Origin: Escherichia coli
Lineage (GTDB): Bacteria > Pseudomonadota > Gammaproteobacteria > Enterobacterales > Enterobacteriaceae
NCBI RefSeq assembly: GCF_048403405.1
Contig: NZ_CP183129.1
DNA length: 64,000 bases
Direction: 5' to 3' (one strand)
In this document: positions 1 to 64,000 of the stretch, piece by piece
How the letters are laid out: each line of letters starts with the position of its first letter
How positions within the stretch are numbered: position 1 is the stretch's first letter
Notes under the pieces: model-generated
Told to the model about the DNA's origin: nothing
The model's input: the letters and a program-made list of their open reading frames with translations, nothing else
The model's database searches: none
Made by a program: the position numbers and the translations under genes

Positions 1-563
1 CGAATTTGATTGGTCTGACGCGGGTCACAATCATCCCTAATAATGTTCCTCCGCATCGTCCCCAGCCGGAAGCGAACAGCGTACAGCGTAAACACATGCT
101 TGAACTGGCGATTGCCGACAAGCCATTATTTACTCTTGATGAACGCGAGCTAAAGCGCAATGCCCCCTCTTACACTGCGCAAACACTGAAAGAGTGGCGG
201 CAGGAACAAGGGCCGGACGTGCCGCTGGCGTTTATTATAGGTCAGGATTCACTGCTGACCTTTCCGACCTGGTACGAATACGAAACGATACTCGACAATG
301 CACATTTGATCGTCTGTCGGCGTCCAGGTTACCCACTTGAAATGGCGCAACCGCAATACCAGCAATGGCTGGAAGATCATTTGACACATAACCCGGAAGA
401 TCTTCACCTTCAGCCTGCCGGTAAAATTTATCTGGCTGAAACGCCGTGGTTTAACATCTCGGCGACCATTATCCGCGAACGTTTGCAAAACGGTGAATCG
501 TGTGAGGATTTATTGCCGGAACCGGTACTGACTTACATTAACCAACAAGGCTTGTATCGCTGA
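1..563 (+). CDS. nadD: Nicotinate-mononucleotide adenylyltransferase, 5'-truncated by window edge
   Basis: ORF 6..563 translation matches NadD C-terminal region; start lies upstream of window. Confidence 0.85.
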
Positions 564-586
564 TACCTGTCGTTACGGAGGGCATG

Positions 587-1198
587 ATGCGACTGTGGTT
601 AATTCGTCATGGTGAAACGCAAGCGAATATCGATGGTCTGTACAGCGGTCATGCTCCCACACCCCTGACTGCGCGCGGTATTGAGCAAGCGCAAAATCTG
701 CATACGCTGCTACATGGTGTTTCCTTTGACCTGGTTTTATGCAGTGAACTGGAACGTGCACAGCATACCGCGCGACGGGTTCTCAGTGATCGCCAGCTTC
801 CCGTGCAAATCATCCCTGAACTCAACGAAATGTTTTTTGGCGACTGGGAGATGCGACATCATCGCGACCTCATGCAAGAAGATGCCGAAAACTATAGCGC
901 GTGGTGCAATGACTGGCAGCATGCTATCCCCACGAACGGTGAAGGATTTCAGGCATTTTCACAACGAGTGGAACGGTTTATCGCAAGGCTTAGTGAATTT
1001 CAGCACTATCAGAATATTTTAGTCGTCAGCCATCAGGGTGTACTGAGTCTGTTAATCGCCCGTTTAATTGGTATGCCTGCCGAAGCTATGTGGCATTTTC
1101 GCGTTGACCAGGGGTGTTGGAGCGCCATTGATATCAACCAAAAATTCGCGACGCTACGCGTCCTCAATAGCCGTGCCATCGGGGTCGAGAATGCATGA
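587..1198 (+). CDS. cobC: Alpha-ribazole phosphatase / phosphoglycerate-mutase-family phosphatase
   Basis: ORF 584..1198; RHGET histidine-phosphatase motif; second ATG (587) chosen for GGAGGG spacing; 203 aa. Confidence 0.9.
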   Translation: MRLWLIRHGETQANIDGLYSGHAPTPLTARGIEQAQNLHTLLHGVSFDLVLCSELERAQHTARRVLSDRQLPVQIIPELNEMFFGDWEMRHHRDLMQEDAENYSAWCNDWQHAIPTNGEGFQAFSQRVERFIARLSEFQHYQNILVVSHQGVLSLLIARLIGMPAEAMWHFRVDQGCWSAIDINQKFATLRVLNSRAIGVENA

Positions 1199-1439
1199 CT
1201 TTTCTGTTTTTTTACGGGTAAGCCGCAACGACCATTGACAGCCCCGGGCAGGCTGATATTCTCCGCAGCCAGACTTTTTTCGCCAGACACGACTTTGTAG
1301 AAATTGTTTTACAAAAATGGCGATGCAATCTGCGGCGCGGGGTGGGATGATAGCCCACTTTCGAAAGCCGATTCGGCGACAATTGTCCCGAAATCGCCTC
1401 TGGTTCAGGTATACTGACAGACCATTTTTATCTATTTGA

Positions 1440-1775
<336 letters not shown>

Positions 1776-1778
1776 TGC

Positions 1779-2246
1779 GTGAAGCTGCAACTTGTCGCCG
1801 TGGGAACGAAAATGCCGGACTGGGTACAAACTGGTTTTACCGAGTACCTGCGTCGTTTTCCGAAAGATATGCCCTTCGAGCTGATTGAAATTCCGGCCGG
1901 AAAACGCGGCAAGAATGCGGACATCAAGCGCATACTCGACAAAGAGGGTGAGCAGATGTTGGCGGCCGCAGGCAAAAACCGCATTGTCACCCTCGATATT
2001 CCAGGCAAGCCCTGGGATACGCCGCAGTTAGCCGCTGAGCTGGAACGCTGGAAGCTGGATGGTCGCGACGTCAGTCTACTGATTGGCGGGCCTGAAGGGT
2101 TGTCGCCTGCCTGTAAAGCGGCGGCGGAGCAGAGCTGGTCGCTGTCGGCGCTTACCCTCCCCCATCCGTTGGTTCGCGTGCTGGTCGCAGAGAGTCTGTA
2201 CCGGGCGTGGAGCATCACCACCAACCATCCTTATCACCGTGAGTGA
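1779..2246 (+). CDS. rlmH: 23S rRNA m3-pseudouridine1915 methyltransferase
   Basis: 155-aa ORF, GTG start, SPOUT-type sequence; upstream of mrdA. Confidence 0.9.
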
Positions 2247-2276
2247 TAAGGGAGCTTTGAGTAGAAAACGCAGCGG

Positions 2277-4178
2277 ATGAAACTACAGAACTCTTTTCGC
2301 GACTATACGGCAGAGTCCGCGCTGTTTGTGCGCCGGGCGCTGGTCGCCTTTTTGGGGATTTTGCTGCTGACCGGCGTGCTTATCGCCAACCTGTATAATC
2401 TGCAAATTGTTCGCTTTACCGACTACCAGACCCGCTCTAATGAAAACCGCATTAAGCTGGTGCCTATCGCGCCCAGCCGCGGCATTATCTACGACCGTAA
2501 CGGTATCCCTCTGGCCCTCAACCGCACTATCTACCAGATAGAAATGATGCCGGAGAAAGTCGATAACGTGCAGCAAACGCTGGACGCTTTGCGCAGCGTG
2601 GTTGATCTGACCGATGACGATATTGCTGCATTCCGAAAAGAGCGCGCACGTTCACACCGTTTCACCTCCATTCCGGTGAAAACTAACCTGACCGAAGTAC
2701 AAGTAGCTCGCTTTGCCGTCAATCAGTACCGTTTTCCGGGTGTTGAAGTTAAAGGCTATAAACGTCGTTACTATCCTTACGGTTCGGCGTTGACCCACGT
2801 CATCGGCTATGTGTCGAAAATCAACGATAAAGACGTCGAACGCCTGAATAATGACGGCAAACTGGCCAACTATGCGGCAACGCATGATATCGGTAAGCTG
2901 GGCATTGAGCGTTACTATGAAGACGTGCTGCACGGTCAGACCGGTTATGAAGAGGTTGAAGTTAACAACCGTGGGCGTGTTATCCGCCAGTTAAAAGAAG
3001 TCCCACCGCAAGCCGGACACGATATTTACCTGACGCTGGATCTCAAACTCCAGCAATATATTGAAACGCTGCTGGCGGGTAGCCGCGCAGCGGTGGTAGT
3101 CACCGATCCGCGTACAGGTGGGGTGCTGGCGCTGGTTTCCACGCCTAGTTATGACCCAAACCTGTTTGTTGACGGTATCTCCAGCAAAGATTATTCCGCC
3201 TTGCTGAACGACCCGAATACACCGCTGGTGAACCGCGCTACACAGGGGGTTTATCCTCCCGCGTCTACAGTTAAACCCTATGTGGCGGTTTCGGCATTGA
3301 GCGCCGGAGTGATCACGCGCAATACGACGCTGTTTGACCCAGGCTGGTGGCAACTGCCAGGTTCGGAAAAACGTTATCGTGACTGGAAAAAATGGGGCCA
3401 CGGGCGTCTGAATGTCACAAGATCGCTGGAAGAATCTGCGGATACCTTCTTCTATCAGGTGGCCTACGATATGGGAATCGATCGCCTCTCCGAATGGATG
3501 GGTAAATTCGGTTATGGTCATTACACCGGTATCGACCTGGCGGAAGAACGTTCCGGCAACATGCCTACCCGCGAATGGAAACAGAAACGCTTTAAAAAAC
3601 CGTGGTATCAGGGTGACACCATTCCGGTTGGTATCGGTCAGGGTTACTGGACAGCGACCCCAATCCAGATGAGTAAGGCACTGATGATCCTGATTAATGA
3701 CGGTATCGTGAAGGTTCCGCATTTGCTGATGAGCACCGCCGAAGACGGCAAACAGGTGCCATGGGTACAACCGCATGAACCGCCCGTCGGCGATATTCAT
3801 TCCGGTTACTGGGAGCTGGCGAAAGACGGTATGTACGGTGTTGCTAACCGCCCTAACGGTACGGCGCATAAATACTTTGCCAGCGCACCGTACAAAATTG
3901 CGGCGAAATCCGGTACCGCTCAGGTCTTCGGTCTGAAAGCGAACGAAACCTATAATGCGCACAAAATTGCCGAGCGTTTACGTGACCACAAACTGATGAC
4001 CGCCTTTGCGCCATACAACAATCCGCAAGTCGCTGTCGCCATGATTCTGGAGAACGGCGGTGCGGGTCCGGCGGTTGGTACGCTGATGCGCCAGATCCTC
4101 GACCACATTATGCTGGGTGATAACAACACCGATCTGCCTGCGGAAAATCCAGCGGTTGCCGCAGCGGAGGACCATTAA
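2277..4178 (+). CDS. mrdA: Penicillin-binding protein 2 (elongasome transpeptidase)
   Basis: 633-aa ORF; N-terminal TM segment plus transpeptidase domain; followed by rodA. Confidence 0.95.
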
Positions 4179-4180
4179 TC

Positions 4181-5293
4181 ATGACGGATAATCCGAATAA
4201 AAAAACATTCTGGGATAAAGTCCATCTCGATCCCACAATGCTGCTGATCTTACTGGCATTGCTGGTTTACAGCGCCCTGGTTATCTGGAGCGCCAGCGGT
4301 CAGGATATTGGCATGATGGAGCGTAAAATCGGCCAAATCGCGATGGGTCTGGTCATCATGGTGGTGATGGCGCAAATTCCTCCACGCGTTTATGAAGGCT
4401 GGGCCCCCTATCTCTATATCATCTGTATTATTTTGCTGGTGGCGGTAGATGCTTTCGGTGCCATCTCTAAAGGCGCTCAACGCTGGCTGGACCTCGGTAT
4501 TGTTCGTTTTCAGCCGTCGGAAATTGCCAAAATAGCCGTACCACTGATGGTTGCGCGCTTTATCAACCGCGACGTTTGCCCGCCATCGTTGAAGAACACA
4601 GGCATCGCGCTAGTGCTGATATTTATGCCCACGCTGCTGGTGGCTGCACAGCCTGACCTGGGGACATCAATCCTCGTTGCGCTTTCCGGTCTGTTTGTAC
4701 TGTTCCTCTCTGGCCTTAGCTGGCGTCTGATTGGCGTCGCAGTAGTGCTGGTAGCGGCGTTCATTCCGATTCTGTGGTTCTTCCTGATGCATGATTACCA
4801 GCGCCAGCGCGTAATGATGCTCCTGGACCCGGAATCAGACCCACTCGGCGCGGGCTATCACATTATTCAGTCTAAAATTGCTATTGGCTCCGGCGGATTA
4901 CGCGGCAAAGGCTGGCTGCATGGCACTCAGTCACAACTTGAATTTCTCCCCGAACGCCATACCGACTTTATCTTCGCGGTACTGGCGGAAGAGCTGGGAT
5001 TAGTGGGCATTTTGATTCTGCTCGCTCTCTACATTCTGCTGATCATGCGCGGGCTGTGGATAGCCGCCAGAGCGCAAACCACCTTTGGTCGCGTCATGGC
5101 TGGCGGCTTAATGCTGATATTATTCGTTTATGTCTTCGTAAATATTGGTATGGTAAGCGGTATTCTGCCGGTTGTAGGGGTTCCGCTCCCACTGGTCAGT
5201 TATGGAGGATCGGCGCTAATTGTGCTGATGGCTGGGTTCGGGATTGTAATGTCAATCCACACCCACAGGAAAATGTTGTCGAAAAGCGTGTAA
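4181..5293 (+). CDS. mrdB: Peptidoglycan glycosyltransferase RodA (SEDS family)
   Basis: 370-aa polytopic membrane ORF immediately after mrdA. Confidence 0.95.
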
Positions 5294-5303
5294 GAGGTGC
5301 GCA

Positions 5304-6392
5304 ATGCGTAAGCAGTGGCTCGGGATCTGCATCGCGGCAGGAATGCTCGCGGCATGTACAAGCGATGATGGTCAGCAACAGACGGTAAGTGTACCGCAGC
5401 CTGCGGTATGTAACGGCCCCATAGTTGAAATTAGCGGGGCGGACCCGCGTTTCGAACCACTGAACGCGACGGCAAATCAGGATTACCAGCGCGACGGTAA
5501 AAGCTACAAAATCGTGCAGGATCCGTCTCGATTTAGCCAGGCGGGACTGGCGGCAATCTATGATGCCGAACCCGGCAGTAACCTGACGGCCTCTGGCGAA
5601 GCATTCGATCCGACACAGCTGACAGCGGCCCATCCAACGCTTCCGATCCCCAGCTACGCCAGAATCACTAACCTGGCTAACGGGCGAATGATCGTGGTGC
5701 GCATTAATGATCGCGGTCCTTACGGCAACGACCGCGTTATTTCGCTTTCTCGCGCGGCAGCTGACCGTCTTAACACGTCAAACAACACCAAAGTTCGTAT
5801 CGATCCGATTATTGTCGCCCAGGATGGTTCGCTTTCTGGTCCTGGTATGGCCTGTACCACAGTTGCCAAACAGACTTACGCCCTGCCTGCACCTCCCGAT
5901 TTAAGCGGCGGCGCGGGAACAAATTCAGTGTCTGGCCCGCAGGGTGACATTCTTCCGGTCAGTAATTCGACGCTAAAAAGCGAAGATCCGACCGGCGCGC
6001 CGGTAACCAGCAGCGGTTTCCTCGGCGCACCAACGACCTTAGCGCCTGGTGTTCTGGAAGGCAGCGAACCAACACCTGCACCACAGCCCGTTGTTACAGC
6101 TCCGGCGACAACGCCTGCAACCACGCCTGCAATGGTGACACCGCAAGCCACCTCGCAAAGCGCCAGCGGCAACTTTATGGTGCAAGTCGGAGCCGTTAGC
6201 GATCAGGCTCGTGCGCAACAGTACCAACAGCAACTGGGACAGAAGTTCGGCGTCCCCGGTCGCGTAACTCAAAATGGCGCAGTCTGGCGGATCCAGCTTG
6301 GCCCATTCGCCAGCAAAGCCGAAGCCAGTACCTTGCAGCAACGTTTGCAAACCGAAGCCCAATTACAGTCATTTATTACCACCGCGCAGTAG
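5304..6392 (+). CDS. rlpA: Rare lipoprotein A, septal lytic transglycosylase with SPOR domain
   Basis: 362-aa ORF; lipoprotein signal (LAAC), Pro/Thr/Ala-rich linker, C-terminal SPOR-like segment. Confidence 0.9.
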   Translation: MRKQWLGICIAAGMLAACTSDDGQQQTVSVPQPAVCNGPIVEISGADPRFEPLNATANQDYQRDGKSYKIVQDPSRFSQAGLAAIYDAEPGSNLTASGEAFDPTQLTAAHPTLPIPSYARITNLANGRMIVVRINDRGPYGNDRVISLSRAAADRLNTSNNTKVRIDPIIVAQDGSLSGPGMACTTVAKQTYALPAPPDLSGGAGTNSVSGPQGDILPVSNSTLKSEDPTGAPVTSSGFLGAPTTLAPGVLEGSEPTPAPQPVVTAPATTPATTPAMVTPQATSQSASGNFMVQVGAVSDQARAQQYQQQLGQKFGVPGRVTQNGAVWRIQLGPFASKAEASTLQQRLQTEAQLQSFITTAQ

Positions 6393-6531
6393 CGTAAAGC
6401 AGGCATCTGATGTGTCAATTTCTGTAAATGACGTTAACAAAGTCACGCGGAAAGTCAGATGCCTGCCGGTAGTGCATTTGCTATAGTAGGGCACTTTTTT
6501 TAATTCCATCACGGATGTCGTAGTTCAGACC

Positions 6532-7743
6532 ATGAATACCATTTTTTCCGCTCGTATCATGAAGCGCCTGGCGCTCACCACGGCTCTTTGCACAGCCTTT
6601 ATCTCTGCTGCACATGCCGATGACCTGAATATTAAAACTATGATCCCGGGTGTACCGCAGATCGATGCGGAGTCCTACATCCTGATTGACTATAACTCCG
6701 GCAAAGTGCTCGCCGAACAGAACGCAGATGTCCGCCGCGATCCTGCCAGCCTGACCAAAATGATGACCAGTTACGTTATCGGCCAGGCAATGAAAGCCGG
6801 TAAATTTAAAGAAACTGATTTAGTCACCATCGGTAACGACGCATGGGCTACCGGTAACCCGGTGTTTAAAGGTTCTTCGCTGATGTTCCTCAAACCGGGC
6901 ATGCAGGTTCCGGTTTCTCAGCTGATCCGCGGTATTAACCTGCAATCGGGTAACGATGCTTGTGTCGCCATGGCCGATTTTGCCGCTGGTAGCCAGGACG
7001 CTTTTGTTGGCTTGATGAACAGCTACGTTAACGCACTGGGACTGAAAAATACCCACTTCCAGACGGTACATGGTCTGGATGCTGATGGTCAGTACAGCTC
7101 CGCGCGAGATATGGCGCTGATCGGCCAGGCGTTGATCCGTGACGTACCGAATGAATACTCGATCTATAAAGAAAAAGAATTTACGTTTAACGGTATTCGC
7201 CAGCTGAACCGTAACGGTCTGTTATGGGATAACAGCCTGAATGTCGACGGCATCAAAACCGGACACACTGACAAAGCAGGTTACAACCTTGTTGCTTCTG
7301 CGACTGAAGGCCAGATGCGCTTGATCTCTGCGGTGATGGGCGGACGTACTTTTAAAGGCCGTGAAGCCGAAAGTAAAAAACTGCTGACCTGGGGCTTCCG
7401 TTTCTTCGAAACCGTTAACCCACTGAAAGTAGGTAAAGAGTTCGCCTCTGAACCGGTTTGGTTTGGTGATTCTGATCGCGCTTCGTTAGGTGTTGATAAA
7501 GACGTGTATCTGACCATTCCGCGTGGCCGCATGAAAGATCTGAAAGCCAGCTATGTGCTGAACAGCAGTGAATTGCATGCGCCGCTGCAAAAGAATCAGG
7601 TCGTCGGTACTATCAACTTCCAGCTTGATGGCAAAACGATCGAACAACGCCCGCTGGTTGTGCTGCAAGAAATCCCGGAAGGCAACTTCTTCGGCAAAAT
7701 CATTGATTACATTAAATTAATGTTCCATCACTGGTTTGGTTAA
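6532..7743 (+). CDS. dacA: D-alanyl-D-alanine carboxypeptidase PBP5
   Basis: 403-aa ORF with signal peptide and SxxK/SGN/KTG-type PBP motifs. Confidence 0.95.
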
Positions 7744-7852
7744 AAATCGAACACTTGAAAGTGTAATTTCCGTCCCCATATACTAAGCATCAGTAAAAAA
7801 CTCCCGCCTTCTGGCGGGAGTTGCTATTTAATTACGTTACGCCGGAGCTGAC

Positions 7853-8116
7853 ATGAAAACCAAACTTAACGAACTGCTTGAATTCCCTACTCCTTTTACT
7901 TACAAAGTTATGGGGCAGGCGTTACCTGAGCTGGTTGATCAGGTGGTTGAAGTGGTACAGCGCCATGCGCCAGGTGACTACACCCCAACGGTAAAACCAA
8001 GCAGCAAAGGCAACTACCACTCGGTATCTATCACTATCAACGCTACTCATATCGAGCAGGTTGAAACACTGTATGAAGAACTGGGCAAAATCGATATTGT
8101 CCGCATGGTTCTGTAA
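7853..8116 (+). CDS. ybeD: UPF0250 protein YbeD
   Basis: 87-aa ORF in conserved position between dacA and lipB. Confidence 0.85.
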
Positions 8117-8216
8117 CTCGCTTCTCCGTTACCCGGCTCCTGGTCGGGTAACTCCCCTCTCCTCGCTGTGATATACTTTTCCCCCACTTTTACTCATTCT
8201 CCACGGAGATGCCGTT

Positions 8217-8858
8217 TTGTATCAGGATAAAATTCTTGTCCGCCAGCTCGGTCTTCAGCCTTACGAGCCAATCTCCCAGGCTATGCATGAATTCACCGAT
8301 ACCCGCGATGAAAGTACCCTTGATGAAATCTGGCTGGTCGAGCACTATCCGGTATTTACCCAAGGGCAGGCAGGAAAAGCGGAGCACATTTTAATGCCGG
8401 GTGATATTCCGGTGATTCAGAGCGATCGCGGTGGGCAGGTGACTTATCACGGGCCGGGGCAACAGGTGATGTATGTGTTGCTTAACCTGAAACGCCGTAA
8501 ACTCGGTGTGCGTGAACTGGTGACCTTGCTTGAGCAAACAGTGGTGAATACCCTGGCTGAACTGGGTATAGAAGCGCATCCTCGGGCTGACGCGCCTGGT
8601 GTCTATGTCGGGGAAAAGAAAATTTGCTCACTGGGTTTACGTATTCGACGCGGTTGTTCATTCCACGGTCTGGCATTAAACGTCAATATGGATCTTTCAC
8701 CATTTTTACGTATTAATCCTTGTGGGTATGCCGGAATGGAAATGGCTAAAATATCACAATGGAAACCCGAAGCGACGACTAATAATATTGCACCGCGTTT
8801 ACTGGAAAATATTTTAGCGCTACTAAACAATCCTGACTTCGAATATATTACCGCTTAA
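8217..8858 (+). CDS. lipB: Octanoyltransferase (lipoyl(octanoyl) transferase)
   Basis: 213-aa ORF, TTG start; matches LipB. Confidence 0.9.
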
Positions 8859-9117
8859 TTGCATACATCAATGGCCCAATTTACACTGGGTCATTACTCA
8901 TAATACCTGCTAATGCTTTACATCTCCTTCGCGTTTGTATATTTTCTTTATCACTTGCAGAAATGCGATGCTACGCCTTGCTCCGTAACTCACCCCATTG
9001 ATTAACTTATTGAAATAGTTGATTATGGTGAGCAAAAGCGTTCCGTTCCAATTAGACATAAGATTATTGTAATTTTTTTTAATATTATTTTTCCATGAAT
9101 AAAATTGGAGTAAGTGC

Positions 9118-10071
9118 GTGGATAGTAATAATCAAATTGAAACCTGTTTAAGCAGAAAGTCGTCAGAAGATAAACCACAAATATTTACAACCTTACGAAA
9201 TATTGATCTTAACCTTCTGACTATTTTTGAAGCTGTATATGTACATAAAGGGATCGTTAATGCAGCGAAAGTGCTTAATCTGACACCCTCGGCAATCAGT
9301 CAGTCTATTCAGAAACTGCGCGTTATATTCCCTGACCCATTGTTTATTCGCAAAGGCCAGGGTGTCACTCCTACCGCATTTGCGATGCATCTACATGAGT
9401 ATATCAGTCAGGGCCTTGAGTCCATTCTTGGCGCGCTGGATATCGAAGGAAGCTATGATAAGCAACGAACGATAACCATTGCGACCACCCCCTCGGTCGG
9501 AGCCCTGGTCCTTCCTGTCATCTATCGGGCGATTAAATCTCACTATCCGCAGCTTTTACTGCGCAACCCCCCCATCAGCGACGCGGAAAACCAACTCAGT
9601 CAGTTTCAAACCGATCTCATCATCGATAACATGTTTTGCACCAATCGTACGGTGCAACATCATGTTCTGTTCACCGACAATATGGTGTTAATTTGCCGCG
9701 AGGGAAATCCACTACTCTCTTTAGAAGATGACAGGGAGACTATCGACAACGCTGCGCATATACTCCTGTTACCGGAAGGGCAAAATTTCAGCGGTCTGCG
9801 GCAGAGAGTTCAAGAGATGTTTCCGGACCGGCAAATCAGTTTCACCAGCTACAACATTTTGACAATCGCTGCACTGGTTGCCAACAGTGACATGTTAGCG
9901 ATTATTCCCAGCCGTTTTTATAACCTGTTTAGCCGTTGCTGGCCGCTGGAAAAACTGCCTTTTCCGTCCTTAAATGAGGAGCAAATAGATTTCTCTATCC
10001 ACTACAACAAATTCAGCCTGCGTGATCCCATCCTGCACGGGGTAATAGATGTTATCCGTAATGCATTTTGA
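9118..10071 (+). CDS. ybeF: LysR-family transcriptional regulator
   Basis: 317-aa ORF with N-terminal HTH (LysR type); AT-rich gene and upstream region. Confidence 0.8.
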   Translation: MDSNNQIETCLSRKSSEDKPQIFTTLRNIDLNLLTIFEAVYVHKGIVNAAKVLNLTPSAISQSIQKLRVIFPDPLFIRKGQGVTPTAFAMHLHEYISQGLESILGALDIEGSYDKQRTITIATTPSVGALVLPVIYRAIKSHYPQLLLRNPPISDAENQLSQFQTDLIIDNMFCTNRTVQHHVLFTDNMVLICREGNPLLSLEDDRETIDNAAHILLLPEGQNFSGLRQRVQEMFPDRQISFTSYNILTIAALVANSDMLAIIPSRFYNLFSRCWPLEKLPFPSLNEEQIDFSIHYNKFSLRDPILHGVIDVIRNAF

Positions 10072-10279
10072 AAAAGTATTGTTACAGCCAGATCACAGCG
10101 AAGAACGAAAAAATGGCACAATCCAACAACAATTTTACATTTTCGCGACCGCTTTGGCTGCTTTCAGGTCCGTTTCAATGATATACTGCCAGTCGTTAAT
10201 TCAAAAATAGTTGATAATTACAACAATCTATTGAATTGAAACGCTTTCCTTCGTAATTCGCAACTGGAACACGCACGCT

Positions 10280-11245
10280 ATGAGTAAACCCATTGTGATG
10301 GAACGCGGTGTTAAATACCGCGATGCCGATAAGATGGCCCTTATCCCGGTTAAAAACGTGGCAACAGAGCGCGAAGCCCTGCTGCGCAAGCCGGAATGGA
10401 TGAAAATCAAGCTTCCAGCGGACTCTACACGTATCCAGGGCATCAAAGCCGCAATGCGCAAAAATGGCCTGCATTCTGTCTGCGAGGAAGCCTCCTGCCC
10501 TAACCTGGCGGAATGCTTCAACCACGGCACAGCAACGTTTATGATCCTCGGCGCTATTTGTACCCGCCGTTGTCCGTTCTGTGACGTTGCCCACGGTCGC
10601 CCGGTAGCTCCGGATGCCAATGAACCAGTGAAACTGGCGCAGACCATTGCCGATATGGCGCTGCGTTATGTGGTTATCACCTCCGTTGACCGTGATGACC
10701 TGCGCGATGGCGGTGCCCAACACTTTGCGGATTGCATTACTGCCATTCGGGAAAAAAGCCCGCAAATCAAAATTGAAACTCTGGTGCCGGATTTCCGCGG
10801 TCGTATGGATCGTGCTCTGGATATTCTGACCGCCACACCACCAGATGTATTCAACCATAACCTGGAAAACGTACCGCGTATTTACCGTCAGGTACGGCCT
10901 GGTGCGGATTACAACTGGTCGCTGAAGCTGCTGGAACGCTTTAAAGAAGCGCATCCGGAAATCCCGACCAAGTCTGGTCTGATGGTGGGTCTGGGTGAAA
11001 CCAATGAAGAAATTATTGAGGTAATGCGCGACCTGCGCCGTCATGGTGTGACGATGCTAACGCTGGGGCAATATTTGCAGCCAAGCCGCCATCACCTGCC
11101 GGTTCAACGTTACGTTAGCCCGGATGAGTTCGACGAAATGAAAGCCGAAGCGCTGGCGATGGGCTTTACCCATGCTGCATGCGGTCCGTTTGTCCGCTCG
11201 TCTTACCACGCCGATTTGCAGGCGAAAGGGATGGAAGTTAAGTAA
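10280..11245 (+). CDS. lipA: Lipoyl synthase (radical SAM)
   Basis: 321-aa ORF with CxxxCxxC radical-SAM motif (CTRRCPFC) and second Cys cluster. Confidence 0.95.
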
Positions 11246-11274
11246 TCCTGTAATAATTACTTACATCTATCTGA

Positions 11275-11307
11275 TAAAAAACCCGCTTTTTGAAGCGGGT
11301 TTTTTTG
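11275..11307. terminator. Bidirectional rho-independent terminator between lipA and tatE
   Basis: AAAAAACCCGCTTTTTGAAGCGGGTTTTTTT: GC stem flanked by A-run and T-run. Confidence 0.8.
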
Positions 11308-11346
11308 TATCGAACAAGATATTGAGGGAGCGTCCTGCTCGCCACG

Positions 11347-11550
11347 TCACTCTTTATGAGAGAGCTTTTCAGCCTGAAGATCAACGTCTGCGCCTTTTTT
11401 CGCCGCAGCATCGTCATCATTCATCGCCTTCTTGAACCCTTTAATGGCCGCTCCAAGGTCTCCGCCCAGCGTACGTAACTTCTTAGTCCCAAACAGCAGA
11501 ACGACCAGCGCCGCAACTACCAGCAGTTTGGTAATACTAATCTCACCCAT
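11347..11550 (-). CDS. tatE: Twin-arginine translocase subunit TatE
   Basis: 67-aa ORF, single TM helix plus amphipathic region, TatA/E family. Confidence 0.9.
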
Positions 11551-11678
11551 AGATACCTTCTTGACATATAACCGGCAACAGAACGCGCCTTAAAAACCAG
11601 AGAATATTAACGGTCATTCGACGCGCGCACACAATAGCAATCTGTAACAAGGTGAATCAAGCGCCGAGTAAAAAAACA

Positions 11679-12467
11679 TCATAATAATTGCGGCGGCGCA
11701 AAGCGACGGTTGTTTAAAACGGGAAGTTGCGCGCGCACCTGACGCACACGTTCGGGCGTCACTTCCGCCATAATGAGTGCAGGCATTTCTGACGCTGCCG
11801 CAATGGTGACGCCAAAGGGATCTATAATCCGGCTTTGCCCGATATTTTTGTTCCCGCACTCCCCCGCCGCCACCATATAACAGGTGGTATCCAGCGCACG
11901 AGCGGCAAGCAACGTTGACCAGTGATGCTCTTTGAGCGGCCCACGAACCCAGGCGGCAGGAAGTACCAGGATTTCAGCTCCCTGTAATGCCTGTGCCAGC
12001 GCCAGCTCTGGAAAGCGTAAGTCATAACAGGTCATCAGACCGACCTTCATCCCTTCCACCTCCAGTAACGGAGCTATTTCATTACCAGCATCAACATGGC
12101 GTGATTCCTGAATGGCAAATGCATCATAGAGATGCAGTTTGGCATAACGGGCGACGATGTTTCCTGCCTGTAGCGCCACCAGCATATTCCATGCGCGCCC
12201 CGGCGTTGAAGGAACATGAATCGTCAGAATTGTCGTCATCATGTTACGTTTACTTTCTCGCCGTAAACGTCCGAGGAATTCGCCTTCCAGCAGCTGTGCT
12301 GATTTAACCGATAGATCTGCATCATGATCATCGCGCGCCAGCAATGCTTCCGGCAGGACAAACAGCGATACGTCGTTTTCCGCCGCCTGCGCCATCAACG
12401 AGGCACAAATCTCAGCGTTCTTTTCCCACACAGATGTAACAGCAAACTGTCCTGCGGCAACCAGCAT
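11679..12467 (-). CDS. ybeM: Carbon-nitrogen hydrolase (nitrilase superfamily) protein, apparently intact
   Basis: Uninterrupted frame of about 262 codons; ATG at 12467 with GGAGGAGG upstream (ORF track starts at GTG 12473); CN-hydrolase-like sequence. Confidence 0.75.
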
Positions 12468-12562
12468 TGCCACCTCCTCCTGTCAGAGTCGTAAAATTCG
12501 CCAACGGCGATTATTCGGCGTTACACTTATCACTCATACAAATCAAATAGCAGGATTTTGCA

Positions 12563-12946
12563 GTGTTACAACTTCTTTTAGCAGTTTTTATTGGCGGTGG
12601 TACGGGAAGCGTGGCGAGATGGCTGTTAAGTATGCGATTTAACCCGCTGCATCAAGCGATTCCGTTGGGGACGCTGGCTGCAAACCTGATTGGGGCATTC
12701 ATCATAGGAATGGGATTCGCCTGGTTTAGCAGGATGACGAACATTGATCCAGTGTGGAAAGTATTAATCACCACCGGATTTTGTGGCGGTCTAACAACCT
12801 TCTCAACATTTTCGGCAGAAGTGGTGTTTTTGTTACAAGAGGGCCGCTTTGGCTGGGCGTTACTGAACGTTTTCGTCAACCTTTTGGGGTCTTTTGCCAT
12901 GACCGCACTGGCTTTCTGGCTGTTTTCCGCCTCAACCGCACACTAA
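12563..12946 (+). CDS. crcB: Fluoride channel CrcB/FluC
   Basis: 127-aa four-TM ORF, GTG start. Confidence 0.9.
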
Positions 12947-12952
12947 AGACCA

Positions 12953-12980
12953 AAAAAAACCCGCTGATTAAGCGGGTTTT
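12953..12980. terminator. Bidirectional terminator between crcB and cspE
   Basis: AAAAAAAACCCGCTGATTAAGCGGGTTTT hairpin between convergent genes. Confidence 0.8.
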
Positions 12981-12999
12981 GAATTCTTGCTGACGTATC

Positions 13000-13209
13000 T
13001 TACAGAGCGATTACGTTTGCAGCAGAAGGGCCTTTGGCACCGTTAGTGATTTCGAACTCTACGCGCTGACCTTCAGCAAGAGTTTTAAAACCATTAGTCT
13101 GGATTGCAGAGAAGTGTACGAACACGTCTTTGCTGCCGTCTTCCGGAGTAATGAAACCGAATCCTTTGGACTCATTAAACCACTTAACGTTACCTTTAAT
13201 CTTAGACAT
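13000..13209 (-). CDS. cspE: Cold-shock-domain protein CspE
   Basis: 69-aa CSD protein ([20 protein letters not shown]...); ORF-track N-terminal extension rejected. Confidence 0.95.
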
Positions 13210-13383
13210 CAAAATTACCTTTACATGAAAAATAGACACAAATGCTGTGTCGGTTACCAGTACACCAATTGTGGTACGCTTTGTCCAGTGCAACTTTACT
13301 AAAAAGTGATAAAAGTCGCGTTATTTTTGATGTTACTTATTTTAGTTATTGATTTTAAAGAAGTTACTAAAACTTCATTTGTC

Positions 13384-13944
13384 TCAAAACTGAAAGCGCA
13401 TCCAGGCAAAGTACACATTGCCATTGTTGTAGGTACCCGGAATGTAGGTCATCTGAAAAGTCACTGGGCCATAACCCACGGAGGCCAATGGCAGTAGAAC
13501 CGGGAGAGGGATGTAATTCCAGTTATCGCGTGCCGTTACGCCAGCGGTGAATCCCAGACCTAAATGAAAATTTTCATCCGCCAGCGGTCGCCAGGTACTT
13601 TCCCATCCGTATCCGGCAATCGGTTCCCATTTGTTCCACGAGTCCTTAAATGCCATGGCATACAGGCCATGCCAGTTTCCTTTTTCATCCCAACGCGACT
13701 GACCAAAACCGCCACCCCACGGTCGCTCGTTATAGCGATCGGTTTTTTCTTTGTCGTAAGCGAAACGTGCATGCCAGGTGATGGCAGGAATATATAAATC
13801 ATAATGTTCAGGCTGTTGCCAGGTTTGTGCAATATTTTCTCTAAACGTTGTCATCCACTCATCTGCGTTAGCAAAAACTTTACCAACGCTGATTAACTGA
13901 ATAAAAACAAAGGAAAAGATAGCGACATATTGACTCACGTTCAT
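13384..13944 (-). CDS. pagP: Lipid A palmitoyltransferase PagP
   Basis: 186 aa from MNVS...; outer-membrane beta-barrel acyltransferase; 8-codon ORF-track extension rejected. Confidence 0.9.
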
Positions 13945-14429
13945 TTGTGACCATAAAACATTTATCAAAAATCTACTACTAGCATAGCAAAGCTACAATT
14001 AACATAACCTTAATAGCCCCAACATGAAGAATAATCTGAATAGCTGCTCTATTTATTTCCGCTTGTTCAAGATAAATATTTCCGCGCATCGATTAAAGAT
14101 GATTCGTCGTTTTCTGCGATGGGAATAGTCAAAAAAGAAAAACCAAGTATTTTTTGATGACAAAATGCAACCAAGGAAAAATTTCTTTATTTTTTAATTG
14201 GATACAAAAATCACCTTAACGAAGAATATAATATATATCGTCAACCCATGCTCATGGCAGATTATTTTCTGAGCACGCAACCGCAGCTAACACCATTGCT
14301 ATTAACAAATTTGCATCAATCCGCCATCAATTTACACACATTATTATGTGGTAATTGCCAAACGCTAAATATGCGTTTTGTTATCTATGTATAAAAACAG
14401 CAACTTCAATGTCTTAATGGCAGTTTTTC

Positions 14430-14443
14430 TTGATTTTAATCAG
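14430..14443. promoter_or_regulatory. Candidate FNR-type site (TTGAT-N4-ATCAG) upstream of dcuC
   Basis: TTGATTTTAATCAG about 95 bp upstream of the dcuC ATG; dcuC is an anaerobic C4-dicarboxylate carrier. Confidence 0.35.
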
Positions 14444-14532
14444 CATTCACCGCCAATTTATTGGGCATATTTTTTCCTTAAGTTTTAGGAATTTTTTATT
14501 ATTTACTTTGGGGCCTGGAGACAGGAAAAATT

Positions 14533-15918
14533 ATGCTGACATTCATTGAACTCCTTATTGGGGTTGTGGTTATTGTGGGTGTAGCTCGCTACATCATTAA
14601 AGGGTATTCCGCCACTGGCGTGTTATTTGTCGGTGGCCTGTTATTGCTGATTATCAGTGCCATTATGGGGCACAAAGTGTTACCGTCCAGCCAGGCTTCA
14701 ACAGGCTACAGCGCCACGGATATCGTTGAATACGTTAAAATATTGCTAATGAGCCGCGGCGGCGACCTCGGCATGATGATTATGATGCTGTGTGGCTTTG
14801 CCGCTTACATGACCCATATCGGCGCGAATGATATGGTGGTCAAGCTGGCGTCAAAACCATTGCAGTATATTAACTCCCCTTACCTGCTGATGATTGCCGC
14901 CTATTTTGTCGCCTGTCTGATGTCTCTGGCCGTCTCTTCCGCGACCGGTCTGGGTGTTTTGCTGATGGCAACCCTGTTTCCGGTGATGGTAAACGTTGGT
15001 ATCAGCCGTGGTGCAGCTGCTGCTATTTGTGCCTCCCCGGCGGCGATTATTCTCGCACCGACTTCAGGGGATGTGGTGCTGGCGGCGCAGGCTTCCGAAA
15101 TGTCGCTGATTGACTTCGCCTTCAAAACGACGCTGCCTATCTCAATTGCTGCAATTATCGGCATGGCGATCGCCCACTTCTTCTGGCAACGTTATCTGGA
15201 TAAAAAAGAGCACATCTCTCATGAAATGTTAGATGTCAGTGAAATCACCACCACTGCTCCTGCGTTTTATGCCATTTTGCCGTTCACGCCGATCATCGGA
15301 GTGCTGATTTTTGACGGCAAATGGGGTCCGCAATTACACATCATCACTATTCTGGTGATTTGTATGCTGATTGCCTCCATTCTGGAGTTCATCCGCAGCT
15401 TTAATACCCAGAAAGTTTTCTCTGGTCTGGAAGTGGCTTATCGCGGGATGGCAGATGCGTTTGCTAACGTGGTGATGCTGCTGGTTGCCGCTGGGGTATT
15501 CGCTCAGGGGCTTAGCACCATCGGCTTTATTCAAAGTCTGATTTCTATCGCCACCTCGTTTGGTTCGGCGAGTATCATCCTGATGCTGGTATTAGTGATC
15601 CTGACAATGCTGGCGGCAGTCACGACCGGTTCAGGCAATGCGCCGTTTTATGCGTTTGTTGAGATGATCCCGAAACTGGCGCACTCTTCCGGCATTAACC
15701 CGGCGTATTTGACTATCCCAATGCTGCAGGCGTCAAACCTCGGTCGTACCCTGTCACCCGTTTCTGGCGTAGTCGTTGCGGTTGCCGGGATGGCGAAAAT
15801 CTCACCATTTGAAGTCGTAAAACGCACCTCGGTGCCGGTGCTTGTTGGTTTGGTGATTGTTATCGTTGCTACAGAGCTGATGGTGCCAGGAACGGCAGCC
15901 GCGGTCACAGGCAAGTAA
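14533..15918 (+). CDS. dcuC: Anaerobic C4-dicarboxylate transporter DcuC
   Basis: 461-aa polytopic membrane ORF. Confidence 0.9.
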   Translation: MLTFIELLIGVVVIVGVARYIIKGYSATGVLFVGGLLLLIISAIMGHKVLPSSQASTGYSATDIVEYVKILLMSRGGDLGMMIMMLCGFAAYMTHIGANDMVVKLASKPLQYINSPYLLMIAAYFVACLMSLAVSSATGLGVLLMATLFPVMVNVGISRGAAAAICASPAAIILAPTSGDVVLAAQASEMSLIDFAFKTTLPISIAAIIGMAIAHFFWQRYLDKKEHISHEMLDVSEITTTAPAFYAILPFTPIIGVLIFDGKWGPQLHIITILVICMLIASILEFIRSFNTQKVFSGLEVAYRGMADAFANVVMLLVAAGVFAQGLSTIGFIQSLISIATSFGSASIILMLVLVILTMLAAVTTGSGNAPFYAFVEMIPKLAHSSGINPAYLTIPMLQASNLGRTLSPVSGVVVAVAGMAKISPFEVVKRTSVPVLVGLVIVIVATELMVPGTAAAVTGK

Positions 15919-15926
15919 ATAGTCAT

Positions 15927-15953
15927 GCCGGAGGCAAGTTTCCTCCGGCTTTA
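15927..15953. terminator. Bidirectional terminator between dcuC and dpiA
   Basis: GCCGGAGGCAAGTTTCCTCCGGC hairpin followed by TTTA. Confidence 0.7.
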
Positions 15954-15958
15954 TCATG

Positions 15959-16639
15959 TCACCCACTGTGGTATATGCGTTGCGGTCTGCCAACTTTGCC
16001 GTGAACAATTTCAGCAATAATCAGATGGCGGCTGGCGCAATATTCAAGATAACGTCTGGCAGTGGTGCGGCTGATAGTCAGTGCCTGCGCCACCGTTTCT
16101 GCCGTATGTTGCACACCAGGCTCTTTAAACAGTTTTCGCACTGCGTTTAGCGTCAAGGGGTCAATGCCGGTCGGCAGTTCGTCTTTGGGTTCACCGCGAG
16201 CATAGGCATTAAACATCTCATCAATTTGCTTCTGGCTGGCGCTATCAATACTTTCCAGCATATGTTTACGCTGGCGGAAACGGGTTAGCGTTTGCCCCAG
16301 ACGTTCATAGGCAATTGGCTTAATGAGATAATCAAATACACCACAACGTACGGCTTCAGACACCGTTTCCATATCACTGGCTGCAGTGGTAAACACCACG
16401 TCGCCGGGATAATGCGCCTGCACCAGTTCATGCAGTAAATTAATCCCTCTACCGTCAGGAAGATAGTTATCGAGCAAGATTAGCCCCGGCTTAAAACGCT
16501 CGATCATCATTCGGGCCTGCGCCAGGTTTCCCGCCAGTAATATCTGACTGAATCCGGGAATGTGACGAATATATTCCGCATGCATCTCTGCCAGCGGCGT
16601 TTCGTCCTCAACGATCAATAGGGTTAATGGAGCTGTCAT
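15959..16639 (-). CDS. dpiA: Two-component response regulator DpiA (CitB)
   Basis: 226-aa ORF, receiver domain (LIVEDE...D) plus C-terminal HTH. Confidence 0.9.
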   Translation of the reverse strand: MTAPLTLLIVEDETPLAEMHAEYIRHIPGFSQILLAGNLAQARMMIERFKPGLILLDNYLPDGRGINLLHELVQAHYPGDVVFTTAASDMETVSEAVRCGVFDYLIKPIAYERLGQTLTRFRQRKHMLESIDSASQKQIDEMFNAYARGEPKDELPTGIDPLTLNAVRKLFKEPGVQHTAETVAQALTISRTTARRYLEYCASRHLIIAEIVHGKVGRPQRIYHSG

Positions 16640-18266
16640 TAGGTTTCACTTTCGGAATATAGATTGAAAATAAGGTACCGCAGGGATCATTATCTTCGAG
16701 AGTGATAACACCACCGCAGCGCGTTACGTAGCTGGCAATCAAGTACAACCCAATGCCATGTTCACCGGGCTCGTCAGCACGCGTACTGACACCCTGCTCA
16801 AATATTTTGTCTCGTAGAGACTCTGGAACGCCGCAGCCCTGATCGGCGACTTCAATCACCACATCATCGCCTTCATCGCTGAGGAATAATTCAACGATCT
16901 TGTTTCCTTCATCGCTACGTAGGCTGGCTTCGAAGGCGTTATCAAGTAAATTGCCAACAATGGCTGCAAACTCGGTGCTGTCCAGTCCTGGCGGCAGTTG
17001 CGAAAGCTGACTTCCGGGGACGATGACCATTTTTAGCCCCAGTTCGCGGGCGCGCTGCACTTTACCAAAAAGCAGCCCCGCCACCTGGCGATCGGCAAAC
17101 GCCTCGCGCAGGCTATCAATAAGCTGTTGCTGGGCCTGAGACTCCCCCTGCACCATCGCCAACACGCGATCATACTCTTTCATCTGCAACAGACCATTGA
17201 GCGTCGACATCCAATTGAGATGCTCGTGTCGCAATGTGCGCAGGCTCTCGACGTATTGTTTAATTTGCGTCAGTTGCGCATTGAGGGTGGATATTTCGTC
17301 TTTACTACGAAAGCTGATAATGGCCCCCAGCAAATCATCACCAGAACGAATAGCTTCCCGGTTGGCAATAACGCTCAGACCGTTAAAGTTCGCCACCACA
17401 TCCTGTCGTTTTTCATCAATCTGTTCGGTAAAGAAATCGGCGGGCCTGACCACTTCAGCAATGGGTTTACCCAACCATTGCCGTCCGGGGGAGCTCAGCC
17501 CCAGCATCTTTCTTGCGTTACGATTGATGGCGGTAATGTAACCGTGCGGATCCACCGCAATGAGCCCTTCATAAACCGAACTAAACAGCGCCTCTTGCTG
17601 ACGGACCACGCGTGCGATTTGCTTTGGCTCCATGCCCATCATCTGCCGACGGATATGCGCGGCCAGGAACCACGACAGCAACATCAGAATCCCTAACAGC
17701 ACGACAAACACGCCAGCCATCGGTAATAAAAACTCAGCCCGCCAGCTATCGATTTTACTCACCAGGTAGCCAATCGACACCACGCCGATGACTTTTCCAT
17801 CGTCATCAAAGATTGGCGTTTTGGCACGCATCGCCATGCCAATTGACCCTTTCCCGGTGATGAAGTAGCTCTCCCCTTTCTCCAGCGCGCCCGGTTTGGT
17901 GAACTGCATAGGATAACCAATTTTCTCCGGATTAGGATGGTAAAGACGAATCGAGTGCCGATCGCCAATCACCACATAATCGAAATCAGTATCTCTTTGT
18001 AATTTGTCAGCGATGGTCGCCAGCCTCTTGTAGTCACGCGTTTTCACTGCGCTGATGATACTGTCATTAGAAGCAATAATTTTTGCCTGATTCATTGCCA
18101 TGTCGCGCACATGAAGCGTTAAATAGTCCTCAAAACTGGCCGTAAAATATTGCGCCAGGGCTGCAATGACAAATATTGAGAACACCAGAATCAGCAAAAA
18201 GATACGCAGCGGAAATGCCAGTCTTTGGAAAAATGCAAACTGTTTATTCTCGTTAAGCTGCAACAT
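16608..18266 (-). CDS. dpiB: Sensor histidine kinase DpiB (CitA), citrate sensing
   Basis: 552 aa from MLQLNENKQ...; two TM segments, PAS and HATPase regions; overlaps dpiA by 32 bp. Confidence 0.9.
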   Translation of the reverse strand: MLQLNENKQFAFFQRLAFPLRIFLLILVFSIFVIAALAQYFTASFEDYLTLHVRDMAMNQAKIIASNDSIISAVKTRDYKRLATIADKLQRDTDFDYVVIGDRHSIRLYHPNPEKIGYPMQFTKPGALEKGESYFITGKGSIGMAMRAKTPIFDDDGKVIGVVSIGYLVSKIDSWRAEFLLPMAGVFVVLLGILMLLSWFLAAHIRRQMMGMEPKQIARVVRQQEALFSSVYEGLIAVDPHGYITAINRNARKMLGLSSPGRQWLGKPIAEVVRPADFFTEQIDEKRQDVVANFNGLSVIANREAIRSGDDLLGAIISFRSKDEISTLNAQLTQIKQYVESLRTLRHEHLNWMSTLNGLLQMKEYDRVLAMVQGESQAQQQLIDSLREAFADRQVAGLLFGKVQRARELGLKMVIVPGSQLSQLPPGLDSTEFAAIVGNLLDNAFEASLRSDEGNKIVELFLSDEGDDVVIEVADQGCGVPESLRDKIFEQGVSTRADEPGEHGIGLYLIASYVTRCGGVITLEDNDPCGTLFSIYIPKVKPNDSSINPIDR

Positions 18267-18644
18267 TGTTTTCCTTGCGGGTTGTCCCGAGCCTCTTTGA
18301 CGAATGTAATTAAAATGTTGAATCAAAATACATAGATATTAAATATAATCGTGGCAAATTTTATTCATTAAATCAATTAAATCACTTAAACCTGCGGGTC
18401 ACTTCGTAATTACATTAATTAAAAAACTTAAAACCATTAAATAAATAAAAAACCACTAACTCTATGTGAAATAAATCAAAATTTCACGCTGCAATACTCC
18501 TTAGGATGTATAGCGAAAGGAGAAAAAGATATACCTCGATCGCCCCCTTTCTCCCAAGTGAAAATAAAAGGTTATCAGTTTGCAACATCGAACAACATTT
18601 GTTGCAAATCGATAACAACATGCACCTTCAGGATACTATTTATT

Positions 18645-19703
18645 ATGTTCGGCAATGATATTTTCACCCGTGTAAAACGTTCAGAAAATAAAAAAATGGC
18701 GGAAATCGCCCAATTCCTGCATGAAAATGATTTGAGCGTTGACACCACAGTCGAAGTATTTATTACCGTAACCCGCGATGAAAAGCTTATCGCGTGCGGT
18801 GGAATTGCCGGAAATATTATTAAATGCGTTGCTATCAGTGAATCCGTTCGCGGTGAAGGACTGGCGCTGACATTAGCCACCGAGCTAATTAACCTCGCCT
18901 ATGAGCGGCACAGCACGCATCTGTTTATTTATACCAAAACCGAATACGAGGCGCTGTTCCGCCAGTGCGGTTTTTCCACGCTGACCAGTGTACCCGGCGT
19001 GATGGTGCTGATGGAAAACAGCGCCACGCGACTGAAACGCTATGCCGAATCGCTGAAAAAATTTCGTCATCCAGGGAACAAGATTGGCTGCATTGTGATG
19101 AACGCCAATCCCTTTACGAATGGTCACCGTTATCTGATTCAACAAGCTGCGGCACAGTGCGACTGGTTGCATCTGTTTTTAGTTAAAGAAGATTCTTCAC
19201 GCTTTCCCTATGAAGACCGGCTGGATCTGGTGTTAAAAGGCACCGCCGATATTCCACGCCTGACTGTGCATCGCGGCTCCGAATACATCATCTCCCGCGC
19301 TACGTTCCCTTGCTACTTCATTAAAGAACAGAGCGTCATTAACCATTGTTACACCGAAATTGATCTGAAGATTTTCCGTCAGTACCTCGCTCCCGCGCTG
19401 GGTGTAACTCACCGCTTTGTCGGTACTGAACCCTTTTGTCGCGTTACCGCCCAGTACAACCAGGATATGCGCTACTGGCTGGAAACGCCGACTATCTCCG
19501 CACCGCCCATCGAACTGGTTGAAATTGAGCGGCTGCGTTACCAGGAGATGCCGATATCCGCTTCCCGGGTACGTCAACTGCTGGCGAAAAACGATCTCAC
19601 GGCTATCGCGCCGCTGGTCCCTGCAGTCACGCTGCATTATTTGCAGAACCTGCTTGAGCACTCCCGCCAGGACGCGGCAGCTCGTCAAAAGACCCCCGCA
19701 TGA
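18645..19703 (+). CDS. citC: [Citrate (pro-3S)-lyase] ligase
   Basis: 352 aa from MFGNDIF...; ORF-track 29-aa N-terminal extension rejected. Confidence 0.85.
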   Translation: MFGNDIFTRVKRSENKKMAEIAQFLHENDLSVDTTVEVFITVTRDEKLIACGGIAGNIIKCVAISESVRGEGLALTLATELINLAYERHSTHLFIYTKTEYEALFRQCGFSTLTSVPGVMVLMENSATRLKRYAESLKKFRHPGNKIGCIVMNANPFTNGHRYLIQQAAAQCDWLHLFLVKEDSSRFPYEDRLDLVLKGTADIPRLTVHRGSEYIISRATFPCYFIKEQSVINHCYTEIDLKIFRQYLAPALGVTHRFVGTEPFCRVTAQYNQDMRYWLETPTISAPPIELVEIERLRYQEMPISASRVRQLLAKNDLTAIAPLVPAVTLHYLQNLLEHSRQDAAARQKTPA

Positions 19704-19717
19704 GAAACAGGTGAAAA

Positions 19718-20014
19718 ATGAAAATAAACCAGCCCGCCGTTGCAGGCACCCTTGAGTCTGGGGATGTGATGATACGCATCGCCCCACTCGATACGCAGGA
19801 TATCGACCTGCAAATCAACAGCAGCGTTGAGAAACAGTTTGGCGATGCAATTCGCACCACCATTCTGGACGTTCTCGCCCGCTACAACGTGCGCGGCGTA
19901 CAGCTGAATGTCGATGATAAAGGCGCACTGGACTGCATTTTACGTGCACGACTGGAAGCCCTGCTGGCACGCGCCAGCGGTATCCCGGCTCTGCCATGGG
20001 AGGATTGCCAATGA
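19718..20014 (+). CDS. citD: Citrate lyase acyl carrier protein (gamma subunit)
   Basis: 98-aa ORF. Confidence 0.9.
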
Positions 20015-20919
20015 TTTCCGCTTCGCTGCAACAACGTAAAACTCGCACCCGCCGCAGCATGTTGTTTGTGCCTGGTGCCAATGCCGCGATGGTCAGCAAC
20101 TCCTTCATCTACCCGGCTGATGCCCTGATGTTTGACCTCGAAGACTCCGTGGCATTACGTGAAAAAGACACCGCCCGCCGCATGGTTTACCACGCGCTGC
20201 AACATCCGCTGTATCGCGATATTGAAACCATTGTGCGTGTCAACGCGCTGGATTCCGAATGGGGTGTCAACGACCTGGAAGCCGTCGTTCGCGGTGGTGC
20301 GGACGTTGTGCGTCTGCCGAAAACCGATACCGCTCAGGATGTTCTGGATATCGAAAAAGAGATCCTGCGTATCGAAAAAGCCTGTGGTCGTGAACCCGGC
20401 AGCACCGGCTTGCTGGCGGCGATTGAATCTCCGCTGGGCATTACCCGCGCAGTGGAAATCGCTCACGCTTCCGAGCGTTTGATCGGTATCGCCCTCGGTG
20501 CAGAAGACTATGTGCGCAACCTGCGTACAGAACGCTCCCCGGAAGGAACTGAACTGCTGTTCGCACGCTGCTCCATTTTGCAGGCCGCGCGCTCTGCGGG
20601 TATTCAGGCGTTCGATACCGTCTATTCCGACGCTAACAACGAAGCCGGATTCCTGCAAGAAGCCGCCCACATCAAACAGCTGGGCTTTGACGGCAAATCG
20701 CTGATCAACCCGCGTCAGATTGATCTGCTGCACAACCTCTACGCACCGACCCAGAAAGAAGTGGATCACGCCCGCCGCGTCGTAGAAGCCGCTGAAGCCG
20801 CCGCTCGCGAAGGCCTCGGCGTGGTTTCCCTGAATGGCAAGATGGTGGACGGTCCGGTTATCGATCGCGCCCGTCTGGTGCTCTCCCGCGCAGAACTTTC
20901 CGGCATCCGCGAAGAATAA
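20011..20919 (+). CDS. citE: Citrate lyase beta subunit (citryl-CoA lyase)
   Basis: 302 aa from MISASLQQ...; ATGA overlap with citD stop. Confidence 0.9.
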
Positions 20920-20929
20920 GGCAATCAAA

Positions 20930-22462
20930 ATGACGCAGAAAATTGAACAATCTCAACGACAAGAACGGGTAGCGGCCTGGAATCGTCGCGCTGAATGCGA
21001 TCTTGCCACTTTCCAAAACTCACCAAAGCAAACCTACCAGGCTGAAAAAGCGCGCGATCGCAAACTGTGCGCCAACCTGGAAGAAGCGATTCGTCGCTCG
21101 GGTTTACAGGACGGCATGACGGTTTCCTTCCATCACGCTTTCCGTGGCGGTGACCTGACCGTCAATATGGTGATGGACGTCATCGCGAAGATGGGCTTTA
21201 AAAACCTGACTCTGGCCTCCAGCTCCCTGAGTGATTGCCATGCGCCGCTGGTAGAACACATTCGCCAGGGCGTGGTTACCCGCATTTATACCTCTGGCCT
21301 GCGCGGTCCACTGGCGGAAGAAATCTCCCGTGGTCTGCTGGCGGAACCGGTGCAAATCCACTCTCACGGCGGACGTGTGCATCTGGTACAGAGCGGCGAA
21401 CTGAATATAGACGTGGCTTTCCTCGGCGTCCCGTCCTGTGATGAATTCGGTAATGCCAACGGCTACACCGGTAAAGCCTGCTGCGGCTCCCTCGGCTATG
21501 CAATGGTTGATGCCGACAACGCGAAACAGGTTGTGATGCTCACTGAAGAACTGCTGCCTTATCCGCATAATCCGGCAAGCATTGAGCAAGATCAGGTTGA
21601 TCTGATCGTCAAAGTTGATCGCGTTGGCGATGCCGCGAAAATCGGCGCTGGCGCGACCCGTATGACCACTAACCCGCGCGAACTGCTTATTGCCCGTAGC
21701 GCTGCGGATGTGATTGTCAACTCTGGCTACTTCAAAGAAGGTTTCTCCATGCAGACCGGCACCGGCGGCGCATCGCTGGCGGTAACCCGTTTCCTGGAAG
21801 ACAAAATGCGTAGCCGCGATATTCGCGCCGACTTCGCCCTTGGCGGTATTACCGCGACGATGGTTGACCTGCACGAAAAAGGTCTGATCCGCAAACTGCT
21901 GGATGTGCAGAGCTTTGACAGCCACGCTGCGCAATCGCTGGCCCGTAACCCCAATCACATCGAAATCAGCGCCAACCAGTACGCTAACTGGGGGTCGAAA
22001 GGTGCATCGGTTGATCGTCTCGACGTGGTGGTACTAAGCGCGCTGGAAATTGACACCCAGTTCAACGTTAACGTGCTGACCGGCTCTGACGGCGTACTGC
22101 GTGGTGCTTCCGGTGGTCACTGCGATACCGCGATTGCCTCTGCGCTTTCCATCATCGTCGCGCCGCTGGTACGCGGTCGTATTCCGACTCTGGTGGATAA
22201 CGTGCTGACCTGCATCACCCCGGGCTCCAGTGTCGATATTCTGGTCACAGACCACGGTATCGCAGTTAACCCGGCACGTCCGGAACTGGCAGAACGTCTG
22301 CAGGAAGCGGGCATTAAAGTGGTTTCCATTGAGTGGCTGCGTGAACGTGCGCGTCTGCTGACCGGTGAACCACAGCCGATTGAATTCACCGACCGCGTCG
22401 TTGCCGTTGTGCGTTACCGCGATGGCTCGGTGATCGATGTTGTGCATCAGGTGAAGGAATAA
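20930..22462 (+). CDS. citF: Citrate lyase alpha subunit (citrate CoA-transferase)
   Basis: 510 aa from MTQKIEQ...; ORF-track extension overlaps citE and was rejected. Confidence 0.9.
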   Translation: MTQKIEQSQRQERVAAWNRRAECDLATFQNSPKQTYQAEKARDRKLCANLEEAIRRSGLQDGMTVSFHHAFRGGDLTVNMVMDVIAKMGFKNLTLASSSLSDCHAPLVEHIRQGVVTRIYTSGLRGPLAEEISRGLLAEPVQIHSHGGRVHLVQSGELNIDVAFLGVPSCDEFGNANGYTGKACCGSLGYAMVDADNAKQVVMLTEELLPYPHNPASIEQDQVDLIVKVDRVGDAAKIGAGATRMTTNPRELLIARSAADVIVNSGYFKEGFSMQTGTGGASLAVTRFLEDKMRSRDIRADFALGGITATMVDLHEKGLIRKLLDVQSFDSHAAQSLARNPNHIEISANQYANWGSKGASVDRLDVVVLSALEIDTQFNVNVLTGSDGVLRGASGGHCDTAIASALSIIVAPLVRGRIPTLVDNVLTCITPGSSVDILVTDHGIAVNPARPELAERLQEAGIKVVSIEWLRERARLLTGEPQPIEFTDRVVAVVRYRDGSVIDVVHQVKE

Positions 22463-22465
22463 GCC

Positions 22466-23870
<1,405 letters not shown>

Positions 23871-23919
23871 TTATTTAAGCACTTGATAAAATTGGAATAT
23901 TAATTGTCGGAGAACCCGT

Positions 23920-25383
23920 ATGTCTTTAGCAAAAGATAATATATGGAAATTATTGGCGCCCCTGGTGGTGATGGGTGTCATGTTTCTTATCCCTGTACCT
24001 GACGGTATGCCGCCGCAGGCGTGGCATTACTTTGCAGTGTTTGTGGCAATGATTGTCGGCATGATCCTCGAGCCAATTCCGGCAACGGCGATCAGTTTTA
24101 TTGCGGTTACTATTTGCGTTATTGGCAGTAATTACCTGCTCTTTGATGCCAAAGAATTAGCTGACCCAGCGTTTAATGCGCAAAAACAGGCGCTGAAATG
24201 GGGTCTGGCTGGTTTTTCCAGCACCACGGTATGGCTGGTATTTGGCGCATTTATTTTTGCATTAGGGTATGAAGTTTCCGGGTTAGGTCGTCGCATTGCC
24301 CTTTTCCTGGTGAAATTCATGGGCAAACGCACGCTGACGTTGGGTTATGCGATTGTCATTATCGACATTCTGCTGGCACCGTTTACACCGTCCAACACCG
24401 CGCGTACCGGGGGTACGGTTTTTCCGGTCATTAAAAACCTGCCGCCGCTGTTTAAATCATTCCCGAACGATCCGTCCGCGCGTCGTATTGGCGGCTATTT
24501 GATGTGGATGATGGTCATTAGTACCAGTCTGAGTTCGTCCATGTTTGTCACCGGTGCGGCACCAAACGTACTGGGTCTGGAGTTCGTCAGCAAAATTGCC
24601 GGTATCCAGATTAGCTGGTTGCAGTGGTTCCTCTGCTTCCTGCCGGTTGGGGTTATCTTGCTTATCATTGCGCCGTGGCTTTCCTACGTGCTGTACAAAC
24701 CGGAAATCACACACAGTGAAGAAGTGGCAACCTGGGCGGGTGATGAACTAAAAACCATGGGTGCGCTGACACGCAGAGAGTGGACGCTGATTGGTCTTGT
24801 ATTGCTCAGCTTAGGTTTGTGGGTATTTGGCAGTGAAGTCATTAATGCTACTGCGGTAGGTCTGCTGGCAGTTTCGCTAATGCTGGCCCTGCACGTTGTG
24901 CCGTGGAAAGACATTACCCGCTATAACAGCGCATGGAACACACTGGTCAACCTGGCAACTCTGGTTGTGATGGCTAATGGCCTGACTCGTTCTGGTTTTA
25001 TTGACTGGTTCGCCGGTACCATGAGTACGCACCTGGAAGGATTCTCACCAAACGCAACGGTGATTGTACTGGTTCTGGTGTTCTACTTTGCACACTACCT
25101 GTTTGCTAGCCTGTCTGCGCACACCGCAACCATGCTGCCGGTTATTCTGGCCGTCGGTAAAGGTATTCCGGGCGTACCAATGGAACAACTGTGTATCCTG
25201 CTGGTGCTGTCTATCGGTATCATGGGCTGTCTGACGCCGTATGCAACCGGTCCTGGGGTGATTATTTACGGCTGTGGCTATGTGAAATCAAAAGATTACT
25301 GGCGACTTGGTGCAATCTTCGGGGTGATTTACATCTCTATGCTGCTGTTGGTTGGCTGGCCGATTCTCGCCATGTGGAACTAA
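23920..25383 (+). CDS. citT: Citrate:succinate antiporter
   Basis: 487-aa polytopic membrane ORF (DASS family). Confidence 0.9.
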   Translation: MSLAKDNIWKLLAPLVVMGVMFLIPVPDGMPPQAWHYFAVFVAMIVGMILEPIPATAISFIAVTICVIGSNYLLFDAKELADPAFNAQKQALKWGLAGFSSTTVWLVFGAFIFALGYEVSGLGRRIALFLVKFMGKRTLTLGYAIVIIDILLAPFTPSNTARTGGTVFPVIKNLPPLFKSFPNDPSARRIGGYLMWMMVISTSLSSSMFVTGAAPNVLGLEFVSKIAGIQISWLQWFLCFLPVGVILLIIAPWLSYVLYKPEITHSEEVATWAGDELKTMGALTRREWTLIGLVLLSLGLWVFGSEVINATAVGLLAVSLMLALHVVPWKDITRYNSAWNTLVNLATLVVMANGLTRSGFIDWFAGTMSTHLEGFSPNATVIVLVLVFYFAHYLFASLSAHTATMLPVILAVGKGIPGVPMEQLCILLVLSIGIMGCLTPYATGPGVIIYGCGYVKSKDYWRLGAIFGVIYISMLLLVGWPILAMWN

Positions 25384-25414
25384 TACGTTCGCCAAACGCT
25401 GAATAAATCATCAC

Positions 25415-25448
25415 GCCCGCCAGGTAAGCCCACCTGGCGGGCTTTTTT
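25415..25448 (+). terminator. Rho-independent terminator after citT
   Basis: CCCGCCAGGTAAGCCCACCTGGCGGG followed by CTTTTTTAT. Confidence 0.8.
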
Positions 25449-25496
25449 ATGATTTAATAGATAGTATTCAGTGTATGTATGAGTTCCACACCCATT

Positions 25497-26303
25497 ATGA
25501 AAGCATTCTGGCGTAACGCCGCGTTGCTCGCGGTTTCTCTGCTTCCCTTCTCTTCTGCCAACGCCGTAGCGTTGCAGGCAAAACAGTATGGCGATTTTGA
25601 TCGCTATGTCCTGGCCCTCTCATGGCAAACCGGATTTTGCCAGAGTCAACACGATCGAAATCGTAACGAACGAGATGAATGTCGCCTGCAAACCGAAACG
25701 ACCAACAAAGCTGATTTTCTGACCGTACATGGTCTGTGGCCAGGATTGCCTAAATCGGTTGCTGCCCGTGGTGTTGATGAACGCCGCTGGATGCGCTTCG
25801 GTTGCGCTACTCGCCCAATCCCGAATCTGCCAGAAGCACGCGCCAGCCGGATGTGTTCATCGCCGGAAACTGGGTTATCACTGGAAACGGCAGCTAAACT
25901 AAGTGAAGTCATGCCAGGAGCTGGCGGACGTTCCTGCCTGGAACGCTACGAATATGCCAAACACGGTGCCTGCTTTGGTTTTGATCCGGACGCATACTTC
26001 GGTACGATGGTACGCCTGAATCAAGAAATTAAAGAGAGCGAAGCCGGAAAATTCCTTGCGGATAATTACGGTAAAACAGTGAGCCGCCGTGACTTTGACG
26101 CCGCCTTTGCCAAAAGCTGGGGAAAAGAGAACGTGAAAGCAGTTAAGCTAACGTGCCAGGGTAACCCTGCGTATTTGACTGAAATTCAGATCTCGATCAA
26201 AGCTGACGCCATCAACGCTCCGCTTTCTGCCAACTCATTCTTGCCACAACCACACCCAGGCAACTGTGGCAAAACCTTTGTGATTGATAAAGCAGGTTAT
26301 TAA
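25497..26303 (+). CDS. rna: Periplasmic ribonuclease I (RNase T2 family)
   Basis: 268 aa from MKAFWRNAALL...; signal peptide; HGLWP catalytic motif. Confidence 0.9.
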   Translation: MKAFWRNAALLAVSLLPFSSANAVALQAKQYGDFDRYVLALSWQTGFCQSQHDRNRNERDECRLQTETTNKADFLTVHGLWPGLPKSVAARGVDERRWMRFGCATRPIPNLPEARASRMCSSPETGLSLETAAKLSEVMPGAGGRSCLERYEYAKHGACFGFDPDAYFGTMVRLNQEIKESEAGKFLADNYGKTVSRRDFDAAFAKSWGKENVKAVKLTCQGNPAYLTEIQISIKADAINAPLSANSFLPQPHPGNCGKTFVIDKAGY

Positions 26304-26449
26304 TCCTCTGATTTACAAAACACGCTAATTCGTCTTCCATAAACCATGACGATTAAGATTTATACATAATGCGCTACATTGAGGAATTCCCTGAATGTGA
26401 CGCAAATCACTTCAAAGAGTGAGCAACAGTCAGTATCATCATGTGAGTT

Positions 26450-26484
26450 AAACCCTCGCCGCCTGACGGTGAGGGTTTTCTTTT
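26450..26484 (+). terminator. Rho-independent terminator after rna
   Basis: AAACCCTCGCCGCCTGACGGTGAGGGTTTTCTTTT. Confidence 0.8.
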
Positions 26485-26532
26485 GGGTATGTTTATCTGC
26501 GACACTCGCAGTACCGACGACATGGAGTAAAA

Positions 26533-26943
26533 ATGTCCAGACCAACTATCATCATTAACGACCTGGATGCCGAACGCATCGATATTCTGCTGGAGCAACC
26601 CGCCTATGCTGGTTTGCCAATCGCCGACGCGTTAAACGCAGAGTTGGATCGCGCCCAAATGTGTTCGCCAGAAGAGATGCCACACGACGTGGTGACAATG
26701 AACAGCCGGGTTAAATTCCGCAATCTTAGCGATGGCGAAGTGCGTGTGCGCACGCTGGTGTATCCGGCAAAAATGACCGACAGCAATACTCAGCTTTCCG
26801 TTATGGCTCCGGTAGGTGCTGCACTGCTGGGGCTGCGCGTTGGCGATTCCATTCACTGGGAACTTCCGGGCGGCGTTGCAACTCACCTTGAAGTGCTGGA
26901 ACTCGAATACCAGCCAGAAGCTGCTGGCGACTACCTGCTTTAA
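26533..26943 (+). CDS. rnk: Regulator of nucleoside diphosphate kinase (GreA/GreB-like)
   Basis: 136-aa ORF. Confidence 0.9.
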
Positions 26944-26976
26944 TCCCATCTGCACAAGCGATAACTCGCTTTGCCC

Positions 26977-27003
26977 AGAGGATGCACTCGCATCCTCTTT
27001 CCG
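26977..27003 (+). terminator. Probable terminator after rnk
   Basis: AGAGGATGCACTCGCATCCTCT hairpin followed by TTTCC. Confidence 0.6.
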
Positions 27004-27298
27004 CTCAAATATCAACCAGATTTATCATTTTGCTCTTAAGCGCAGCATTCTAATCTGAACTGGTTATTCATCTGCGGAACCTCATATGAGCGAAGCTCTC
27101 GGTATCACTGCATTTTATATATTCATAGCAGCAATTATTGTTGCTGCAGTGCTATACCTTGAACAACGCTGGTAGCGCCTGGTTTTATTTATTTTCCAGC
27201 TCAATAGCAAATTCAGATCAAATCAGCCTCGCAAATCATAGATTCATAACCAATAATGTGCTGTTATGTATACATGCAAAAACAAGGAGAGAATGCTT

Positions 27299-27727
27299 AT
27301 GTACAAAACAATCATCATGCCAGTGGATGTTTTCGAAATGGAATTGAGCGACAAAGCGGTTCGCCACGCTGAATTCCTCGCCCAGGATGACGGAGTTATT
27401 CATCTACTTCACGTACTACCGGGGTCAGCCAGCCTGAGCCTGCACCGTTTTGCCGCTGATGTGCGTCGTTTTGAAGAGCATCTGCAACATGAAGCAGAAG
27501 AACGTCTGCAAACGATGGTCAGCCACTTCACCATCGATCCTTCCCGCATTAAGCAACATGTCCGTTTTGGTAGCGTGCGGGATGAAGTCAATGAGTTGGC
27601 AGAAGAACTGGGGGCTGATGTTGTAGTTATCGGTTCTCGCAACCCATCGATTTCGACCCATCTGTTAGGTTCTAACGCCTCGAGCGTGATCCGCCACGCC
27701 AATCTGCCGGTGCTGGTTGTGCGTTAA
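27299..27727 (+). CDS. uspG: Universal stress protein G
   Basis: 142 aa from MYKTIIMPV...; AAGGAGAG RBS upstream; UspA fold. Confidence 0.9.
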
Positions 27728-27743
27728 TTGCCAGAATAAATAT

Positions 27744-27780
27744 CCCGCCCTGCCCGGAGCCATCCCGGCGGGGCTTTTTA
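27744..27780 (+). terminator. Probable terminator after uspG
   Basis: CCCGCC...GGCGGGG stem followed by CTTTTTA. Confidence 0.6.
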
Positions 27781-27786
27781 TTGCCA

Positions 27787-27816
27787 TAAAAAAGCCGCCA
27801 GGTTTGACCCCGGCGG
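27787..27816 (-). terminator. Rho-independent terminator after ahpF (minus strand)
   Basis: Reverse complement reads GCCGCCGGGGTCAAACCTGGCGGC then TTTTTT. Confidence 0.7.
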
Positions 27817-27847
27817 CTAAGCAATTGCAGGTGAATCTTACTTCTTC

Positions 27848-29413
27848 TTATGCTGTTTTGGTGCGAATCAGGTAGTCAAAAGCACTCAGAGAGGCTTTGG
27901 CACCTTCGCCAGTGGCGATGATGATCTGCTTGTACGGAACCGTTGTACAGTCACCCGCTGCGAACACGCCTTTCACGTTGGTTTCGCATTTCGCATCAAT
28001 GATAATCTCACCCATGCGGTTACGTTCGACTGCGCCTTCCAGCCAGTTGGTGTTCGGCAGCAGACCAATCTGGACGAAAATACCGGCCAGTTCGATGTTG
28101 TGAATATCGCCGCTGACACGATCGCGATATTCCAGACCAACGACTTTGCTGCCGTCGCCTTTCACTTCCGTGGTTTGCGCATTCAGAATAATTTCGACGT
28201 TTTTCAGGCTGCGCAGTTTGTCCTGCAGAACCTGGTCGGCTTTCATTTCTGGCGCAAATTCCAGCAGCGTTACGTGCTCAACGATACCCGCCAGGTCGAT
28301 TGCCGCTTCCACGCCGGAGTTACCGCCGCCGATAACCGCTACGCGTTTGCCTTTAAACAGCGGGCCGTCGCAGTGCGGGCAGTAGGTCACGCCTTTGGTG
28401 CGATACTGATCTTCGCCCGGAACGTTCATGTTGCGCCATTTTGCACCGGTCGCCACGATAATGCTGCGTGCTTTCAGTACCGCGCCAGAAGCTGTTTCAA
28501 TCTGATGCAGGCCGCCTTCAACCGCTGCCGGGATCAGTTTGCTGGCGCTCTGGCTGTCGATCACATCAACGTCGTATTCATCAACGTGAACTTTCAGCGC
28601 ACCTGCCAGTTTCTGGCCTTCGGTCTTCGGTACAGAAATGTAGTTTTCGATATCAACGGTATCGAGGATCTGACCACCAAAACGTTCGCCCATCAGACCG
28701 GTACGGATGCCTTTACGTGCGGAGTAAATTGCTGCCGCTGCGCCCGCCGGGCCGGAACCGACGATTAATACGTCATAAGCATCACGCTTGTTCAGCTCTT
28801 CTGCCGCACGTTTTTCCGCGCCAGTATCAATTTTGGCGACGATTTCAGTCAACGTCATGCGACCCTGACCAAACTCTTTCCCGTTTACGAACACTGCCGG
28901 AACGCCCATCACGTTGCGATCGGTGATTTCGTTCTGGAAGGTGCCGCCGTCAATTGCAGTGTGCTTGATGCGCGGGTTCAGTACGCTCATCAGGTTCAGC
29001 GCCTGCACCACATCCGGGCAGTTGTGGCAAGAGAGCGAGTAATAGGTTTCGAATTCAAAATCACCGTCAATATGGCGAATCTGCTCCAGCAGAGACTGCG
29101 CTTCTTTCGACGGATGACCACCTGTCCACAGCAACGCCAGTACCAGCGAGGTAAACTCGTGGCCCAGCGGGGAGCCTGCAAAACGTGGCCCCTGGTTGGA
29201 ACCTGGGTTGGTGATCAGGAAAGACGGCTTACGCACTGGCAAGCTGTTATCTTCTTTAAAGGTGACTTTGTCTGACAGTTCTGCGATTTCAGCCAACAGT
29301 TCCTTGATTTCTGCCGATTTAGCGCTGTCATCCAGCGTGGCAATTAACTCAACAGGCTTGGTCAATTTCTCAAGGTAAGCCTTGAGTTGAGTTTTCATAT
29401 TTGTGTCGAGCAT
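27848..29413 (-). CDS. ahpF: Alkyl hydroperoxide reductase subunit F
   Basis: 521 aa from MLDTNMK...; CxxC (CHNC and CPHC) and FAD/NAD-binding motifs. Confidence 0.95.
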
Positions 29414-29583
29414 GTTTATCTCCTGGGCTTTAAACATCATCATGCAAGCGGCCTCTGCGGCTACCTGGATGCAGCTTGCATCATGGTGCGGGGAAGAAAA
29501 TCGGGTGCCGTAGCACCCGAAGAATTAGGTGAATTTCCGAAGTATTTCGCGCCGGAGTTGGTAGCGCGAAAGACGAAGGAAAT

Positions 29584-30147
29584 TTAGATTTTACCAACCA
29601 GGTCCAGAGACGGAGCCAGAGTTGCTTCACCTTCTTTCCATTTAGCCGGGCAAACTTCACCTGGGTGAGAAGCTACGTACTGTGCTGCTTTGATTTTACG
29701 CAGCAGGTCAGACGCGTCACGGCCAATGCCTTCAGCGGTAACTTCGATTGCCTGGATGATACCCTGCGGGTCAACAACGAAGGTCGCACGGTCAGCCAGA
29801 CCTTCATCTTCACGCATGTTGTCGAAGTTACGGGTCAGGGCGCCAGTCGGGTCGCCGATCATCGCATATTTGATTTTAGCGATGGTTTCAGAGCTGCTGT
29901 GCCATGCTTTGTGGGTGAAGTGAGTATCGGTAGATACTGCGTATACGTCTACGCCCAGTTTCTGCAGTTCTTCGTAGTGGTCAGCAACGTCACCCAGTTC
30001 GGTCGGGCATACGAAAGTAAAGTCAGCCGGGTAGAAAAAGAAGACGCTCCAGCGGCCTTCGGTATCTTTTTCGGTGATTTCGATGAATTCGCCGTTTTTG
30101 AATGCCTGGTTTTTAAAAGGTTTAATTTTGGTGTTAATCAAGGACAT
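29584..30147 (-). CDS. ahpC: Alkyl hydroperoxide reductase subunit C (2-Cys peroxiredoxin)
   Basis: 187-aa ORF with FTFVCPTEL peroxidatic-Cys motif. Confidence 0.95.
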
Positions 30148-30518
30148 CTATACTTCCTCCGTGTTTTCGATGAGATGTAAGGTAACCAATTTTTGCCGAT
30201 TCGGCTAATGCGTTTCCATTATCAAATCGATAAGTTTTACCTTACAACCTTCGTAAGACAACTTTGTGAACTTTGCACCGCCAGCGGCGATAAAAAGTAA
30301 AATGGCCCCCTTTCCAGGTGACCGTGTAATCTGAACTACCCTTTGGTATCTTCAGCGCCTGCCTGCAGGCTGAGGTGTTGCCCTTACAAATGCAACAACG
30401 ACATGGATTACAACACCCTCATAAACAAAGGGCAATCACCTGATCTAAGCTCTTACCTATGACAGTGATAGGTTATGCCTTTTACCCGACTTTTGCACTG
30501 ACTGAAAAGGACAAATTA
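30148..30518. promoter_or_regulatory. Divergent ahpC / dsbG promoter region, expected to carry OxyR-dependent control
   Basis: 371-bp intergenic region between divergent genes; contains palindrome CCTATGACAGTGATAGG about 60 bp upstream of dsbG; exact OxyR site not resolved. Confidence 0.45.
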
Positions 30519-31265
30519 ATGTTAAAAAAGATACTTTTACTGGCTCTGCTTCCTGCAATCGCCTTCGCAGAGGAACTTCCTGATCCAGTAAAAGCGATTG
30601 AAAAACAGGGTATTACGATCATCAAAACATTCGATGCTCCCGGAGGAATGAAAGGTTATCTCGGAAAGTATCAGGATATGGGCGTCACCATCTACCTAAC
30701 TCCAGATGGTAAGCACGCTATCTCCGGTTACATGTACAACGAGAAAGGTGAAAACCTGAGTAACACACTTATCGAAAAAGAAATTTACGCACCAGCCGGA
30801 CGCGAAATGTGGCAACGGATGGAACAATCCCACTGGCTCCTCGACGGTAAAAAAGACGCGCCGGTCATTGTCTACGTCTTCGCCGATCCGTTCTGCCCAT
30901 ATTGTAAACAGTTCTGGCAGCAGGCTCGCCCGTGGGTTGATTCTGGCAAAGTGCAATTAAGAACATTGTTGGTTGGCGTTATCAAGCCAGAAAGCCCGGC
31001 GACAGCAGCGGCAATTCTTGCCTCCAAAGATCCCGCAAAAACCTGGCAAGAATATGAAGCCTCTGGTGGCAAGCTTAAGCTAAACGTGCCTGCAAACGTA
31101 AGTACAGAGCAAATGAAAGTGTTAAGCGACAACGAAAAACTCATGGACAATCTGGGGGCAAATGTCACACCAGCTATCTACTACATGAGTAAGGAAAATA
31201 CGCTGCAACAGGCCGTGGGGTTGCCCGATCAGAAAACGCTTAATATCATTATGGGGAATAAATAA
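30519..31265 (+). CDS. dsbG: Periplasmic thiol:disulfide interchange protein DsbG
   Basis: 248 aa from MLKKILLL...; signal peptide; CPYC active site. Confidence 0.9.
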
Positions 31266-31472
31266 AAGATAATTCATGGATGGTTGAAATATATCCCTGT
31301 TTTTCAACCATCCTAAAAAAGCATGAATTGCTCGCTCTGCCCTAAGTGGCTGTGCTATTTTAGAAAAACTTAACTCTGAGTTAAGCAAAAAAACATAATA
31401 CAAATAAATACAACAGCAACATTATTGAACAAATGAATGATTTATAGAAGAGATAATATAACGGAGTATGTT

Positions 31473-32375
31473 ATGGCGAATCTTTATGACCTAAAAAAAT
31501 TTGATCTGAATTTACTGGTCATATTTGAGTGCATTTATCAACACCTCAGCATTAGCAAAGCAGCAGAATCATTATATATAACGCCATCTGCCGTTAGTCA
31601 GTCGTTACAACGTTTACGTGCGCAATTTAATGACCCGTTATTCATTCGCTCAGGGAAAGGTATCGCGCCGACTACGACAGGGTTAAATCTGCATCATCAT
31701 CTTGAGAAAAATCTCAGAGGCATTGAACAAACGATCAATATTGTTAATAAGTCTGAGCTAAAGAAAAATTTTATTATCTACGGCCCTCAGCTTATTTCTT
31801 GTACTAATAACAACATGCTAATCCGCTGTCTTAGACAAGATACTTCAATCGATATAGAATGCCATGACATACTGCTTTCAGCTGAAAATGCCGAAGAACT
31901 GTTGGTTCAACGCAAAACTGACCTGGCAATTACACTACAACCAGTAATTAGCCGCTCTGTCATCTGCATGCCGTTACATACTATTCGCAATTCTCTTATA
32001 TGTAGCAATAAACATCCTCGTATTACCGATACCAGTAACTATGAACAAATTATCGCCGAAGAATTCACCTTGTTGATATCTAAATCAGCAGGGATTGACG
32101 AAATTCAAATGGACATAGATGAACGTTTTATGAACCGTAAAGTTTCATTTCGCAGTTCTTCTTTGTTGACGATAATTAATAGTATTTCTGTTACTGACTT
32201 ATTGGGCATTGTGCCCACCGAACTGTACGATTTACATCGTGATTTTTTGAAGTTACAAGAGATAAAACTGGAACGACCACTTCCTGCGGTTAAACTTTAT
32301 ATTTCCTATAACAAGGCTTCGTTGAACAACCTTGTCTTCTCACGATTCATAGATCGTTTAAATGATAGCTTCTGA
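31473..32375 (+). CDS. ybdO: LysR-family transcriptional regulator YbdO
   Basis: 300 aa from MANLYDLKKFDLNLL...; HTH N-terminus; AT-rich gene. Confidence 0.8.
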   Translation: MANLYDLKKFDLNLLVIFECIYQHLSISKAAESLYITPSAVSQSLQRLRAQFNDPLFIRSGKGIAPTTTGLNLHHHLEKNLRGIEQTINIVNKSELKKNFIIYGPQLISCTNNNMLIRCLRQDTSIDIECHDILLSAENAEELLVQRKTDLAITLQPVISRSVICMPLHTIRNSLICSNKHPRITDTSNYEQIIAEEFTLLISKSAGIDEIQMDIDERFMNRKVSFRSSSLLTIINSISVTDLLGIVPTELYDLHRDFLKLQEIKLERPLPAVKLYISYNKASLNNLVFSRFIDRLNDSF

Positions 32376-32521
32376 TTTATTACCACTGATAAATGTTATA
32401 TTACGCATCAATTGATTCATTGTGTGAATATAAAATAATGTGCTCTATCTTGCTTCGTTTACCCTATAATTAGCGGATTCATCTCACGAGTCACCCCGTA
32501 ACGTTCAGAGAGCGTTTTCAG

Positions 32522-33742
32522 ATGTCTATTTATAAAATCCCGCTTCCACTGAATATTCTGGAAGCTGCAAAAGAACGTATTACCTGGACACTTAACACCC
32601 TACCCCGCGTCTGCGTTTCTTTTTCGGGTGGTAAAGATTCCGGATTAATGCTGCATCTGACCGCCGAACTTGCCCGACAAATGGGCAAAAAAATTTGTGT
32701 TTTATTTATCGACTGGGAAGCTCAGTTCTCTTGCACCATTAACTATATTCAGTCCCTGCGCGAGTTGTACACCGATGTCATCGAAGAGTTTTACTGGGTT
32801 GCGCTCCCGCTTACAACGCAAAATTCCCTATCACAATACCAACCCGAATGGCAGTGCTGGGAACCTGATGTCGAATGGGTACGTCAGCCCCCGCAAGATG
32901 CGATAACCGATCCTGACTTTTTCTCCTTTTACCAGCCTGGCATGACCTTCGAACAATTTGTGCGTGAGTTTGCCGAATGGTTTTCGCAAAAACGTCCGGC
33001 GGCGATGATGATCGGCATCCGTGCGGATGAGTCCTACAACCGTTTTGTCGCCATCGCCAGTTTAAATAAACAACGTTTTGCCGATGATAAGCCCTGGACT
33101 ACTGCCGCACCAGGCGGTCATAGCTGGTACATTTACCCCATCTACGACTGGAAAGTCGCTGATATCTGGACCTGGTATGCAAATCATCAAAGTCTCTGCA
33201 ACCCACTGTATAACCTAATGTATCAGGCAGGCGTTCCTCTGCGTCATATGCGAATTTGCGAACCTTTTGGTCCGGAACAACGGCAAGGATTATGGCTCTA
33301 TCACGTTATCGAACCGGATCGCTGGGCTGCTATGTGCGCACGAGTCAGCGGGGTAAAAAGTGGCGGCATTTACGCCGGACATGACAACCATTTTTATGGT
33401 CATCGGAAAATCCTCAAGCCCGAACATTTAGACTGGCAGGAGTATGCATTATTGCTACTCAACAGCATGCCGGAGAAAACAGCTGAGCATTATCGCAATA
33501 AAATCGCCATTTATTTGCACTGGTATCAGAAAAAAGGCATCGAGGTTCCACAAACCCAGCAAGGGGACATTGGCGCGAAAGATATCCCCTCCTGGCGGCG
33601 AATATGCAAAGTTTTACTCAATAACGATTACTGGTGTCGGGCATTATCATTTAGCCCGACCAAAGCGAAGAACTATCAGCGTTATAACGAACGAATAAAA
33701 GGAAAACGTCAGGAATGGGGGATACTATGCAACAACGATTAA
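32522..33742 (+). CDS. ybdN: PAPS-reductase-like (PP-loop ATP pyrophosphatase) family protein YbdN
   Basis: 406-aa ORF with N-terminal SFSGGKDS PP-loop motif. Confidence 0.85.
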   Translation: MSIYKIPLPLNILEAAKERITWTLNTLPRVCVSFSGGKDSGLMLHLTAELARQMGKKICVLFIDWEAQFSCTINYIQSLRELYTDVIEEFYWVALPLTTQNSLSQYQPEWQCWEPDVEWVRQPPQDAITDPDFFSFYQPGMTFEQFVREFAEWFSQKRPAAMMIGIRADESYNRFVAIASLNKQRFADDKPWTTAAPGGHSWYIYPIYDWKVADIWTWYANHQSLCNPLYNLMYQAGVPLRHMRICEPFGPEQRQGLWLYHVIEPDRWAAMCARVSGVKSGGIYAGHDNHFYGHRKILKPEHLDWQEYALLLLNSMPEKTAEHYRNKIAIYLHWYQKKGIEVPQTQQGDIGAKDIPSWRRICKVLLNNDYWCRALSFSPTKAKNYQRYNERIKGKRQEWGILCNND

Positions 33743-34344
33743 CGCAGGATTTAACCCAATTTCTCGCCAGCTTGCCGGAAGACGATCGCATCAAAGCGAT
33801 TAATGAAATCCGCATGGCGATCCATCAGGTTAGCCCCTTTCGAGAAGAGCCAGTGGATTGCGTTCTGTGGGTTAAAAACAGCCAACTTATGCCTAATGAT
33901 TACAACCCAAACAACGTGGCACCACCCGAAAAAAAACTGCTGAAAAAATCCATTGAAATAGATGGTTTTACCCAACCCATTGTGGTCACGCATACGGATA
34001 AAAATGCCCTGGAAATCGTGGATGGTTTTCACCGCCATGAAATTGGTAAAGGCTCATCATCGTTAAAATTACGCTTAAAAGGTTATTTGCCGGTGACCTG
34101 TCTGGAAGGTACGCGTAATCAACGCATCGCCGCGACTATTCGTCATAACCGCGCTCGTGGACGTCACCAAATCACTGCCATGTCAGAAATCGTCCGTGAA
34201 CTCAGCCAGTTGGGATGGGACGATAATAAAATTGGCAAAGAGCTGGGAATGGACAGCGACGAAGTGCTACGCCTGAAGCAAATTAACGGCCTGCAAGAGT
34301 TGTTTGCCGACCGTCAATATTCCCGCGCCTGGACGGTTAAATAG
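33715..34344 (+). CDS. ybdM: ParB/sulfiredoxin-fold domain protein YbdM
   Basis: 209-aa ORF overlapping ybdN by 28 bp; ParB-like N-terminal region. Confidence 0.85.
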   Translation: MGDTMQQRLTQDLTQFLASLPEDDRIKAINEIRMAIHQVSPFREEPVDCVLWVKNSQLMPNDYNPNNVAPPEKKLLKKSIEIDGFTQPIVVTHTDKNALEIVDGFHRHEIGKGSSSLKLRLKGYLPVTCLEGTRNQRIAATIRHNRARGRHQITAMSEIVRELSQLGWDDNKIGKELGMDSDEVLRLKQINGLQELFADRQYSRAWTVK

Positions 34345-35505
34345 CTAAAGCTGGCGCAGGCGTTCAGCTGCTGCCAGCAACGTCGATTCCTTCTTGGCAA
34401 AACAGAGACGAATCAGTTTATGTGGGAAGGGATCGGCGCAAAACACCGATAGCGGAATCGCCGCTACGCCGTGCTCCTGCGTCAGCCACTGGCAAAACTC
34501 AACGTCATCCAGGGTAGATACGGCGCTGTAATCCACCAGCAAAAAGTATGTACCTTCGCACGGTAAAATCTCCAGCCGGCTTTCATTTAAGGCATTCACC
34601 AGAATATCGCGCTTCTGGCGATAAAAGTCCGGTAACGCAAGATAATGCTCAGGTTCTGCACGTAGCATATCGGCAAGCGCCAGCTGTGCCGGGGTATTCA
34701 CCGAAAAGGTCAGATACTGATGTACCTTGCGAATTTCGGCACTGATGGGCGCTGGCGCAACGCAATAACCCACTTTCCAGCCGGTCATATGATAGGTCTT
34801 GCCAAACGATGACACCGCCACCGCCCGCTCACGCAGCTGCGGATGCGCCTGCACGCTGGCATGGCCCTGTTGTGAAAAGTTGATGTGCTCGTAAACTTCA
34901 TCGCTAATGACAAAAATCTCGTGCCCGGCAATTGCCTGCCACAAAGCGGCGAAATCAGCCTGCTGCCAGACAGTTGCACTGGGGTTATGCGGGGTGTTGA
35001 GGATCACCAGTCGGGTGCGCTCGCTTAACAATGCGGCAAATTCCTGCCAGTCCACGCGAAAATGCGGTGGTTGCAGTGCAATACGTTTCACTATTCCCCC
35101 CGAAAGCGCGATGGCGGGCGCGTAACTGTCATAGCTGGGATCAAAGCAGATCACTTCATCACCATTGCGCACCAATGCGGTAATCGCTGCATATAACGCT
35201 TCCGTCGCCCCTGCCGTTACGGTGATATCACTATCGGCATCCGGTTGATAGCCATACAGACGTTCCGTTTTCTGAGCAATCGCCTCGCGCAAGGCCTGCA
35301 CGCCAGTCATAGGCGCGTATTGGTTTGCCCCCTGGTCAACATGGTACGCCAGCCGCTCCTGCAAATAGCGCGGACCATCAAAATCAGGAAAGCCTTGCGA
35401 AAGGTTAATCGCCTGGTGTTGCTGCGCCAGCGCGCTCATCTGGGTGAAAATAGTGGTGCCAAGTTGTGGAAGTTTGCTTTGTGGAATCAGAGGGTTATTT
35501 GTCAT
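34345..35505 (-). CDS. ybdL: Methionine-oxo-acid aminotransferase (PLP-dependent, class I)
   Basis: 386-aa ORF; aminotransferase class I features. Confidence 0.9.
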   Translation of the reverse strand: MTNNPLIPQSKLPQLGTTIFTQMSALAQQHQAINLSQGFPDFDGPRYLQERLAYHVDQGANQYAPMTGVQALREAIAQKTERLYGYQPDADSDITVTAGATEALYAAITALVRNGDEVICFDPSYDSYAPAIALSGGIVKRIALQPPHFRVDWQEFAALLSERTRLVILNTPHNPSATVWQQADFAALWQAIAGHEIFVISDEVYEHINFSQQGHASVQAHPQLRERAVAVSSFGKTYHMTGWKVGYCVAPAPISAEIRKVHQYLTFSVNTPAQLALADMLRAEPEHYLALPDFYRQKRDILVNALNESRLEILPCEGTYFLLVDYSAVSTLDDVEFCQWLTQEHGVAAIPLSVFCADPFPHKLIRLCFAKKESTLLAAAERLRQL

Positions 35506-35612
35506 TTTTTATTGTGCCTGACGAAGTTGTGTTGAAGGCACTATAACACGATGCTAGCATTTGGCAATCAAGACGTTTAGATGTCTAAATAAAACAATAA
35601 GGACAACACAAC

Positions 35613-36701
35613 ATGCCTCACAATCCTATCCGCGTGGTCGTCGGCCCGGCTAACTACTTTTCACATCCCGGCAGTCTCAATCACCTGCACGATTTTTTCA
35701 CTGATGAACAACTTTCTCGCGCGGTGTGGATCTACGGCGAACGCGCCATTGCTGCGGCGCAAACAAAACTTCCGCCAGCGTTTGAACTGCCAGGGGCAAA
35801 GCATATTTTGTTTCGCGGCCATTGCAGCGAAAGCGATGTACAACAACTGGCGGCTGAGTCCGGTGACGATCGCAGCGTGGTGATTGGCGTCGGCGGCGGC
35901 GCACTGCTCGACACCGCGAAAGCCCTCGCCCGCCGTCTCGGTCTGCCGTTTGTTGCCGTTCCGACGATCGCCGCCACCTGCGCCGCCTGGACACCGCTCT
36001 CCGTCTGGTATAACGATGCCGGACAGGCGCTGCATTATGAGATTTTCGACGACGCCAATTTTATGGTGCTGGTGGAGCCAGAGATTATCCTCAATGCGCC
36101 GCAAGAATATCTGCTGGCGGGGATCGGTGACACGCTGGCGAAATGGTATGAAGCGGTGGTGCTGGCCCCGCAACCAGAAACGTTGCCGCTAACCGTGCGA
36201 CTGGGGATCAATAATGCGCAGGCCATTCGCGACGTCTTGTTAAACAGTAGCGAACAGGCGCTTGCCGATCAGCAAAATCACCAGTTAACGCAATCATTTT
36301 GCGATGTGGTGGATGCGATTATCGCCGGAGGTGGAATGGTCGGTGGTCTGGGCGATCGTTTTACGCGTGTGGCGGCGGCCCATGCCGTGCATAACGGTCT
36401 GACCGTTTTGCCGCAAACCGAGAAGTTTCTCCACGGCACCAAAGTCGCCTACGGAATTCTGGTGCAAAGCGCCTTGCTGGGTCAGGATGATGTGCTGGCG
36501 CAATTAACTGGAGCGTATCAGCGTTTTCATCTGCCGACTACGCTGGCGGAGCTGGAAGTGGATATCAATAATCAGGCGGAGATCGACAAAGTGATTGCCC
36601 ACACCTTGCGTCCGGTGGAATCCATTCATTACCTGCCGGTCACGCTGACACCGGATACGTTGCGTGCAGCGTTCGAAAAAGTGGAATCGTTTAAAGCCTG
36701 A
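35613..36701 (+). CDS. ybdH: Iron-containing alcohol dehydrogenase family (hydroxycarboxylate dehydrogenase)
   Basis: 362-aa ORF; glycerol-dehydrogenase-like GGGxxxD motif. Confidence 0.85.
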   Translation: MPHNPIRVVVGPANYFSHPGSLNHLHDFFTDEQLSRAVWIYGERAIAAAQTKLPPAFELPGAKHILFRGHCSESDVQQLAAESGDDRSVVIGVGGGALLDTAKALARRLGLPFVAVPTIAATCAAWTPLSVWYNDAGQALHYEIFDDANFMVLVEPEIILNAPQEYLLAGIGDTLAKWYEAVVLAPQPETLPLTVRLGINNAQAIRDVLLNSSEQALADQQNHQLTQSFCDVVDAIIAGGGMVGGLGDRFTRVAAAHAVHNGLTVLPQTEKFLHGTKVAYGILVQSALLGQDDVLAQLTGAYQRFHLPTTLAELEVDINNQAEIDKVIAHTLRPVESIHYLPVTLTPDTLRAAFEKVESFKA

Positions 36702-36710
36702 CGTACATAT

Positions 36711-36908
36711 TTAGCAGCAGCGCGCGCCGCCTTTTCCACCGTAGCGCGCGTCCTGCCGCTCACGGAAAAACTCCTCGTAGGTCATCGGCGTTTGATCGGG
36801 ATGGTTAACCCGCATATGTTCGACATAGTTGTCGTAATCAGGCATACCAATCATCAGTTTCGCCGCCTGACCTAAATATTTTCCGGCTTTTGCCAGTGAA
36901 TCAAACAT
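36711..36908 (-). CDS. ybdD: Small protein YbdD (DUF466), cotranscribed partner of cstA
   Basis: 65-aa ORF immediately downstream of cstA on the same strand. Confidence 0.8.
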
Positions 36909-37020
36909 CTAAACCTCCGGTAATACAAATGCCCTCCTGAATTAAGAGGGCTTAATTGCTATCAACACGCTCGGGCTGAGAGTAAGGGGAACGCTCAGCA
37001 CATCCCCCCTCACTCTGACT

Positions 37021-39126
37021 TTAGTGCGCGCCTTTCGCCTGCGCCACGATCTCTTCGACATTTTCCGGCATCGGCTCATATGGCGTTTCTTTCGCCGTTG
37101 GCTTCGGCTCTTTCAATGCCGCCAGTGCCGTCTTAATCGAGAACAGCGCCAGAACCACCACGACCACCATAAAGAAGATGGTTAACCCGGCATCAAGACG
37201 GTTGTTGAATACCAGTTGCGCCAGCTGTGACTCAGTATACTGCGACGGAATATTGCCGCTGTCGATCATTGCCTGGAACTTATTAGCAATCGCCAGGAAG
37301 CCGACTTTCGCATCCGGGCTAAACGCTTTCTGCCAGCCTGCGGTCAGGGTACAAATCAGCAGCCAGGCCGTTGGTACCAGCGCCACCCAGGCGTAACGTT
37401 GACGTTTCATTTTGAACAGCACCACAGCACAGAGCATCAGCGCCATCCCTGCCAGCATCTGGTTGGCAATACCAAACAGCGGCCACAAGGTGTTAATACC
37501 GCCCAGCGGATCGACCACACCCTGATGGAGGAAGTAGCCCCACGCCAGTACGCACAGCGCCGTTGCCAGCAGGTTAGCAGGCAGTGAATCGGTCCGTTTC
37601 AGGCCCGGAGACACCACGCCCAGCAGATCCTGCAACATAAAGCGCGCAGCACGCGTACCTGCATCCACCGCCGTCAGAATAAACAGTGCTTCAAACAAAA
37701 TGGCGAAGTGATACCAGAACGCCACATCCATCATGCCGCCCAGCGCGCCGTGCAGAATGTAGGCCATCCCCACCGCCAGCGTCGGCGCACCGCCCGCACG
37801 GGAAATGATCGACTGTTCACCCACTTCGCTGGCAATCTGGTTGAGCGTATCTGGTGTAATGCTAAATCCCCAGCTACTCACCACCTGCGCGGCAGAAGCA
37901 ACCACATCCGCCGTACCTGCCGGAGCCAGCACCGCCATCGGGCTGTTCATAGCGAAGTACACACCCGGATCGATGATACAGGCGGAAACCAGCGCCATAA
38001 TCGCCACGAAGGATTCCATCAACATCCCACCGTAGCCGATAAAGCACGCCTGCCCTTCGTTCGCCAGCATCTTCGGTGTAGTGCCGGAAGAGATCAGTGC
38101 ATGGAAGCCAGACACCGCGCCACAGGCGATGGTGATAAACAGGAACGGGAACAGGTTACCGGTCCATACCGGGCCAGTGCCATCGACAAATTTAGTTAGC
38201 GCAGGCATGGTCAGCGTCGGGCGCATAATCAAAATGCCCACCGCCAGACCGACGATAGTCCCGATTTTCAGGAAGGTAGAGAGGTAGTCACGCGGAGCCA
38301 GCAGCAACCACACCGGCAGCACCGCCGCCACAAAACCGTAACCCACCAGCATCCAGGTCAGCTGCACGCCGGTAAAGTCAAAGTACGGTGCCCAGGTCGG
38401 ACTTTCTGCCACCCAGCCGCCAGAGATAATGGCGAAAATCAGGAATACCAGACCGATGACCGACACTTCACCAATACGCCCCGGACGCAGATAGCGCAGG
38501 TAGATCCCCATAAACAGCGCCAGCGGAATGGTGAACGCAACGGTATACGTTCCCCACGGGCTATGAGTCAGGGCTTTCACCACGATCATCGCCAGTACGG
38601 CAAGGATAATGACCATGATCATAAAGCAGGCCACCAGCGCTATCACCCCGGCGGTTGGCCCCATCTCTTCTTTGACCAGCTCACCCAGCGAGCGACCGTC
38701 ACGGCGCGTAGAAACAAACAGCACCATGAAATCCTGCACCGCACCGGCGAGAACCACCCCGGCGAGCAGCCAGATCATCCCCGGCAGGTAGCCCATTTGC
38801 GCTGCCAGCACCGGCCCAACCAGCGGACCTGCTCCGGCAATGGCCGCAAAATGGTGACCGAACAGCACTTTCTTGTCCGTCGGCACATAGTCCAGCCCGT
38901 CGTTATGGCGCACCGCTGGCGTCATACGCGTCGGGTCAACCGCCAGCACATTTTTGGCGATATACAGACCATAAAAACGGTAAGCGATCAGATAGATACA
39001 GACCGACGCCACCACAATCCACAGCGCGTTGATCTGTTCCCCACGATTTAAAGCAATGTATCCCAGAGCAAATGCTCCCATTACAGAGAGCACTGTCCAG
39101 ACGAGGTATTTCCCTGATTTGTTCAT
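37021..39126 (-). CDS. cstA: Carbon starvation protein A (peptide/pyruvate transporter)
   Basis: 701-aa polytopic membrane ORF. Confidence 0.9.
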   Translation of the reverse strand: MNKSGKYLVWTVLSVMGAFALGYIALNRGEQINALWIVVASVCIYLIAYRFYGLYIAKNVLAVDPTRMTPAVRHNDGLDYVPTDKKVLFGHHFAAIAGAGPLVGPVLAAQMGYLPGMIWLLAGVVLAGAVQDFMVLFVSTRRDGRSLGELVKEEMGPTAGVIALVACFMIMVIILAVLAMIVVKALTHSPWGTYTVAFTIPLALFMGIYLRYLRPGRIGEVSVIGLVFLIFAIISGGWVAESPTWAPYFDFTGVQLTWMLVGYGFVAAVLPVWLLLAPRDYLSTFLKIGTIVGLAVGILIMRPTLTMPALTKFVDGTGPVWTGNLFPFLFITIACGAVSGFHALISSGTTPKMLANEGQACFIGYGGMLMESFVAIMALVSACIIDPGVYFAMNSPMAVLAPAGTADVVASAAQVVSSWGFSITPDTLNQIASEVGEQSIISRAGGAPTLAVGMAYILHGALGGMMDVAFWYHFAILFEALFILTAVDAGTRAARFMLQDLLGVVSPGLKRTDSLPANLLATALCVLAWGYFLHQGVVDPLGGINTLWPLFGIANQMLAGMALMLCAVVLFKMKRQRYAWVALVPTAWLLICTLTAGWQKAFSPDAKVGFLAIANKFQAMIDSGNIPSQYTESQLAQLVFNNRLDAGLTIFFMVVVVVLALFSIKTALAALKEPKPTAKETPYEPMPENVEEIVAQAKGAH

Positions 39127-39306
39127 AGTTGTTATCCGTGTGCGTGTCCATAGAGATGTTACATTTTGTTTCTATAACATCTTTGTACAATTTAACAACA
39201 CAGCAACCATGTAAATCGGAGTTGAAACCAATATTTAACTTAACAATGTTAACTCGATCACTCCGTTAACCGAGTTTTCCTGCAATCTCATTTAATTCTG
39301 TCGGGC

Positions 39307-40468
<1,162 letters not shown>

Positions 40469-40469
<1 letters not shown>

Positions 40470-41326
40470 TATTTCACCTCGCGGGAAAGTAGCTTCCACC
40501 AGGCGTCGATGGTCGGGTTTTTCGCCAGCATGACAAAGTCGATATCGCCATGCACTTTGCGCCAGCGCGCCGCCAGCGCCATCATGCGCACCGAATCCAG
40601 ACCGTAGTCGATCAGGTTGTCGTCATCGAACGGTTCATCGGACTCGTCCAGCAACGGCAGGATCACCTCACGCAGCGCCGCTTTGCTGGCGGGGATAGGT
40701 GCTGGCAGTAATTCTTCGGTCATCACCACCCGGCCAGAACGTCCGGCCACATATTTCAGCGACATCAAATGCTCGTCACGGCTGAAATCGGCCAGCGCAT
40801 CTGCCACCATAAACGGTTTAATATCGCGCATAAATGCGTCGGTTGCGGTGGTCATACAGCCAATGTGGGCATATACCCCGGTAATAATCAGCTGGTTACG
40901 TCCACTCTCTTTCAGCATTTGCTCCAGCGGGGAACGATGAAACGCGCTGTAGCGCCACTTCACCAGCACCGTGTCGTCGGCATCTGGCGTCAGGCTATCC
41001 ACCACCTTTTGCTGTTCCGGCGAACGGGTCAGGCCAGGCCCCCACATATCATTCAACAGCGCCCGATCTTCATCGCTCTGCTCTTTCGGCTGGGCGGTGT
41101 AATAAACCGGGATATTGTGCTGTTTGCAGTAGTCGCGTAGTGCCGCAATATTCGCGATCACCTGCTCCATCATCGGGCAGTTCTCGCCCCAGAAGCTGAC
41201 AAAATAGTCCTGCATATCATGGATTAACAACGCGGCACGTTGCGGTTCAAAGGCCCAGTCGACTTTATTCTGCGGAATATCGTGAGACTCCGGCAGTGCG
41301 TAAGCCTGTAATTTTGGAATAGCCAT
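40469..41326 (-). CDS. entB: Isochorismatase / aryl carrier protein EntB
   Basis: 285-aa ORF; isochorismatase domain plus C-terminal carrier domain (GLDSV). Confidence 0.95.
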
Positions 41327-41339
41327 CGTGTTCTCTCCT

Positions 41340-42950
41340 TCAGGCTGATGCGCGTGACGCCAGCCACTGACGTAATTGTTTTTTATCGACTTTCCCGACC
41401 GCCGTCAGCGGAAGTGAATCCACACACTCCACGCGATCCGGTAATTTAAATTCGGCAATACCCTGTTCACGCAGGAAACGACGCACCTGCACCGCGCGTA
41501 GAGGCTCTTTTACCACCAGATAAGCACAGCTTTTTTCGCCCATCAGCTCATCTTCCATGCTCACCAGTGCGGCGTAGATCACCGCCGGATGGCGCAGCAG
41601 CAGGTTTTCGATCTCTTCGGCAGCGATCTTCTCGCCGCCACGGTTGATCTGATCTTTCTCGCGCCCCTGCACGGTGATGTACCCCTCTGGATCAATAGAG
41701 ATCAGATCACCAGAACAGTAAAAACCGTTGGCATCAAAGGCGCTGGCATTGTGCTGCGGGCTTTTGTAATAGCCGCGGAAGGTGTACGGACCGCGCGTCA
41801 TCAGGCGTCCGACTTCCCCTTGCGGCAGTGGATTTCCTTCGGCATCGGCAACCCACACTTCATCGTCCGGACACATTGGATAGCCCTGGGTATGGATTAT
41901 TTTCTCCGCGCTATCATCAAGTCGGGTGTAGTTCACCAGTCCTTCCGCCATGCCGAATACCTGCTGTAACTGGCAGCCAATCTCTGCGGGAATACGCGCC
42001 GCAAGCGTGGCAGAAAGACGTGCACCACCGACCTGTAACAGTTTCAGCGAGGCAAGCTGCGCCCGGCTTTCGCCTTCGGTCAGCGCCTGTAACCACAGGC
42101 TGACTGCGGGTGGCACCAGCGCGGTGACGTTCACCTGATGTTTTTCAATCAATGGGAAGCAGAGCGTGGCGCTGGGGTCGGCAGCCAGAACGACAGTGCC
42201 GCCAGCGAGAAATACGCCCAGCGATCCTGGCGAACTCATGGCGTAGTTATGAGCCGCCGGGATCGCGCACAGGTAGCGTGTCTGTTGTGTGAACTGACAA
42301 ATCTCGACGCTACGACGCACGCTGTAGTAGTAGTCGTTATGAGTGCGCGGGATCAGTTTCGGTGTGCCGGTGGTGCCGCCGGAAAGCTGGAAATAGGCCA
42401 CTTCATCAGCAGGTGACGGCGTGGCAGTAAAATCCTCAGCCGGATGGTTAATCGCATCCTGCAAGTTATGCTCACCGCTGTCGTTGTGCAGTTGCACCAC
42501 GCGAATGGAGGAATGCTCTGCAACAAATGTATTGAGGAAATCATCTCCGCTAAACAGCGCATGCTGGCGATCGGCAATCAGTAACGCCGGTTCAATCTGG
42601 CTGGCATAGGCGTTCAGTTCACTACGCTGATGGCTGAACAGCGCCAGCACCGGCGCAACGCCCAGTTTCAGCAGTGCGAAAAAGGTAATGTAAAGTTCAG
42701 CGACGTTACCCAGTTGTACCAGCGCGGTTTCACCAGGTTTAATGCCCTGACGGCGTAAACTACACGCGAGGTTATCCGCCGCCTGATTCAGCTCTCGGTA
42801 ACTCAACTGCCGCTCGCCGTCGATAACCGCGATGCTGTCACTCGCAGCGTGGCGGGTCAGAATATCGGTCAGTGGCAAATCCTGCCAGTAGCCTTTTTCC
42901 CGATAGCGACGGGAAAACTCTTCCGGCCAGCGGGTGAATGGAATGCTCAT
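41340..42950 (-). CDS. entE: 2,3-dihydroxybenzoate-AMP ligase
   Basis: 536 aa from [12 protein letters not shown]...; adenylation-domain motifs. Confidence 0.95.
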
Positions 42951-42959
42951 CCTCACTCC

Positions 42960-44135
<1,176 letters not shown>

Positions 44136-44149
44136 ATCATCCTCCACAA

Positions 44150-44184
44150 AATGATAAAGGCTTTAATAATGATTATCATTTATA
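44150..44184. promoter_or_regulatory. Fur box(es) in divergent entC / fepB promoter
   Basis: AATGATAAAGGCTTTAATAATGATTATCATTTAT: GATAAT-type iron-box repeats. Confidence 0.7.
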
Positions 44185-44276
44185 TTTTCGGTCGCTAACC
44201 TAAAAGCAAACGCGCACTATGTCAACTCTTGAGGTAACGCAATCTGCAACTCGGGGTTGCATCTGGTTGTGGTTAC

Positions 44277-44299
44277 AATGAAAATGAGAAGCATTAACT
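44277..44299. promoter_or_regulatory. Second Fur-box-like element upstream of fepB
   Basis: CAATGAAAATGAGAAGCATTAAC resembles iron-box consensus. Confidence 0.5.
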
Positions 44300-44323
44300 T
44301 CATTAATAACAGGAAGCTGATTT

Positions 44324-45280
44324 GTGAGACTCGCCTCGCTCTACCGCAACGCCCTTCTATTAACAGGACTTTTGCTTTCAGGAATAGTCGCAGTTCAGGC
44401 CGCCGACTGGCCGCGTCAGATTACTGACAGCCGGGGCACTCATACCCTGGAAAGCCAGCCGCAGCGTATTGTTTCCACCAGCGTCACCCTGACTGGCTCA
44501 CTGCTGGCGATTGATGCTCCGGTGATTGCCAGCGGCGCGACCACGCCGAATAACCGCGTCGCGGATGACCAGGGCTTTTTACGCCAGTGGAGCAAGGTGG
44601 CGAAAGAACGCAAACTGCAACGGCTCTATATCGGCGAACCGAGCGCCGAAGCCGTTGCCGCGCAAATGCCGGATTTGATTTTAATTAGCGCAACCGGCGG
44701 GGATTCGGCGCTGGCGCTGTATGATCAGCTTTCCACCATCGCCCCGACATTAATCATCAATTACGACGACAAAAGCTGGCAGGCGCTGTTAACGCAACTT
44801 GGCGAAATTACCGGGCATGAGAAACAAGCGGCAGAGCGGATTGCACAGTTTGATAAGCAACTGGCGGCGGCGAAAGAGCAAATCAAATTACCGCCGCAGC
44901 CGGTCACTGCCATTGTCTATACCGCCGCCGCGCACAGTGCCAATCTCTGGACGCAGGAATCAGCACAAGGACAGATGCTGGAACAACTCGGCTTTACGCT
45001 GGCGAAGTTACCCGCAGGGTTAAACGCCAGCCAAAGCCAGGGCAAACGCCATGACATCATTCAGCTTGGTGGGGAAAATCTGGCTGCAGGGTTAAATGGC
45101 GAGTCACTATTCCTGTTCGCCGGTGATCAGAAAGATGCCGATGCGATTTATGCTAATCCACTGCTCGCGCACCTGCCTGCAGTACAAAACAAGCAAGTTT
45201 ATGCGCTGGGAACCGAGACGTTCCGTCTGGATTACTACAGCGCCATGCAAGTGCTGGAACGACTTAAGGCGCTGTTTTAA
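44324..45280 (+). CDS. fepB: Periplasmic ferric-enterobactin binding protein
   Basis: 318-aa ORF, GTG start, signal peptide. Confidence 0.9.
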
Positions 45281-45283
45281 GCA

Positions 45284-46534
45284 TTAACTGTCGGACGCTG
45301 TCACCTGCGGCGGCGTCTGGCGAAAACGCCGCAACTCCACCAGCACCAGCAACAACAACACGCCGATAATCAACAAACCAAAACCGCTCGCGCTTGCGGA
45401 AGCAACCGGTGTCATCATCGCTCCCAGACCGCCTAACAGCGCCGCACCTATGGCATCGCCCGTCACGTTTTGCGCCGTCCACAAACCGTTAATCCGCCCT
45501 AACATCGCTTCCGGGGTTTGCGTTTGCAGCATTGTATATTGCAGCAACGAACTAACCGCGCTCAGCCAGCCGAACAGCGCCAGACAAACCACGCCTAAAA
45601 TCCACATCGGCATCAAGCCAAACAGCCCAATGGCGAGGAACGATCCCAGCGTGGAGAGCAGCATCAATAACCCTGGTCGCGCGCTATGTGCCAGCTTCCC
45701 GCTGGTTAACGCGCCAATAGCCGCGCCGAGCGGGATCGCCGCATAGAGAAAACCAATCTGTGCCGCCGACATCTGCCAGTTGTCAGCCAGCGCCGGATAC
45801 AGTACCCGCACCGCGCTCGCCATCGTCAATAAACCACCCAGCAGCGCAATCCCTCCCACCAGCGGGCTGGCGAGCAGAAAACGAAATCCTGCCAGTAATG
45901 ATTTCAACGGATGCTCACGCGGCTGCGGTGGCGGTGGCAACGCCGGAAGGCTTAACAACGGTAGCAAGGTAATAAACGTGCCCGCCGCCGCCAGCCCGTA
46001 GTTCCAGGCTACGCCGCCGGTCGCCAGCAATAAACCGCCAATCATAGGCGAAATCACCGACCCCAGACGCACGGTCAACATGGTGATCGCCCCGGCCTGC
46101 ATTAAGTTTTCACGCCCTACCAGTGCAGGTGTCGCCGCCAGTAGCGCCGTAACGCCAAGCGATGCGAAAAAACCATCCCATAAACCGAGTAAATAGATTG
46201 CCAATAGAGATGGCTCCGGCAGCAGTGCATTAAGGCACAGTCCAATGAAGCCAATGCCACAGGTGCCGCGCGCCAGCAAAATCACTTTTTTGCGTTCATA
46301 GCGATCCGCCAGCACACCGCCGACCATCAGGCCAACAAACATCGCGCCGCCGGTCAGCGTCACCGAAAGCCCCACCTGCCAGGTAGAATGCGTCATCATC
46401 TGGATCTGCACCGGTACCGCGACGCCGAGCAAACCCAGAGACACAATTGAGATAAAACGAGCGAGGAATACTGCGCGAAACGCCGGGTGCGTTTTCAACA
46501 GGCTGAGGTTAAGCAGCCAGGATTGTTTATTCAT
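45284..46534 (-). CDS. entS: Enterobactin exporter (MFS)
   Basis: 416-aa 12-TM ORF. Confidence 0.9.
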
Positions 46535-46606
46535 TACAATGCCTTGCCATCAAATATTTTAAATACCTATTCTTAGGCTGCACATGCTAACATATCAAAA
46601 TAAGAT

Positions 46607-46634
46607 CGATAACGATAATTAATTTCATTATCAT
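46607..46634. promoter_or_regulatory. Fur box in divergent entS / fepD promoter
   Basis: GATAACGATAATTAATTTCATTATCATG. Confidence 0.7.
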
Positions 46635-46644
46635 GGAAGTTCGT

Positions 46645-47649
46645 ATGTCTGGTTCTGTTGCCGTGACACGCGCCATTGCCGTGCCCGGATTGCTGTTATT
46701 ACTGATTATCGCGACGGCATTAAGCCTGCTCATTGGGGCAAAATCACTCCCCGCTTCCGTAGTGCTGGAGGCCCTCTCCGGCACCTGCCAGAGCGCCGAC
46801 TGCACCATCGTGCTCGACGCGCGGCTGCCGCGCACCCTTGCCGGTTTACTGGCAGGCGGCGCGCTTGGGCTTGCCGGGGCGTTAATGCAAACCCTCACCC
46901 GAAACCCACTTGCCGACCCCGGCTTGCTTGGCGTGAACGCCGGAGCCAGCTTTGCCATTGTGCTGGGTGCGGCGCTGTTTGGTTACTCTTCCGCACAGGA
47001 ACAACTGGCGATGGCCTTCGCCGGGGCGCTGGTGGCCTCGTTGATTGTTGCCTTTACCGGCAGCCAGGGCGGCGGGCAGTTAAGTCCGGTGCGTTTAACC
47101 CTGGCGGGCGTGGCGCTGGCGGCGGTGCTGGAAGGGCTGACCAGCGGCATCGCCCTGCTTAATCCTGACGTCTACGATCAACTGCGTTTCTGGCAAGCCG
47201 GTTCGCTGGATATTCGCAATCTACATACCTTAAAAGTTGTGCTGATCCCGGTGCTGATCGCCGGAGCAACCGCGCTATTACTGAGCCGCGCGCTGAACAG
47301 TTTAAGCCTCGGCAGTGACACCGCGACGGCGCTGGGTAGTCGCGTGGCGCGCACACAGTTGATTGGTCTGCTGGCGATTACCGTGCTTTGTGGTAGTGCG
47401 ACGGCGGTAGTTGGCCCGATTGCCTTTATTGGCCTGATGATGCCGCATATGGCACGTTGGTTGGTGGGTGCCGATCATCGCTGGTCGCTGCCCGTCACAC
47501 TGCTTGCTACCCCTGCCCTGCTGCTGTTTGCCGATATCATCGGGCGGGTGATTGTGCCCGGCGAACTGCGCGTTTCTGTAGTCAGTGCCTTTATTGGCGC
47601 ACCGGTGCTGATCTTCCTCGTGCGACGTAAAACGCGAGGTGGCGCATGA
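46645..47649 (+). CDS. fepD: Ferric-enterobactin ABC permease FepD
   Basis: 334 aa from MSGSV...; ATG at 46633 overlaps the Fur box and was not used. Confidence 0.9.
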   Translation: MSGSVAVTRAIAVPGLLLLLIIATALSLLIGAKSLPASVVLEALSGTCQSADCTIVLDARLPRTLAGLLAGGALGLAGALMQTLTRNPLADPGLLGVNAGASFAIVLGAALFGYSSAQEQLAMAFAGALVASLIVAFTGSQGGGQLSPVRLTLAGVALAAVLEGLTSGIALLNPDVYDQLRFWQAGSLDIRNLHTLKVVLIPVLIAGATALLLSRALNSLSLGSDTATALGSRVARTQLIGLLAITVLCGSATAVVGPIAFIGLMMPHMARWLVGADHRWSLPVTLLATPALLLFADIIGRVIVPGELRVSVVSAFIGAPVLIFLVRRKTRGGA

Positions 47650-48638
47650 TTTACGTCTCTCGCCGATTAATCATCACCTGTTTGCTGCTAATTACCGCCT
47701 GTGTGGTTGCAGGTATCTGGGGATTACGCAGCGGTACCGTCACGCTGGAAACCTCGCAGGTATTCGCCGCGCTGATGGGCGATGCGCCGCGCAGTATGAC
47801 GATGGTGGTCACCGAATGGCGTTTACCACGCGTGCTGATGGCGCTGTTGATTGGCGCGGCACTGGGCGTCAGCGGCGCGATTTTTCAGTCGCTGATGCGT
47901 AACCCGCTCGGCAGCCCTGACGTAATGGGCTTTAACACCGGGGCGTGGAGCGGCGTGCTGGTGGCGATGGTGCTGTTTGGTCAGGACCTGACGGCTATCG
48001 CCCTGGCAGCAATGGTGGGCGGCATTGTCACCTCGCTGCTGGTCTGGCTGCTCGCCTGGCGTAACGGCATCGACACCTTTCGGTTGATTATTATCGGCAT
48101 CGGCGTTCGCGCCATGCTGGTGGCCTTTAATACCTGGCTGTTGCTGAAAGCGTCTTTAGAAACGGCGCTAACAGCAGGTTTGTGGAATGCCGGATCGCTC
48201 AACGGCCTGACGTGGGCAAAAACCTCGCCTTCCGCACCCATCATTATATTGATGCTCATTGCCGCCGCCTTACTGGTACGCCGGATGCGCTTGCTGGAAA
48301 TGGGCGATGATACCGCGTGTGCGTTGGGCGTCAGCGTCGAACGTTCGCGGCTGTTAATGATGCTGGTGGCAGTGGTGCTCACCGCTGCGGCAACGGCGCT
48401 TGCCGGGCCGATTTCCTTTATTGCTTTAGTCGCGCCGCACATTGCCCGACGCATTAGCGGCACCGCTCGCTGGGGGCTGACCCAGGCGGCGCTGTGCGGG
48501 GCGCTGTTACTGCTGGCGGCCGATCTCTGCGCCCAACAACTGTTTATGCCGTATCAACTTCCGGTTGGCGTCGTTACCGTCAGCCTCGGCGGTATTTACC
48601 TTATCGTCTTGTTAATTCAGGAGTCTCGCAAAAAATGA
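47646..48638 (+). CDS. fepG: Ferric-enterobactin ABC permease FepG
   Basis: 330-aa ORF; ATGA overlaps with fepD and fepC. Confidence 0.9.
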   Translation: MIYVSRRLIITCLLLITACVVAGIWGLRSGTVTLETSQVFAALMGDAPRSMTMVVTEWRLPRVLMALLIGAALGVSGAIFQSLMRNPLGSPDVMGFNTGAWSGVLVAMVLFGQDLTAIALAAMVGGIVTSLLVWLLAWRNGIDTFRLIIIGIGVRAMLVAFNTWLLLKASLETALTAGLWNAGSLNGLTWAKTSPSAPIIILMLIAAALLVRRMRLLEMGDDTACALGVSVERSRLLMMLVAVVLTAAATALAGPISFIALVAPHIARRISGTARWGLTQAALCGALLLLAADLCAQQLFMPYQLPVGVVTVSLGGIYLIVLLIQESRKK

Positions 48639-49450
48639 CCGAATCAGTAGCCCGTTTGCGTGGCGAACAGTTAACCCTCGGATATGGCAAATATACCGTT
48701 GCGGAAAATCTGACTGTAGAAATTCCTGATGGTCACTTCACGGCAATTATCGGGCCAAATGGCTGCGGTAAATCCACGTTACTGCGTACCTTAAGCCGCC
48801 TGATGACGCCTGCTCACGGGCATGTCTGGCTGGATGGCGAGCACATTCAACATTACGCCAGTAAAGAGGTTGCACGCCGGATTGGCCTGTTGGCGCAAAA
48901 CGCCACAACGCCGGGAGATATCACCGTGCAGGAGCTGGTGGCGCGTGGGCGTTACCCGCATCAACCGCTGTTTACTCGCTGGCGCAAAGAAGATGAAGAA
49001 GCGGTAACGAAAGCGATGCAGGCCACGGGAATCACTCATCTGGCAGATCAAAGCGTGGATACCCTTTCTGGCGGACAACGCCAGCGAGCGTGGATAGCAA
49101 TGGTGCTGGCCCAGGAAACGGCAATTATGCTGCTCGATGAACCAACGACCTGGCTGGATATCAGTCATCAGATTGATCTCCTGGAACTGTTAAGCGAACT
49201 GAACCGCGAGAAAGGCTATACCCTGGCGGCGGTGCTGCACGATCTTAATCAGGCCTGTCGTTACGCCAGCCATTTGATTGCATTGCGGGAAGGGAAAATT
49301 GTTGCTCAGGGAGCGCCGAAGGAGATTGTCACTGCTGAATTGATCGAGCGCATTTATGGTCTGCGCTGCATGATTATTGACGATCCGGTAGCCGGAACTC
49401 CGCTCGTGGTGCCGCTCGGACGAACGGCACCTTCAACTGCCAAGATTTAA
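48635..49450 (+). CDS. fepC: Ferric-enterobactin ABC ATPase FepC
   Basis: 271 aa from MTESVARL...; Walker A GPNGCGKST; longer ORF-track start inside fepG rejected. Confidence 0.9.
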   Translation: MTESVARLRGEQLTLGYGKYTVAENLTVEIPDGHFTAIIGPNGCGKSTLLRTLSRLMTPAHGHVWLDGEHIQHYASKEVARRIGLLAQNATTPGDITVQELVARGRYPHQPLFTRWRKEDEEAVTKAMQATGITHLADQSVDTLSGGQRQRAWIAMVLAQETAIMLLDEPTTWLDISHQIDLLELLSELNREKGYTLAAVLHDLNQACRYASHLIALREGKIVAQGAPKEIVTAELIERIYGLRCMIIDDPVAGTPLVVPLGRTAPSTAKI

Positions 49451-50580
49451 ACTAAGTGCTCTTCCATCACGGCATCCTGTTTTCTGGATGCCATCGCATA
49501 GCGCAACAGCACGCCACCACAAGCCACCATCCCGCCGATCATCGCAGAAAGGATCACAATAATCGCCTTACCCGGACCGTCTTTTTTCACTGGCAATGAC
49601 GGGCTTAACTGATATTTAAACGGCGTAAAATTCACATCGTTGATATTTGCTTTTGTTAATTGCTCGACAAGATACTGACGATTACGTAATTCACCGTTCA
49701 GTTCCGCAACGTCAGTAACCGCTTTTTCAATTTCCAGTTTGCGTTCAATACCGTCTGCGCCGAGAGAAATAGAGAAATCGGGGTCATCTTTAACGGCCTG
49801 ACCATTACTGTAAACGGGCTTTTTAATTCCTGCCGCGTTGGCAATGTCGAGTGAATAATTGAGGCGCTGAATGTTTGCATCAAGTTGATTTTTCATTTTA
49901 ATGCGGTCCTGAGCCAGTTTTTCTTTTTCAAACTGGGTTTTAAGCTCCAGTCTATTGCGCTCATTTTCTATCGACTCTTTCACCACCAGAGCAGAGATAT
50001 AATCGATATACCCGCTCAAAACGGTTTGCGCCTCTTCATTGGTTGGCGCGGTAAAACTTAGCGTCCAGGAGGTATAAAGTGACGGTTCATCTTTTTTCTT
50101 ACTGGCATTGTCATCAACCGCTTTCATTTTTTCGCTCAATGCGACAATTGCGCGATGCAAATCCAGTTCGTCGATTTTCGCCTCTTTTAATTGGTCCATC
50201 ACATAAGGTGTTGAGCGCAGGTACTCTTCCAGCAAGCTAACCGACTGAAACTTCTTGATAAACAGGTTAAATGCTTCTGTACGATCAATTTTGATATCCA
50301 GATCCAGCACTCGAAGCTTAGTGAATGTTTTCTCCAGCTCTTGCCACTGAACAGGTTCTGGAGGCGTGACAACCGCCGCGCTGGTCCATTTTTGCGGCAG
50401 GATGAAAGAGATCAGCAAGCCTGCGCAGGCAAACGCAAAAATGACCGCCATGACCGTTTTTTTGGCCCGCCATAAAACTGCGATTAGATTAAGTAAATCA
50501 ATTTCATTATTACTGGGCGACGCCAGAGGATACTCAGGAAAATGAGCGTCACTTCCCTGTTTAATATTCAGTGATGACAT
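49447..50580 (-). CDS. fepE: Polysaccharide co-polymerase family protein FepE (O-antigen very-long-chain regulator)
   Basis: 377 aa from MSSLNIKQG... Confidence 0.85.
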   Translation of the reverse strand: MSSLNIKQGSDAHFPEYPLASPSNNEIDLLNLIAVLWRAKKTVMAVIFAFACAGLLISFILPQKWTSAAVVTPPEPVQWQELEKTFTKLRVLDLDIKIDRTEAFNLFIKKFQSVSLLEEYLRSTPYVMDQLKEAKIDELDLHRAIVALSEKMKAVDDNASKKKDEPSLYTSWTLSFTAPTNEEAQTVLSGYIDYISALVVKESIENERNRLELKTQFEKEKLAQDRIKMKNQLDANIQRLNYSLDIANAAGIKKPVYSNGQAVKDDPDFSISLGADGIERKLEIEKAVTDVAELNGELRNRQYLVEQLTKANINDVNFTPFKYQLSPSLPVKKDGPGKAIIVILSAMIGGMVACGGVLLRYAMASRKQDAVMEEHLV

Positions 50581-50740
50581 GGGGTATAACCTGAAAATGA
50601 GTCCAATAGGGGAAATCTCCACGGCGCTCACTTTACCAGTTGGTGATAATTATTCGAAGCTGAAGTTTGTAAATTCCTTCCACTGAATGCAACATTCACT
50701 CTATTTAAGAGAAATATTCATCAAACCTATAAATCAAACA

Positions 50741-50778
50741 AATAAAAAACCCATAATTATTTTCTGTAATTATGGGTT
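50741..50778 (-). terminator. Rho-independent terminator after entF (minus strand)
   Basis: AACCCATAATTA...TAATTATGGGTT hairpin, with A-run on plus strand giving a T-run on the transcript. Confidence 0.7.
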
Positions 50779-50794
50779 TATAGATAATGTTAAT

Positions 50795-53700
50795 TTATCT
50801 GTTTAGCGTTGCGCGAATAATCGGCCCAATTTTTTCAAATGCCCCTGGAGAGATAATATCCACATGCGCACAATCCTGACGATAGATATCCAGCTCGGCT
50901 ATCCACGGCGACCAGACGCGTTCGGGATTCATACCTTCCTGAAGCGTGCGTTCAGCAACAAACAGCGTCGCTTTACCGTCAAACGGTACGCTATGAGCAG
51001 TCGTCAGCAGGCGCACAGCATCAGCGTAGTTGCCTTCAATGGTGGTAAACAACTCCGTTGAAGTACTTCCCTGCTGTGCCGCCAGGAAGGCCTCGCGCTC
51101 GCGGTTAATCTCCGCCAGCACTTCCGGGTCCAGGCCATTAGCCTCTTTTTCCTGCCAGTTTTGCGTTTCTGGCGGCCAGGTATCCAGCAAGCCAAGAAAT
51201 GCCACCTGTTCGCCACGGGCACGCAGCCGCGCCGCAATACCCTGCGCCAGCGTACCGCCCAGCGAATAACCCAGCAGGTAATAAGGGCCGTGCGGTTGAT
51301 GCTCAAGTAACGTTGCCAGATGCGCTTCGCAGACTTCATCCAGATTTGCCGCGGTCTGCATGGGGCCATTGGGGCGCGGCGACTGAATGCCGATAATCGA
51401 CCATTGTGGATCGAGATAACGCGAGAGCACGCTGAACTGCCAGGCAAAACCGGACGCAGGATGGAAACAAAACAGCGTCGGGCCATTACCTTCACGCAAC
51501 GGCAGAATGGTTTCGAATCCCATGCGCCGGGAGCTGTCTTCTTCACCATCAATAATCGTTGCCAGTTTGGCGACAGTTGACGCGACCATCACCTGCCCCG
51601 GCGTCACCTGGCGGGTAAACTGCCGACTTAACTGCGCAGCCAGTTTCATTGCCAGTAGCGAATGACCGCCAAGCGCGAAGAAATCAGCATCGGCATCCTG
51701 CACGTCACAACCCAGCAACGACGAGAATGCCGCGGCGATAATCGTTTCACTGCCCGCTTTCGGCGCACGCCCCGGCGCTTGTGCCTTCAGTTCAGGCAAC
51801 GGTAAGGCTTTGCGATCCAGCTTGCCGTTGGCGCTAAGCGGCAACTGCGGAAGTTGCAGCAGAACCACGGGCACCATATGCGGTGGCAATGTTTCGCGCA
51901 ACTGCGCCTGCAATGCAGTGGTATCCAACGGCAGGCCTGATTGCGACACCAGATACCCAACCAACTGACGCGCATCGCCTCCCGTTGCGGCAGCCTGGTT
52001 AATAACGCAGGCGTGGGTCACGGCCTGTTCAACGTCCGGCAGCGCCTGCATCACGCGATCGATTTCGCCCAGTTCGATACGCTGCCCGCGAATTTTTAGC
52101 TGATCGTCACTGCGCCCGAGGTACTCCACCGCGCCGTTATCCAGCCAGCGGGCAACGTCTCCGGTACGGTACATCCGTTCGCCAGGGGCAAAAGGATTGG
52201 CAATAAAGCGGCTGGCGGTCAGATCGGGTCGTCCGAGATAGCCCTGCGCCAGTTGTATGCCAGTGAGATAGAGATCTCCCGCCACACCCGGCGGCACCGG
52301 ATGCATCATCGCATCAAGAATACGCAGGCCCGTATTCCACACCGGATAACCAATCGGCACACTGCTGCCGCGCACCTGAGCCAGTTCCTCGCCAAAAGCC
52401 GGATACCAGCTGACATCTACCGCCGCTTCCGTCGGGCCATATAGATTATGCAACGGCACGCTGGTTAACTGTTGCCATTCGCGGCATAAATCAGCGGGTA
52501 AGGCCTCACCACTACAGAAAACCTGTTTCAACGTCGCGCAATTCTGGCGAGCGGTTTGCGGCGTCAGCGATGCAACAAATGCCGCCAGCATCGACGGCAC
52601 AAAGTGCGTAGTCGTTACGCCATATTCGGCAAAGAATTGCTGCATAGCGAGCGGATCGCGGTGCGCTTCCGGTTCAGCCATCACCAGTTTAGCCCCGGCA
52701 ATAAACGGCCAGAAAAACTCCCACACCGAGACATCAAAACTGCACGGCGTTTTTTGGGCAACGACATCTTCGCCTGTAAGCGGGTAGTGGTTTTGCATCC
52801 AAAGCAGGCGGTTAACGATAGCCGTCTGCCCGACCATTACCCCTTTCGGCCTGCCGGTGGAGCCAGAGGTAAAGATGATATAAGCCGTGTGGTGCGGTTG
52901 TGAAAGTTTCAGCGGCGCACTGCCCTGCGGTGTAAGCGGGGCGTTATAGCAAAGGCGGGTTAAATCTGGAACATCGGCAAAGCGCGGCAGTTGATCGTCG
53001 GTGGTGATTAACAGCGACGGACGCGCATCTTCCAGCATCATTTTCAGGCGATCGTCCGGATAGCCGGTATCCAGCGGTAACCAGGCCGCACCAGCCTCAA
53101 CAATTGCATGTAGCGCCAGAGTCAAAAAGACCGAGCGCGGTAGCGCCACCGCCACGCTGTCGCCTGGTTTAACGCCGCGCTCACGCAGCAGATTCGCCAG
53201 CGCCACCACCTGCTCGCGCATTTCCCGATAGCTAAACTGGTAACTCGCATCAACCAGCGCCGGAGCATGCGGTGTTTTTGCCGCCTGTTCCGCCACCAGC
53301 GCGCTCAGCGTGGTTTCTGGAATCTCAACCTGAGTGGCGTTGATCTGCGCCAGCTGCACATATTCACCTGGCAGCATAATATCGACATCGCCGCACAACA
53401 GCGCCGGATCCGCGGCGAACTGGGCAATCAGCATTTTCAGGCGTTCAGCGTGTTGAATTAACGTTGGCTCATCGTAACGCTGTTTATTGGCGAGGATCTC
53501 AATACTCAAATCACCGTGTTCATCCGGGAACAGTGCCAGTTCAAGGTCATTAACCGGACCGGTTGCCAGGGTATGGGTTTGCGCCTGAACACCAGGAATA
53601 TCCAGTTGGTAATCAAATACCTTGATATTGAGTACCGGACCAAACAGCGGTTCATCACCTGCCGCTCGCCCGCTGTCACGGACAATTTGTTCGGCATCGT

Positions 53701-54676
53701 AACGTTGATGACGACGCATTTTTTTCAGTTGTGCTGCCAGTCGGGTTGCCAGTTGCGGCAGCGTTTCTTGCGCCTCAATATGAATACCCAACGGCAAAAC
53801 GTTGAGCACGGGTCCGGTAGCCGTCAGCGCCGCCGAGCCCAGTCGACGCATAAAGATAAATCCGGCGGCGTAGTCCATGCGATTGCACAATCGCCCCAGC
53901 CATAAGGCCACCAGCGCAAGGGCTAAATCGGTACGCTGCACACCTGAAAGTTGCGTAGCCAGCTGGCGGAATTCCCCGTCAGTAAATTCCAGTTTCAGGC
54001 GAAGAATATCTGCCGAAGCGCTGCGCCCCGGTAAAGGTGCCGGAGAAAGTGACGCGGGCGGCGGCAATTGACGACGCTGTTCCGCCCAGAATGCCGCATC
54101 ACGCTGCCAGGCTTCGCTTTCGCGGTATTGCTGGTACTCTTCCACTACATCAGCGAAAGGCGTAAACGGCGAAGCAGGCGTTGGTTCGCCACGCAGCCAT
54201 GCGCAGTAAATATTGGCGATCTGGCGGGTAATGGCCGGGAAACTGAAGCCATCGACCAGCAAATGGTGATAACGCTGATACCAGTACCAGCGGTTATCCG
54301 CCACCTGTATCAACTGATGAAAGACCAGTGGTTTACCGCTATCGACGCGCAAATCTTGTTGCAAATCCGCCTGCATTAATGCCCGCGCAGTACCGTGCGG
54401 ATCAATGTTGGTTCGCAGGTCGATAATTTCTGGCAATTCGAACGTCTGCGCATCATCGACCCACTGCCAGACTTCGCCGTTATCTTCCGTAAAACGCATC
54501 CGCAGCGTATCTGCTTGCGCTAATCCGGCAACCACCGCGCGGGCCAGTAATGGCGCATCAACCTCTCCGGTTAACTCAACGTAATGCGCCACGCTCCAGG
54601 CGGAGGGTAAATCCGACAGTTTTTCTGCCATCCAGATGCCGGGCTGTGCGGCGACCAAAGGTAAATGCTGGCTCAT
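50795..54676 (-). CDS. entF: Enterobactin synthase NRPS component F (C-A-T-TE)
   Basis: 1293 aa from MSQHLPLVAAQPGIW...; 46-codon upstream extension in ORF track not used. Confidence 0.95.
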   Translation of the reverse strand: MSQHLPLVAAQPGIWMAEKLSDLPSAWSVAHYVELTGEVDAPLLARAVVAGLAQADTLRMRFTEDNGEVWQWVDDAQTFELPEIIDLRTNIDPHGTARALMQADLQQDLRVDSGKPLVFHQLIQVADNRWYWYQRYHHLLVDGFSFPAITRQIANIYCAWLRGEPTPASPFTPFADVVEEYQQYRESEAWQRDAAFWAEQRRQLPPPASLSPAPLPGRSASADILRLKLEFTDGEFRQLATQLSGVQRTDLALALVALWLGRLCNRMDYAAGFIFMRRLGSAALTATGPVLNVLPLGIHIEAQETLPQLATRLAAQLKKMRRHQRYDAEQIVRDSGRAAGDEPLFGPVLNIKVFDYQLDIPGVQAQTHTLATGPVNDLELALFPDEHGDLSIEILANKQRYDEPTLIQHAERLKMLIAQFAADPALLCGDVDIMLPGEYVQLAQINATQVEIPETTLSALVAEQAAKTPHAPALVDASYQFSYREMREQVVALANLLRERGVKPGDSVAVALPRSVFLTLALHAIVEAGAAWLPLDTGYPDDRLKMMLEDARPSLLITTDDQLPRFADVPDLTRLCYNAPLTPQGSAPLKLSQPHHTAYIIFTSGSTGRPKGVMVGQTAIVNRLLWMQNHYPLTGEDVVAQKTPCSFDVSVWEFFWPFIAGAKLVMAEPEAHRDPLAMQQFFAEYGVTTTHFVPSMLAAFVASLTPQTARQNCATLKQVFCSGEALPADLCREWQQLTSVPLHNLYGPTEAAVDVSWYPAFGEELAQVRGSSVPIGYPVWNTGLRILDAMMHPVPPGVAGDLYLTGIQLAQGYLGRPDLTASRFIANPFAPGERMYRTGDVARWLDNGAVEYLGRSDDQLKIRGQRIELGEIDRVMQALPDVEQAVTHACVINQAAATGGDARQLVGYLVSQSGLPLDTTALQAQLRETLPPHMVPVVLLQLPQLPLSANGKLDRKALPLPELKAQAPGRAPKAGSETIIAAAFSSLLGCDVQDADADFFALGGHSLLAMKLAAQLSRQFTRQVTPGQVMVASTVAKLATIIDGEEDSSRRMGFETILPLREGNGPTLFCFHPASGFAWQFSVLSRYLDPQWSIIGIQSPRPNGPMQTAANLDEVCEAHLATLLEHQPHGPYYLLGYSLGGTLAQGIAARLRARGEQVAFLGLLDTWPPETQNWQEKEANGLDPEVLAEINREREAFLAAQQGSTSTELFTTIEGNYADAVRLLTTAHSVPFDGKATLFVAERTLQEGMNPERVWSPWIAELDIYRQDCAHVDIISPGAFEKIGPIIRATLNR

Positions 54677-54891
54677 TGTGCCTCCTGCAACTGGGTGAAA
54701 TTCGTCGGTGTCAGAGTACGCCAGTGGGCTTCCAGCCACTGCTGGCAGGACGCCTGTGACTGCGGCTGACACACAACGTCCCAGCCTGCCGGTAAGGCGC
54801 ATTGTTGCGGCCACAGACTGAATTGCCCCTGCGCATTGCGCAAAATGTAAAACGCTCCCTGCGGATCATCGAAGGGATTACTGAATGCCAT
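54673..54891 (-). CDS. ybdZ: MbtH-like protein, partner of the EntF adenylation domain
   Basis: 72 aa from MAFSNPFDDPQGAFYIL...; TGA overlaps the entF ATG. Confidence 0.85.
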   Translation of the reverse strand: MAFSNPFDDPQGAFYILRNAQGQFSLWPQQCALPAGWDVVCQPQSQASCQQWLEAHWRTLTPTNFTQLQEAQ

Positions 54892-54893
54892 AT

Positions 54894-56096
54894 TCAACTC
54901 CTGTCATGGAAAAGTGGTTGCCAGAGGTCGATTAGCCCCTGCATCAAGCCACCGCGCCAACAAAGCGCATCATGTCCGCCGTCAACCTGACGCCAGAAAA
55001 TGGATTCTTTTATGGGGTGTAATTGCGCATACAGCGCCTGATTGGCCCGCATGATCATCGGCTCGCGAATACCCGCTTCCAGCACAATGCGCAGACCTTC
55101 GGCGCTAACTTCACCAGTTTTTAGCTGTTCAAGTAACACGCCCTCTTGCTGCCCGCCTCGATGCGGCCACCAGTATGATCCTGACTGGCTTAATACACAG
55201 CCAAAGCGTTCAGGCCAGTTTAGTCCGGCATACAGCGCGGAAAGCCCACCAAAACTCTGCCCGGCGACCACGGTGCGATCGGCGCGATCGCTAAAAGGGG
55301 CAATAGCTTTCACCAGGGGTAATAACTCTTGCTGTACTGCCAGCCAGAAATCCGCATTACACGGCAGTTCGTGGGCGCGGTGCGTGGTGTCGATAGCGTC
55401 GATCAACACATACACGGCGGGAGGAAGTTGCTGACGATGGGTCAGCGAAGTCAGCACAGGCCAGACGGGCATACTTTGCGCCCAAAATTCGCCATCGAGC
55501 AAAACTGCCAGCGGGCGTTCTTCTGCTGTTACATCGCCGGTGGTAAAAATCCATACACGACGTGAATTTTTCAACCATTCACTTTTCCAGATAATTTCTT
55601 TGGCAGGTGTTTCTGGCGCTTGCGGACAATCCCAACCCGGTTGCAGGGGCGCTTGCGGCATTTCGAGTGCAGAAACAGCGTGCCCTCGCCCGCCTTTCCA
55701 GCTTTGTGGATTCAGCGGATCGGCTATCGCCTGGGGCAATAGTTTTCGCCAGCCTTCACGTAATTCGAGGCGATCGGGGGATGGTGCAGAAAAAATGTCA
55801 TCGCGTTCGGTGGGAATAAAACAGTAGCTGCCGCGCCAGTTGGCATTAAGTTGTGTCGTCCACTGCCAGACGTTGGTACCTGCAATTCGCTGCATCGACT
55901 GGGGCTGGCTGTTCTGATGGTGATCGGTCACACCAGTGATGTAGACCCATACGCGCTTTATCGTCGAGTATTCTTCAGAACCCTGGGGATCACGCCACCA
56001 GAAAGTGACCTCAAACATTTCGTCATTCAGACGCTGCCATTCCGGGCCATGTTTCGACTGCCACCAGCTCTCACTTCCTACTTTTAACGCCGTCAC
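54894..56096 (-). CDS. fes: Enterobactin/ferric-enterobactin esterase
   Basis: 400-aa ORF; esterase GxSxG (AGQSFGG). Confidence 0.9.
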   Translation of the reverse strand: MTALKVGSESWWQSKHGPEWQRLNDEMFEVTFWWRDPQGSEEYSTIKRVWVYITGVTDHHQNSQPQSMQRIAGTNVWQWTTQLNANWRGSYCFIPTERDDIFSAPSPDRLELREGWRKLLPQAIADPLNPQSWKGGRGHAVSALEMPQAPLQPGWDCPQAPETPAKEIIWKSEWLKNSRRVWIFTTGDVTAEERPLAVLLDGEFWAQSMPVWPVLTSLTHRQQLPPAVYVLIDAIDTTHRAHELPCNADFWLAVQQELLPLVKAIAPFSDRADRTVVAGQSFGGLSALYAGLNWPERFGCVLSQSGSYWWPHRGGQQEGVLLEQLKTGEVSAEGLRIVLEAGIREPMIMRANQALYAQLHPIKESIFWRQVDGGHDALCWRGGLMQGLIDLWQPLFHDRS

Positions 56097-56147
56097 ACCA
56101 TAACCCCATGTTTACTGTGAAATTTTTCATTGATTGCAGAAATATAT

Positions 56148-56184
56148 TGATAATATTATTGATAACTATTTGCATTTGCAATAG
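56148..56184. promoter_or_regulatory. Fur box in divergent fes / fepA promoter
   Basis: TGATAATATTATTGATAACTATTTGCATTTGCAATAG. Confidence 0.7.
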
Positions 56185-56338
56185 CGTAATGGCGCGCCGT
56201 GGGAAGCGCGGACATTAATTAACCAACTGCACTGCGTGTCTTTCAGGATCAAAGGTTTTCGCGGTAGCGGGATGCGTCGTGTTGATGACGACCATGCCCG
56301 ACAGTTGCAATTCGTGGCAAAAATGCAGGAATAAAACA

Positions 56339-58579
56339 ATGAACAAGAAGATTCATTCCCTGGCCTTGTTGGTCAATCTGGGGATTTATGGGGTAGCACA
56401 GGCACAAGAGCCAACCGATACTCCTGTTTCACATGACGATACCATTGTCGTTACCGCCGCCGAGCAGAACTTGCAGGCACCTGGCGTTTCGACCATCACC
56501 GCAGATGAAATCCGCAAAAACCCGGTTGCCCGCGATGTGTCGGAGATCATCCGTACCATGCCAGGCGTTAACCTGACCGGTAACTCCACCAGTGGTCAGC
56601 GTGGGAATAACCGACAGATTGATATTCGCGGCATGGGTCCGGAAAACACGCTGATTTTGATTGACGGCAAGCCGGTAAGCAGCCGTAACTCGGTGCGTCA
56701 GGGCTGGCGTGGCGAGCGCGATACCCGTGGTGATACCTCCTGGGTGCCACCTGAAATGATTGAACGTATTGAAGTTCTGCGTGGTCCGGCAGCTGCGCGT
56801 TATGGCAACGGCGCGGCGGGCGGCGTGGTTAACATCATTACCAAAAAAGGCAGTGGTGAGTGGCACGGCTCGTGGGACGCATATTTCAATGCGCCAGAAC
56901 ATAAAGAGGAAGGTGCCACCAAACGCACTAACTTTAGCCTCACCGGTCCGCTGGGCGACGAATTCAGCTTCCGCTTGTATGGCAACCTCGACAAAACTCA
57001 GGCTGACGCGTGGGATATCAACCAGGGCCATCAGTCCGCGCGTGCCGGAACGTATGCCACGACGTTACCAGCCGGGCGCGAAGGGGTGATCAATAAAGAT
57101 ATTAACGGCGTGGTGCGCTGGGACTTCGCACCATTACAATCGCTGGAACTGGAAGCAGGTTACAGCCGCCAGGGTAACCTGTATGCGGGCGATACCCAGA
57201 ACACCAACTCTGACTCCTATACCCGCTCGAAATATGGCGATGAAACCAACCGTCTGTATCGCCAGAACTACTCGCTGACCTGGAACGGCGGCTGGGATAA
57301 CGGCGTGACCACCAGCAACTGGGTGCAGTACGAACACACCCGTAACTCGCGTATTCCGGAAGGTCTGGCGGGCGGTACCGAAGGGAAATTTAACGAAAAA
57401 GCGACACAGGATTTCGTCGATATCGATCTCGATGACGTGATGCTGCACAGCGAAGTTAACCTGCCGATTGATTTCCTCATTAACCAGACGCTGACGCTGG
57501 GTACGGAGTGGAATCAGCAGCGGATGAAGGACTTGAGTTCCAACACCCAGGCGCTCACCGGGACGAATACCGGCGGCGCTATTGATGGCGTGAGTGCCAC
57601 CGACCGTAGCCCGTATTCAAAAGCAGAAATTTTCTCGCTGTTTGCCGAAAACAATATGGAGCTGACTGACAGCACCATCGTAACGCCGGGGCTGCGTTTC
57701 GATCATCACAGCATTGTTGGCAATAACTGGAGTCCGGCTCTAAACATATCGCAAGGTTTAGGCGATGACTTCACGCTGAAAATGGGCATTGCCCGTGCTT
57801 ATAAAGCGCCGAGTCTGTACCAGACTAACCCAAACTACATTCTCTACAGTAAAGGTCAGGGCTGCTATGCCAGCGCGGGCGGCTGCTATCTGCAAGGTAA
57901 TGATGACCTGAAAGCGGAAACCAGCATCAACAAAGAGATTGGTCTGGAGTTCAAACGCGACGGCTGGCTGGCGGGTGTGACCTGGTTCCGTAACGATTAT
58001 CGCAATAAGATTGAAGCGGGCTATGTGGCTGTAGGGCAAAACGCAGTCGGCACCGATCTCTATCAGTGGGATAACGTACCGAAAGCGGTGGTTGAAGGTC
58101 TGGAAGGATCGTTAAACGTACCGGTTAGCGAAACGGTGATGTGGACCAATAACATCACTTATATGCTGAAGAGTGAAAACAAAACCACGGGCGACCGTTT
58201 GTCGATCATCCCGGAGTATACGTTGAACTCAACGCTGAGCTGGCAGGCACGGGAAGATTTGTCGATGCAAACAACCTTCACCTGGTACGGCAAGCAGCAG
58301 CCGAAGAAGTACAACTATAAAGGTCAGCCAGCGGTTGGACCGGAAACCAAAGAAATCAGTCCGTACAGCATTGTGGGTCTGAGCGCGACCTGGGATGTGA
58401 CGAAGAATGTCAGTCTGACCGGCGGCGTGGACAACCTGTTCGACAAACGTTTGTGGCGTGCAGGTAATGCCCAGACCACGGGCGATCTGGCAGGAGCCAA
58501 CTATATCGCCGGTGCCGGGGCGTATACCTATAACGAGCCGGGACGTACGTGGTATATGAGCATTAATACTCACTTCTGA
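56339..58579 (+). CDS. fepA: Ferric-enterobactin TonB-dependent outer membrane receptor
   Basis: 746 aa from MNKKIHSLALL...; TonB box DTIVVTA; C-terminal ...NTHF. Confidence 0.95.
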   Translation: MNKKIHSLALLVNLGIYGVAQAQEPTDTPVSHDDTIVVTAAEQNLQAPGVSTITADEIRKNPVARDVSEIIRTMPGVNLTGNSTSGQRGNNRQIDIRGMGPENTLILIDGKPVSSRNSVRQGWRGERDTRGDTSWVPPEMIERIEVLRGPAAARYGNGAAGGVVNIITKKGSGEWHGSWDAYFNAPEHKEEGATKRTNFSLTGPLGDEFSFRLYGNLDKTQADAWDINQGHQSARAGTYATTLPAGREGVINKDINGVVRWDFAPLQSLELEAGYSRQGNLYAGDTQNTNSDSYTRSKYGDETNRLYRQNYSLTWNGGWDNGVTTSNWVQYEHTRNSRIPEGLAGGTEGKFNEKATQDFVDIDLDDVMLHSEVNLPIDFLINQTLTLGTEWNQQRMKDLSSNTQALTGTNTGGAIDGVSATDRSPYSKAEIFSLFAENNMELTDSTIVTPGLRFDHHSIVGNNWSPALNISQGLGDDFTLKMGIARAYKAPSLYQTNPNYILYSKGQGCYASAGGCYLQGNDDLKAETSINKEIGLEFKRDGWLAGVTWFRNDYRNKIEAGYVAVGQNAVGTDLYQWDNVPKAVVEGLEGSLNVPVSETVMWTNNITYMLKSENKTTGDRLSIIPEYTLNSTLSWQAREDLSMQTTFTWYGKQQPKKYNYKGQPAVGPETKEISPYSIVGLSATWDVTKNVSLTGGVDNLFDKRLWRAGNAQTTGDLAGANYIAGAGAYTYNEPGRTWYMSINTHF

Positions 58580-58618
58580 TGCTAACGTCAGATTGTTGAC
58601 AAAGTGCGCGTAGTTCAT

Positions 58619-58716
58619 GCCGGATGCGGCGTGAACGCCTTATCCGGCCTACAAAAATCTTGCCAATTCAATATATTGCAGGACCACGTAGGCCTGATAA
58701 GCGTAGCGCATCAGGC
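58619..58716. repeat. REP / BIME element (two inverted REP units) in fepA-entD spacer
   Basis: GCCGGATGCGGCGTGAACGCCTTATCCGGCCTAC and inverted GTAGGCCTGATAAGCGTAGCGCATCAGGC. Confidence 0.7.
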
Positions 58717-58753
58717 AGTTTTGCGTTTGTCATCAGTCTCTAATATGGTCGAC

Positions 58754-59374
58754 ATGAAAACTACGCATACCGCCCTCCCCTTTGCCGGAAATACGCTGCA
58801 TTTTGTTAAGTTCGATCCGGCGAGTTTTTGTGAGCAGGATTTACTCTGGCTGCCACACTACGCGCAACTGCAACACGCTGGACGTAAACGTAAAACAGAG
58901 CATTTAGCCGGACGGATCGCTGCAGTTTATGCGCTGCGGGAATATGGCTATAAATGTGTGCCCGCAATCGGCGAGCTACGCCAACCTGTGTGGCCTGCGG
59001 GGGTATACGGCAGTATTAGCCACTGTGGGGCTACGGCATTAGCCGTGGTATCTCGTCAACCGATTGGCATTGATATTGAAGAAATTTTTTCTGCGCAAAC
59101 AGCGGCAGAATTGACAGACAACATTATTACACCAGCAGAACACGAGCGACTCGCAGAATGCGGTTTAACCTTTTCTCTGGCGCTGACACTGGCATTTTCC
59201 GCCAAAGAGAGCGCATTTAAGGCAAGCAAGATACAGGCCGCTCAAGGTTTTCTGGATTATCAGATAATTAGCTGGAATAAACAGCAGATCATCATTCGAC
59301 TAGAGGATGAGCAGTTTGCTGTGCACTGGCAGATAAAAGAAAAAATAGTCATAACGCTGTGCCAACACGATTAA
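58754..59374 (+). CDS. entD: 4'-phosphopantetheinyl transferase EntD
   Basis: 206 aa from MKTTHTALPF...; upstream part of the 256-aa ORF overlaps the REP region. Confidence 0.85.
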   Translation: MKTTHTALPFAGNTLHFVKFDPASFCEQDLLWLPHYAQLQHAGRKRKTEHLAGRIAAVYALREYGYKCVPAIGELRQPVWPAGVYGSISHCGATALAVVSRQPIGIDIEEIFSAQTAAELTDNIITPAEHERLAECGLTFSLALTLAFSAKESAFKASKIQAAQGFLDYQIISWNKQQIIIRLEDEQFAVHWQIKEKIVITLCQHD

Positions 59375-59495
59375 TTGACAACATCTGGTACGATTCGCCC
59401 GCAGCCATTACTGACCGCGGGCGAAAGTGTAAAGCAGGTGCCTTACCATCCTGACCTGACAACCGGATATGCGGGGATTGCTCCCCGCACAACGG

Positions 59496-59648
59496 CTACT
59501 TCTTCGGTTCGTAAGCGAGAACAGCCTTAAACTCAATATTACGTTCCTTCACCGTAAACTCACACAGCGAGTCGCGGACCAGAAGCGTAAATCCCAGCAC
59601 CGTTAAACACAGCACTATGACTGCCACAAGGGCATATTTCGTCAGCAT
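59496..59648 (-). CDS. hokE: Hok-family type I toxin (HokE)
   Basis: 50 aa [31 protein letters not shown]...AYEPKK; GGAGG RBS; Hok-family TM plus conserved Cys. Confidence 0.75.
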
Positions 59649-59745
59649 GTTTATATTGCCTCCATGCGAAGAAGGGACTACCATCCGAGTTGTTCAGGTT
59701 TGGGTAGGTAGCCCCAGGGTGTACTGACCCCAAAAAGTTGGACAG

Positions 59746-60597
59746 TTAAACACGAGGCATATAGGTCTGATTCCGATATTCAATTGGAGTCAGACCTTTT
59801 AATTTCAGGCTAATTCTTCTGCTGTTGTAGTATTCAATATATTCCGTAACAGCATCCTTCAGTTCGCTTATATTACTGAACTCATCAAGATAAAAACACT
59901 CCGACTTTAAGGTTCCAAAGAAACACTCCACCACAGCATTATCCAGACAATTGCCTTTTCTGGACATGCTTTGTTTAATACCATGTTCTTTAAGGATATT
60001 TTGATATCTTCTCATACGATACTGCCATCCCTGGTCAGAGTGCAGAACAGGATGCTCGTGAGGATTAAGCTTTTTGAATGCCTGATCGAGCATATTCTCA
60101 ACCATGTTCATCACTGGTCTTTCCGAAAGGCTGTAAGAAATAACTTCGTTGTTGAAGAGATCTATTACTGGAGACAAATACAGCTTGCGCCCATTGACTA
60201 CAAATTCAGTAACATCGGTAACCCACTTCTCGTTTGGCCGCGTAGCCTTGAAATCTCTTTGGAGAACATTAGGGGCGGTTTGCCCTACCTCTCCTCTGTA
60301 AGAGCGGTATCGCTTGACCTTAATCGCTGCTTTAAGTGAGAGGGTTCCCATCAGGCGCTGAACAGCTTTATGGTTAATCTGTTTCCCTTCTCGATGAAGA
60401 GACAGCGTTACCCTACGGTATCCGTATCGGCCTCTATTCTCGTGATAAATCTCACCAATACGCTTTTTAACGTCCGCATACTTGTCAGGCTTGCTGAGAG
60501 CCTTTAGATGGTAATAAAACGTACTGCGCGGTATCTCCGCAGCCCTGAGAAGCTCATCAAGAGGATAAAACTGCCTTAGCTCGTTGAGTACTTTTAC
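59746..60597 (-). CDS. insK: IS150 orfB (DDE integrase/transposase catalytic part, InsK), expressed by -1 frameshift fusion to orfA
   Basis: Open frame continuous from about 60651 to stop at 59746; no ATG before MGTLSLK (60351); upstream in-frame residues read ...[32 protein letters not shown]...; 5' boundary approximate. Confidence 0.8.
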
Positions 60598-61115
60598 TTT
60601 TTCGTGGGATGAGCTAAGGCTTTCAGCTTTTTTAGATACATAAGCCGCGTTTCAAGAAATCGAACTTGCCTTTCAAGATCCTCAATGCGTCGGTCTTTTG
60701 ACAGCTCCAATGCTGATGCCGCTTTTTCTGGATCAACTGATATTGCAATGTTTCTTTTGGTGCCAATCTTGAGCGCGCGTAAACCAGCTTCTCCGCGCTC
60801 TTCATAGACCTTCAGCCACCTGGCTACAGAACCACTACCAGCAAGCATAAAGTGAGCAGCAGCCTGATTAAGGGACATGTGCTGCTCGATCACAGCTTTC
60901 ACGACCTTAATACGCAACTCTGGATCAGCACTAACGCCTTTAGGTTTGGGAATTAAACCTTTTTCTCCATGTTTTTCATAGAGGGCAACCCATGTCCTGA
61001 CCTGGGTTCGGGGGACACCAAAACGTGCCGAGATGATCCTGTAACCATCATCAGTTGTGAAGTAGTGATTCACGACTTCAAGGCGCTTTTCAAAAGGGTA
61101 TTTTGGCTTTGACAT
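60594..61115 (-). CDS. insJ: IS150 orfA protein (HTH DNA-binding, InsJ)
   Basis: 173-aa ORF ending ...ALAHPTKK. Confidence 0.9.
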   Translation of the reverse strand: MSKPKYPFEKRLEVVNHYFTTDDGYRIISARFGVPRTQVRTWVALYEKHGEKGLIPKPKGVSADPELRIKVVKAVIEQHMSLNQAAAHFMLAGSGSVARWLKVYEERGEAGLRALKIGTKRNIAISVDPEKAASALELSKDRRIEDLERQVRFLETRLMYLKKLKALAHPTKK

Positions 61116-61526
61116 ATTAGGGGCTATTCCATTTCATCGTCCAACAAAATGGGTGCAGTACAGGGTTGATAGAAATATCTCCTGGGGCTTCATCTTTCCA
61201 GACCTCAGAGTAAACCTGAAACCGGAAAGCTTCAGGCACCCGCCGTTATCTTACCCTTCCTCAGCAAAATAGCTGTTTATTTATACAGTGAGTCCTGTTT
61301 CGGACTTCTCACTCCTAATTTGATCAACTGAAGCTGAACCCGTTTTTTTCTGCATGCCTCAATCGTCAAAATTCTTCGCCACCAGCCAGCTCTGCCATAA
61401 CTTGTCACATTGCAAAAGTAGCCAAATTGCTTCAGTCACCATCACCAAAAAAAAGAAACATTCCAGAACTTCCGCATCTCGCCCAGCCGCTCCGACTTCT
61501 ATACTGAATAGAAAACGCCAACATAA

Positions 61527-62654
<1,128 letters not shown>

Positions 62655-62719
62655 GCCGGGAATTGCCTTACAGAAGAATATCCCTGACAATGGTGTTTTA
62701 ACTTACATTTAACAATGTT

Positions 62720-62968
62720 ATGAAACACCCTTTAGAAACCTTGACCACCGCAGCAGGCATTTTGCTGATGGCTTTCCTTTCTTGCCTGCTGCTGCCCGCC
62801 CCCGCACTGGGGCTGACGCTGGCACAAAAACTGGTGACCATGTTCCATCTGATGGATCTTAGCCAGCTTTACACTTTATTGTTTTGTCTGTGGTTTTTAG
62901 TGCTGGGCGCTATTGAGTATTTTGTTCTGCGCTTTATCTGGCGACGCTGGTTCTCGCTGGCGGATTAA
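62720..62968 (+). CDS. ybdJ: Small membrane protein YbdJ
   Basis: 82-aa ORF with two hydrophobic segments. Confidence 0.8.
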
Positions 62969-63032
62969 ACGTCGATTATCGCCGAACTTCGCGGCATACT
63001 TTGCTTATTCTCCTTCGCCTAAAGGAACGTTT

Positions 63033-63401
63033 ATGGATAAGCAATCACTGCACGAAACGGCGAAACGCCTGGCCCTTGAGTTACCCTTTGTCGAGCTTTG
63101 CTGGCCTTTTGGCCCGGAGTTCGATGTTTTTAAAATTGGCGGCAAGATTTTTATGCTGTCGTCGGAGCTGCGCGGCGTCCCCTTTATCAATCTGAAGTCC
63201 GATCCACAAAAATCCCTGTTAAATCAGCAGATATACCCGAGCATTAAACCAGGATATCACATGAATAAAAAGCACTGGATTTCGGTTTATCCCGGCGAGG
63301 AAATCTCCGAAGCGTTACTTAGCGATCTGATCAACGATTCGTGGAATCTGGTGGTTGATGGTCTGGCTAAACGCGATCAAAAAAGAGTGCGTCCAGGCTA
63401 A
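63033..63401 (+). CDS. ybdF: Uncharacterised protein YbdF
   Basis: 122 aa from [13 protein letters not shown]...; longer ORF-track start overlaps ybdJ and was rejected. Confidence 0.8.
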
Positions 63402-63494
63402 AGCGGAAATCTATAGCGCATTTTTCTCGCTTACCATTTCTCGTTGAACCTTGTAATCTGCTGGCACGCAAAATTACTTTCACATGGAGTCTTT

Positions 63495-64000
63495 ATGGAT
63501 ATCATTTCTGTCGCCTTAAAGCGTCATTCCACTAAGGCATTTGATGCCAGCAAAAAACTTACCCCGGAACAGGCCGAGCAGATCAAAACGCTACTGCAAT
63601 ACAGCCCATCCAGCACTAACTCCCAGCCGTGGCATTTTATTGTTGCCAGCACGGAAGAAGGTAAAGCGCGTGTTGCCAAATCCGCTGCCGGTAATTACGT
63701 GTTCAACGAGCGTAAAATACTTGATGCCTCGCACGTCGTGGTGTTCTGTGCAAAAACCGCGATGGACGATGCCTGGCTGAAGCTGGTTGTTGACCAGGAA
63801 GATGCCGATGGCCGCTTTGCCACGCCGGAAGCGAAAGCCGCGAACGATAAAGGTCGCAAGTTCTTCGCCGATATGCACCGTAAAGATCTGCATGATGATG
63901 CGCAGTGGATGGCAAAACAGGTTTATCTCAACGTCGGTAACTTCCTGCTCGGCGTGGCGGCGCTGGGTCTGGACGCGGTGCCCATCGAAGGTTTTGACGC
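63495..64000 (+). CDS. nfsB: Oxygen-insensitive NAD(P)H nitroreductase, 3'-truncated by window edge
   Basis: ATG at 63495; translation [50 protein letters not shown]... runs to the window end. Confidence 0.85.

Follow-up and report, generated by a model that had tools for sequence, protein, structure and literature searches.

Intercistronic stabilizer hairpins, including REP elements, lie between co-transcribed genes, as at malE-malF, and shield the upstream segment from 3' exonucleases. Stable stem-loops that lack a U tract have further been described at precise steady-state 3' ends, where they shield transcripts from PNPase and RNase II (Dar and Sorek 2018, PMC6061677). The element considered here, an RNA hairpin in the 3' UTR of rlpA within an Escherichia coli chromosome segment of 64,000 nucleotides (the window, in what follows), is of a known and fairly ordinary kind, and it is conserved and experimentally supported. 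Specifically, it resembles the U-less class of Dar and Sorek in being stable, in lying downstream of a stop codon, in the precise, abundant 3' end that follows its stem within a few nucleotides, and in the reduced uridine content after that stem. It departs from the class in being much larger than a typical member (12-13 bp closing a 44-nt structured interior) and in that its 3' arm doubles as the -35 element of the next promoter; nor is a Rho region called near the site or a C-over-G skew found downstream of it. Like the malE-malF type of stabilizer, it stands between co-transcribed genes, where it would protect the upstream segment and allow the two segments to differ in stability; unlike REP elements, it is single-copy, unrelated to them in sequence, and conserved by covariation at one locus, with no dispersed family. 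We found no individual description or annotation of it in Rfam, in RefSeq or in the literature searched, and a search for literature linking rlpA with sRNAs, ProQ or RIL-seq returned nothing relevant.

The gene order, from the open reading frame list and from BLAST and RefSeq, is mrdB-rlpA-dacA-ybeD, with lipB also present; rlpA is the last gene of the mrdAB-rlpA cell-wall operon, and the spacer between rlpA and dacA measures 139 nt. Within that spacer, the sole difference between K-12 and the window is one T in a T run. K-12 coordinates were converted through this alignment (w = 670494 minus the K-12 minus-strand coordinate), a relation that holds upstream of the T run only. The features of the locus, in window coordinates, are these:

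4181-5293: mrdB coding sequence
5304-6392, plus strand: rlpA coding sequence, the upstream gene, with the hairpin in its 3' UTR (open reading frame list, and RefSeq under the BLAST matches)
6390-6392: rlpA stop codon, TAG
6393, minus strand: weak antisense RNA 3' end, K-12 664101(+), 6 nt past the hairpin on the opposite strand, with the tail UUUACG
6399-6411, plus strand: left (5') arm of the outer stem, 12 perfect pairs plus U.G at 6411; varies between genera
6412-6453, plus strand: hairpin interior, with a 7-nt bulge and inner and apical helices in the MFE structure
6423-6428 (TGTAAA) and 6434-6441 (TTAACAAA): conserved DNA motifs in the hairpin interior, at -70 to -52 of the dacA promoter
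6454-6466, plus strand: right (3') arm of the outer stem, overlapping the dacA -35 region; its core GATGCC is nearly invariant
6459-6464, plus strand: putative -35 hexamer ATGCCT, 17 nt upstream of the -10 element and inside the right arm, its position derived from the mapped start
6476-6477, plus strand: RNA 3' ends of transcripts from rlpA, between the stem (10-11 nt away) and the -10 element
6479-6487, plus strand: extended -10 element TGcTATAGT of the dacA promoter
6493, plus strand: dacA transcription start, from SMRT-Cappable-seq (Yan et al. 2018, PMC6131387)
6495-6501, plus strand: T7 run (T6 in K-12), at +3 to +9 of the dacA 5' UTR and not a terminator tail
6532-7743, plus strand: dacA (PBP5) coding sequence, the downstream gene

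The inverted repeat from which the analysis started is real and exceptional in its setting. Its arms, GCAGGCATCTGA (6399-6410) and TCAGATGCCTGC (6455-6466), are complementary at 12 of 12 positions across 44 nt, and the left arm begins 6 nt past the rlpA stop, which confirms an earlier note on this DNA that had reported a 12-bp inverted repeat with such a gap just after rlpA. That note had also thought a chance match unlikely, a judgment borne out here, as dinucleotide-preserving shuffles of the 139-nt spacer gave a perfect 12-mer inverted repeat in 0 of 5000 cases. Across the whole window, perfect repeats of at least 12 bp with loops of up to 60 occur at four loci, against 0.25 expected. The others, all with short loops, are only those at 11276-11305, 31278-31313 and 50747-50779; the one at 11276-11305 (AAAAACCCGCTT...AAGCGGGTTTTTTT) is a textbook bidirectional terminator, and the remaining two are AT-rich hairpins between A and T runs. 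The rlpA element itself is single-copy within the window and, in 5424 of 5426 complete E. coli genomes, is confined to a single place, even under sensitive blastn. Its arms are invariant within the species, and the one variant that was inspected alters a loop base and is uninformative. No target-site duplication was found at the repeat flanks, and no RNA gene is annotated under the element in K-12 or other RefSeq genomes. Rfam gave no match at the hairpin locus when the whole window was scanned at the gathering threshold, and a permissive scan of 5800-7200 returned just one chance microRNA match (E = 3.5). Elsewhere in the window, five Rfam matches reached the gathering score, all of them to known families:

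12952-13394, minus strand: cspA-type thermoregulator 5' UTR
26379-26487, plus strand: rnk leader
30292-30385, minus strand: STnc70
58654-58695, plus strand: ES036
61086-61241, minus strand: sok antitoxin RNA

Among the options raised in the earlier note was a structured RNA element, and an in silico fold of the sense strand, the check proposed there, indeed returned a stable hairpin. In the sense-strand RNA, the repeat closes a 68-nt irregular hairpin with a dG of -32.4 kcal/mol (z -5.9), and none of 200 shuffles folded as well. The outer stem (12-13 bp, 58% GC) comprises 13 pairs in RNA, 6399-6411 with 6454-6466, when U6411.G6454 is included; within it are an inner helix of 7 bp (6419-6425 with 6447-6453) and an apical helix of 4 bp (6429-6432/6442-6445) that carries a 9-nt loop. 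The antisense strand folds at -28.5 kcal/mol.

The outer stem is maintained across relatives by compensatory change, as emerged from a DacA-based scan that used one genome per species and yielded 80 Enterobacterales loci. The stem test itself was applied to 12 pairs in a sequence-only MAFFT alignment of 48 distinct Enterobacteriaceae and Erwiniaceae sequences, in which 83.2% of stem cells are paired, compared with 28.6-36.8% after the partner has been shifted by 1-3 columns. Both sides have changed in 7 of the 12 pairs (53 cells), and the observed covariation score was reached by 0 of 500 column shuffles. One pair appears as U-A in 23 sequences, C-G in 20 and U.G in 3, with the wobble intermediate visible within Kosakonia. 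Swapping left and right arms between species costs 4.3 kcal/mol on average where the right arms differ, and 83% of such swaps are worse. Further, the MFE fold pairs the -35 region within a hairpin of 63-92 nt in all 48 sequences (mean dG -29.4). As read from the alignment, base pairs kept by compensatory substitutions in this way show a conserved cis-acting RNA structure, and the excess of G.U over A.C in the inner nine pairs (31 versus 8) points to the sense-strand RNA as the form under selection. Hence, the conservation check envisaged in the earlier note found the arms kept by covariation over these 48 sequences, and the structured RNA that it listed as one option is well supported by the covariation, by the preference for G.U over A.C and by the 3' end mapped below.

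The two arms do not share the burden of this change equally. The right-arm core GATGCC is near-invariant, and it is the left arm that changes to match, as can be seen from the left and right arms of Enterobacter (TATCCGA / TCGGATG), Phytobacter (GGCACCTGA / TCAGGTGCC), Mangrovibacter (CTGGCACCAG / CTGGTGCCAG) and Erwinia (CCGGCATCC / GGATGCCGG); the element is found at the same position in dozens of genera. The most conserved sequences of the spacer are TTTGCTATAGT, GGCAC with the T run, and CACGGATGTCGT. The inner helices, in contrast to the outer stem, are not conserved in register, and the sequence conservation of the interior is therefore probably exerted at the level of DNA, upstream of a promoter. 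Loci from Rahnella, Hafnia and relatives (L067, L069, L072, L073, L075) and from Yersinia (L059) carry a canonical GC-rich hairpin and T run after rlpA, for example GGGGCTGCGGCCCCGTTT. In the MFE structure of Rahnella an extra short stem pairs the -35 region (AGTCAG...CTGACT), whereas Hafnia and Yersinia are without it, which suggests that terminator function and the -35-pairing stem can be separable. A metagenome-assembled genome (Enterobacterales bin_230, L058) has a spacer of 348 nt upstream of dacA, with about 210 bp apparently inserted between TTTGTTATA and TATAGTAAGGCAC, into the -10 element; the insert resembles a small insertion element whose end restored the -10.

The near-invariance of the right arm finds its counterpart in the dacA promoter. 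The dacA start maps to K-12 664001(-), listed for b0632 and for b0632|b0631|b0630 (Yan et al. 2018, PMC6131387), which lies 6 nt past TATAGT and 27 nt past the hairpin stem. Since the dacA mRNA starts 27 nt past the stem, the hairpin belongs to transcripts leaving rlpA. Among Enterobacterales, TATAGT is present at 64 of 65 loci and its TG extension also at 64 of 65, and in about 55 of the 65 scorable loci RTGYCN lies upstream of TATAGT at a constant distance of 17 nt; the extended -10 element is nearly invariant from Escherichia to Yersinia, Serratia and Erwinia. A consensus promoter and terminator scan reported nothing at the hairpin site; the dacA promoter falls below its threshold because it combines an extended -10 with a weak -35. 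The earlier note had placed the repeat ahead of the dacA promoter region, and in this it was mistaken, for the right arm overlaps the -35 hexamer of that promoter. One DNA stretch thus holds two codes, the dacA -35 element and the 3' arm of a hairpin at the end of the upstream mRNA. Because the right-arm DNA is the dacA -35 region, the right arm would be fixed by promoter function, with the left arm evolving so as to remain complementary. This dual use, with a free arm that co-evolves, is the distinctive point of the element.

Several other properties of the dacA region deserve mention in their own right. The T7 run begins 2 nt after the mapped dacA start, and a run of 5-8 T is conserved one base after the start A6493. 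UTP-sensitive reiterative transcription takes place at promoters such as pyrBI, codBA and upp, which a homopolymer this near the dacA start resembles. In the dacA 5' UTR (6511-6531), the highly conserved CACGGATGTCGT stands about 20 nt before the ATG, and the UTR has no Shine-Dalgarno sequence at the usual distance. The SELEX consensus for CsrA is RUACARGGAUGU, to which the CACGGATGTCGT motif bears a resemblance, and the right arm and -35 region hold a similar word, CRGATGYC. An alternative pairing between the left arm and the conserved 5' UTR motif CGGAUGUC found no support (-12.5 against -24.8 kcal/mol for the native pairing, with 9.4% of shuffles equal). Within the hairpin interior, TGTAAA and TTAACAAA together make GTAAA-N5-TTAAC, conserved as sequence and not as RNA structure. 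GTAAA is a CpxR-type half-site, which the first half of this motif fits, and from its sequence and position the pair could be an activator site or an UP element. Beyond the gene, the dacA terminator at 7801-7829 is formed by CTCCCGCC-TTCT-GGCGGGAG followed by TTGCTATTT. The SMRT-Cappable-seq transcript end at 662669, labelled 'novel TTS' (Yan et al. 2018, PMC6131387), converts to about 7826, 6 nt past the stem of that terminator.

Published 3'-end maps place an abundant RNA end just after the hairpin. Supplementary file 1 of Adams et al. 2021 (PMC7815308) lists a Term-seq 3' end at 664018(-), with 91,306 reads in LB at OD 0.4, and in its second sheet one at 664017(-), with 41,794 reads, both classed as 'orphan'. 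We took the second sheet to be LB OD 2.0, inferred from its position in the file. The 3' end was read as position 51 of the sequence string in those tables, which was checked with the SgrS end at 77593, the last U of the terminator U tract. The annotated end of the SgrS gene presumably agrees with this 77593. In the window, the two rlpA ends are the adjacent positions 6476 and 6477, and because dacA starts at 6493 they belong to upstream transcripts. The Term-seq comparison put forward in the earlier note therefore revealed an abundant end 10-11 nt past the stem. The read count at 664018(-) exceeds that of the ybeD terminator (73,288), and so high a count hints that a fragment accumulates on its own, in addition to an mRNA end. 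Supplementary file 3 of Adams et al. 2021 (PMC7815308) retains the 664017 end. Under the filter stated there, a dRNA-seq start should then lie 21-200 nt upstream, at about 6277-6456 of the window, in the condition inferred to be LB OD 2.0, and such a start would allow a short independent transcript ending at the hairpin. Supplementary file 2 (Adams et al. 2021, PMC7815308) contains no Rho-termination region near 664,0xx. The 100 nt downstream hold 21 C and 21 G, without C-over-G skew, and the strong dacA promoter, which starts 17 nt downstream, would mask any read-through signal. On the opposite strand, 664101(+) occurs three times in supplementary file 1 of Adams et al. 2021 (PMC7815308), with read counts of 1,166 and 1,788 seen, which suggests that it was recovered in all three growth conditions. 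No Term-seq 3' end is reported at the T7 run, 6495-6501 (Adams et al.). A second hairpin, at 6471-6494, precedes that run and is weak (-8.1 kcal/mol). As the real rlpA terminator, this hairpin and T7 were rejected, given its weakness, a register that is not conserved, the lack of a 3' end there and the position of the T run past the dacA start.

Transcripts also pass through the hairpin. For rlpA, the SMRT-Cappable-seq data list a single operon context, the primary transcript b0633|b0632|b0631, whose start at 665332 lies inside mrdB and which runs on through the hairpin; no primary transcript ending at the hairpin is listed (Yan et al. 2018, PMC6131387). The absence of a primary end there fits processing, and would also fit a short RNA beyond the capture of the method. 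The tail after the stem, CGGUAGUG, has 2 U in 8 nt, and the mean across the 48 species is 2.5 U in 8 nt. The statement in the earlier note that no T run follows the repeat holds for the immediate flank (tail CGGTAGTGCA) and fails further on, with T7 at 6495-6501, 29 nt downstream. Its view that the repeat is not a classic intrinsic terminator is upheld by the missing U tract, the 44-nt loop and the read-through transcripts. Of its suggestion of an RNase processing site, the part that found support, from published Term-seq, is a link to 3' end formation or processing.

One potential explanation for these observations, and a serious rival to the one we favor, is a leaky terminator, either a non-canonical intrinsic or a factor-assisted one, that would release most polymerases coming from rlpA at -17/-16 of the dacA promoter and so insulate that promoter from occlusion. 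We regard it as possible, if on balance unlikely. The precise, abundant 3' end near a strong hairpin speaks for it, as do the position of that hairpin exactly over the promoter that would be protected and the lack of a Rho region called nearby; further, the UUUACG and weak 3' end 6 nt later on the opposite strand are as seen at bidirectional terminators. To this extent, with a GC-containing stem after the stop, a nearby 3' end and weak bidirectional behavior, the hairpin does resemble canonical intrinsic terminators. However, none of the short-loop GC stem, the U tract and the 3' end within that tract at 7-9 nt that mark such terminators was found. E. coli and its relatives alike lack a U tract. 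The 3' end, for which +7 to +9 is usual, falls at +10/+11, and the hybrid there (GGUAGUGCA) is no weak one. With 44 nt between its arms, the stem would fold slowly beside terminator loops of 3-8 nt, the consensus terminator scan detects nothing at the site, and rlpA-dacA-ybeD read-through molecules, which document passage through the hairpin, are the sole rlpA-containing primary transcripts in SMRT-Cappable-seq. A small stable RNA, released from the rlpA 3' UTR by processing or transcribed from a promoter late in rlpA and acting, for instance, through ProQ binding or as a sponge, appears improbable. It would account for a Term-seq count far above what one expects where a weakly expressed operon ends, for the retention of 664017 in supplementary file 3 with the start site 21-200 nt upstream that this implies, and for the conservation of the hairpin, and in its conserved structure at an mRNA end, discrete 3' end and high read counts the RNA is like the 3' UTR-derived sRNAs CpxQ, SdhX and NarS. 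Unlike these, it has no evident conserved seed, known partner or annotation, and neither the U tail of 6 or more nor the conserved single-stranded seed of Hfq-dependent sRNAs is present. Further, Rfam gives no match, no RNA gene is annotated in K-12 or other RefSeq genomes, the consensus scan found no promoter-like site upstream, and no target or seed region is evident, the conserved single-stranded parts being explained by the promoter. The dRNA-seq data set behind the filter reportedly comprises roughly 15,000 candidate start sites. With a total of that size, a start site is expected within any 180-nt stretch about a quarter of the time.

Explanations at the level of DNA fare worse against the strand and the pattern of substitution. 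That the arms are half-sites for a looping regulator of dacA, or that a cruciform hides the -35 element, draws on the membership of the right arm in the promoter, the separation of the arms by about 5.3 helical turns and the conserved DNA motifs between them, and yet we consider it very improbable. Complementarity is kept while the sequence changes, the imbalance of G.U (31) over A.C (8) is relevant only for single-stranded sense RNA, and the stem is directly followed by a mapped RNA 3' end. By established DNA energetics, cruciform extrusion is strongly disfavored with a loop of 44 nt. The earlier note's protein-binding palindrome does not survive either, given that the arms co-vary, that the wobble pairs are strand-specific and that the half-sites are 56 bp apart center to center; palindromic protein sites have the same sequence in both half-sites at close spacing, and this arrangement is not found here. 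Nor is there the near-continuous duplex of about 20 bp, cleaved within the stem, of an RNase III hairpin: the rlpA hairpin has helices of 13, 7 and 4 bp, with a 7-nt bulge and an internal loop breaking the duplex, and the mapped ends lie outside the stem. To the terminal repeats of a mobile element, a REP-type repeat or a chance match we give next to no credence, as only the shape, two 12-bp inverted ends around a short segment, recommends them; neither the dispersed copies nor the target-site duplication of REP, BIME and MITE elements was found. There is one copy in the window and one place in 5424 of 5426 genomes, and the same position is occupied in dozens of genera, with 0 of 5000 shuffles giving such a repeat. 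Copy number and synteny refute the mobile-element and REP reading.

Because a precise end after a stable stem, with no U tract, is what the class of Dar and Sorek displays (the stem is stable, the ends at 6476 and 6477 are adjacent, and uridine is low), we consider it probable, by analogy with that class, that the hairpin is a leaky stem-loop by which the end of the rlpA 3' UTR is set and shielded. The structure, its covariation and strand, the 3' end, the dacA start and the read-through are all shown; the barrier to nucleases and the stabilizing effect are what we infer. The hairpin would form in transcripts running out of rlpA, and would mark and protect the discrete, abundant 3' end 10-11 nt past the stem. 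That end most likely does not come from classic intrinsic termination, because the U tract is missing and full-length read-through transcripts spanning rlpA-dacA-ybeD are known. Instead, read-through or downstream-terminated RNA would probably be cut in the single-stranded AU-rich GCA/UUUGCUAUAG, or, alternatively, 3'-to-5' exonucleases would probably trim the RNA back until the stable stem stops them. By either route, the rlpA mRNA would acquire a defined, nuclease-resistant end, uncoupled from dacA. The extra -35-pairing stem beside a canonical terminator in Rahnella is not explained by such a protective role alone.

The protective stem-loop, as we understand it, explains an abundant 'orphan' 3' end in the published E. 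coli Term-seq atlas. A more ambitious idea, that the element couples two cell-wall units through an accumulating, trans-acting hairpin RNA of about 85-100 nt or through regulated read-through, is a long shot; the considerations behind it are that the 3' arm is the dacA -35, that the left arm tracks its changes and that the read count is above that of the ybeD terminator. If regulated read-through were true, it would set the share of dacA that is expressed from polycistronic mRNA as against mRNA from its own promoter. The hairpin also sets the true border that separates the elongasome operon, mrdAB-rlpA, from dacA, which encodes PBP5. Seemingly 'clean' deletions or insertions made after the rlpA stop remove the left arm, and its loss may alter the stability of rlpA mRNA or read-through into dacA.

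Follow-up and report, generated by a model that had tools for sequence, protein, structure and literature searches.

Introduction

Transaminases may occasionally act on glutathione and exchange its glutamyl amino group for a keto group, which would generate deaminated glutathione (dGSH; 2-oxoglutaramoyl-Cys-Gly). The dGSH amidase repairs this transaminase side product (PMC7041631), converting dGSH to 2-oxoglutarate and Cys-Gly (PMC10452834). The enzyme would thereby recycle an otherwise useless compound, a form of metabolite repair. Yeast NIT2 is an orthologue of Nit1 and acts as a dGSH amidase (PMC5714238). In the secondary literature on E. coli, the role of omega-amidase is given to YafV and that of dGSH amidase to YbeM (PMC8711792, PMC8788347). 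In E. coli K-12, ybeM is a pseudogene and serves as a neutral insertion site (PMC7242477).

Here we describe ybeM in a window of E. coli DNA, by which we mean the whole stretch of 64,000 nucleotides that was analyzed. The minus-strand gene at 11679-12467 is, with high confidence, an intact chromosomal ybeM of a non-K-12 E. coli, encoding a 262-residue cytoplasmic dGSH amidase of the Nit1 branch of the nitrilase superfamily. Both the substrate, dGSH, and expression in the source strain are what we infer here. The gene is already known and widely annotated, and the copy in the window represents its ordinary, common intact state.

Results and Discussion

The ybeM reading frame and its start codon

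The program-made list of open reading frames contains a stop-free minus-strand frame at 11679..12473 that is 264 amino acids long when read from an upstream in-frame GTG (12471..12473, minus strand). Like this mechanical call, the preliminary description of the locus placed the start of the gene at the GTG, and it reported an uninterrupted minus-strand frame of about 262 codons preceded by a strong ribosome-binding site. The uninterrupted frame agrees with both the list and the translation from a downstream ATG, and the ribosome-binding site can be located as the minus-strand motif GGAGGAGG (12480-12473), within a leader that reads ...GACAGGAGGAGGTGGCAATGCTGGTT... on that strand. The position of the start codon is a different matter. 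The GTG begins with the last G of GGAGGAGG, which leaves no spacer between the two, and given this overlap with the Shine-Dalgarno motif the GTG is unlikely to be a real start. An ATG (12467-12465) follows GGAGGAGG after 5 nt and opens a frame of 262 amino acids, in agreement with the length in the preliminary description. The RefSeq coding sequences of 789 nt that we compared all begin at this ATG. Among them, the copy in strain 7/2 is 100% identical to that of the window and is annotated with the same 789-nt coding sequence (WP_001305561.1). The ATG at 12467 is the true start. The span 11679-12473 given earlier is thus corrected to a ybeM coding sequence at 11679..12467 on the minus strand, consisting of 262 codons and a TGA stop codon and annotated as a deaminated glutathione amidase, a CN-hydrolase of the Nit1 type.

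Gene neighborhood

In the window, ybeM is preceded by lipA (10280-11245, plus strand) and tatE (11347-11550, minus strand) and followed by crcB (12563-12946, plus strand), after which come cspE and pagP, both on the minus strand. The order pagP, cspE, crcB, ybeM, tatE, lipA is common to K-12 and strain 7/2, and the window carries the K-12 order as its reverse complement. As expected for orthologous genes, ybeM lies between crcB and tatE in K-12, strain 7/2 and O157:H7.

Several other features were observed in this neighborhood. At 11211-11312, a strong GC-rich hairpin, AAAAAACCCGCTTTTTGAAGCGGGTTTTTTT, separates lipA from tatE, which converge on it. Several attenuator leaders in Rfam match the hairpin at sub-threshold scores, and it resembles an intrinsic terminator that acts in both directions. 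On the other side of ybeM, the Rfam cspA thermoregulator model (RF01766) matches 12952-13400 on the minus strand with 126.6 bits, covering cspE and its leader, with the 5' end of the match falling outside of the searched region; such a match is expected for a gene of the cspA family. Finally, a 47-amino-acid out-of-frame open reading frame lies inside ybeM (12074-12217, minus strand) and begins with MFLQRRGAH. The same peptide is that of a 29-bp ybeM fragment from UTI89, over-expression of which leads to filamentation, while full-length ybeM causes none (PMC6206680).

Family assignment and catalytic residues

The predicted YbeM protein matches the Pfam CN_hydrolase family (PF00795) over its full length as a single domain, with residues 3-245 aligned to positions 2-255 of the 256-position profile (E = 4e-41; 141.4 bits, gathering cut-off 23.2). 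This bears out the carbon-nitrogen hydrolase identity proposed in the preliminary description, and a more specific one is provided by the NCBIfam model for deaminated glutathione amidase (NF033621), with which YbeM reaches 451.5 bits (curated cut-off, 355), residues 3-261 aligning to profile positions 2-260 of 260. Given the sequence-level matches of YbeM to 30 solved CN-hydrolases, which constitute our structure comparison, an alpha-beta-beta-alpha sandwich fold is very likely. The highest-scoring solved structures are of the Nit1 type, namely worm NitFhit (1ems; 1.7e-29, 106 bits) and yeast Nit2 (4h5u; 1.1e-26, 97 bits), and omega-amidases score lower (mouse Nit2, 2w1v, 4.4e-22, 82 bits; yeast Nit3, 1f89, 6.4e-20, 75 bits). 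By these scores, YbeM is nearer to proteins of the Nit1 type than to those of the Nit2, or omega-amidase, type.

A Glu-Lys-Cys catalytic triad, the presence of which the preliminary description had proposed to check, is found in YbeM in register with that of NitFhit. The glutamate is Glu40 (codon GAA, 12348..12350), which aligns with Glu54 of 1ems_A; the lysine is Lys110 (AAA, 12138..12140), which aligns with Lys127; and the nucleophile is Cys147 (TGT, 12027..12029), which aligns with Cys169, all three codons being read on the minus strand. Cys147 also aligns with the sole position at which the deposited yeast Nit2 sequences 4h5u and 4hgd diverge, a Cys/Ser difference. Judging from the family, Cys147 would attack the amide carbon of dGSH with Glu40 acting as the general base, and Lys110 would stabilize the tetrahedral intermediate or oxyanion. 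Cys147 would then be left in a thioester with the 2-oxoglutaryl moiety as Cys-Gly departs, and water would subsequently free 2-oxoglutarate from the thioester.

Peracchi et al. 2017 reportedly describe Nit1 homologues that act as dGSH amidases in E. coli. Their reported finding, the curated family model and secondary citations (PMC8788347, PMC7041631) are the basis on which dGSH is assigned as the substrate. CN-hydrolases are difficult to assign from sequence only, and YbeM also gives weak matches to the NCBIfam models for N-carbamoylputrescine amidase, nitrilase and YafV-like amidohydrolase. An intact and expressed ybeM could therefore serve a physiological substrate other than dGSH, such as 2-oxoglutaramate or 2-oxosuccinamate, as in an omega-amidase of the Nit2 kind, or an N-acyl compound. 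We regard this as very unlikely. All of the alternative NCBIfam CN-hydrolase models score far under their cut-offs (63 against 410, 61.5 against 500 and 61.5 against 249), the last of these being the YafV-like amidohydrolase/omega-amidase model NF007757, to whose family YbeM does not belong, whereas the dGSH amidase cut-off is exceeded by nearly 100 bits. The higher scores of the Nit1-type structures and the division of roles between YafV and YbeM in the secondary literature (PMC8711792, PMC8788347) likewise argue for dGSH.

The K-12 lesion

In K-12 MG1655, crcB and tatE flank a 788-nt ybeM (b4581) that carries a pseudogene annotation, and the copy in another K-12 genome bears the PGAP flag 'frameshifted'. 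The MG1655 locus used to be divided into ybeH and ybeM. The preliminary description had taken K-12 ybeM to be a disrupted pseudogene and proposed an alignment to find the lesion; the annotation, the length and the alignment bear this out. The alignment, together with a Python check, reveals a single lesion in MG1655: codon 67 (CGT, Arg; 12267..12269, minus strand) has lost a G, at nucleotide 200 of the coding sequence. This middle G of the codon corresponds to position 12268 and is present in the window, which reads GGACGTTTACGG where K-12 reads GGAC-TTTACGG, so the window does not carry the K-12-type deletion allele. The idea that ybeM is intact here and disrupted in K-12 would have fallen had the K-12 gene been intact and of equal length, or had the triad been missing from the window; the K-12 gene is not intact, and the triad is not missing.

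The frameshifted K-12 product is 75 residues long and retains Glu40 but loses Lys110 and Cys147. When the missing G is restored, K-12 ybeM has a clean frame of 262 amino acids with an intact triad and differs at three amino acids (V33A, V37A and H124R). Since the restored frame is only three residues away from that of the window, the K-12 pseudogene has gathered little further change.

Frequency of the intact and deleted alleles

The ybeM locus is found in 5,424 of 5,426 complete E. coli genomes, with one product name throughout. No fewer than 1,000 public contigs carry the exact 262-amino-acid protein of the window, under the name 'deaminated glutathione amidase'. An 81-mer of the intact form centered on codon 67 is present without mismatch in 3,533 of the 5,424 genomes, and the corresponding deleted 80-mer of K-12 in 859 (15.8%). 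The remaining genomes, approximately 1,030 in number, carry other SNPs in this segment; among the matches listed, the segment spans 81 nt in these genomes and is thus undeleted, with the exception of one error-laden assembly. The deletion appears in 10 of 60 evenly spread rows of those listed. Overall, about 84% of the 5,424 complete genomes are undeleted at codon 67 and about 16% are deleted.

A few of the genomes, among them JNE21-003 and E2863, matched the locus in two pieces, which could reflect sequence inserted into ybeM or immediately 5' of it. An odd 83-nt allele in UTME-9 (L007) was set aside: ybeM, crcB, cspE and tatE are all frameshifted in this genome, which suggests assembly error.

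An identical codon-67 deletion, again flagged as 'frameshifted', is present in Escherich's strain NCTC86, in KMi006, a Japanese river-water isolate, and in 23CRST047, a human fecal isolate from Ecuador with a genome of 5.1 Mb. Because it is shared with NCTC86 and with wild isolates, the deletion is an old natural lineage polymorphism and not a laboratory lesion or an artefact. As a marker, it denotes a natural lineage.

Intact ybeM is the majority, or default, state of E. coli and a weak strain marker. The preliminary description took the intact copy as a pointer away from K-12. That reading was sound, since the window lacks the codon-67 deletion and K-12 and its close relatives are excluded, but intact ybeM tells little beyond this. 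Much stronger evidence against K-12 is the identity of the first 25 kb of the window to natural isolates, e.g. MS 69-1 and TUM1226, which is 100%. Most E. coli strains, the source strain of the window included, probably retain a glutathione repair amidase that is absent in the standard laboratory strain. Because K-12 lacks a working ybeM by nature, YbeM activity is missing from metabolic models and knockout collections built on it.

Constraint and independent losses

In pairwise comparisons between the intact alleles of the window, O157:H7, ST131 and O2:H6, the Nei-Gojobori pN/pS ratio ranges from 0.04 to 0.12. Such values are consistent with purifying selection on the intact alleles and would fit a functioning gene. 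Together with the match to the Pfam CN_hydrolase family, they indicate that the frame is not a chance open reading frame.

The gene has nevertheless been lost elsewhere in the species. The ybeM of ATCC 8739 is also a 788-nt pseudogene, and it was at first assumed to carry the K-12 deletion. This was rejected, as its frameshift is a different one: a run of five A residues in codons Lys207-Asn208, intact in the window (11845..11849, minus strand), is contracted to four in ATCC 8739 (L009:944-947). Six genomes carry the A4 allele without mismatch, three of them assemblies under the name ATCC 8739 and another that of strain PD007, and on this account we regard the frameshift as real and independent. 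The PD007 genome, at 4,641,666 bp, is similar in size to that of MG1655. Thus, E. coli has lost an intact ybeM at least twice, through distinct deletions of 1 bp, and since the gene has been lost repeatedly, it is evidently dispensable and its loss tolerated. Mice, yeast and Arabidopsis deficient in Nit1 reportedly lack an obvious phenotype (PMC7041631), which fits with this tolerance. A further idea is that the losses were selected rather than neutral, the amidase being costly or harmful in some niche, and that lineages which retain ybeM, such as that of the window, have compensated by adjusting its expression through an expansion of AGG units in the leader; we consider this idea very unlikely.

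The leader, its Shine-Dalgarno allele and transcription signals

The Shine-Dalgarno region of the window, AGGAGGAGG (12473..12481, minus strand), is separated from the ATG by a 5-nt spacer, TGGCA. Alignment to MG1655 reveals a 3-bp tandem expansion in this region, one AGG unit more than the AGGAGG of K-12, and the spacing between the motif and the ATG is the same in both. The three-unit allele is present without mismatch in 846 of 5,423 complete E. coli genomes, and all of the others among the matches listed have the shorter form (a span of 68 nt, not 71 nt).

The divergent intergenic region between crcB and ybeM is 95 nt long (listed at 12474-12562). A fluoride riboswitch was suspected in this gap, overlapping the ybeM ribosome-binding site, but a search of 11200-13400 gave no Rfam match to it at E <= 0.1. 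A sigma-70 consensus scan of 11250-12800 found no promoter-like site, and a consensus scan for terminators gave two weak terminator-like hairpins only, a number no higher than in shuffled controls. Of the divergent crcB and ybeM promoters, one or both probably reach into the adjoining coding sequence. In CFT073, NsrR ChIP-seq revealed a peak at ybeM, as did earlier K-12 ChIP-chip; the CFT073 peak lies within the gene, approximately 345 nt from its start, and ybeM expression fell to 0.30-fold under NO stress (PMC5320621).

The open frame of the window could in principle belong to a gene that is silent or impaired through poor transcription, through an effect of the extra AGG on translation, or through a substitution at residue 124. 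The absence of a promoter-like site from the consensus scan would fit with the first of these and the minority status of the AGGAGGAGG allele with the second, and ybeM is dispensable in other lineages. As for the third, residue 124 is His in the window (codon CAT, 12096-12098, minus strand) in place of the Arg (CGT) of K-12, O157:H7 and ATCC 8739. However, this residue aligns with Phe in NitFhit and with Ser in yeast Nit2, and because it varies in this way, the position is probably tolerant of substitution. The AGG insertion leaves the spacing to the ATG as in K-12, the change in ybeM expression in CFT073 is a measurable one (PMC5320621), the identical protein is found on at least 1,000 contigs, and the low pN/pS between intact alleles points to continued constraint. 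On this evidence a silent or impaired ybeM is highly improbable, and we favor an intact gene encoding a predicted dGSH amidase.

Comparison with known systems

The YafV/mammalian Nit2 omega-amidase (2-oxoglutaramate amidase) is a CN-hydrolase paralogue with the same catalytic chemistry and, likewise, a role in metabolite repair (PMC8711792). YbeM nonetheless falls outside of the YafV-like subfamily (NF007757, 61.5 bits against 249). Closer in type is the eukaryotic Nit1 family, represented by mammalian Nit1, yeast Nit2 (4h5u, 4hg3 and 4hg5) and the Nit domain of C. elegans NitFhit (1ems), with which YbeM shares the superfamily fold signature and a triad in register. The reaction assigned to this family, dGSH to 2-oxoglutarate and Cys-Gly, is the same as that assigned to YbeM (PMC5714238, PMC10452834, PMC7041631). 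The match is a distant one that shows only in profile comparison (E = 1e-29 to 1e-27), and with 262 amino acids YbeM has neither the Fhit fusion nor the insertions of yeast Nit2, the deposited 4h5u chain of which has 341 amino acids.

Within E. coli, MG1655 ybeM occupies the same locus in the same orientation relative to crcB and tatE and is 98.6% identical to the window over 1,051 nt, but it is interrupted at codon 67. The O157:H7 gene is intact. Its product (WP_000959109.1, 'deaminated glutathione amidase') is 262 amino acids long, uses the same start codon and is identical to that of the window at 261 of 262 residues, and its neighbors are likewise crcB and tatE. This O157:H7 protein probably serves as the Swiss-Prot reference for the enzyme in bacteria. 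It differs from YbeM of the window in having Arg124 rather than His124, and its leader reads AGGAGG, one AGG fewer, with a crcB-ybeM gap of 92 nt as compared with 95 nt in the window.

Follow-up and report, generated by a model that had tools for sequence, protein, structure and literature searches.

An AT-rich spacer as the probable joint control region of the divergent pagP and dcuC promoters in Escherichia coli

Organization and variation of the pagP–dcuC spacer

The window analyzed here is a 64,000-nucleotide stretch of Escherichia coli DNA (contig NZ_CP183129.1 of assembly GCF_048403405.1), in which pagP and dcuC are transcribed divergently from an AT-rich spacer. The features of the locus are as follows.

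13384–13944, minus strand: coding sequence of pagP (crcA), lipid A palmitoyltransferase, 186 amino acids, from the open reading frame and its translation, with the ATG at 13944
13945–14532, no strand: AT-rich divergent intergenic region between pagP and dcuC, 588 bp, 32.3% G+C
14017–14362, no strand: fast-evolving central spacer, within DNA reported to be H-NS-bound in MG1655
14533–15918, plus strand: coding sequence of dcuC, anaerobic C4-dicarboxylate transporter, 461 amino acids, with the ATG at 14533

The gene order tatE, ybeM, crcB, cspE, pagP, dcuC, dpiA, dpiB is that of MG1655 with the orientation reversed, and pagP is 99.5% identical at the DNA level to its MG1655 counterpart (b0622). 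The coordinates and length given for the divergent spacer in the original prediction were exact, and its AT-richness was borne out by a G+C content of 32.3% compared to 51.5% for the whole 64-kb window. No other 588-bp stretch of the window is more AT-rich; 0.06% of all segments of this size equal the spacer, and every one of them overlaps it. The counterpart in MG1655, at 655969–656556, is likewise 588 bp long. An even more AT-rich stretch was noted at 18300–18500, in the spacer upstream of dpiB toward the cit genes, where G+C falls to 0.24 per 200-bp window. A further difference between strains was seen at ybeM (deaminated glutathione amidase; 11679–12473, minus strand), an intact 264-amino-acid open reading frame in the window that the MG1655 annotation lists as a pseudogene and that of strain MINF_8D as frameshifted.

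Used as a query, the 588-bp spacer was found in 5,381 of 5,426 complete E. coli genomes, with 90–95% identity over its whole length in most of them and 100% identity in strain 144. Partial matches in this survey are explained by the rearrangement in E. coli MINF_8D, a urinary isolate (NZ_LR890606.1, 3150–4250), in which IS1 lies 150 bp into the spacer and a deletion of the remaining spacer, dcuC, dpiA and dpiB has connected pagP to citC.

Variation within the spacer is concentrated at its center. Among 29 substituted positions between the window and MG1655, 27 fall in 14017–14362, two in 14363–14532 and none in 13945–14016. The divergence of the central spacer is 7.8%, compared to about 2% for dcuC and 0.5% for pagP, and beyond the genus Escherichia it yields no usable alignment. 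The central spacer, flanked by two promoter cores that are conserved, shows relaxed or diversifying evolution.

A non-coding RNA or small-protein locus in the spacer was considered and rejected, with no Rfam match, no conserved hairpin and no conserved open reading frame. An Rfam scan of 12900–14700 at a permissive threshold gave no match within 13945–14532. The only real match of the scan, the cspA thermoregulator (RF01766; 12952–13394, minus strand; 123.9 bits against a gathering score of 78), covers cspE along with its long 5′ UTR, immediately past pagP on the 3′ side. A terminator-like hairpin, AAACGCTAAATATGCGTTT at 14360–14378, has its stem broken in MG1655 (A14362C) and is absent in other Escherichia, and the short open reading frames of 34–48 amino acids are not conserved in sequence beyond the genus and were set aside as AT-rich noise.

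An FNR site upstream of dcuC

The dcuC side of the spacer contains a sequence resembling an FNR site.

14430–14443, plus strand: FNR binding site TTGATTTTAATCAG, center 14436.5, identical in MG1655 and under an FNR ChIP-seq peak there

The motif had been pointed out in the original prediction as a 9-of-10 match about 95 bp from dcuC, consistent with the anaerobic induction of the gene. The match to TTGAT-N4-ATCAA at nine of ten positions was confirmed, and the center of the site lies 96.5 bp from the dcuC ATG. Sites with at most one mismatch number seven in the 64-kb window compared to 2.6 expected, and when the AT-rich spacer itself is dinucleotide-shuffled, 8.3% of the shuffles contain at least one. 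By itself the motif is therefore only weakly improbable, and its significance comes from conservation together with published ChIP.

Published experiments, performed like those on PhoP and H-NS in K-12 or Shigella and not in the window strain, establish both FNR occupancy and FNR-dependent induction of dcuC. Table S6 of Myers et al. 2013 (PMC3688515) lists CTGATTAAAATCAA at old MG1655 coordinate 655281, under ‘dcuC/pagP’, as a predicted FNR site with a PatSer score of 12.38, and marks it as lying at an FNR ChIP-seq peak. This sequence is the reverse complement of TTGATTTTAATCAG, and the MG1655 14-mer is identical to that of the window. Locating the 14-mer in the current MG1655 record also calibrated the offset from the old numbering (+777), by which the FNR peak positions 655298 and 655340 map to about 14426 and 14384 in the window. 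The comparison with ChIP data that had been proposed for FNR thus finds a peak at the identical site. In the same study, dcuC appears in Table 1 as directly activated by FNR (wild type versus fnr deletion), with an aerobic/anaerobic expression ratio of 0.05, or about 20-fold more expression anaerobically. Together with the conservation described below, these data bear out the proposed role of FNR. Myers et al. cited Zientz et al. 1999 as earlier expression evidence for dcuC and listed no prior evidence of FNR binding; RegulonDB had flagged dcuC as FNR-regulated by 2006.

The FNR site and its flanks are identical in the window and MG1655. Neither of the two differences in 14363–14532, nor the one extra difference of a third strain, falls in the FNR site or the −10 hexamer downstream of it; the polymorphisms are confined to the spacer and the UTR. 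Identity over a 61-bp promoter core reaches 95% or more in 5,374 of the 5,426 genomes.

Conservation and predicted geometry of the dcuC promoter

The elements placed around the FNR site are the following.

14375–14429, plus strand: block upstream of the FNR site that is conserved within Escherichia, from alignment
14466–14471, plus strand: dcuC −10 hexamer CATATT, within the conserved TTnGGCAnAnT, 22 bp past the FNR site
14478–14532, plus strand: predicted dcuC 5′ UTR, with a start at about 14478 (MG1655 656023) deduced from the −10 hexamer and a Shine–Dalgarno AGGA at 14523–14526

To collect dcuC loci, a degenerate DNA pattern in the coding region was searched in contigs of one genome per species, giving 120 loci, 106 of which had enough upstream sequence. 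The pattern TTGA(T/C)-N4-(A/G)TCA(G/T) was present within 170 bp of the dcuC start codon in 100 of the 106 (more than 20 genera, about 100 species), counts that overstate the number of independent events since the species are related. The genera include Escherichia, Citrobacter, Enterobacter, Klebsiella/Raoultella, Kluyvera, Leclercia, Kosakonia, Buttiauxella, Cedecea, Serratia, Yersinia, Rahnella and Edwardsiella, so that the FNR site and the −10 hexamer are retained across Enterobacteriaceae, Yersiniaceae and Hafniaceae. Site columns that the search left free (T5, T11 and G14) are also highly conserved. Downstream, the block TTnGGCAnAnT keeps an invariant 22-bp spacing from the FNR site to the −10 hexamer and carries 1.3–2.0 bits per column in nine of its 11 columns (99 distinct sequences); the sequence between site and block varies freely. 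The −10 hexamer is CATATT in E. coli, CACATT in most genera and CAGAGT or CAAAGT in Yersiniaceae, all of which fit a −10 at A2, A4 and T6. The distance from the FNR site to the dcuC ATG ranges from about 61 to 156 bp (61.5–156.5) across loci, and pagP adjoins dcuC in some species only (spacers of 293 to about 900 bp), lying about 7 kb away in others. An earlier footprinting study had reported the conservation of the dcuC FNR site to be too low to detect.

The site was not found by the scan in six of the 106 dcuC loci; four of these, from one enterobacterium and three Photobacterium, show none. Salmonella arizonae, among the six, has GTGATTTTAATCAG with the 22-bp spacing kept. Citrobacter amalonaticus S646, also among them, lacks the FNR site and the −10 block at their usual place; about 220 bp upstream of dcuC it has instead repeat-rich, G+C-rich DNA with two copies of ...CCTTTCGGGGC/CAGC...CAAGC...GTTCAAA..., an insert that looks like a small mobile repeat.

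The last base of the FNR site (14443) is the non-consensus G in 83% of the 99 distinct sequences, T in the rest and never the consensus A. A weaker idea, drawn from the conserved G of the half-site ATCAG, is that selection has favored a sub-optimal site, which would keep FNR affinity low.

With a 14-bp site, 22 bp and then a hexamer at −12 to −7, the FNR site would be centered at −41.5. We infer from this spacing that FNR acts from a class II position on a dcuC promoter starting near 14478, whose −35 position would share bases with the right edge of the FNR site. A σ70 consensus scan of 13850–14650, which is uninformative for activator-dependent promoters, found no −35/−10 pair compared to 3.7 expected; the lack of such a pair is what would be expected of promoters in which activators replace the −35. 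In anaerobic cells, a σ70 ChIP-seq peak (old coordinate 655235) maps to about 14489, about 10 bp from the predicted start. Myers et al. 2013 noted ‘TSS not in peak region’ for dcuC, which implies that the start annotated then lay elsewhere, and a text search of the literature found no mapped dcuC start. The block upstream of the FNR site contains an ArcA-like direct repeat, TGTTATCTATGTATAA at 14379–14394, with two mismatches to TGTTA-N6-TGTTA. YeiE reportedly represses dcuC and binds downstream of its promoter.

The pagP promoter and its predicted PhoP box

On the pagP side, three elements were placed.

13999–14015, minus strand: predicted PhoP box TATTAAggttaTGTTAA, which would span −41 to −25 with its center at about −33, in the −35 position; placed by orthologous conservation
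13981–13986, minus strand: pagP −10 hexamer TATGCT, 12 bp past the PhoP box
13945–13974, minus strand: predicted pagP 5′ UTR of about 30 nt, its start (A at 13974) set 7 nt downstream of the −10 hexamer

PhoP control of pagP had been expected in the original prediction, in which no PhoP box could be placed from sequence. That failure agrees with the counts obtained here: the pagP side has no box with two mismatches or fewer, and boxes with up to three mismatches number six compared to 3.9 expected, which is not above chance. The box was instead located by comparing 45 pagP upstream regions (about 40 species), in which (C/T)GTTAAg-N4-(C/T)ATT(A/C)A, then exactly 12 bp, then TAnnnT are conserved. 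In E. coli the two halves read TATTAA and TGTTAA, with three mismatches in 12 positions to (T/G)GTTTA-N5-(T/G)GTTTA, and by sequence alone the box is indistinguishable from background. The whole segment 13945–14016, which includes the box, the hexamer and the 5′ UTR, shows zero differences between the window and MG1655. A σ70 ChIP-seq peak (old coordinate 655742) maps to about 13982, and its occupancy rises from 37 to 366 anaerobically.

The expectation of PhoP control is supported by a published crcA site and by binding and genetics in Shigella. According to Harari et al. 2010, the PhoP site of crcA (pagP) lies 32 bp from the start in E. coli and 44 bp from it in Salmonella. In Shigella, PhoP-P gel-shifts a fragment upstream of pagP, for which no box with two mismatches or fewer is listed, and deletion of phoPQ reduces pagP expression. 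For Salmonella, Zwir et al. 2012 give the footprinted pagP box as CTGTTTATAGTTTGTTAAG, 23 nt from the −10 TATTAT. From the conserved spacing, the E. coli box is put at 13999–14015 and would be centered at about −33 of a pagP promoter starting near 13974, which matches the published 32 bp.

H-NS and other regulators of the spacer

The length and AT content of the spacer had also been taken to suggest nucleoid-protein binding, and published data agree. Two H-NS ChIP-chip regions (old coordinates 654590–655558 and 655584–656283) map to about 14166–15134 and 13441–14140 and cover nearly the whole spacer, a genomic SELEX study annotates it ‘HNS’, and deletion of hns derepresses pagP 18-fold. The tables of Myers et al. 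2013 are inconsistent on the FNR site itself. Table S6 lists it without overlap with H-NS, IHF or Fis enrichment, whereas the anaerobic H-NS region 654590–655558 of Table S3 spans it (655281). Deleting both hns and stpA leaves FNR occupancy at the site as it was (0.87 versus 0.86). Since FNR occupies the site in the wild type and gains nothing in the double deletion, H-NS does not mask the dcuC promoter as it does ‘silent’ FNR sites.

Several other regulators bear on pagP. SlyA is needed for its induction in biofilms, and Chalabaev et al. report three putative SlyA sites; the SlyA consensus TTAGCAAGCTAA has no match with three mismatches or fewer in the spacer. RcsB and GadE are also required for pagP induction. 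Deletion of arcA lowers expression of dcuC 4.1-fold and of pagP 2.8-fold, with no ArcA ChIP peak. Park et al. 2013 predicted that the pagP/dcuC spacer contains an ArcA site; the ArcA 15-mer consensus has no match there with four mismatches or fewer. The repeat TGTTA-N6-TGTTA has four matches, the best of which, with one mismatch, coincides with the PhoP box at 13999–14015 on the minus strand. Under anaerobic conditions, pagP mRNA is about 3.4-fold higher and σ70 at the pagP promoter is up 10-fold.

A candidate RcsB site was found upstream of the PhoP box.

14026–14039, no strand: candidate RcsAB/RcsB-type box GAAGAATAATCTGA, center at about −58 from the predicted pagP start

The sequence GAAGAATAATCTGA has four mismatches to TAAGAATATTCCTA. 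Upstream of pagP, much better copies occupy comparable positions in Enterobacter, Kluyvera and Citrobacter (TAAGAATATTCCCA, TTAGAATATTCCTA and TCAGAATATTCCTC), and E. whittamii has a better copy as well. RcsAB-type boxes with three mismatches or fewer were present upstream of pagP in 16 of 45 loci, from related species, compared to about 5% of shuffles, and the distance between them and the PhoP box varies. No mapped RcsB site for pagP was found in the literature examined. It is possible, as a tentative proposal, that GAAGAATAATCTGA is a direct RcsB site (RcsB–GadE or RcsAB-type) for the osmolarity- and biofilm-dependent induction of pagP.

A model of the spacer and alternative explanations

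The spacer is very probably the joint control region of two divergent, activator-dependent σ70 promoters, with FNR acting on dcuC, PhoP on pagP and H-NS between them. About 400 bp of H-NS-bound AT-rich DNA would separate the two promoters. On the dcuC side, the anaerobically active FNR dimer would bind TTGATTTTAATCAG at −41.5 and, where no usable −35 is present, recruit RNA polymerase to give dcuC mRNA from near 14478. On the other side, phospho-PhoP would bind the direct repeat TATTAAggttaTGTTAA, replacing a −35 at 12 bp upstream of TATGCT, and pagP mRNA would begin near 13974. H-NS on the AT-rich DNA would hold pagP low, with SlyA and RcsB/GadE relieving the repression, as published genetics indicate. 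The FNR motif and the PhoP box are each statistically weak alone; their support comes from conservation at fixed spacing and from published experiments.

It could be argued that the FNR-like motif is a functionless chance match in AT-rich DNA and that dcuC responds to oxygen indirectly. Its frequency in spacer shuffles (8.3%) would allow this, and its PatSer score of 12.38 is close to the lowest that Myers et al. 2013 accepted. Such a coincidence is nevertheless highly improbable given the FNR ChIP-seq peak at the site and its presence in 100 of 106 loci from several families, with an invariant −10 spacing despite unalignable surroundings. A true binding site might still serve chiefly pagP, or both genes, and so couple lipid A palmitoylation to anaerobiosis, in line with the anaerobic rise in pagP mRNA (about 3.4-fold) and in σ70 occupancy (37 to 366). 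The position and distribution of the site make this role very improbable as well: some 460 bp separate it from the predicted start of pagP, and it accompanies dcuC where pagP is about 7 kb away or absent from the locus. Moreover, the table of FNR-dependent differential expression includes dcuC, and pagP did not turn up, while ArcA (the 2.8-fold decrease in the arcA deletion) and RcsB/GadE offer other routes to pagP expression.

More weight is due to the possibility that FNR binds but acts from a class I, remote or downstream position, with the true dcuC start elsewhere. The remark ‘TSS not in peak region’ is compatible with this, as are the listing of dcuB with FNR at −132.5 and the constitutive dcuC promoter predicted from genomic SELEX by Shimada et al. 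(ATGACA-17-AATTAT, about 370 bp from the ATG). The −10 of that upstream promoter, AATTAT in MG1655, is however AATTTC in the window (substitutions at 14184–14185), in a region that is not conserved. Repression would be expected from a site downstream of the start, yet the effect on dcuC is activation; in every family a conserved −10-like block follows the site at the same 22 bp; the σ70 peak is about 10 bp from the predicted start; and −41.5 ± 4 is the site position in 19 of the 23 FNR-activated promoters whose start is known. We therefore regard a different start as unlikely and favor activation of dcuC by FNR from −41.5.

Discussion

Much of the regulation at this locus is already known. Recognition of dcuC as an FNR target dates from 1999; RegulonDB listed it by 2006, and ChIP evidence followed in 2013. 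Control of pagP by PhoP, H-NS, SlyA and RcsB has been published. New here are the promoter geometry, which is deduced from conservation, the window coordinates proposed for the E. coli PhoP box, and the candidate RcsB box. The gain is a precise, testable anatomy of a promoter pair with poorly documented starts, with little significance beyond annotation.

The proposed dcuC promoter resembles the class II FNR promoters of Myers et al. 2013, of which the 19 of 23 noted above are examples: its site is a 14-bp inverted repeat under an FNR ChIP-seq peak, the −10 lies 22 bp past the site, a usable −35 is lacking, and the gene is activated anaerobically in dependence on FNR. It differs from them in its imperfect half-site, ATCAG, and in that its −41.5 position is deduced from spacing. 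The dcuC/pagP entry of that study is the same site as that of the window and differs in strain only. The dcuC promoter is also unlike the ‘silent’ FNR sites masked by H-NS, as its FNR site is occupied in the wild type.

The spacer shares with H-NS-silenced promoters that are counter-silenced by SlyA or RcsB its 32% G+C, its H-NS enrichment and the 18-fold derepression of pagP, and a further likeness is the dependence of pagP induction on SlyA and RcsB/GadE. In the categories of Zwir et al. 2012, PhoP boxes in direct orientation lie one or two helical turns (12 or about 22 nt) upstream of the −10. The E. coli pagP promoter itself resembles their PhoP promoters of architecture I/II, in which the box replaces the −35 at 12 nt from the −10; its two hexamers would lie 11 bp apart in direct orientation, and PhoP dependence and PhoP-P binding have been published. 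Unlike those promoters, it has a degenerate box. The pagP promoter of Salmonella Typhimurium (architecture IV) has the conserved TGTTAAG hexamer in common with E. coli, at the same distance from the −10. In Salmonella, TGTTAAG is the downstream half of a box centered about 43–44 bp from the start, in agreement with the published distance and 23-nt spacing, whereas in E. coli the hexamer at the corresponding position would be the upstream half of a box centered about 32–33 bp from the start. The PhoP box is thus shifted by one helical turn between the two species, as already noted by Harari et al. 2010.

Follow-up and report, generated by a model that had tools for sequence, protein, structure and literature searches.

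The window analysed here is a stretch of 64,000 nucleotides of Escherichia coli DNA, in which the genes rnk and uspG are separated by a spacer of only 355 bp (26944..27298). This size, claimed in the original prediction, was found again when the coordinates were re-checked, and the RefSeq start of uspG agrees with it. Genes and signals all lie on one strand, in the order rnk, hairpin, yldA, 123 bp including the uspG promoter region, and uspG (Table 1). The rnk stop codon, TAA, occupies positions 26941-26943. The same region is found in strain TUM14771, which is 100% identical to the window from 26400 to 27800, and in which RefSeq places rnk (WP_000089731.1), yldA and uspG at the same positions. 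Identity to the K-12 genes is 99.3% for rnk and 97.4% overall for uspG. In K-12 the spacer measures 1689 bp and hosts ybdR, the gene of a zinc-dependent alcohol dehydrogenase, in line with the gene order given for this strain in the original prediction. The predicted absence of ybdR from the window is confirmed by tblastn. The K-12 YbdR query finds nothing significant in the spacer (best E = 0.99) and nothing at E <= 1e-3 over the whole 64 kb, and all the full-length orthologues from the fetched loci find nothing in the spacer at E <= 0.01. The arrangement with the short spacer and no ybdR is referred to below as the short form, and the arrangement of K-12 as the K-12 form.

Table 1. Features of the rnk-uspG region in the window
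Feature	Position	Strand	Description
rnk	26533..26943	+	nucleoside diphosphate kinase regulator; 136-aa ORF; left flank of the spacer
rnk terminator hairpin	26977..26998	+	AGAGGATGC-ACTC-GCATCCTCT, then short TTT
block differing from K-12	27005..27310 (end approximate)	.	core at 27005-27280
putative yldA -10 element TAATCT	27051..27056	+	proposed from a recurring motif
weak Shine-Dalgarno core GGAA of yldA	27076..27079	+	six bases 5' of the ATG
yldA	27086..27175	+	29-aa single-pass small membrane protein; genus-wide Escherichia allele
uspG-proximal conserved element	27225..27298	+	presumed uspG promoter and ribosome-binding site; promoter function putative
uspG	27299..27727	+	universal stress protein G; right flank of the spacer; RefSeq start in TUM14771

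The hairpin located downstream from rnk has a 9-bp stem and a folding energy of -15.5 kcal/mol (z = -3.5 against shuffled sequences), and is kept across genera. The earlier assignment of the rnk terminator to the spacer stands as far as the hairpin is concerned. The hairpin is not called by a strict terminator scan, because the stem is followed by TTT only. A consensus promoter and terminator scan of the interval 26850-27400 similarly called nothing. The only match of the spacer in Rfam is to a eukaryotic snoRNA; with 27.3 bits it stays below the gathering score (45), and it was discarded as a chance match.

The 29-codon ORF of the spacer encodes the peptide MSEALGITAFYIFIAAIIVAAVLYLEQRW. In every short-form genome inspected this product is named in RefSeq "small membrane protein YldA" (WP_001287361.1). 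The peptide matches the NCBIfam equivalog model NF041476 over its full length (1-29/29) with 59 bits, the cutoff being 45 (E = 3.2e-16); K-12 YldA scores slightly less on the same model (57.9 bits). The sole Pfam match is to PF23689 (YldA-like), at 22.9 bits (E = 9e-5), which is below the gathering score of 27. K-12 YldA reaches 73.6 bits on this model, which appears centred on the K-12-type allele. The ORF is hence the already annotated gene yldA, and has not been exposed by the absence of ybdR. K-12 carries yldA as well, between rnk and ybdR, and the stop codons of yldA and ybdR lie there three bases apart on opposite strands. The ORF had been rightly taken for a real small membrane-protein gene, but it had been missed that the gene is known, annotated and also found in K-12. 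The search of small-protein catalogues suggested at the time for the 29-aa peptide finds it in NF041476, and the product of the K-12 allele is known from tagging. K-12 YldA, and this allele only, was detected in rich medium by immunoblot of a chromosomal SPA-tagged version (VanOrsdel 2018, PMC6001520, Table 1).

In YldA a short acidic stretch at the N-terminus precedes a helix of some 22 residues, and the peptide closes with a polar tail of four residues, the first of which is an invariant Glu. The 22-residue core has a mean Kyte-Doolittle hydropathy of 2.50, as expected for the single-helix peptide with a weak Shine-Dalgarno that had been predicted. YldA is plausibly a single-pass inner-membrane protein with a cytoplasmic C-terminus. 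The K-12 protein (UniProt YLDA_ECOLI) is similarly encoded by 29 codons directly 3' of rnk on the same strand, and shares with the window protein a common architecture, consisting of M-x-E, one helix and an L-Y-L-E-x-x-x tail. What comes next along the chromosome differs, being the opposite-strand ybdR in K-12 and the uspG promoter in the window. The distance of the yldA ATG from the end of the rnk coding match is 134-153 nt in 15/16 genomes inspected; C. sedlakii, with 236 nt, is the exception.

An ATG-initiated ORF of at least 29 codons is found in 1419 of 2000 shuffled versions of the spacer (71%). ORFs of this length are thus expected by chance, so that the mere existence of the ORF is no evidence, and the case is carried by conservation. 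The gene measures 29 codons, with start and stop kept, in all the 37 loci that have it, which belong to Escherichia, Citrobacter, Enterobacter, Lelliottia, Leclercia, Pseudenterobacter, Phytobacter and Kosakonia. The window gene and its E. albertii homologue differ at six synonymous and no non-synonymous positions. Given about 20 synonymous and 64 non-synonymous sites, the probability that six neutral changes are all synonymous is roughly 2e-4. The original prediction would have been weakened by an ORF devoid of conservation, and this is not what these comparisons return. Against three other genera dN/dS is 0.09-0.13 (about 0.1-0.2 against other genera in general), and over 630 pairs the mean pS and pN are 0.62 and 0.24. 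Residues E3, A21, V22, L25 and E26 are invariant in 34/34 distinct peptides, and all five are found in the window peptide. Upstream signals recur too. A purine-rich Shine-Dalgarno core (GGAA, GGGA or AGGA) is located 6-9 nt 5' of the ATG in 16/16 genera or strains inspected, and a TAAyCyG motif is found about 30 nt 5' of the ATG in Escherichia, Citrobacter, Enterobacter and Leclercia, the promoter position being deduced from this conservation alone. Folding around the start codon is weaker than in shuffled controls (z = +1.46). Substitution pattern and length constancy clearly point to purifying selection on yldA.

One could still suppose that the ORF of the window allele arose by chance or is decaying, and that protein is made from the K-12 allele only. 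The chance expectation for length fits this supposition, as do the weak Shine-Dalgarno, the lack of a called consensus promoter, the sub-threshold Pfam score and the fact that the protein was detected for the K-12 allele. Neither a chance ORF nor a decaying copy is however expected to accumulate exclusively synonymous changes relative to E. albertii, to exhibit dN/dS values of 0.09-0.13 against other genera, or to keep length, start and stop in 37 loci. Moreover, the window peptide is nearer to the family consensus than K-12 YldA, and scores slightly higher on NF041476. A non-functional ORF is accordingly strongly disfavoured, and is the least credible of all the alternatives considered in this work.

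The short form is a common natural dimorphism of E. coli. Of the 5426 complete genomes of this species that were searched, about 1818 (~34%) have it and 3600 (66%) have the K-12 form. When the K-12 cassette is used as query against short-form genomes, the first 61 bp only are matched; ybdR has therefore not been relocated elsewhere in these genomes. The short form is found in ST131, 536, ATCC 25922, NRG 857C and the type strain ATCC 11775, all of which we take to belong to phylogroup B2, as well as in IAI39 and 042, presumably F and D strains, respectively. Strains with the K-12 form include K-12 and O157:H7, which we assign to phylogroups A and E. The short form is hosted also by E. albertii, by Escherichia sp. 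MOD1-EC7003 and by the divergent "E. coli" SCPM-O-B-8794. Peptide records were collected by exact-sequence cluster look-up, and the fetched loci were scanned with a profile of our own. Records of the window-type YldA come from E. coli, E. marmotae, E. albertii and unclassified Escherichia; among the members sampled, those of the K-12 type come from E. coli and Shigella only. The literature searched contains no paper on the window-type peptide or on the ybdR polymorphism.

The family was surveyed through 80 species-level loci recovered with Rnk, and rnk-uspG spacers fall into four tight length classes. Spacers of 146-202 bp carry neither gene, and are found in Kosakonia, Kluyvera, the C. freundii complex and Trabulsiella. 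Those of 348-363 bp carry yldA only, and include the Escherichia short form, the Citrobacter R56 group, Lelliottia, E. soli and Phytobacter. Spacers of 1509-1559 bp, found in Salmonella arizonae and diarizonae, E. cloacae, Leclercia and Silvania, host ybdR only, and both genes are present in those of 1646-1786 bp found in K-12, C. sedlakii and many Enterobacter. Intermediate lengths occur in a few loci, for instance 385-396 bp in two spacers, and 478 and 510 bp in the pair of C. amalonaticus genomes. The classes listed as devoid of yldA truly lack the gene, as ascertained by a frame-independent profile search. Spacers of 348-363 bp with yldA alone recur in Escherichia, Citrobacter, Lelliottia, Enterobacter, Phytobacter and Kosakonia, and this arrangement is therefore a stable one.

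The alignment of window and K-12, suggested earlier as a way to define the endpoints of the difference, is informative. Collinearity in blastn ends at 27004, just past the rnk hairpin, and returns at 27281. The intervening core measures 276 bp in the window and 1611 bp in K-12. Identity to K-12 is 97-99% in the flanks and drops to 58-63% within the variable segment, a figure which refers to the corresponding parts, namely the region upstream of yldA, yldA itself and the uspG-proximal region. The two YldA proteins are identical at 15/29 residues (52%), and synonymous sites of the two genes are saturated (pS = 0.80; the value for window versus Enterobacter is 0.73). About 75 bp adjoining uspG can be aligned in all four spacer classes, and come in two flavours. 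That of the window is shared with other Escherichia, Citrobacter R56 and C. portucalensis (C. freundii-type), that of K-12 with Salmonella, C. sedlakii and Enterobacter.

Differences extend into uspG. Seven of the 11 changes that separate the window and K-12 genes fall within nucleotides 1-60. At nucleotides 6 and 9 K-12 has the state of Salmonella, Citrobacter and Enterobacter, and the window that of Escherichia; nucleotides 61-429 of K-12 uspG are native Escherichia sequence. The right edge of the replaced block is located within the first ~60 nt of uspG, and its end coordinate is approximate. Within E. coli the 3' third of uspG forms a mosaic of its own; in the window, a short-form core goes together with a K-12-like allele of this part. 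Judged from these alignments, the difference between window and K-12 is a segment replacement, with no clean indel. The original prediction had left it open whether ybdR was deleted in this lineage or inserted in K-12. A gain in K-12 is favoured by the data reported below, but the framing as a clean indel does not hold, as yldA, the uspG promoter and the first uspG codons have been replaced as well.

Two candidate vestiges of a transition between the forms were evaluated and rejected. Strain HH97 seemed an intermediate, featuring a K-12-type yldA, window-like sequence and a decayed remnant of the 5' part of ybdR. It is one genome out of 5426. Most of the divergence of HH97 and of its sister assembly HH45 from K-12 consists of changes to G (in HH45, C>G 41, A>G 37, T>G 28). 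Such a spectrum is not natural, and therefore points to base-calling or assembly error, which is the likely origin of the apparent intermediate. The HH97 remnant had in turn suggested a ybdR trace at 27236-27262 of the window. This tract aligns with the uspG-proximal element in genomes both with and without ybdR.

The organization of the locus resembles that of the 'replacement islands' of the E. coli core genome, which likewise have sharp junctions at short conserved islands, a diverged interior and near-identical flanks, and in which one form similarly carries an extra gene. The rnk-uspG segment differs from these for its small size (0.3 kb versus 1.6 kb), and because mobility genes, repeats and tRNA are missing.

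Within the variable segment, the window is 85-98% identical to E. albertii, MOD1-EC7003 or SCPM-O-B-8794, and flanking genes and spacers are 85-97% identical. The divergence of the short form hence tracks that of its flanks, which is the pattern expected of vertical descent since the ancestor of the genus. The short form is probably native to Escherichia, and the K-12 cassette probably a foreign replacement that took place in an ancestor of part of E. coli. The donor would be an unsampled enterobacterial lineage, about as distant as Salmonella or Citrobacter sedlakii. Crossovers would have occurred in the two short islands that are best conserved in the region, at the rnk terminator and the start of uspG, and recombination would have brought in, in a single cassette, a diverged yldA allele, the opposite-strand ybdR and a different uspG promoter. 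That the K-12 form had a single origin is suggested by a handful of reference strains. Non-coli Escherichia were represented by one genome per species, E. fergusonii not being among the loci recovered, and the K-12 form could occur in some unsampled member of this set. A search for the donor of the cassette returned none, the closest named YbdR outside E. coli being that of Salmonella (91-92%). Third-position identity of K-12 ybdR to Salmonella and C. sedlakii is ~50%, and that of flanking core genes is 50-61%. The direction of the replacement is given as probable, and not more firmly, because the relatedness of K-12 ybdR to that of each sampled genus does not exceed the relatedness of core genes, the donor search was empty and non-coli Escherichia were sampled as just described.

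One alternative is a simple loss, in which a deletion of about 1.3 kb would have removed ybdR from a K-12-like ancestor and produced the short form within E. coli. The gene is old somewhere in the family, as it is found at this locus in Salmonella, C. sedlakii, many Enterobacter, Leclercia and Silvania, and a loss of this kind is seen in E. asburiae TN152, where the 396-bp spacer still encodes 17 C-terminal residues of YbdR at 94% identity. After a deletion, however, collinearity with K-12 should persist on either side. In fact the ~80 bp 5' of yldA, yldA itself with its saturated synonymous sites and the uspG promoter are nearly unalignable between flanks that are 97-99% identical. Because window and K-12 are not collinear, this explanation is largely refuted. 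Nor does it gain from the search for debris: tblastn detects no YbdR remnant in the window spacer, the candidate trace corresponds to the conserved uspG-proximal element, and the HH97 "intermediate" looks like an assembly artefact. The presence of the short form, with species-level divergence, in E. albertii and in the two divergent Escherichia genomes is also at odds with a loss within E. coli. A simple deletion is accordingly considered very improbable.

More serious, and indeed the main rival, is the view that both forms are ancient and that the K-12 form was inherited vertically, either because the Escherichia ancestor was polymorphic or because recombination later carried the short form from one Escherichia species to another and into E. 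coli phylogroups B2, D and F. In its favour, ybdR is as diverged from its Salmonella and C. sedlakii counterparts as core genes are, which fits vertical descent, and no donor was found. The locus is moreover prone to recombination, as indicated by the mosaic 3' third of uspG and by the mixed nature of the window itself, and the existence of all four gene combinations across the family suggests repeated exchange. On the other hand, an ancestral polymorphism must have outlasted several speciations, to vanish then from every non-coli Escherichia sampled, and K-12-type YldA is on record from E. coli and Shigella only among the members sampled. Spreading of the short form needs several transfers, each with a divergence matching that of the flanks. 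The cores of short-form B2, D and F strains differ by 0-1.4%, a range comparable to that of rnk (0-0.7%), and give no hint of having been imported separately. Ancient coexistence of the two forms is on balance unlikely, and replacement of a native short form by a foreign K-12 cassette is the reading retained below.

The two forms may differ also in the way the region is transcribed. No terminator-like site was found by scanning the interval between yldA and uspG, and the tract 27165-27215 folds no better than shuffled sequences. Since ybdR is missing and there is no detectable terminator in between, transcripts starting at rnk or yldA may run into uspG in the short form. In K-12, ybdR and yldA are listed as a convergent overlapping transcript pair (PMC12288877). 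There, the opposite-strand ybdR lies between yldA and uspG, and overlaps yldA transcription. The genes of the short form are thus plausibly co-transcribed.

Some hints on the function of YldA come from its similarity to YoaI. On the YoaI model NF041475 window YldA scores 30 bits (E = 4e-7, model positions 8-34), the cutoff being 45. In the opposite direction, YoaI scores 18.9 bits on the YldA-family profile, a value reached by 0/2000 shuffles, the best of which has 9.2 bits; of eight small hydrophobic proteins unrelated to YldA, none gets beyond 2.6 bits. The similarity is more than composition would give. On these profile scores, which compare two very short hydrophobic peptides, YldA is a relative of YoaI and, because 30 bits are below the cutoff, not a member of its family. 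YoaI (34 aa) is, as YldA, a single-pass protein with an acidic N-terminus and a four-residue tail opening with Glu-Arg. Over the 29 positions aligned, about 12 agree with the YldA consensus. YoaI has five additional residues at its N-terminus, and its gene lies at an unrelated locus (yeaK-yeaL). The invariant residues S26, V27 and E31 of YoaI align with the invariant A21, V22 and E26 of YldA, Val and Glu being kept and Ser replaced by Ala.

The conserved Glu deserves attention. The substitutions E31A and E31Q abolish both binding of YoaI to EnvZ and activation of EnvZ-OmpR, leaving membrane localisation unaffected (PMC11429745, section 12). YoaI is regulated by PhoB and by low Mg2+ (PMC11429745). 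Other small membrane proteins tune larger ones, as MgrB does with PhoQ, MgtS with MgtA and MzrA with EnvZ (PMC12648545). By analogy only, YldA could be one more very short helix tuning a larger protein of the membrane. Its helix and the tail residue Glu26 would make the contact with a larger inner-membrane protein, for example a sensor kinase. This YoaI-like mode of action is proposed tentatively, as one possibility that the resemblance raises and that we consider somewhat less probable than a different mode. In the papers searched neither a partner nor a phenotype is reported for YldA. A broader scheme can be drawn, in which YldA is a YoaI paralogue tuning a sensor kinase via the tail Glu, and the two allele classes, each with its own uspG promoter and with or without the ybdR barrier, would wire stress signalling differently in B2/D/F and A/B1/E strains, with joint expression of rnk, yldA and uspG in the short form and their mutual insulation in the K-12 form. 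The scheme as a whole is speculative, and we regard it as a little less probable even than the ancient coexistence of the two forms.

Part of what has been described is already known. The gene yldA is annotated, its K-12 product has been detected, and the absence of ybdR is common, so that the finding is real but ordinary. The replacement structure of the difference, the probable foreign nature of the K-12 form together with its uspG promoter, the failure of the Pfam model to capture the genus-wide allele and the likeness of YldA to YoaI, all modest points, may have gone unrecorded so far; the literature searched holds nothing on the replacement structure, the origin of the K-12 form, the Pfam miss or the YldA-YoaI resemblance. 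The likeness to YoaI, extending to the Glu involved in EnvZ binding, provides a cheap and specific lead to the function of the small protein. Annotation based on Pfam will miss the YldA allele of a third of E. coli and of other Escherichia, because its score is under threshold. K-12 is unrepresentative at the rnk-uspG locus, where its yldA allele, its uspG promoter and ybdR have all probably come from outside the genus. If so, data on the regulation of uspG and yldA obtained in K-12 would therefore not be transferable to strains of phylogroups B2, D and F, which include many extraintestinal pathogens.

Within E. coli, the last third of uspG, at its 3' end, forms a mosaic of its own. Over the tract listed in the table, sequence comparison of the window revealed 6.2% differences from the B2 type strain ATCC 11775, 7.3% from IAI39 and 4.3% from 042, all clustered, and only 1.1% from K-12. 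Since the 3' end of the gene is close to K-12 and far from the other three, the window strain combines a short-form core (yldA, lacking ybdR) with a K-12-like uspG 3' allele.

Coordinates of the features discussed (L-numbers denote comparison loci from other genomes)
Feature	Sequence	Coordinates	Remark
uspG 3' tract	window	27574-27724	uspG nt ~276-426
yldA	window	27086-27175	
YldA codon 25	window	27158-27160	
yldA	ATCC 11775, L089	3687-3776	WP_001287360.1
yldA and ybdR	K-12, L001	4682-6013	opposite strands, overlapping
yoaI	K-12, L084	16893-16997	
rnk-uspG spacer	Enterobacter asburiae TN152, L057	830-1225	396 bp
rnk to yldA ATG	Citrobacter sedlakii, L024	4906-5141	236 nt
Divergent stretch	HH97, L003	4040-4492	
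Divergent stretch	HH45, L088	~1900-2900	
rnk (match H30)	NZ_LR890350.1	98573-99173	

Spacers vary also in other genera. That of E. asburiae TN152 holds yldA and 17 residues of the YbdR C-terminus (94% identity), and is a real, recent ybdR deletion in a genus other than Escherichia. Between rnk and the yldA ATG, the 15 other inspected genomes have 134-153 nt; the longer interval of C. sedlakii implies that about 90 bp were inserted upstream of its yldA.

HH97, a strain once considered intermediate between the short and K-12 forms, and its sister HH45 are two assemblies from a single study, and in both the identity to K-12 drops locally to 57-83%. Most of the substitutions produce a G (C>G, A>G, T>G), a pattern resembling errors of base calling or assembly, and HH97 features in addition an apparent chimeric join between K-12-type and short-type sequences. 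As a separate observation, one match of the E. coli genome search carries a rnk 81.7% identical to that of the window, on a 300-kb record of an assembly labelled E. coli (MSB1_9D). Possibly the record is a megaplasmid, or else a contig of another genus; the same search returned six plasmid-borne matches.

In K-12, yldA and ybdR both belong to a cluster of 100 genes that sodium fluoride induces in the absence of oxygen (PMC10100675). As yldA and ybdR overlap, on opposite strands, their induction may be one signal.

YldA and YoaI, an EnvZ-binding inner-membrane protein of 34 residues, look like distant paralogues: their similarity exceeds that expected from composition, and the three positions that are invariant in YoaI each line up with one that is invariant in YldA. 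No mention of this resemblance was found in the papers searched. At position 25, YldA has Leu in the window and in all 34 species-level sequences, and Phe in ATCC 11775. Against the Pfam YldA-like model PF23689, the K-12 allele scores 73.6 bits and the window allele 22.9 bits, below the gathering score of 27. Annotation based on Pfam would overlook the YldA allele of about one third of E. coli and of the other Escherichia species.

Follow-up and report, generated by a model that had tools for sequence, protein, structure and literature searches.

The spacer between rplL and rpoB of Escherichia coli combines a partial terminator with an RNase III site, and it separates a highly expressed upstream gene from less expressed downstream genes. 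At transcript ends stabilised by REP sequences, e.g. in malE-malF, a stable intergenic hairpin shields the upstream cistron from 3' exonucleases and so leads to differential expression within one operon. The products of ahpC and ahpF are likewise made from one operon under the control of OxyR, and AhpC is required in much larger amounts than the reductase AhpF.

For the spacer between ahpC and ahpF itself, Gordon, Cameron and Pfleger (2017, mBio, PMC5371410) reported a new RNase III site in E. coli K-12, listed as 'Intergenic (ahpC-ahpF) 639695', a coordinate that comes from a coverage comparison. In that study purified RNase III cleaved an in vitro transcript spanning the spacer, 5' RACE was also used, and the half-life of the ahpC mRNA was ~14 min in the wild type and ~6 min in an rnc mutant, the stability of ahpF being unchanged. 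The authors proposed that after cleavage the ahpC mRNA ends in a 3' hairpin which blocks exonucleases (PMC5371410); a terminator, an ERIC sequence or conservation across genera is not described there. The main text of a second study of RNase III targets (Altuvia et al., 2018) does not mention ahpC. In a Term-seq dataset two plus-strand 3' ends were listed at MG1655 positions 639668 and 639670 (Adams et al., 2021, eLife, PMC7815308, Supplementary file 1), classed without comment as 'orphan' because they lie >50 nt from the K-12 ahpC stop codon, and not read as an ahpC terminator. ERIC or IRU repeats (Sharples and Lloyd, 1990; Hulton et al., 1991; reviewed in PMC3184786) are the third described element to which the spacer can be compared; a literature search for ERIC together with ahpC found nothing relevant.

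We analysed a window of 64,000 nucleotides from an E. coli genome (NZ_CP183129.1), to which all coordinates below refer unless they are stated to be those of MG1655. According to the list of open reading frames and the RefSeq annotation of identical E. coli loci, ahpC (187 aa) occupies 29584..30147 on the minus strand, with its stop codon TAA at 29586-29584, and ahpF (521 aa, counted from the ATG at 29413, RefSeq start MLDTNMKT) occupies 27848..29413 on the same strand, which leaves a spacer of exactly 170 nt at 29414..29583. The ahpCF mRNA therefore corresponds to the minus strand; the motifs in a preliminary description of this DNA were quoted from the plus strand, which is immaterial for palindromes. 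Using a 401-nt query across the junction, a match of at least 95% identity was obtained in 5,422 of 5,426 complete E. coli genomes. For the comparison between genera, species-representative genomes were scanned for AhpF, which gave 80 loci and, together with the window, 81 sequences from some 20 genera, including Escherichia, Salmonella, Citrobacter, Klebsiella, Raoultella, Enterobacter, Kluyvera, Kosakonia, Leclercia, Lelliottia and Pluralibacter.

The preliminary description had called the spacer structured, and the fold of the entire 170-nt RNA agrees with this, with a free energy of -59.2 kcal/mol compared to -41.7 +/- 3.9 kcal/mol for 200 dinucleotide shuffles (z -4.5; 0/200 shuffles as good). 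The fold resolves into three separate hairpins, numbered HP1, HP2 and HP3 from 5' to 3' on the mRNA. These differ in origin: as argued below, HP1 represents a decayed ERIC repeat, HP2 a probably leaky terminator and HP3 an RNase III hairpin. HP2 and HP3 were found in all 80 other loci examined, all of which are from Enterobacteriaceae. The Shine-Dalgarno sequence of ahpF, AGGAG at 29420..29424 (minus strand), belongs to a GGAG/GGGA block that is conserved in the cross-genus alignment (A3); by sequence and fold it lies 9 nt 3' of the base of HP3, which does not sequester it.

Two further structures were observed at the borders of the operon. Directly past the ahpF stop codon, between ahpF and a convergent gene at 27266-27727 (plus strand), a strong terminator-like hairpin is present at 27793-27818 (minus strand; 10 pairs, 8 of them G-C, followed by TTTTTAT), which is probably the end of the operon and may act bidirectionally. 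Upstream of ahpC, in the gap between dsbG and ahpC, the enterobacterial small RNA STnc70 matched at 30292-30385 (minus strand; 44.1 bits against a gathering threshold of 40, E 9.6e-07), and the 3' end of this match is a few bases from a published 'orphan' Term-seq end (MG1655 638796, approximately window position 30296), 149 nt upstream of ahpC. It was the sole significant Rfam match in the region 27000-31500; in a permissive search of this region (E <= 10) the spacer was without any match.

Compared to the described systems, the ahpC-ahpF spacer resembles the rplL-rpoB spacer in placing a presumably leaky terminator and an RNase III hairpin between a highly expressed upstream gene and a less expressed downstream gene, although its sequence is unrelated and the operon is a different one. 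With malE-malF it shares a stable intergenic hairpin protecting the upstream cistron, and in several genera the part of the spacer next to ahpC holds REP-like units; unlike in malE-malF, the protective hairpin in the window is a locus-specific terminator and not a REP. We consider it probable that the spacer functions as a three-part intercistronic module, comprising an ERIC remnant, a leaky terminator and an RNase III hairpin, by which the ahpC message is made to exceed the ahpF message. The structures, their conservation, the covariation and the ERIC homology were determined in this analysis, and the 3' ends in the U-tract, the cleavage by RNase III in vitro and the rnc-dependent stability of ahpC are taken from the K-12 literature, in which all experiments refer to the 244-nt allele with a full ERIC and not to the 170-nt allele of the window.

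HP2 was recovered by the terminator scan, the fold and the covariation analysis at 29501..29520 (minus strand) as the stem-loop UCGGGUGC-UACG-GCACCCGA, i.e. 8 bp closed by a C(UNCG)G-type tetraloop, and it is followed by the U-tract UUUUCUU at 29494..29500. The GGGTGC-CGTA-GCACCC stem of the preliminary description is part of this perfect 8-bp stem (inverted repeat I5). Folded alone, HP2 has a free energy of -16.6 kcal/mol (z -5.85), six of its eight pairs are G-C, the loop has 4 nt, and it is the only match on the mRNA strand to the consensus terminator scan within the spacer. Among the 81 sequences compensatory double changes were seen at 6 of the 8 pairs (e.g. C-G in 43 and U-A in 26 sequences; C-G in 34, U-A in 25 and U-G in 19; G-C in 69 and A-U in 5), and 97.5% of the cells were paired. 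For HP2 and HP3 together 95.1% of the cells were paired, compared to 25-46% when the 3' partners were slid by 1-3 columns. When counted by alignment column, at least 5 T were present in the 8 nt past the HP2 stem in 77/81 sequences (mean 5.6; background T fraction 0.25). These T runs are mostly 3-4 long and interrupted, e.g. UUUCAUUC and UUUUAUUC, which suggests a partial rather than a tight terminator.

The published 3' ends at MG1655 639668 and 639670 were transferred to the window by way of the corresponding MG1655 locus, where they correspond to positions 29498 and 29496, the third U of the tract and a position two bases further on. The hairpin of K-12 differs from that of the window by one base in the loop (UGCG instead of UACG), its stem and U-tract are the same, and the flanking sequence printed in the table of PMC7815308 contains HP2; the 'orphan' ends thus belong to the same hairpin and U-tract as 29494-29520 of the window. 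The 3'-end mapping that had been proposed as a check of the preliminary description is already available for K-12, and it places the ends in the U-tract of the GGGUGC hairpin. The table of Rho-dependent termination in the same paper holds no coordinate in the range 6395xx-6397xx. With a GC-rich stem and short loop, a U-rich tract, in vivo 3' ends within this tract in K-12, and compensatory change in the stem, HP2 is probably an intrinsic (Rho-independent) terminator. A search of the literature for Northern blots of a monocistronic ahpC message returned nothing for enterobacteria.

HP3 extends over 29434..29489 (minus strand) and was defined by inverted repeat I1, the fold, the RNase III site of Gordon et al. 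(2017) and conservation. It contains the long palindrome of the preliminary description, whose arms CATCATGCAAGC (29438-29449) and GCTTGCATCATG (29475-29486) are present, with 25 nt separating them, and are complementary at 11 of 12 positions, the remaining position being a G.G mismatch on the mRNA; in the repeat search the arms extend to 21 nt with 81% complementarity. On the mRNA HP3 comprises about 16 pairs, which together with three 1x1 mismatches make up 19 stacked positions, and weak, variable apical pairs; folded alone its free energy is -23.0 kcal/mol (z -2.24; 4/200 shuffles as good). The published site at 639695 lies 58 nt upstream of the ahpF ATG, which is window position ~29471 in the 5' arm of HP3, just above a perfect 8-bp helix, and as HP3 of the window is base-for-base identical to that of the K-12-type allele, the ahpC-ahpF RNase III site of PMC5371410 and HP3 are the same element. 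The loci around it are different in that the window has a 170-nt spacer with a short ERIC and a UACG loop in HP2, and the K-12 strain of PMC5371410 has a 244-nt spacer with a full ERIC and a UGCG loop. With a largely uninterrupted RNA duplex of about two turns (~20 bp), HP3 has the form expected of an RNase III substrate, and cleavage in vitro together with an rnc-dependent signal in vivo is documented for the identical K-12 sequence.

A terminator role had been assigned to this palindrome in the preliminary description, which linked it to the stoichiometry of the operon. A 3'-end-forming hairpin of the terminator type is indeed present between ahpC and ahpF, but the role was pinned on the wrong hairpin: HP3 is without a U-tract, lies directly upstream of the ahpF ribosome-binding site, and coincides with the RNase III site. 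HP3 is an RNase III processing site and not a terminator. As a candidate dispersed repeat HP3 was rejected, since it occurs at a median of 1 place per E. coli genome.

HP3 formed in 81/81 sequences (dG -12 to -28, mean -21; 94% of the cells paired) with a hairpin length of 47-59 nt. Covariation was near nil, a double change being present at 1 of the 16 pairs among the 81 sequences, so that support for the folding of HP3 comes from conservation and experiment rather than from compensatory changes. The apical ~25 nt differ freely between the sequences, and since their stability does not exceed that of shuffles (mean z about 0.1), the apex of HP3 was treated as a variable loop, not as a conserved structure.

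The alternative that survives best is that no termination takes place in the spacer, and that RNase III cuts in HP3 and the 3'-to-5' trimming that follows stalls at HP2, which would then be a stabiliser. Term-seq is blind to the difference between termination and exonucleolytic trimming to a stable hairpin, so that some or all of the 3' ends at HP2 could stem from processing. The stabilisation of the ahpC mRNA by RNase III cleavage and the exonuclease-blocking 3' hairpin proposed by its discoverers (PMC5371410) are in line with this, as is the finding that the Term-seq 3' ends are at HP2 and none is at the RNase III site (PMC7815308), which fits rapid trimming. An exonuclease block, however, needs just a stable stem, yet the T-rich tract is kept in 77 of the 81 sequences; the ends fall on the third U and on the base two positions further on, both inside the U-tract, as termination predicts; and HP2 satisfies the consensus terminator scan. 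We therefore regard processing without termination as rather unlikely, and the 3' ends at HP2 would arise at least partly by true termination by an intrinsic terminator. That this terminator is leaky is suggested by its T runs, and the rnc mutant, in which the half-life of ahpC falls more than two-fold, indicates that read-through transcripts supply a sizeable part of the ahpC message, so that the strength of the terminator would be limited.

The two arms of HP3 evolve differently. The 3' arm GCUUGCAUGAUGA is essentially invariant, with UGCAUGAUGA present in 81/81 sequences and the three preceding bases conserved at 90% or more in alignment A3, whereas the 5' arm accepts uncompensated changes (AUGAUU, AUGACG, AUAAUG). 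The contrast between an invariant 3' arm on the one hand and a tolerant 5' arm and free apex on the other suggests that the 3' arm, which upon cleavage becomes the 5' end of the ahpF message, has a second function beyond that of a generic RNase III substrate, a suggestion that we make with considerable reserve. The 3' arm might bind a protein or a small RNA, or it might influence the translation of ahpF or 5'-end-dependent decay. If this were true, HP2 and HP3 would constitute a family-wide, uncatalogued leader element of ahpF, there being no matching Rfam family. In E. coli the 3' arm of HP3 contains AUGAUGAUG in the reading frame of ahpF, which gives rise to an open reading frame of 531 aa in the list (the additional part being 29414-29443, minus strand). 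Most other genera have one extra U at this place (AUGAUGAUGUUUUAAG), which leads to a stop after four codons, and the 531-aa reading frame therefore looks like an E. coli-specific accident and not a real start.

Conservation of the arms by sequence would also fit if the palindrome CATGATGCAAG...CTTGCATGATG acted at the level of DNA, as the site of a dimeric regulator or as part of an internal promoter of ahpF. The arms are held by sequence and not by covariation, the 3' arm GCTTGCATGATGA being essentially invariant (TGCATGATGA invariant in alignment A3), and the changes in the 5' arm are uncompensated. The spacing of the arms, in contrast, varies widely (hairpin of 47 to 59 nt), which is awkward for an operator with two half-sites and harmless for the loop of an RNA; a promoter scan of the gene strand detected no sigma-70-like site in the spacer; and it is the RNA that is cut there by purified RNase III. 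Considering the variable spacing and the lack of a promoter-like site within the spacer, we judge a DNA-level element to be very unlikely.

The preliminary description had also offered an attenuator, i.e. alternative hairpins that would switch termination ahead of ahpF according to a signal, e.g. peroxide stress or the translation of ahpC. Several weaker alternative pairings do exist in the spacer (inverted repeats I3, I4, I9 and I10), and the minimum-free-energy structure has a low frequency in the ensemble (0.012). A regulated switch or riboswitch would nevertheless require a partner for the terminator, and the sequence 5' of HP2 is unconserved and non-homologous between genera, where it is replaced by unrelated repeats or by nothing, so that a conserved anti-terminator is missing; the linker of 10-15 nt between HP2 and HP3 was unpaired in every fold. 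As, in addition, the spacer has no Rfam match at E <= 10 and holds no leader peptide, regulated attenuation is unsupported and we attach hardly any weight to it.

HP1 occupies 29530..29583 (minus strand) directly past the ahpC stop codon and was delimited by inverted repeat I2, the fold, the comparison of alleles and the alignment with dispersed ERIC copies. Folded alone it has a free energy of -18.3 kcal/mol (z -4.95); a GC-rich stem of 9 bp encloses a loop of 9 nt, and there are additional outer pairs. The CGCGC/GCGCG stem of the preliminary description was recovered as part of its 21-nt arms at 29532-29552 and 29564-29584 (I2), but instead of a dedicated regulatory stem it is what is left of an ERIC repeat. 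Relative to the window the K-12-type allele has an additional block of 74 nt, CGCTCACCCCGGTCACTTACTTGTGTAAGCTCCCGGGGATTCAC, in the loop of HP1, and the two ERIC-PCR primers (ERIC1R/ERIC2, sequences confirmed from the literature) agree with this block at 20/22 and 21/22 positions. When 143 nt of the K-12-type allele were used as the query, the median number of matching places was 9 for each E. coli genome, and dispersed ERIC copies (between rpsB and tsf, downstream of ybiT, downstream of gyrA, and between ardC and mobH) align to positions 5-121 of the K-12 spacer, a range that covers the stretches forming the arms of HP1 in the window. Since the ERIC core was without a match in the whole 64-kb window even when up to 3 mismatches were allowed, the link to ERIC was drawn through the other alleles and the other copies.

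From the 74-nt ERIC core in the HP1 loop of K-12 and from the alignment of the arms with dispersed copies, HP1 is identified by sequence homology as the terminal inverted arms of an ERIC whose core of ~74 nt was lost. Like ERIC/IRU repeats in general, whose ends are homologous to its arms, HP1 is intergenic and co-transcribed and is located directly past a stop codon, and it has the same site and orientation as the full ERICs of K-12-type E. coli and of about 40 other species. It differs from a full ERIC, an imperfect palindrome of ~127 bp, in keeping ~50 nt and in being without the conserved core that is the target of the primers; full length is reached only in the 244-nt allele, and HP1 is thus better termed a derivative than a full member. 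The ERIC copy between ardC and the gene of a MobH-family relaxase (NZ_OZ547209.1, positions 401-501 of the extracted locus) is situated inside an integrative or conjugative element, and among 43,771 matches to ERIC 32 were plasmid-borne.

Within E. coli the spacer is length-polymorphic with three main alleles of 244 nt (K-12 type), 170 nt (the window) and 128 nt (O157:H7). Among the 5,426 genomes approximately 2,540 have the short ERIC, 1,760 the full ERIC and 1,115, including O157:H7, none, counts that were derived indirectly from identity bands and missing matches, as counting by coverage was confounded by the joining of BLAST pieces across the indel. In a comparison of four E. coli loci the 128-nt allele was not a clean empty site, as it contains 14 unrelated bases, GTTCCGCAATCGCG, similar to the spacers without repeats in other genera. 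One E. coli DH5alpha assembly (NZ_CP045741.1, positions 560-600 of the extracted locus) has an AhpF that is annotated differently and a deletion of ~89 nt that begins in the 3' arm of HP2, takes in HP3 and ends within the first codons of ahpF; this could be a mutation of the laboratory strain or an assembly error.

Across the 80 loci of the cross-genus comparison the spacer ranges from 118 to 377 nt. Its ahpC-proximal part is variable: it is either empty or occupied by a full ERIC, an ERIC without its core or REP-like units. About 40 species have the full ERIC, without change of orientation, and core-deleted ERICs with other deletion boundaries are found in Escherichia, Kluyvera georgiana, Huaxiibacter and one further locus (L060). 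Enterobacter, K. pneumoniae and several Citrobacter have in this slot REP-like units, judged by the REP consensus. In Phytobacter diazotrophicus two tandem ERIC copies lie between ahpC and the terminator (spacer of 377 nt), and in another locus (L033; spacer of 290 nt) an ERIC precedes a REP-like unit. This site seems to be a recurrent target of repeats. The ahpF-proximal ~105 nt with HP2, HP3 and the ribosome-binding site are present in 81/81 sequences.

That all structures of the spacer are by-products of inserted repeats, with no role in the expression of ahpCF, is suggested by HP1 being a repeat remnant that ~1,115 E. coli genomes of the O157:H7 type dispense with and by the different repeats at this spacer in other genera, but for HP2 and HP3, which are single-copy, locus-specific, conserved in 81 sequences from some 20 genera and tied to experimentally mapped RNA ends, this reading is already refuted by their conservation, and we give it practically no credence.

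According to the three-part module, HP1 would probably be a passenger and at most a modifier of mRNA stability. HP2 would terminate a share of the transcripts after ahpC, which would give a monocistronic ahpC message with a protective hairpin of the C(UNCG)G-loop type at its 3' end, and the short interrupted U-tract would let the remaining transcripts read through into ahpF. In these read-through transcripts RNase III would cut HP3, with its quasi-continuous helix of ~20 bp, and so separate the cistrons; the ahpC half would be trimmed back to HP2 and thereby acquire a stability equal to that of the terminated species, and the ahpF half would begin in the 3' arm of HP3 and decay independently. 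The net result would be an ahpC message exceeding the ahpF message from a single OxyR-controlled promoter, and the ratio of the AhpC and AhpF proteins would presumably be affected likewise.

The ends at HP2 and the site in HP3 are already mapped in public K-12 data, and the element as such is ordinary and already documented. What is added here is modest and leaves the current understanding unchanged: an unexplained 'orphan' Term-seq end is linked to a terminator of ahpC that is conserved, this terminator is found to be retained together with the RNase III hairpin throughout the Enterobacteriaceae, and the ahpC-proximal part of the spacer is recognised as a changeable landing site for ERIC and REP repeats. 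The 128-, 170- and 244-nt alleles of E. coli represent a natural experiment on repeats altering expression. The spacer shows how leaky termination, and then cleavage by RNase III, may generate the difference between AhpC and AhpF once transcription has been initiated.

Follow-up and report, generated by a model that had tools for sequence, protein, structure and literature searches.

A conserved inverted repeat downstream of dsbG in Escherichia coli and its probable role as a 3′ stem-loop of the dsbG mRNA

The window, the whole 64-kb stretch of Escherichia coli DNA that was analysed, carries dsbG followed on the same strand by citR (formerly ybdO) and ybdN. The 351 bases around the dsbG–citR junction are 100% identical to E. 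coli PCN033, where the flanking genes in RefSeq are dsbG and citR. The encoded DsbG shares 99% amino-acid identity with the annotated K-12-type protein, whereas the adjoining CitR shares only 88% protein identity with CitR of K-12. The 351-bp junction is present at 80–90% identity in 4364 of 5419 E. coli genomes. The low identity of both CitR and the junction agrees with the H-NS-linked diversification of ybdO that has been published (PMC4720273). The features of the region are as follows, in window coordinates.

29584–30147, minus strand: ahpC (gene list).
30519–31265, plus strand: dsbG coding sequence with the stop codon TAA at 31263–31265; its transcript bears the hairpin (list of open reading frames; RefSeq annotation of the identical PCN033 DNA).
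31224–31298, no strand: H-NS-dependent URE of ybdO/citR, −250 to −176 from the K-12 start codon, overlapping the 5′ arm and most of the loop of the hairpin (PMC4720273; coordinates converted by alignment).
31266–31277, plus strand: spacer of 12 nt, A/T-rich and polymorphic in E. coli (sequence; haplotypes).
31271–31278, plus strand: 5′ strand of an outer helix, AATTCATG, sharing base 31278 with the inner stem (repeat pair; fold).
31278–31289, plus strand: 5′ arm of the hairpin, GGATGGTTGAAA (repeat finder; fold).
31290–31301, plus strand: loop of 12 nt, TATATCCCTGTT (haplotypes).
31302–31313, plus strand: 3′ arm of the hairpin, TTTCAACCATCC, covarying with the 5′ arm across genera (repeat finder).
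31314–31321, plus strand: A-run TAAAAAAG, at the place of the U-tract of an intrinsic terminator (sequence; fold).
31322–31329, plus strand: 3′ strand of the outer helix, CATGAATT, invariant among E. coli haplotypes (repeat pair; fold).
31353–31368, plus strand: citR promoter (PMC4720273; sequence), with a candidate extended −10 element, TGcTATTTT, at 31353–31361 (inferred from sequence).
31369–31385, no strand: predicted CitR operator CTTAACTCTGAGTTAAG, a palindrome CTTAACTC-T-GAGTTAAG directly at the citR transcription start (PMC9068703; repeat pair).
31473–32375, plus strand: citR (ybdO), encoding a LysR-type regulator, the next gene downstream (list of open reading frames; RefSeq annotation of PCN033).
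32522–33742, plus strand: ybdN (gene list).

The published start of citR transcription, 107/106 nt upstream of the start codon (PMC4720273), maps to 31367/31368. A 93-residue open reading frame covering the hairpin on the minus strand (31122–31403) and a 16-codon frame on the plus strand (31323–31373) are not considered real. The latter is not conserved and meets a stop after four codons in PMV-1-type strains. In the divergent spacer between ahpC and dsbG, upstream of ahpC and on its strand, a match to the enterobacterial sRNA family STnc70 of Rfam lies at 30292–30385 on the minus strand (44.1 bits against a gathering score of 40, E = 5.6e-07).

A perfect 12-bp stem is encoded shortly downstream of dsbG. 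Its arms, GGATGGTTGAAA and TTTCAACCATCC, are 100% complementary, as both direct reading and a repeat finder show, and they enclose a 12-nt loop exactly as the initial annotation had described them. That annotation termed the element a 12-bp perfect palindrome. The perfection of the arms holds, but with a spacer between them the element is strictly an inverted repeat. It also placed the element 13 bp after the dsbG stop codon. The site is right, and the figure is off by one at most: the gap measures 12 nt (31266–31277) and the stem begins at the 13th base past the stop. The sequence 3′ of the stem is TAAAAAAGCA. It opens with the A-run TAAAAAAG and contains one T within the first 8 nt, as expected from the earlier remark that an A-run stands here instead of a T-run on the dsbG strand. 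The inner stem contains five G-C pairs out of 12. The missing T-tract, the large loop, this modest G-C content and the lack of a call by a terminator scan all agree with the previous judgement that the element is not a canonical intrinsic terminator. The described position at an AT-rich boundary is also borne out, with a GC content of 0.47 in dsbG, 0.29 from the hairpin to the start of citR, and 0.37 in citR.

The plus-strand RNA of a 60-nt stretch folds with −18.4 kcal/mol, compared with −6.6 ± 2.1 kcal/mol for shuffled sequences (z = −5.5), and none of 200 shuffles folds as well. The stem itself accounts for a computed stability of −17 to −18 kcal/mol. The hairpin pattern occurs once in the window, where no occurrence is expected. 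The window contains three perfect inverted repeats with arms of 12 bp or more and loops of 3–20 nt, whereas the average over 30 dinucleotide shuffles is 0.13. The fold z-score, the single occurrence and the shuffle comparison together exclude a chance origin of the repeat. In addition, the repeat finder reveals an outer helix around the hairpin, formed by AATTCATG (31271–31278) and CATGAATT (31322–31329). In the minimum-energy fold, the A-run (31314–31321) becomes an 8-nt bulge between the inner and outer helices, and the two helices form a structure of about 20 bp with −21.5 kcal/mol (z = −5.7).

Of 5426 complete E. coli genomes, 5349 carry the 71-nt hairpin region, at a median of one place per genome; its sequence is therefore not a dispersed repeat. 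The initial annotation had proposed to check the conservation of the arms between strains, and ten haplotypes sampled to span the identity classes of E. coli bear this conservation out. Polymorphic positions are confined to 2 of 24 in the arms, compared with 6 of 12 in the loop (Fisher p = 0.009). Both variable arm positions, 31278 and 31289, belong to the terminal pairs of the stem, and the right arm and the 10-bp core show no variation. Both flanks carry many substitutions, and the same strains diverge strongly about 20 nt further downstream. At the position of the A-run, A-rich variants are kept within Escherichia (TAAAAACG, TTAAAACG and TGAAAACC). In Escherichia sp. E1V33, the arms GGATGGTTGAAA and TTTCAACCATCC are replaced by GGATAACTGAAA and TTTCAGTTATCC through three double changes, likewise without a U-tract. 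Escherichia sp. MOD1-EC7003 contains one U-G wobble in the outer helix on the plus strand.

A scan with DsbG, taking one genome per species, yielded 70 loci. In most Enterobacteriaceae loci, a hairpin begins 5–13 nt past the dsbG stop codon. Covariation was assessed in an alignment of 27 sequences in register from Escherichia, Citrobacter and Pseudocitrobacter. The 9-bp core determined by RNAalifold is paired in 240 of 243 cells, and in seven of its nine pairs both partners have changed and still pair; the sequences behind both counts are related. For the 14-pair structure, the observed covariation is reached by none of 500 column shuffles, and all slid registers score far lower.

The pattern of wobble pairs bears on which strand is folded. 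A G-U pair on one RNA strand corresponds to an A-C mismatch on the other. The core contains ten G-U or U-G cells and one A-C cell, favouring the dsbG strand, although shared ancestry links these cells. When G-T and A-C are scored alike, all 45 distinct hairpins of the family together give 17 G-T against 7 A-C (p = 0.06). The A-C cases come mainly from Kosakonia and Klebsiella loci, which have a different, G+C-rich hairpin. At every locus with a gap of over about 2.5 kcal/mol between the plus-strand and minus-strand folds, the plus-strand fold is the more stable one. Since the cells are not independent events, the wobble pairs support a dsbG-sense structure but are not conclusive for it.

The gene order dsbG–citR–ybdN is widespread among the loci. 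Eleven loci lack citR downstream of dsbG, and ybdN directly follows dsbG in most of them. The hairpin is still present in ten of the eleven (loci L018–L020, L023–L025, L027, L032, L070 and L075), and clear homology to the stem of Citrobacter and Escherichia is seen in some of them. The eleventh, L055, has no convincing hairpin. The retention of the hairpin in the absence of citR indicates that it belongs with dsbG and not with the citR promoter.

The hairpins of different genera vary in their tails. T-rich tails with 5–7 T in 8 nt follow the hairpin in Pseudocitrobacter (TTTTCTAG) and in one Citrobacter youngae lineage (L012) and Citrobacter sp. (L015), which carry TTCTTTTC. Tails of the same composition occur in Leclercia, Silvania and one Pectobacterium locus (L061). 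The corresponding 8 nt contain 1–3 T in all Escherichia variants. Judged by their tails, the T-tailed orthologues look like intrinsic terminators, whereas the Escherichia hairpin does not.

Salmonella arizonae and diarizonae (L021 and L022) display a different arrangement in the first 70 nt past dsbG. A G+C-rich nested palindrome, GCCCGATA...TATCGGGC inside CAGGAG...CTCCTG, replaces the A/U-rich hairpin and has a REP-like look. The dsbG–citR spacer is about 110 nt longer in these genomes.

The inverted repeat is probably a U-less 3′-terminal stem-loop of the dsbG mRNA, of the Rho-dependent kind, that serves as a barrier to 3′ exonucleases. The comparative data show that the hairpin exists, and they indicate that purifying selection acts on its pairing in the dsbG-sense strand and that it travels with dsbG rather than citR. 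Of the two functions offered by the initial annotation, a protein-binding site and a stabilising 3′ structure, the latter is favoured by the compensatory changes, the dsbG-sense G-U wobbles and the linkage to dsbG with or without citR. A precedent is provided by Dar and Sorek 2018 (PMC6061677), who found that Rho-dependent transcripts of E. coli end just past stable stem-loops without U-rich tails. Such stem-loops guard the RNA against PNPase and RNase II, and C is mildly raised over G downstream of them (PMC6061677).

The involvement of Rho, the trimming by exonucleases and the exact 3′ end are parts of the reading that we infer. Because a U-tract is missing in Escherichia, the hairpin alone should not release RNA polymerase efficiently. 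Transcription of dsbG would then run past the hairpin into the untranslated, AT-rich and H-NS-bound dsbG–citR spacer. It would end diffusely there, probably by the action of Rho, or the RNA would be cut downstream. PNPase or RNase II would trim the 3′ tail back until blocked by the stable hairpin, which would thus set the steady-state 3′ end and shield the dsbG mRNA.

The base composition downstream of the stem gives a mixed picture. The C/G ratio is 1.3–1.6 in 78-nt windows starting at 31280–31360, and the first 80 nt past the stem contain 14 C and 14 G. The excess of C over G is weak in this mostly A/T region, and no rut site is evident in it. An A-rich upstream sequence goes with intrinsic terminators rather than Rho-dependent ends (PMC6061677). 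The A-rich upstream spacer of dsbG, the 12-nt loop and a stem that is more A/U-rich than typical terminator-type hairpins count against a Rho-type reading. An experimental 3′ end of dsbG was sought by gene name and by estimated MG1655 coordinate in the supplements of Adams et al. 2021, which hold none, and the TERMITe supplements contain no entry for it. A search of the literature for dsbG together with Term-seq, terminator or bicyclomycin returned nothing relevant.

Alternative explanations assign the repeat to DNA, to RNA polymerase or to the past. It is very unlikely that the repeat acts as a DNA-level site, either a symmetric operator bound by a dimer of CitR or of some other regulator, or a part of the H-NS element that silences citR. 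Relative to the start of citR transcription, the repeat covers about −90 to −54. Its 5′ arm and loop overlap the stretch from −250 to −176, whose deletion relieved the repression by H-NS in ybdO reporter fusions (PMC4720273). A CitR ChIP-exo peak also lies upstream of citR (PMC9068703). However, the site predicted for CitR (YbdO) by phylogenetic footprinting is CTTAA-N7-TTAAG (PMC9068703 supplementary Fig. S2). It corresponds to a separate palindrome 56 nt downstream of the hairpin (31369–31385), is conserved across genera, and leads us to reject the hairpin as the CitR operator. The arms differ by genus (GGATGGTTG, GAGTGATTG, GGGTGATTG and GAATGATTG), while the N-terminal DNA-binding region of CitR is almost invariant, and the hairpin is kept in genomes without citR; the protein-binding site of the initial annotation is disfavoured by both observations. 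Tolerance of G-T on one strand would be meaningless for the recognition of duplex DNA. LysR-type operators are dyads of the T-N11-A type. The hairpin resembles them in its dyad symmetry upstream of the promoter of a LysR-type regulator gene, but its 12-nt arms have centres 24 bp apart, covary instead of being conserved in sequence, and occur without citR. As for H-NS, its binding requires A/T-rich DNA and not dyad symmetry, the arms have the lowest A/T content of any part of the spacer, and the conserved complementarity and strand-specific wobble pairs would be left unexplained.

Direct action on RNA polymerase, as a weak or bidirectional intrinsic terminator of dsbG transcripts and/or of antisense transcripts from the H-NS-silenced citR region, is an unlikely explanation as well, but a less remote one. 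With intrinsic terminators the hairpin shares its position a few nucleotides past a stop codon and an A-rich tract upstream, and orthologous or same-position hairpins of other genera carry T-tracts on the plus strand. It differs from them in its tail TAAAAAAG, its 5/12 G-C pairs and its loop of 12 nt in place of the usual 3–8 nt. The U-tract of about 7–8 nt directly past the stem is absent from the plus strand, with one T in 8, and a consensus scan passed over the site. RNA of the minus strand forms a fold as well (−17 kcal/mol, z = −3.9). Past the outer helix, this structure is followed by AUGAAUUAUCUUUUAUUUAUU, a U-rich tail encoded by the A-rich spacer and the end of dsbG around its stop, and a promoter-like site is present on the minus strand at 31384–31357. 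Yet the first 8 nt past the inner stem contain 3 U on that strand, the terminator scan makes no call there, the wobble pairs stand at 10 to 1 for the plus strand, and promoter-like matches in the region are at shuffle level (8 against 6.8). A candidate sRNA of Salmonella, STnc3180, lies in the ybdO–dsbG spacer in the opposite orientation (PMC5001712). In a table taken to give cross-species conservation, its values fall to about 0.58 (background), apparently outside Salmonella, and because of this apparent restriction STnc3180 was dropped as an explanation. Finally, the hairpin could be a relic, an ancestral intrinsic terminator that lost its U-tract in Escherichia and persists without function by low divergence time or hitch-hiking. 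The T-tracts of relatives and the finding of no experimental function for the hairpin in the E. coli literature are in line with such an origin. Against it, 22 of 24 arm positions are fixed in E. coli despite many substitutions in the loop and flanks, and in the U-less Escherichia lineage three base pairs have been preserved through double changes. Both the arm–loop contrast and these compensatory changes point to continuing selection on pairing, which makes a relic improbable.

A U-less 3′ stem-loop of the dsbG mRNA thus remains the preferred reading, and it can be compared with known elements. In common with the Rho-dependent 3′ stem-loops of Dar and Sorek 2018, the dsbG hairpin is a stable U-less stem-loop shortly past the stop codon of a poorly expressed gene, and the mild downstream excess of C over G may be a further likeness. 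A barrier to PNPase and RNase II that sets the steady-state 3′ end would be its expected role. It differs from them in its 12-nt loop, A/U-rich stem, A-rich upstream spacer and an outer helix with an 8-nt A-rich bulge. REP elements are likewise extragenic palindromes that follow genes and are able to block 3′ exonucleases, but the dsbG hairpin occurs once per genome and its sequence has no relation to the REP consensus. A REP identity was rejected on finding one copy in the window and a median of one place per E. coli genome. The hairpin also does not qualify as a 3′UTR-derived sRNA of the Hfq type, for it has no U-tail and no Rfam family at threshold. An Rfam search of 30000–32600 with E up to 10 returned nothing credible at the hairpin, where the sole match is a chance-level hit to a plastid psbM 3′UTR model (30.8 bits against a gathering score of 52.7).

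The dsbG hairpin is real but ordinary. It adds to a known class one member that had gone unremarked, and as a routine signal at the end of a gene it does not represent a novel kind of element. For annotation, dsbG gains a defined and conserved 3′ boundary element. The dsbG–citR spacer carries three separate signals. One is the RNA hairpin, a second is the H-NS element together with the promoter, and the third is the CitR box. The −176 end-point of the published ybdO reporter deletions cuts through the hairpin.

It has been proposed that terminators could switch mode through a change in uridine content alone (PMC6061677). Comparison of the tails suggests that the dsbG locus appears to have moved between termination modes by such a tail change alone. 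Since the T-tract present in some genera is missing from Escherichia, the locus offers a clean comparative case for this kind of change. One may speculate, with little confidence, that a single orthologous terminator hairpin changes its mode across Enterobacteriaceae, being Rho-dependent in some members and intrinsic in others. In Escherichia it might double as an insulator, overlapping the H-NS element of citR, with its RNA marking where OxyR-inducible dsbG transcription must stop. Were this so, read-through from dsbG would not disturb the H-NS silencing of the fast-diverging citR locus.

Insertions of IS1 are seen at the locus in two E. coli strains. In CAVP888 (locus L081, ~1540–1550), IS1 is inserted within the 3′ arm of the hairpin. 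In LB19b (locus L005, ~2610), it lies at the very end of dsbG, and citR and the start of ybdN are deleted.

Two further perfect 13-bp repeats are found elsewhere in the window. One, at 50747–50779, consists of AAACCCATAATTA and TAATTATGGGTTT around a 7-nt loop and is followed by ATAGATAATG, without a T-tract; it may be another U-less hairpin of the same general kind. The other, at 11276–11305, has the sequence AAAAAACCCGCTT TTTG AAGCGGGTTTTTT and is a textbook bidirectional intrinsic terminator.

Follow-up and report, generated by a model that had tools for sequence, protein, structure and literature searches.

Gene organization of the locus

The window, a 64,000-nt stretch of an Escherichia coli genome (contig NZ_CP183129.1), includes a locus with the gene order cstA-ybdD-(hcxA)-ybdL-[ybdM-ybdN-citR]-dsbG-ahpC (Table 1). 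RefSeq names the genes of interest citR (ybdO), ybdN, ybdM (IbrB-like domain-containing protein), ybdL (methionine-oxo-acid transaminase) and hcxA (ybdH). CitR matched the LysR family in Pfam, YbdN matched PAPS_reduct and DUF3440, and YbdL matched Aminotran_1_2 with an E-value of 1.2e-59. The score of YbdM against ParB_N was 24.6 bits, just under the gathering cut-off of 26.3 bits. Defence-system models gave only marginal matches to YbdN and YbdM (DndC, BrxP, a methyltransferase), and a literature search for IbrA/IbrB returned retina papers only. The reading frames of ybdN and ybdM overlapped by 28 nt, and the citR stretch was AT-rich, with a G+C content of 0.35–0.40. The MetJ box AGACGTTTAGATGTCT occurred once in the window, where chance alone would give 0.08 matches; its location beside the promoter-like site of ybdL fits a met-like regulation of this gene.

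The genes ybdM (+ strand) and ybdL (− strand) are neighbours that face each other, which is the arrangement of a convergent excludon pair. Their two stop codons lie 0 nt apart at 34342..34347 (TAG/CTA), as seen both in the sequence and in the list of open reading frames. The + strand runs tgg acg gtt aaa TAG CTA aag ctg gcg cag across the junction. The stop codon of ybdL is TAG, which appears on this strand as its reverse complement CTA at 34345-34347, so that the two stops together form the palindrome TAGCTA. The original prediction that the stops abut was borne out: the coordinates were exact, and in three E. coli genomes the RefSeq/PGAP annotation ends both genes at the same abutting positions. 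The gap was exactly 0 and no base was common to both genes, meaning that the coding sequences do not overlap. The junction is thus real and already annotated.

Table 1. Features at and around the junction of ybdM and ybdL, with positions in the window.
Feature	Coordinates	Strand	Evidence and remarks
citR (ybdO), LysR-type repressor of ybdNM	31473..32375	+	Annotation, Pfam, PMC9068703
ybdN CDS, 406 aa, PAPS_reduct and DUF3440, IbrA-like	32522..33742	+	First gene of the ybdNM operon
ybdM CDS, 209 aa	33715..34344	+	ORF list; ends in AWTVK, stop TAG at 34342-34344; last gene of the ybdNM operon
C-rich, G-poor stretch, C/G 1.6–2.0	34185..34304	−	41–160 nt past the ybdL stop; composition only
Sub-canonical terminator-like element of the ybdL transcript	34339..34378	−	Hairpin GCUGGCAGCAG-CUGAACGC-CUGCGCCAGC (34378..34350, −17 kcal/mol) in the last 10 codons
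ybdL CDS, 386 aa, methionine-oxo-acid transaminase	34345..35505	−	ORF list and RefSeq; ends in ERLRQL before the stop
Strong hairpin on ybdM read-through RNA, antisense to ybdL	34381..34438	+	−27.4 kcal/mol, z = −5.1
ybdL promoter-like site and tandem MetJ box	35540..35586	−	TTGCCA-16-TATAGT with TG; box at 35571-35586

Conservation of the junction

Of 5,426 complete E. coli genomes, 5,408 carried the 1.8-kb region at a coverage of at least 80%, and 5,416 matched, at the same minimum coverage, a 200-nt query with the junction at its centre. When full-length junction matches were sampled evenly down the ranking, each was exactly as long as the query (59/59). The junction sequence of K-12-like genomes was that of the window. 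Positions 33700-35520 were 100% identical to strain 2012C-4221 (NZ_CP027437.1). Outside this interval, indels offset the coordinates of the two genomes, and cstA, intact in the window, was frameshifted in NZ_CP027437.1.

Across genera, we compared 80 genomes at species level, each with a gene for a close YbdL relative, and located YbdM, YbdN and YbdO in them by tblastn. In 46 of the 80 genomes ybdM converged on ybdL, and the gap was exactly 0 in 44 of these 46. The 46 genomes included 11 named genera (Escherichia, Salmonella, Citrobacter, Enterobacter, Klebsiella, Raoultella, Kluyvera, Lelliottia, Superficieibacter, Pseudocitrobacter and Huaxiibacter). The two exceptions were Citrobacter genomes with one common 13-nt insert, from which it follows that the site can change. 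The stop codons themselves varied among the 46 genomes: ybdL ended in TAG (25), TGA (12) or TAA (9), and ybdM in TAA (27) or TAG (19). The identity of YbdM ranged from 59 to 98%, and its C-terminus was WTVK in 45 genomes and WTIK in one. In every one of the 80 genomes, YbdL had 386 residues, the last being L, I or V. Loss of the stop codon would lengthen YbdM by 36 or YbdL by 26 residues.

As a control, the neighbouring convergent pair hcxA/ybdD was measured in the same genomes. Its gaps were 8, 9, 9, 9, 11, 35, 45, 98 (four genomes), 103, 109, 118, 127 and 191 nt, and reached 859 nt in three genomes with inserted genes. The junction of ybdL and ybdM is thus far more stable than that of hcxA and ybdD. 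Next to such labile spacing, it is somewhat striking that the ybdL/ybdM junction is so fixed, and selection could be the reason. This fixity of the 0-nt gap across genera is the only addition that our analysis makes to existing knowledge.

The genomes without ybdM showed what else ybdL can border on. In Kosakonia without the citR-ybdN-ybdM block, ybdL faced dsbG across a 30-nt spacer with a classical hairpin and T-run, and in K. cowanii and P. gergoviae without the block only 4 nt separated ybdL from dsbG. In other genomes lacking it, ybdL converged on a LysR gene (13–14 nt) or on another gene (4-nt overlap). Since the 3' end of ybdL is also tight against other partners, the compaction is not specific to ybdM. 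In three genomes, the stop of ybdL was immediately followed by a leftover piece of the ybdM 3' end, indicating secondary loss. We also considered ybdL as a member of a mobile ybdL-M-N-O block and rejected this, as the backbone was conserved and only citR-ybdN-ybdM was present or absent.

Spacing of convergent gene pairs in E. coli

To place the 0-nt gap among other convergent pairs, convergent coding sequences were read from four annotated 50-kb stretches (approximately 200 kb) of two E. coli genomes, leaving out junctions with pseudogenes and IS elements. The 24 gaps were 100, 53, 40, 120, 0, 9, 3, −4, 149, 80, 249, −29, 34, 152, 59, −4, 146, 106, 0, 419, 154, 183, 205 and −4 nt. Six of the 24 were 0 or negative (5/23 when ybdM/ybdL is set aside), and lplA/yjjJ was a second exact abutment in the sample. 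Four junctions of at most 9 nt occur within the window itself, namely ybdM/ybdL (0), hcxA/ybdD (9), fepB/entS (3) and fepC/fepE (4-nt overlap). A recent preprint gives the total of convergent pairs in E. coli as 704. The stop-to-stop spacing is zero or negative in lplA/yjjJ (0 nt) and in fepC/fepE, robA/gpmB and srsR/scpC (4-nt overlaps) just as in ybdM/ybdL, and nothing substantial sets ybdM/ybdL apart from these other abutting or overlapping pairs. Its abutment is not unusual; it is one more case of a common class.

Termination signals and RNA structure

A consensus terminator scan of 2.3 kb found 2 terminator-like sites against 3.4 expected, none of them at the junction. An Rfam search at the junction gave no match at E ≤ 1, and no entry for ybdL, ybdM or ybdN was found in Term-seq supplements of Adams 2021. 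With no intergenic DNA and no scan match at the junction, a bidirectional intrinsic terminator was not found there. The claim that there is no intergenic space for terminators holds in its literal part, as there is no intergenic DNA, but termination signals may sit inside the partner coding sequence: the candidates are the ybdL hairpin with its tail UUUAGCUAUUU and the C-rich stretch.

The hairpin at 34378..34350 directly precedes the tail UUUAGCUAUUU, which runs across both stops. The U-rich tail exists on the ybdL strand only, the + strand continuing with AACGUCGAUUCC. If this element were an embedded intrinsic terminator, the ybdL transcript would end sharply within a few nucleotides after the stop codon, the overlap of the transcripts would be trivial (less than about 10 nt), and no meaningful antisense RNA would come from the ybdL side. 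Apart from the stability of the hairpin, the classical hairpin and T-run after ybdL in genomes without ybdM speak for this reading, as they suggest that ybdL is normally terminated intrinsically. The element failed the T-run criterion of the scan, however, and in a longer context other pairings were preferred over the hairpin (z = −1.15). Its stem was kept in Escherichia and a few other genera but not in the majority of those that have this junction, because the R-Q codons in the stem vary between genera. A ribosome terminating at the ybdL stop would moreover cover part of the hairpin. The published overlap of the two transcripts in at least 50% of samples (ExcludonFinder, see below) also argues against a sharp end at this position, and we consider an embedded terminator unlikely.

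On the other strand, the RNA past the ybdM stop was strongly structured (z = −4.0 for 34330-34480), with a hairpin at 34381..34438 that was more stable than its counterpart on the opposite strand (−15.9 kcal/mol, z = −2.7). We hypothesized that this hairpin might be a functional element of the ybdM 3' UTR and rejected this, since its pairing was similar with and without ybdM: the outer stem paired at 0.82 in genomes with ybdM and at 0.75 in those without, compared to approximately 0.46 in slid controls. In the paired positions, codon positions 1 and 2 were invariant, and third positions were mostly broken and not compensated, so that no convincing covariation was seen; one stem pair was canonical in Escherichia only. 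Neither compensatory changes nor an Rfam family thus pointed to a conserved structured RNA element at the junction. In all likelihood, the hairpin is a side effect of the conservation of the coding sequence. The folding z-score of the antisense strand was slightly lower in genomes with ybdM (−1.44) than in those without (−0.73; Mann-Whitney p = 0.027, uncorrected for phylogeny), a weak trend towards more antisense structure that would speak against a neutral junction.

Untranslated antisense RNA is a classic Rho substrate. The RNA past each of the two stops is untranslated and antisense to a gene, and the ybdL stop is followed by the C-rich, G-poor stretch, in likeness to antisense transcripts terminated by Rho. 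Rho is therefore a candidate for ending these transcripts, and judged by base composition the stretch at 34185..34304 might serve to load Rho. Termination by Rho of antisense read-through RNA that is not translated was reportedly described by Peters et al. in 2012.

Transcript overlap and expression

The original prediction also held that each transcript must enter the other gene. This is sound, as an mRNA runs past its own stop, and the overlap of the ybdL and ybdM transcripts has already been published for strain MG1655. In the list produced by ExcludonFinder (Nucleic Acids Res. 2025, PMC12288877), ybdL-ybdM is one of 165 convergent pairs with overlapping MG1655 transcripts, the criterion being an overlap of RNA-seq-defined transcripts in at least 50% of 58 samples. 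Table 1 of that study also contains ybdD-hcxA and entS-fepB, both in the window, as well as yjjJ-lplA and scpC-ygfI. Because any 3' UTR counts as overlap at a 0-nt gap, the listing of ybdL-ybdM is near-automatic. In the same study, excludon pairs as a class had higher synteny and less single-cell co-expression, and p19 capture of double-stranded RNA could not validate convergent pairs (PMC12288877).

The ybdNM operon is repressed by CitR, and its transcription in the laboratory is very low, the base means being 36 (ybdN) and 20 (ybdM) reads (PMC9068703). In the citR mutant, the log2 fold change was +5.5 for ybdN and +2.5 for ybdM; ybdL was absent from the main table of differentially expressed genes, an absence that is weak evidence (PMC9068703). 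In a yneJ mutant, ybdL rose together with the met genes (log2 fold change +3.6, i.e. 12-fold; ybdH +2.6). The terms ybdM and ybdN did not occur in two supplementary files of the yneJ study, one of which is the expression table of the mutant; this, too, is weak evidence.

Six contrasts were available for Salmonella SL1344 in the set E-MTAB-9679. The changes in ybdL were 6.20, −3.28, 1.87, 1.61, −4.33 and 4.88, and those for ybdM in the same contrasts were 3.83, −1.88, 1.07, 1.14, −2.76 and 3.02. Accordingly, ybdM tracked ybdL at approximately 0.6-fold with the same sign in all six, in data for which the text of the paper does not state the strandedness. This pattern is the opposite of exclusion and would be expected if ybdL read-through had been counted without regard to strand.

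The original prediction went on to suggest mutual antisense interference between the two transcription units. This goes too far and found no support, as no reciprocal changes were seen in the available expression tables. In its full form, such a reading would make the pair a functional convergent excludon, in which the 0-nt gap is under selection and transcription of ybdL and ybdNM is mutually exclusive. The route would be polymerase collision or RNase III cleavage of an RNA duplex, with ybdL induced when methionine is scarce and ybdNM released from CitR/H-NS. Several observations are consistent with this: the presence of the pair in the MG1655 list, the fixed gap in 44 of 46 genomes beside the labile spacing of hcxA/ybdD, and the class-level synteny and co-expression pattern (PMC12288877). 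In addition, the smaller increase of ybdM than of ybdN in the citR mutant could reflect interference near the 3' end of the operon (PMC9068703). Yet the listing is near-automatic at this spacing and p19 validation was not feasible for convergent pairs, reciprocity was missing from the citR and yneJ mutant tables, and the two genes changed with the same sign throughout the Salmonella contrasts. Furthermore, ybdL was equally tight against unrelated partners in genomes without ybdM, and about a quarter of the sampled convergent pairs had gaps of 0 or less. We therefore doubt that the pair is a functional excludon. The more specific proposal, that the junction has been selected as a cis-acting switch by which induction of ybdL shuts off the IbrAB-like ybdNM by head-on transcription, or the reverse, appears very improbable. 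If true, methionine salvage would thereby be tied to a ParB-like/PAPS-reductase-like pair of unknown function.

Interpretation of the junction

We consider it likely that the junction of ybdM and ybdL is an ordinary, neutral and maximally compact tail-to-tail junction that has become mutationally frozen. Here, the core gene ybdL, a methionine aminotransferase gene with a putative MetJ-box promoter, meets the end of the CitR/H-NS-repressed ybdNM operon, with the citR-ybdN-ybdM block sitting between ybdL and dsbG. The zero spacer after ybdL would have been inherited almost unchanged in the lineage carrying this block. Because both proteins are conserved to the last residue and stop loss would lengthen YbdM by 36 or YbdL by 26 residues, the one site where an insertion would do no harm is the boundary between the stops. 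With both ends pinned in this way, the stability of the junction is explained without selection on the junction itself. The one insertion event in the sample is about what such a tiny mutational target would give, by argument rather than from a fitted model. In this sense, the 0-nt gap kept across genera is an example of a junction becoming mutationally frozen once it is fully compacted.

That the junction is an annotation artefact, one of the frames being no real gene or ending elsewhere, would agree with the sub-threshold ParB_N score and the very weak expression of ybdM, but is virtually impossible, as the stops are set by the sequence and not by gene calling, YbdL has a strong aminotransferase match and a solved structure cited in the literature, and the conservation of both reading frames, with full-length ybdM and an invariant C-terminus in 46 genomes, in effect refutes it.

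For a frozen, compact junction, the lack of a bidirectional intrinsic terminator means that each mRNA ends inside the other gene. The 3' ends would probably be set by the weak hairpin and the U-rich tail straddling the stops in the case of ybdL, by Rho acting on untranslated read-through RNA, or by polymerase collisions. Any antisense effect would be small because ybdNM is nearly silent in laboratory conditions.

Relation to known systems

Convergent excludons (PMC12288877) are neighbours with overlapping transcripts, to which ybdL-ybdM corresponds in arrangement and by its own listing. The difference is that an excludon is defined by mutual exclusion through interference or RNase III, and the expression tables of ybdL and ybdM are without reciprocity. 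A second comparison can be drawn with the overlapping bidirectional terminators of Ju et al. 2019 (SEnd-seq), as far as they are described second-hand in a preprint (bioRxiv 10.1101/2022.10.23.513370). There, as here, convergent genes are without a classical intrinsic terminator and a hairpin-forming sequence is crossed by both polymerases, and polymerase collision is a plausible route to the ends of the ybdL and ybdM transcripts. The elements of Ju et al., in that description, are intergenic and have uniform 3' ends, whereas ybdM and ybdL have no intergenic DNA between them and are both weakly expressed. For convergent pairs, collision-driven termination has been proposed and is less efficient at low expression (bioRxiv 10.1101/2022.10.23.513370).

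The arrangement matters little in itself, since it is annotated and the pair stands in a published list of overlaps, and a regulatory role is without evidence so far. It does have two practical sides. Stop-codon editing or insertion of a cassette at ybdM/ybdL has no neutral spacer to work in. In unstranded RNA-seq, ybdL read-through can be miscounted as ybdM, which would explain the approximately 0.6-fold tracking in Salmonella.

Presence and composition of the citR-ybdNM block

The loci fetched from Enterobacter sp. 10-1, Klebsiella indica and Raoultella terrigena (L027, L056 and L076), all of which carry ybdL, were missing both ybdN and ybdM. Past the ybdL stop codon (about 4160–4320), the same three genomes contained a stretch of 150–214 nt resembling the 3' end of ybdM, and all three retained a LysR-type gene similar to ybdO. 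These genomes have apparently undergone secondary loss of the ybdNM cassette.

The G+C content of the citR (ybdO) region (window 31200–32400) was only 0.35–0.40, compared with about 0.50–0.55 in its surroundings. This low value fits the reported control of the region by H-NS, and suggests that the citR-ybdNM block is of foreign origin. Within the block, ybdN and ybdM overlapped by 28 nt in differing frames (window 33715–33742). A further in-frame ATG for ybdM was located at 33727, and a start at this codon would cut the overlap to 16 nt.

Predicted elements and published data around ybdL

A hairpin within the ybdL coding sequence (see table below) was predicted to fold far more stably from the + (antisense) strand, at −27.4 kcal/mol (z = −5.1), against −15.9 kcal/mol for the sense strand. 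The 14-bp outer stem was perfect only in Escherichia, and the hairpin showed no covariation.

In the divergent region between ybdL and hcxA (ybdH), a tandem MetJ box (AGACGTTTAGATGTCT, window 35571–35586) was predicted, with two mismatches to two consensus boxes. The window held no other such match (0.08 expected by chance), and the box adjoined a promoter-like site of ybdL (35567..35540). The predicted box is consistent with reports that ybdL and ybdH are regulated like the met genes in E. coli and Salmonella.

In published expression data for Salmonella SL1344, the log2 fold change of ybdM was about 0.6 times that of ybdL in all six contrasts (PMC11481890 supplement). In the same table, ybdN was named only as part of the operon label ybdNM, in the entry for ybdM (PMC11481890 supplement). 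An unstranded library in which ybdL read-through was scored as ybdM would be expected to give this pattern. Genomic SELEX with the sigma-28 (RpoF) holoenzyme gave a 5.4-fold peak inside ybdL, between ybdH and ybdM (K-12 map 633930; PMC5493296). Inspection by eye of the sequence near the ybdM/ybdL junction revealed no sigma-28-like promoter.

Other tight convergent junctions

Three further tight convergent junctions were present in the window, two of them in the enterobactin cluster.

Location of the antisense hairpin and of further convergent gene junctions in the window
Feature	Position	Strand	Description
58-nt hairpin	34381–34438	+ (antisense to ybdL)	inside ybdL coding sequence
hcxA/ybdD	hcxA end 36701, ybdD start 36711	hcxA +, ybdD −	convergent, 9-nt gap
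fepB/entS	45280–45284		convergent, enterobactin cluster, 3-nt gap
fepC/fepE	49447–49450		convergent, enterobactin cluster, 4-nt overlap of coding sequences

The hcxA/ybdD junction lies 2.4 kb from that of ybdM and ybdL, and the pair is included in the ExcludonFinder list of MG1655 convergent pairs with overlapping transcripts (PMC12288877). Elsewhere, the hcxA/ybdD gap measured 8–191 nt (other genera), or 859 nt where genes were inserted. Several of the Citrobacter spacers had a REP-like appearance. Stop codons that abut exactly, as in ybdM/ybdL, were also met by chance in the convergent pair lplA/yjjJ, within an annotated 50-kb sample of E. coli CM13 (L087, 33038/33039); this pair is likewise in the excludon list (PMC12288877).

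Comparison with other E. coli records

The cstA gene (window 37021–39126) was an intact open reading frame of 701 amino acids. In the closest genome found (NZ_CP027437.1), it was annotated as frameshifted and was 133 nt shorter, so the window must derive from another strain. The circular E. coli record NZ_CP018965.1 has as its position 1 exactly the base that opens the ybdL stop codon, which leaves the ybdM/ybdL junction divided between the two ends of the record; this start point was probably a choice made in rotating the assembly.
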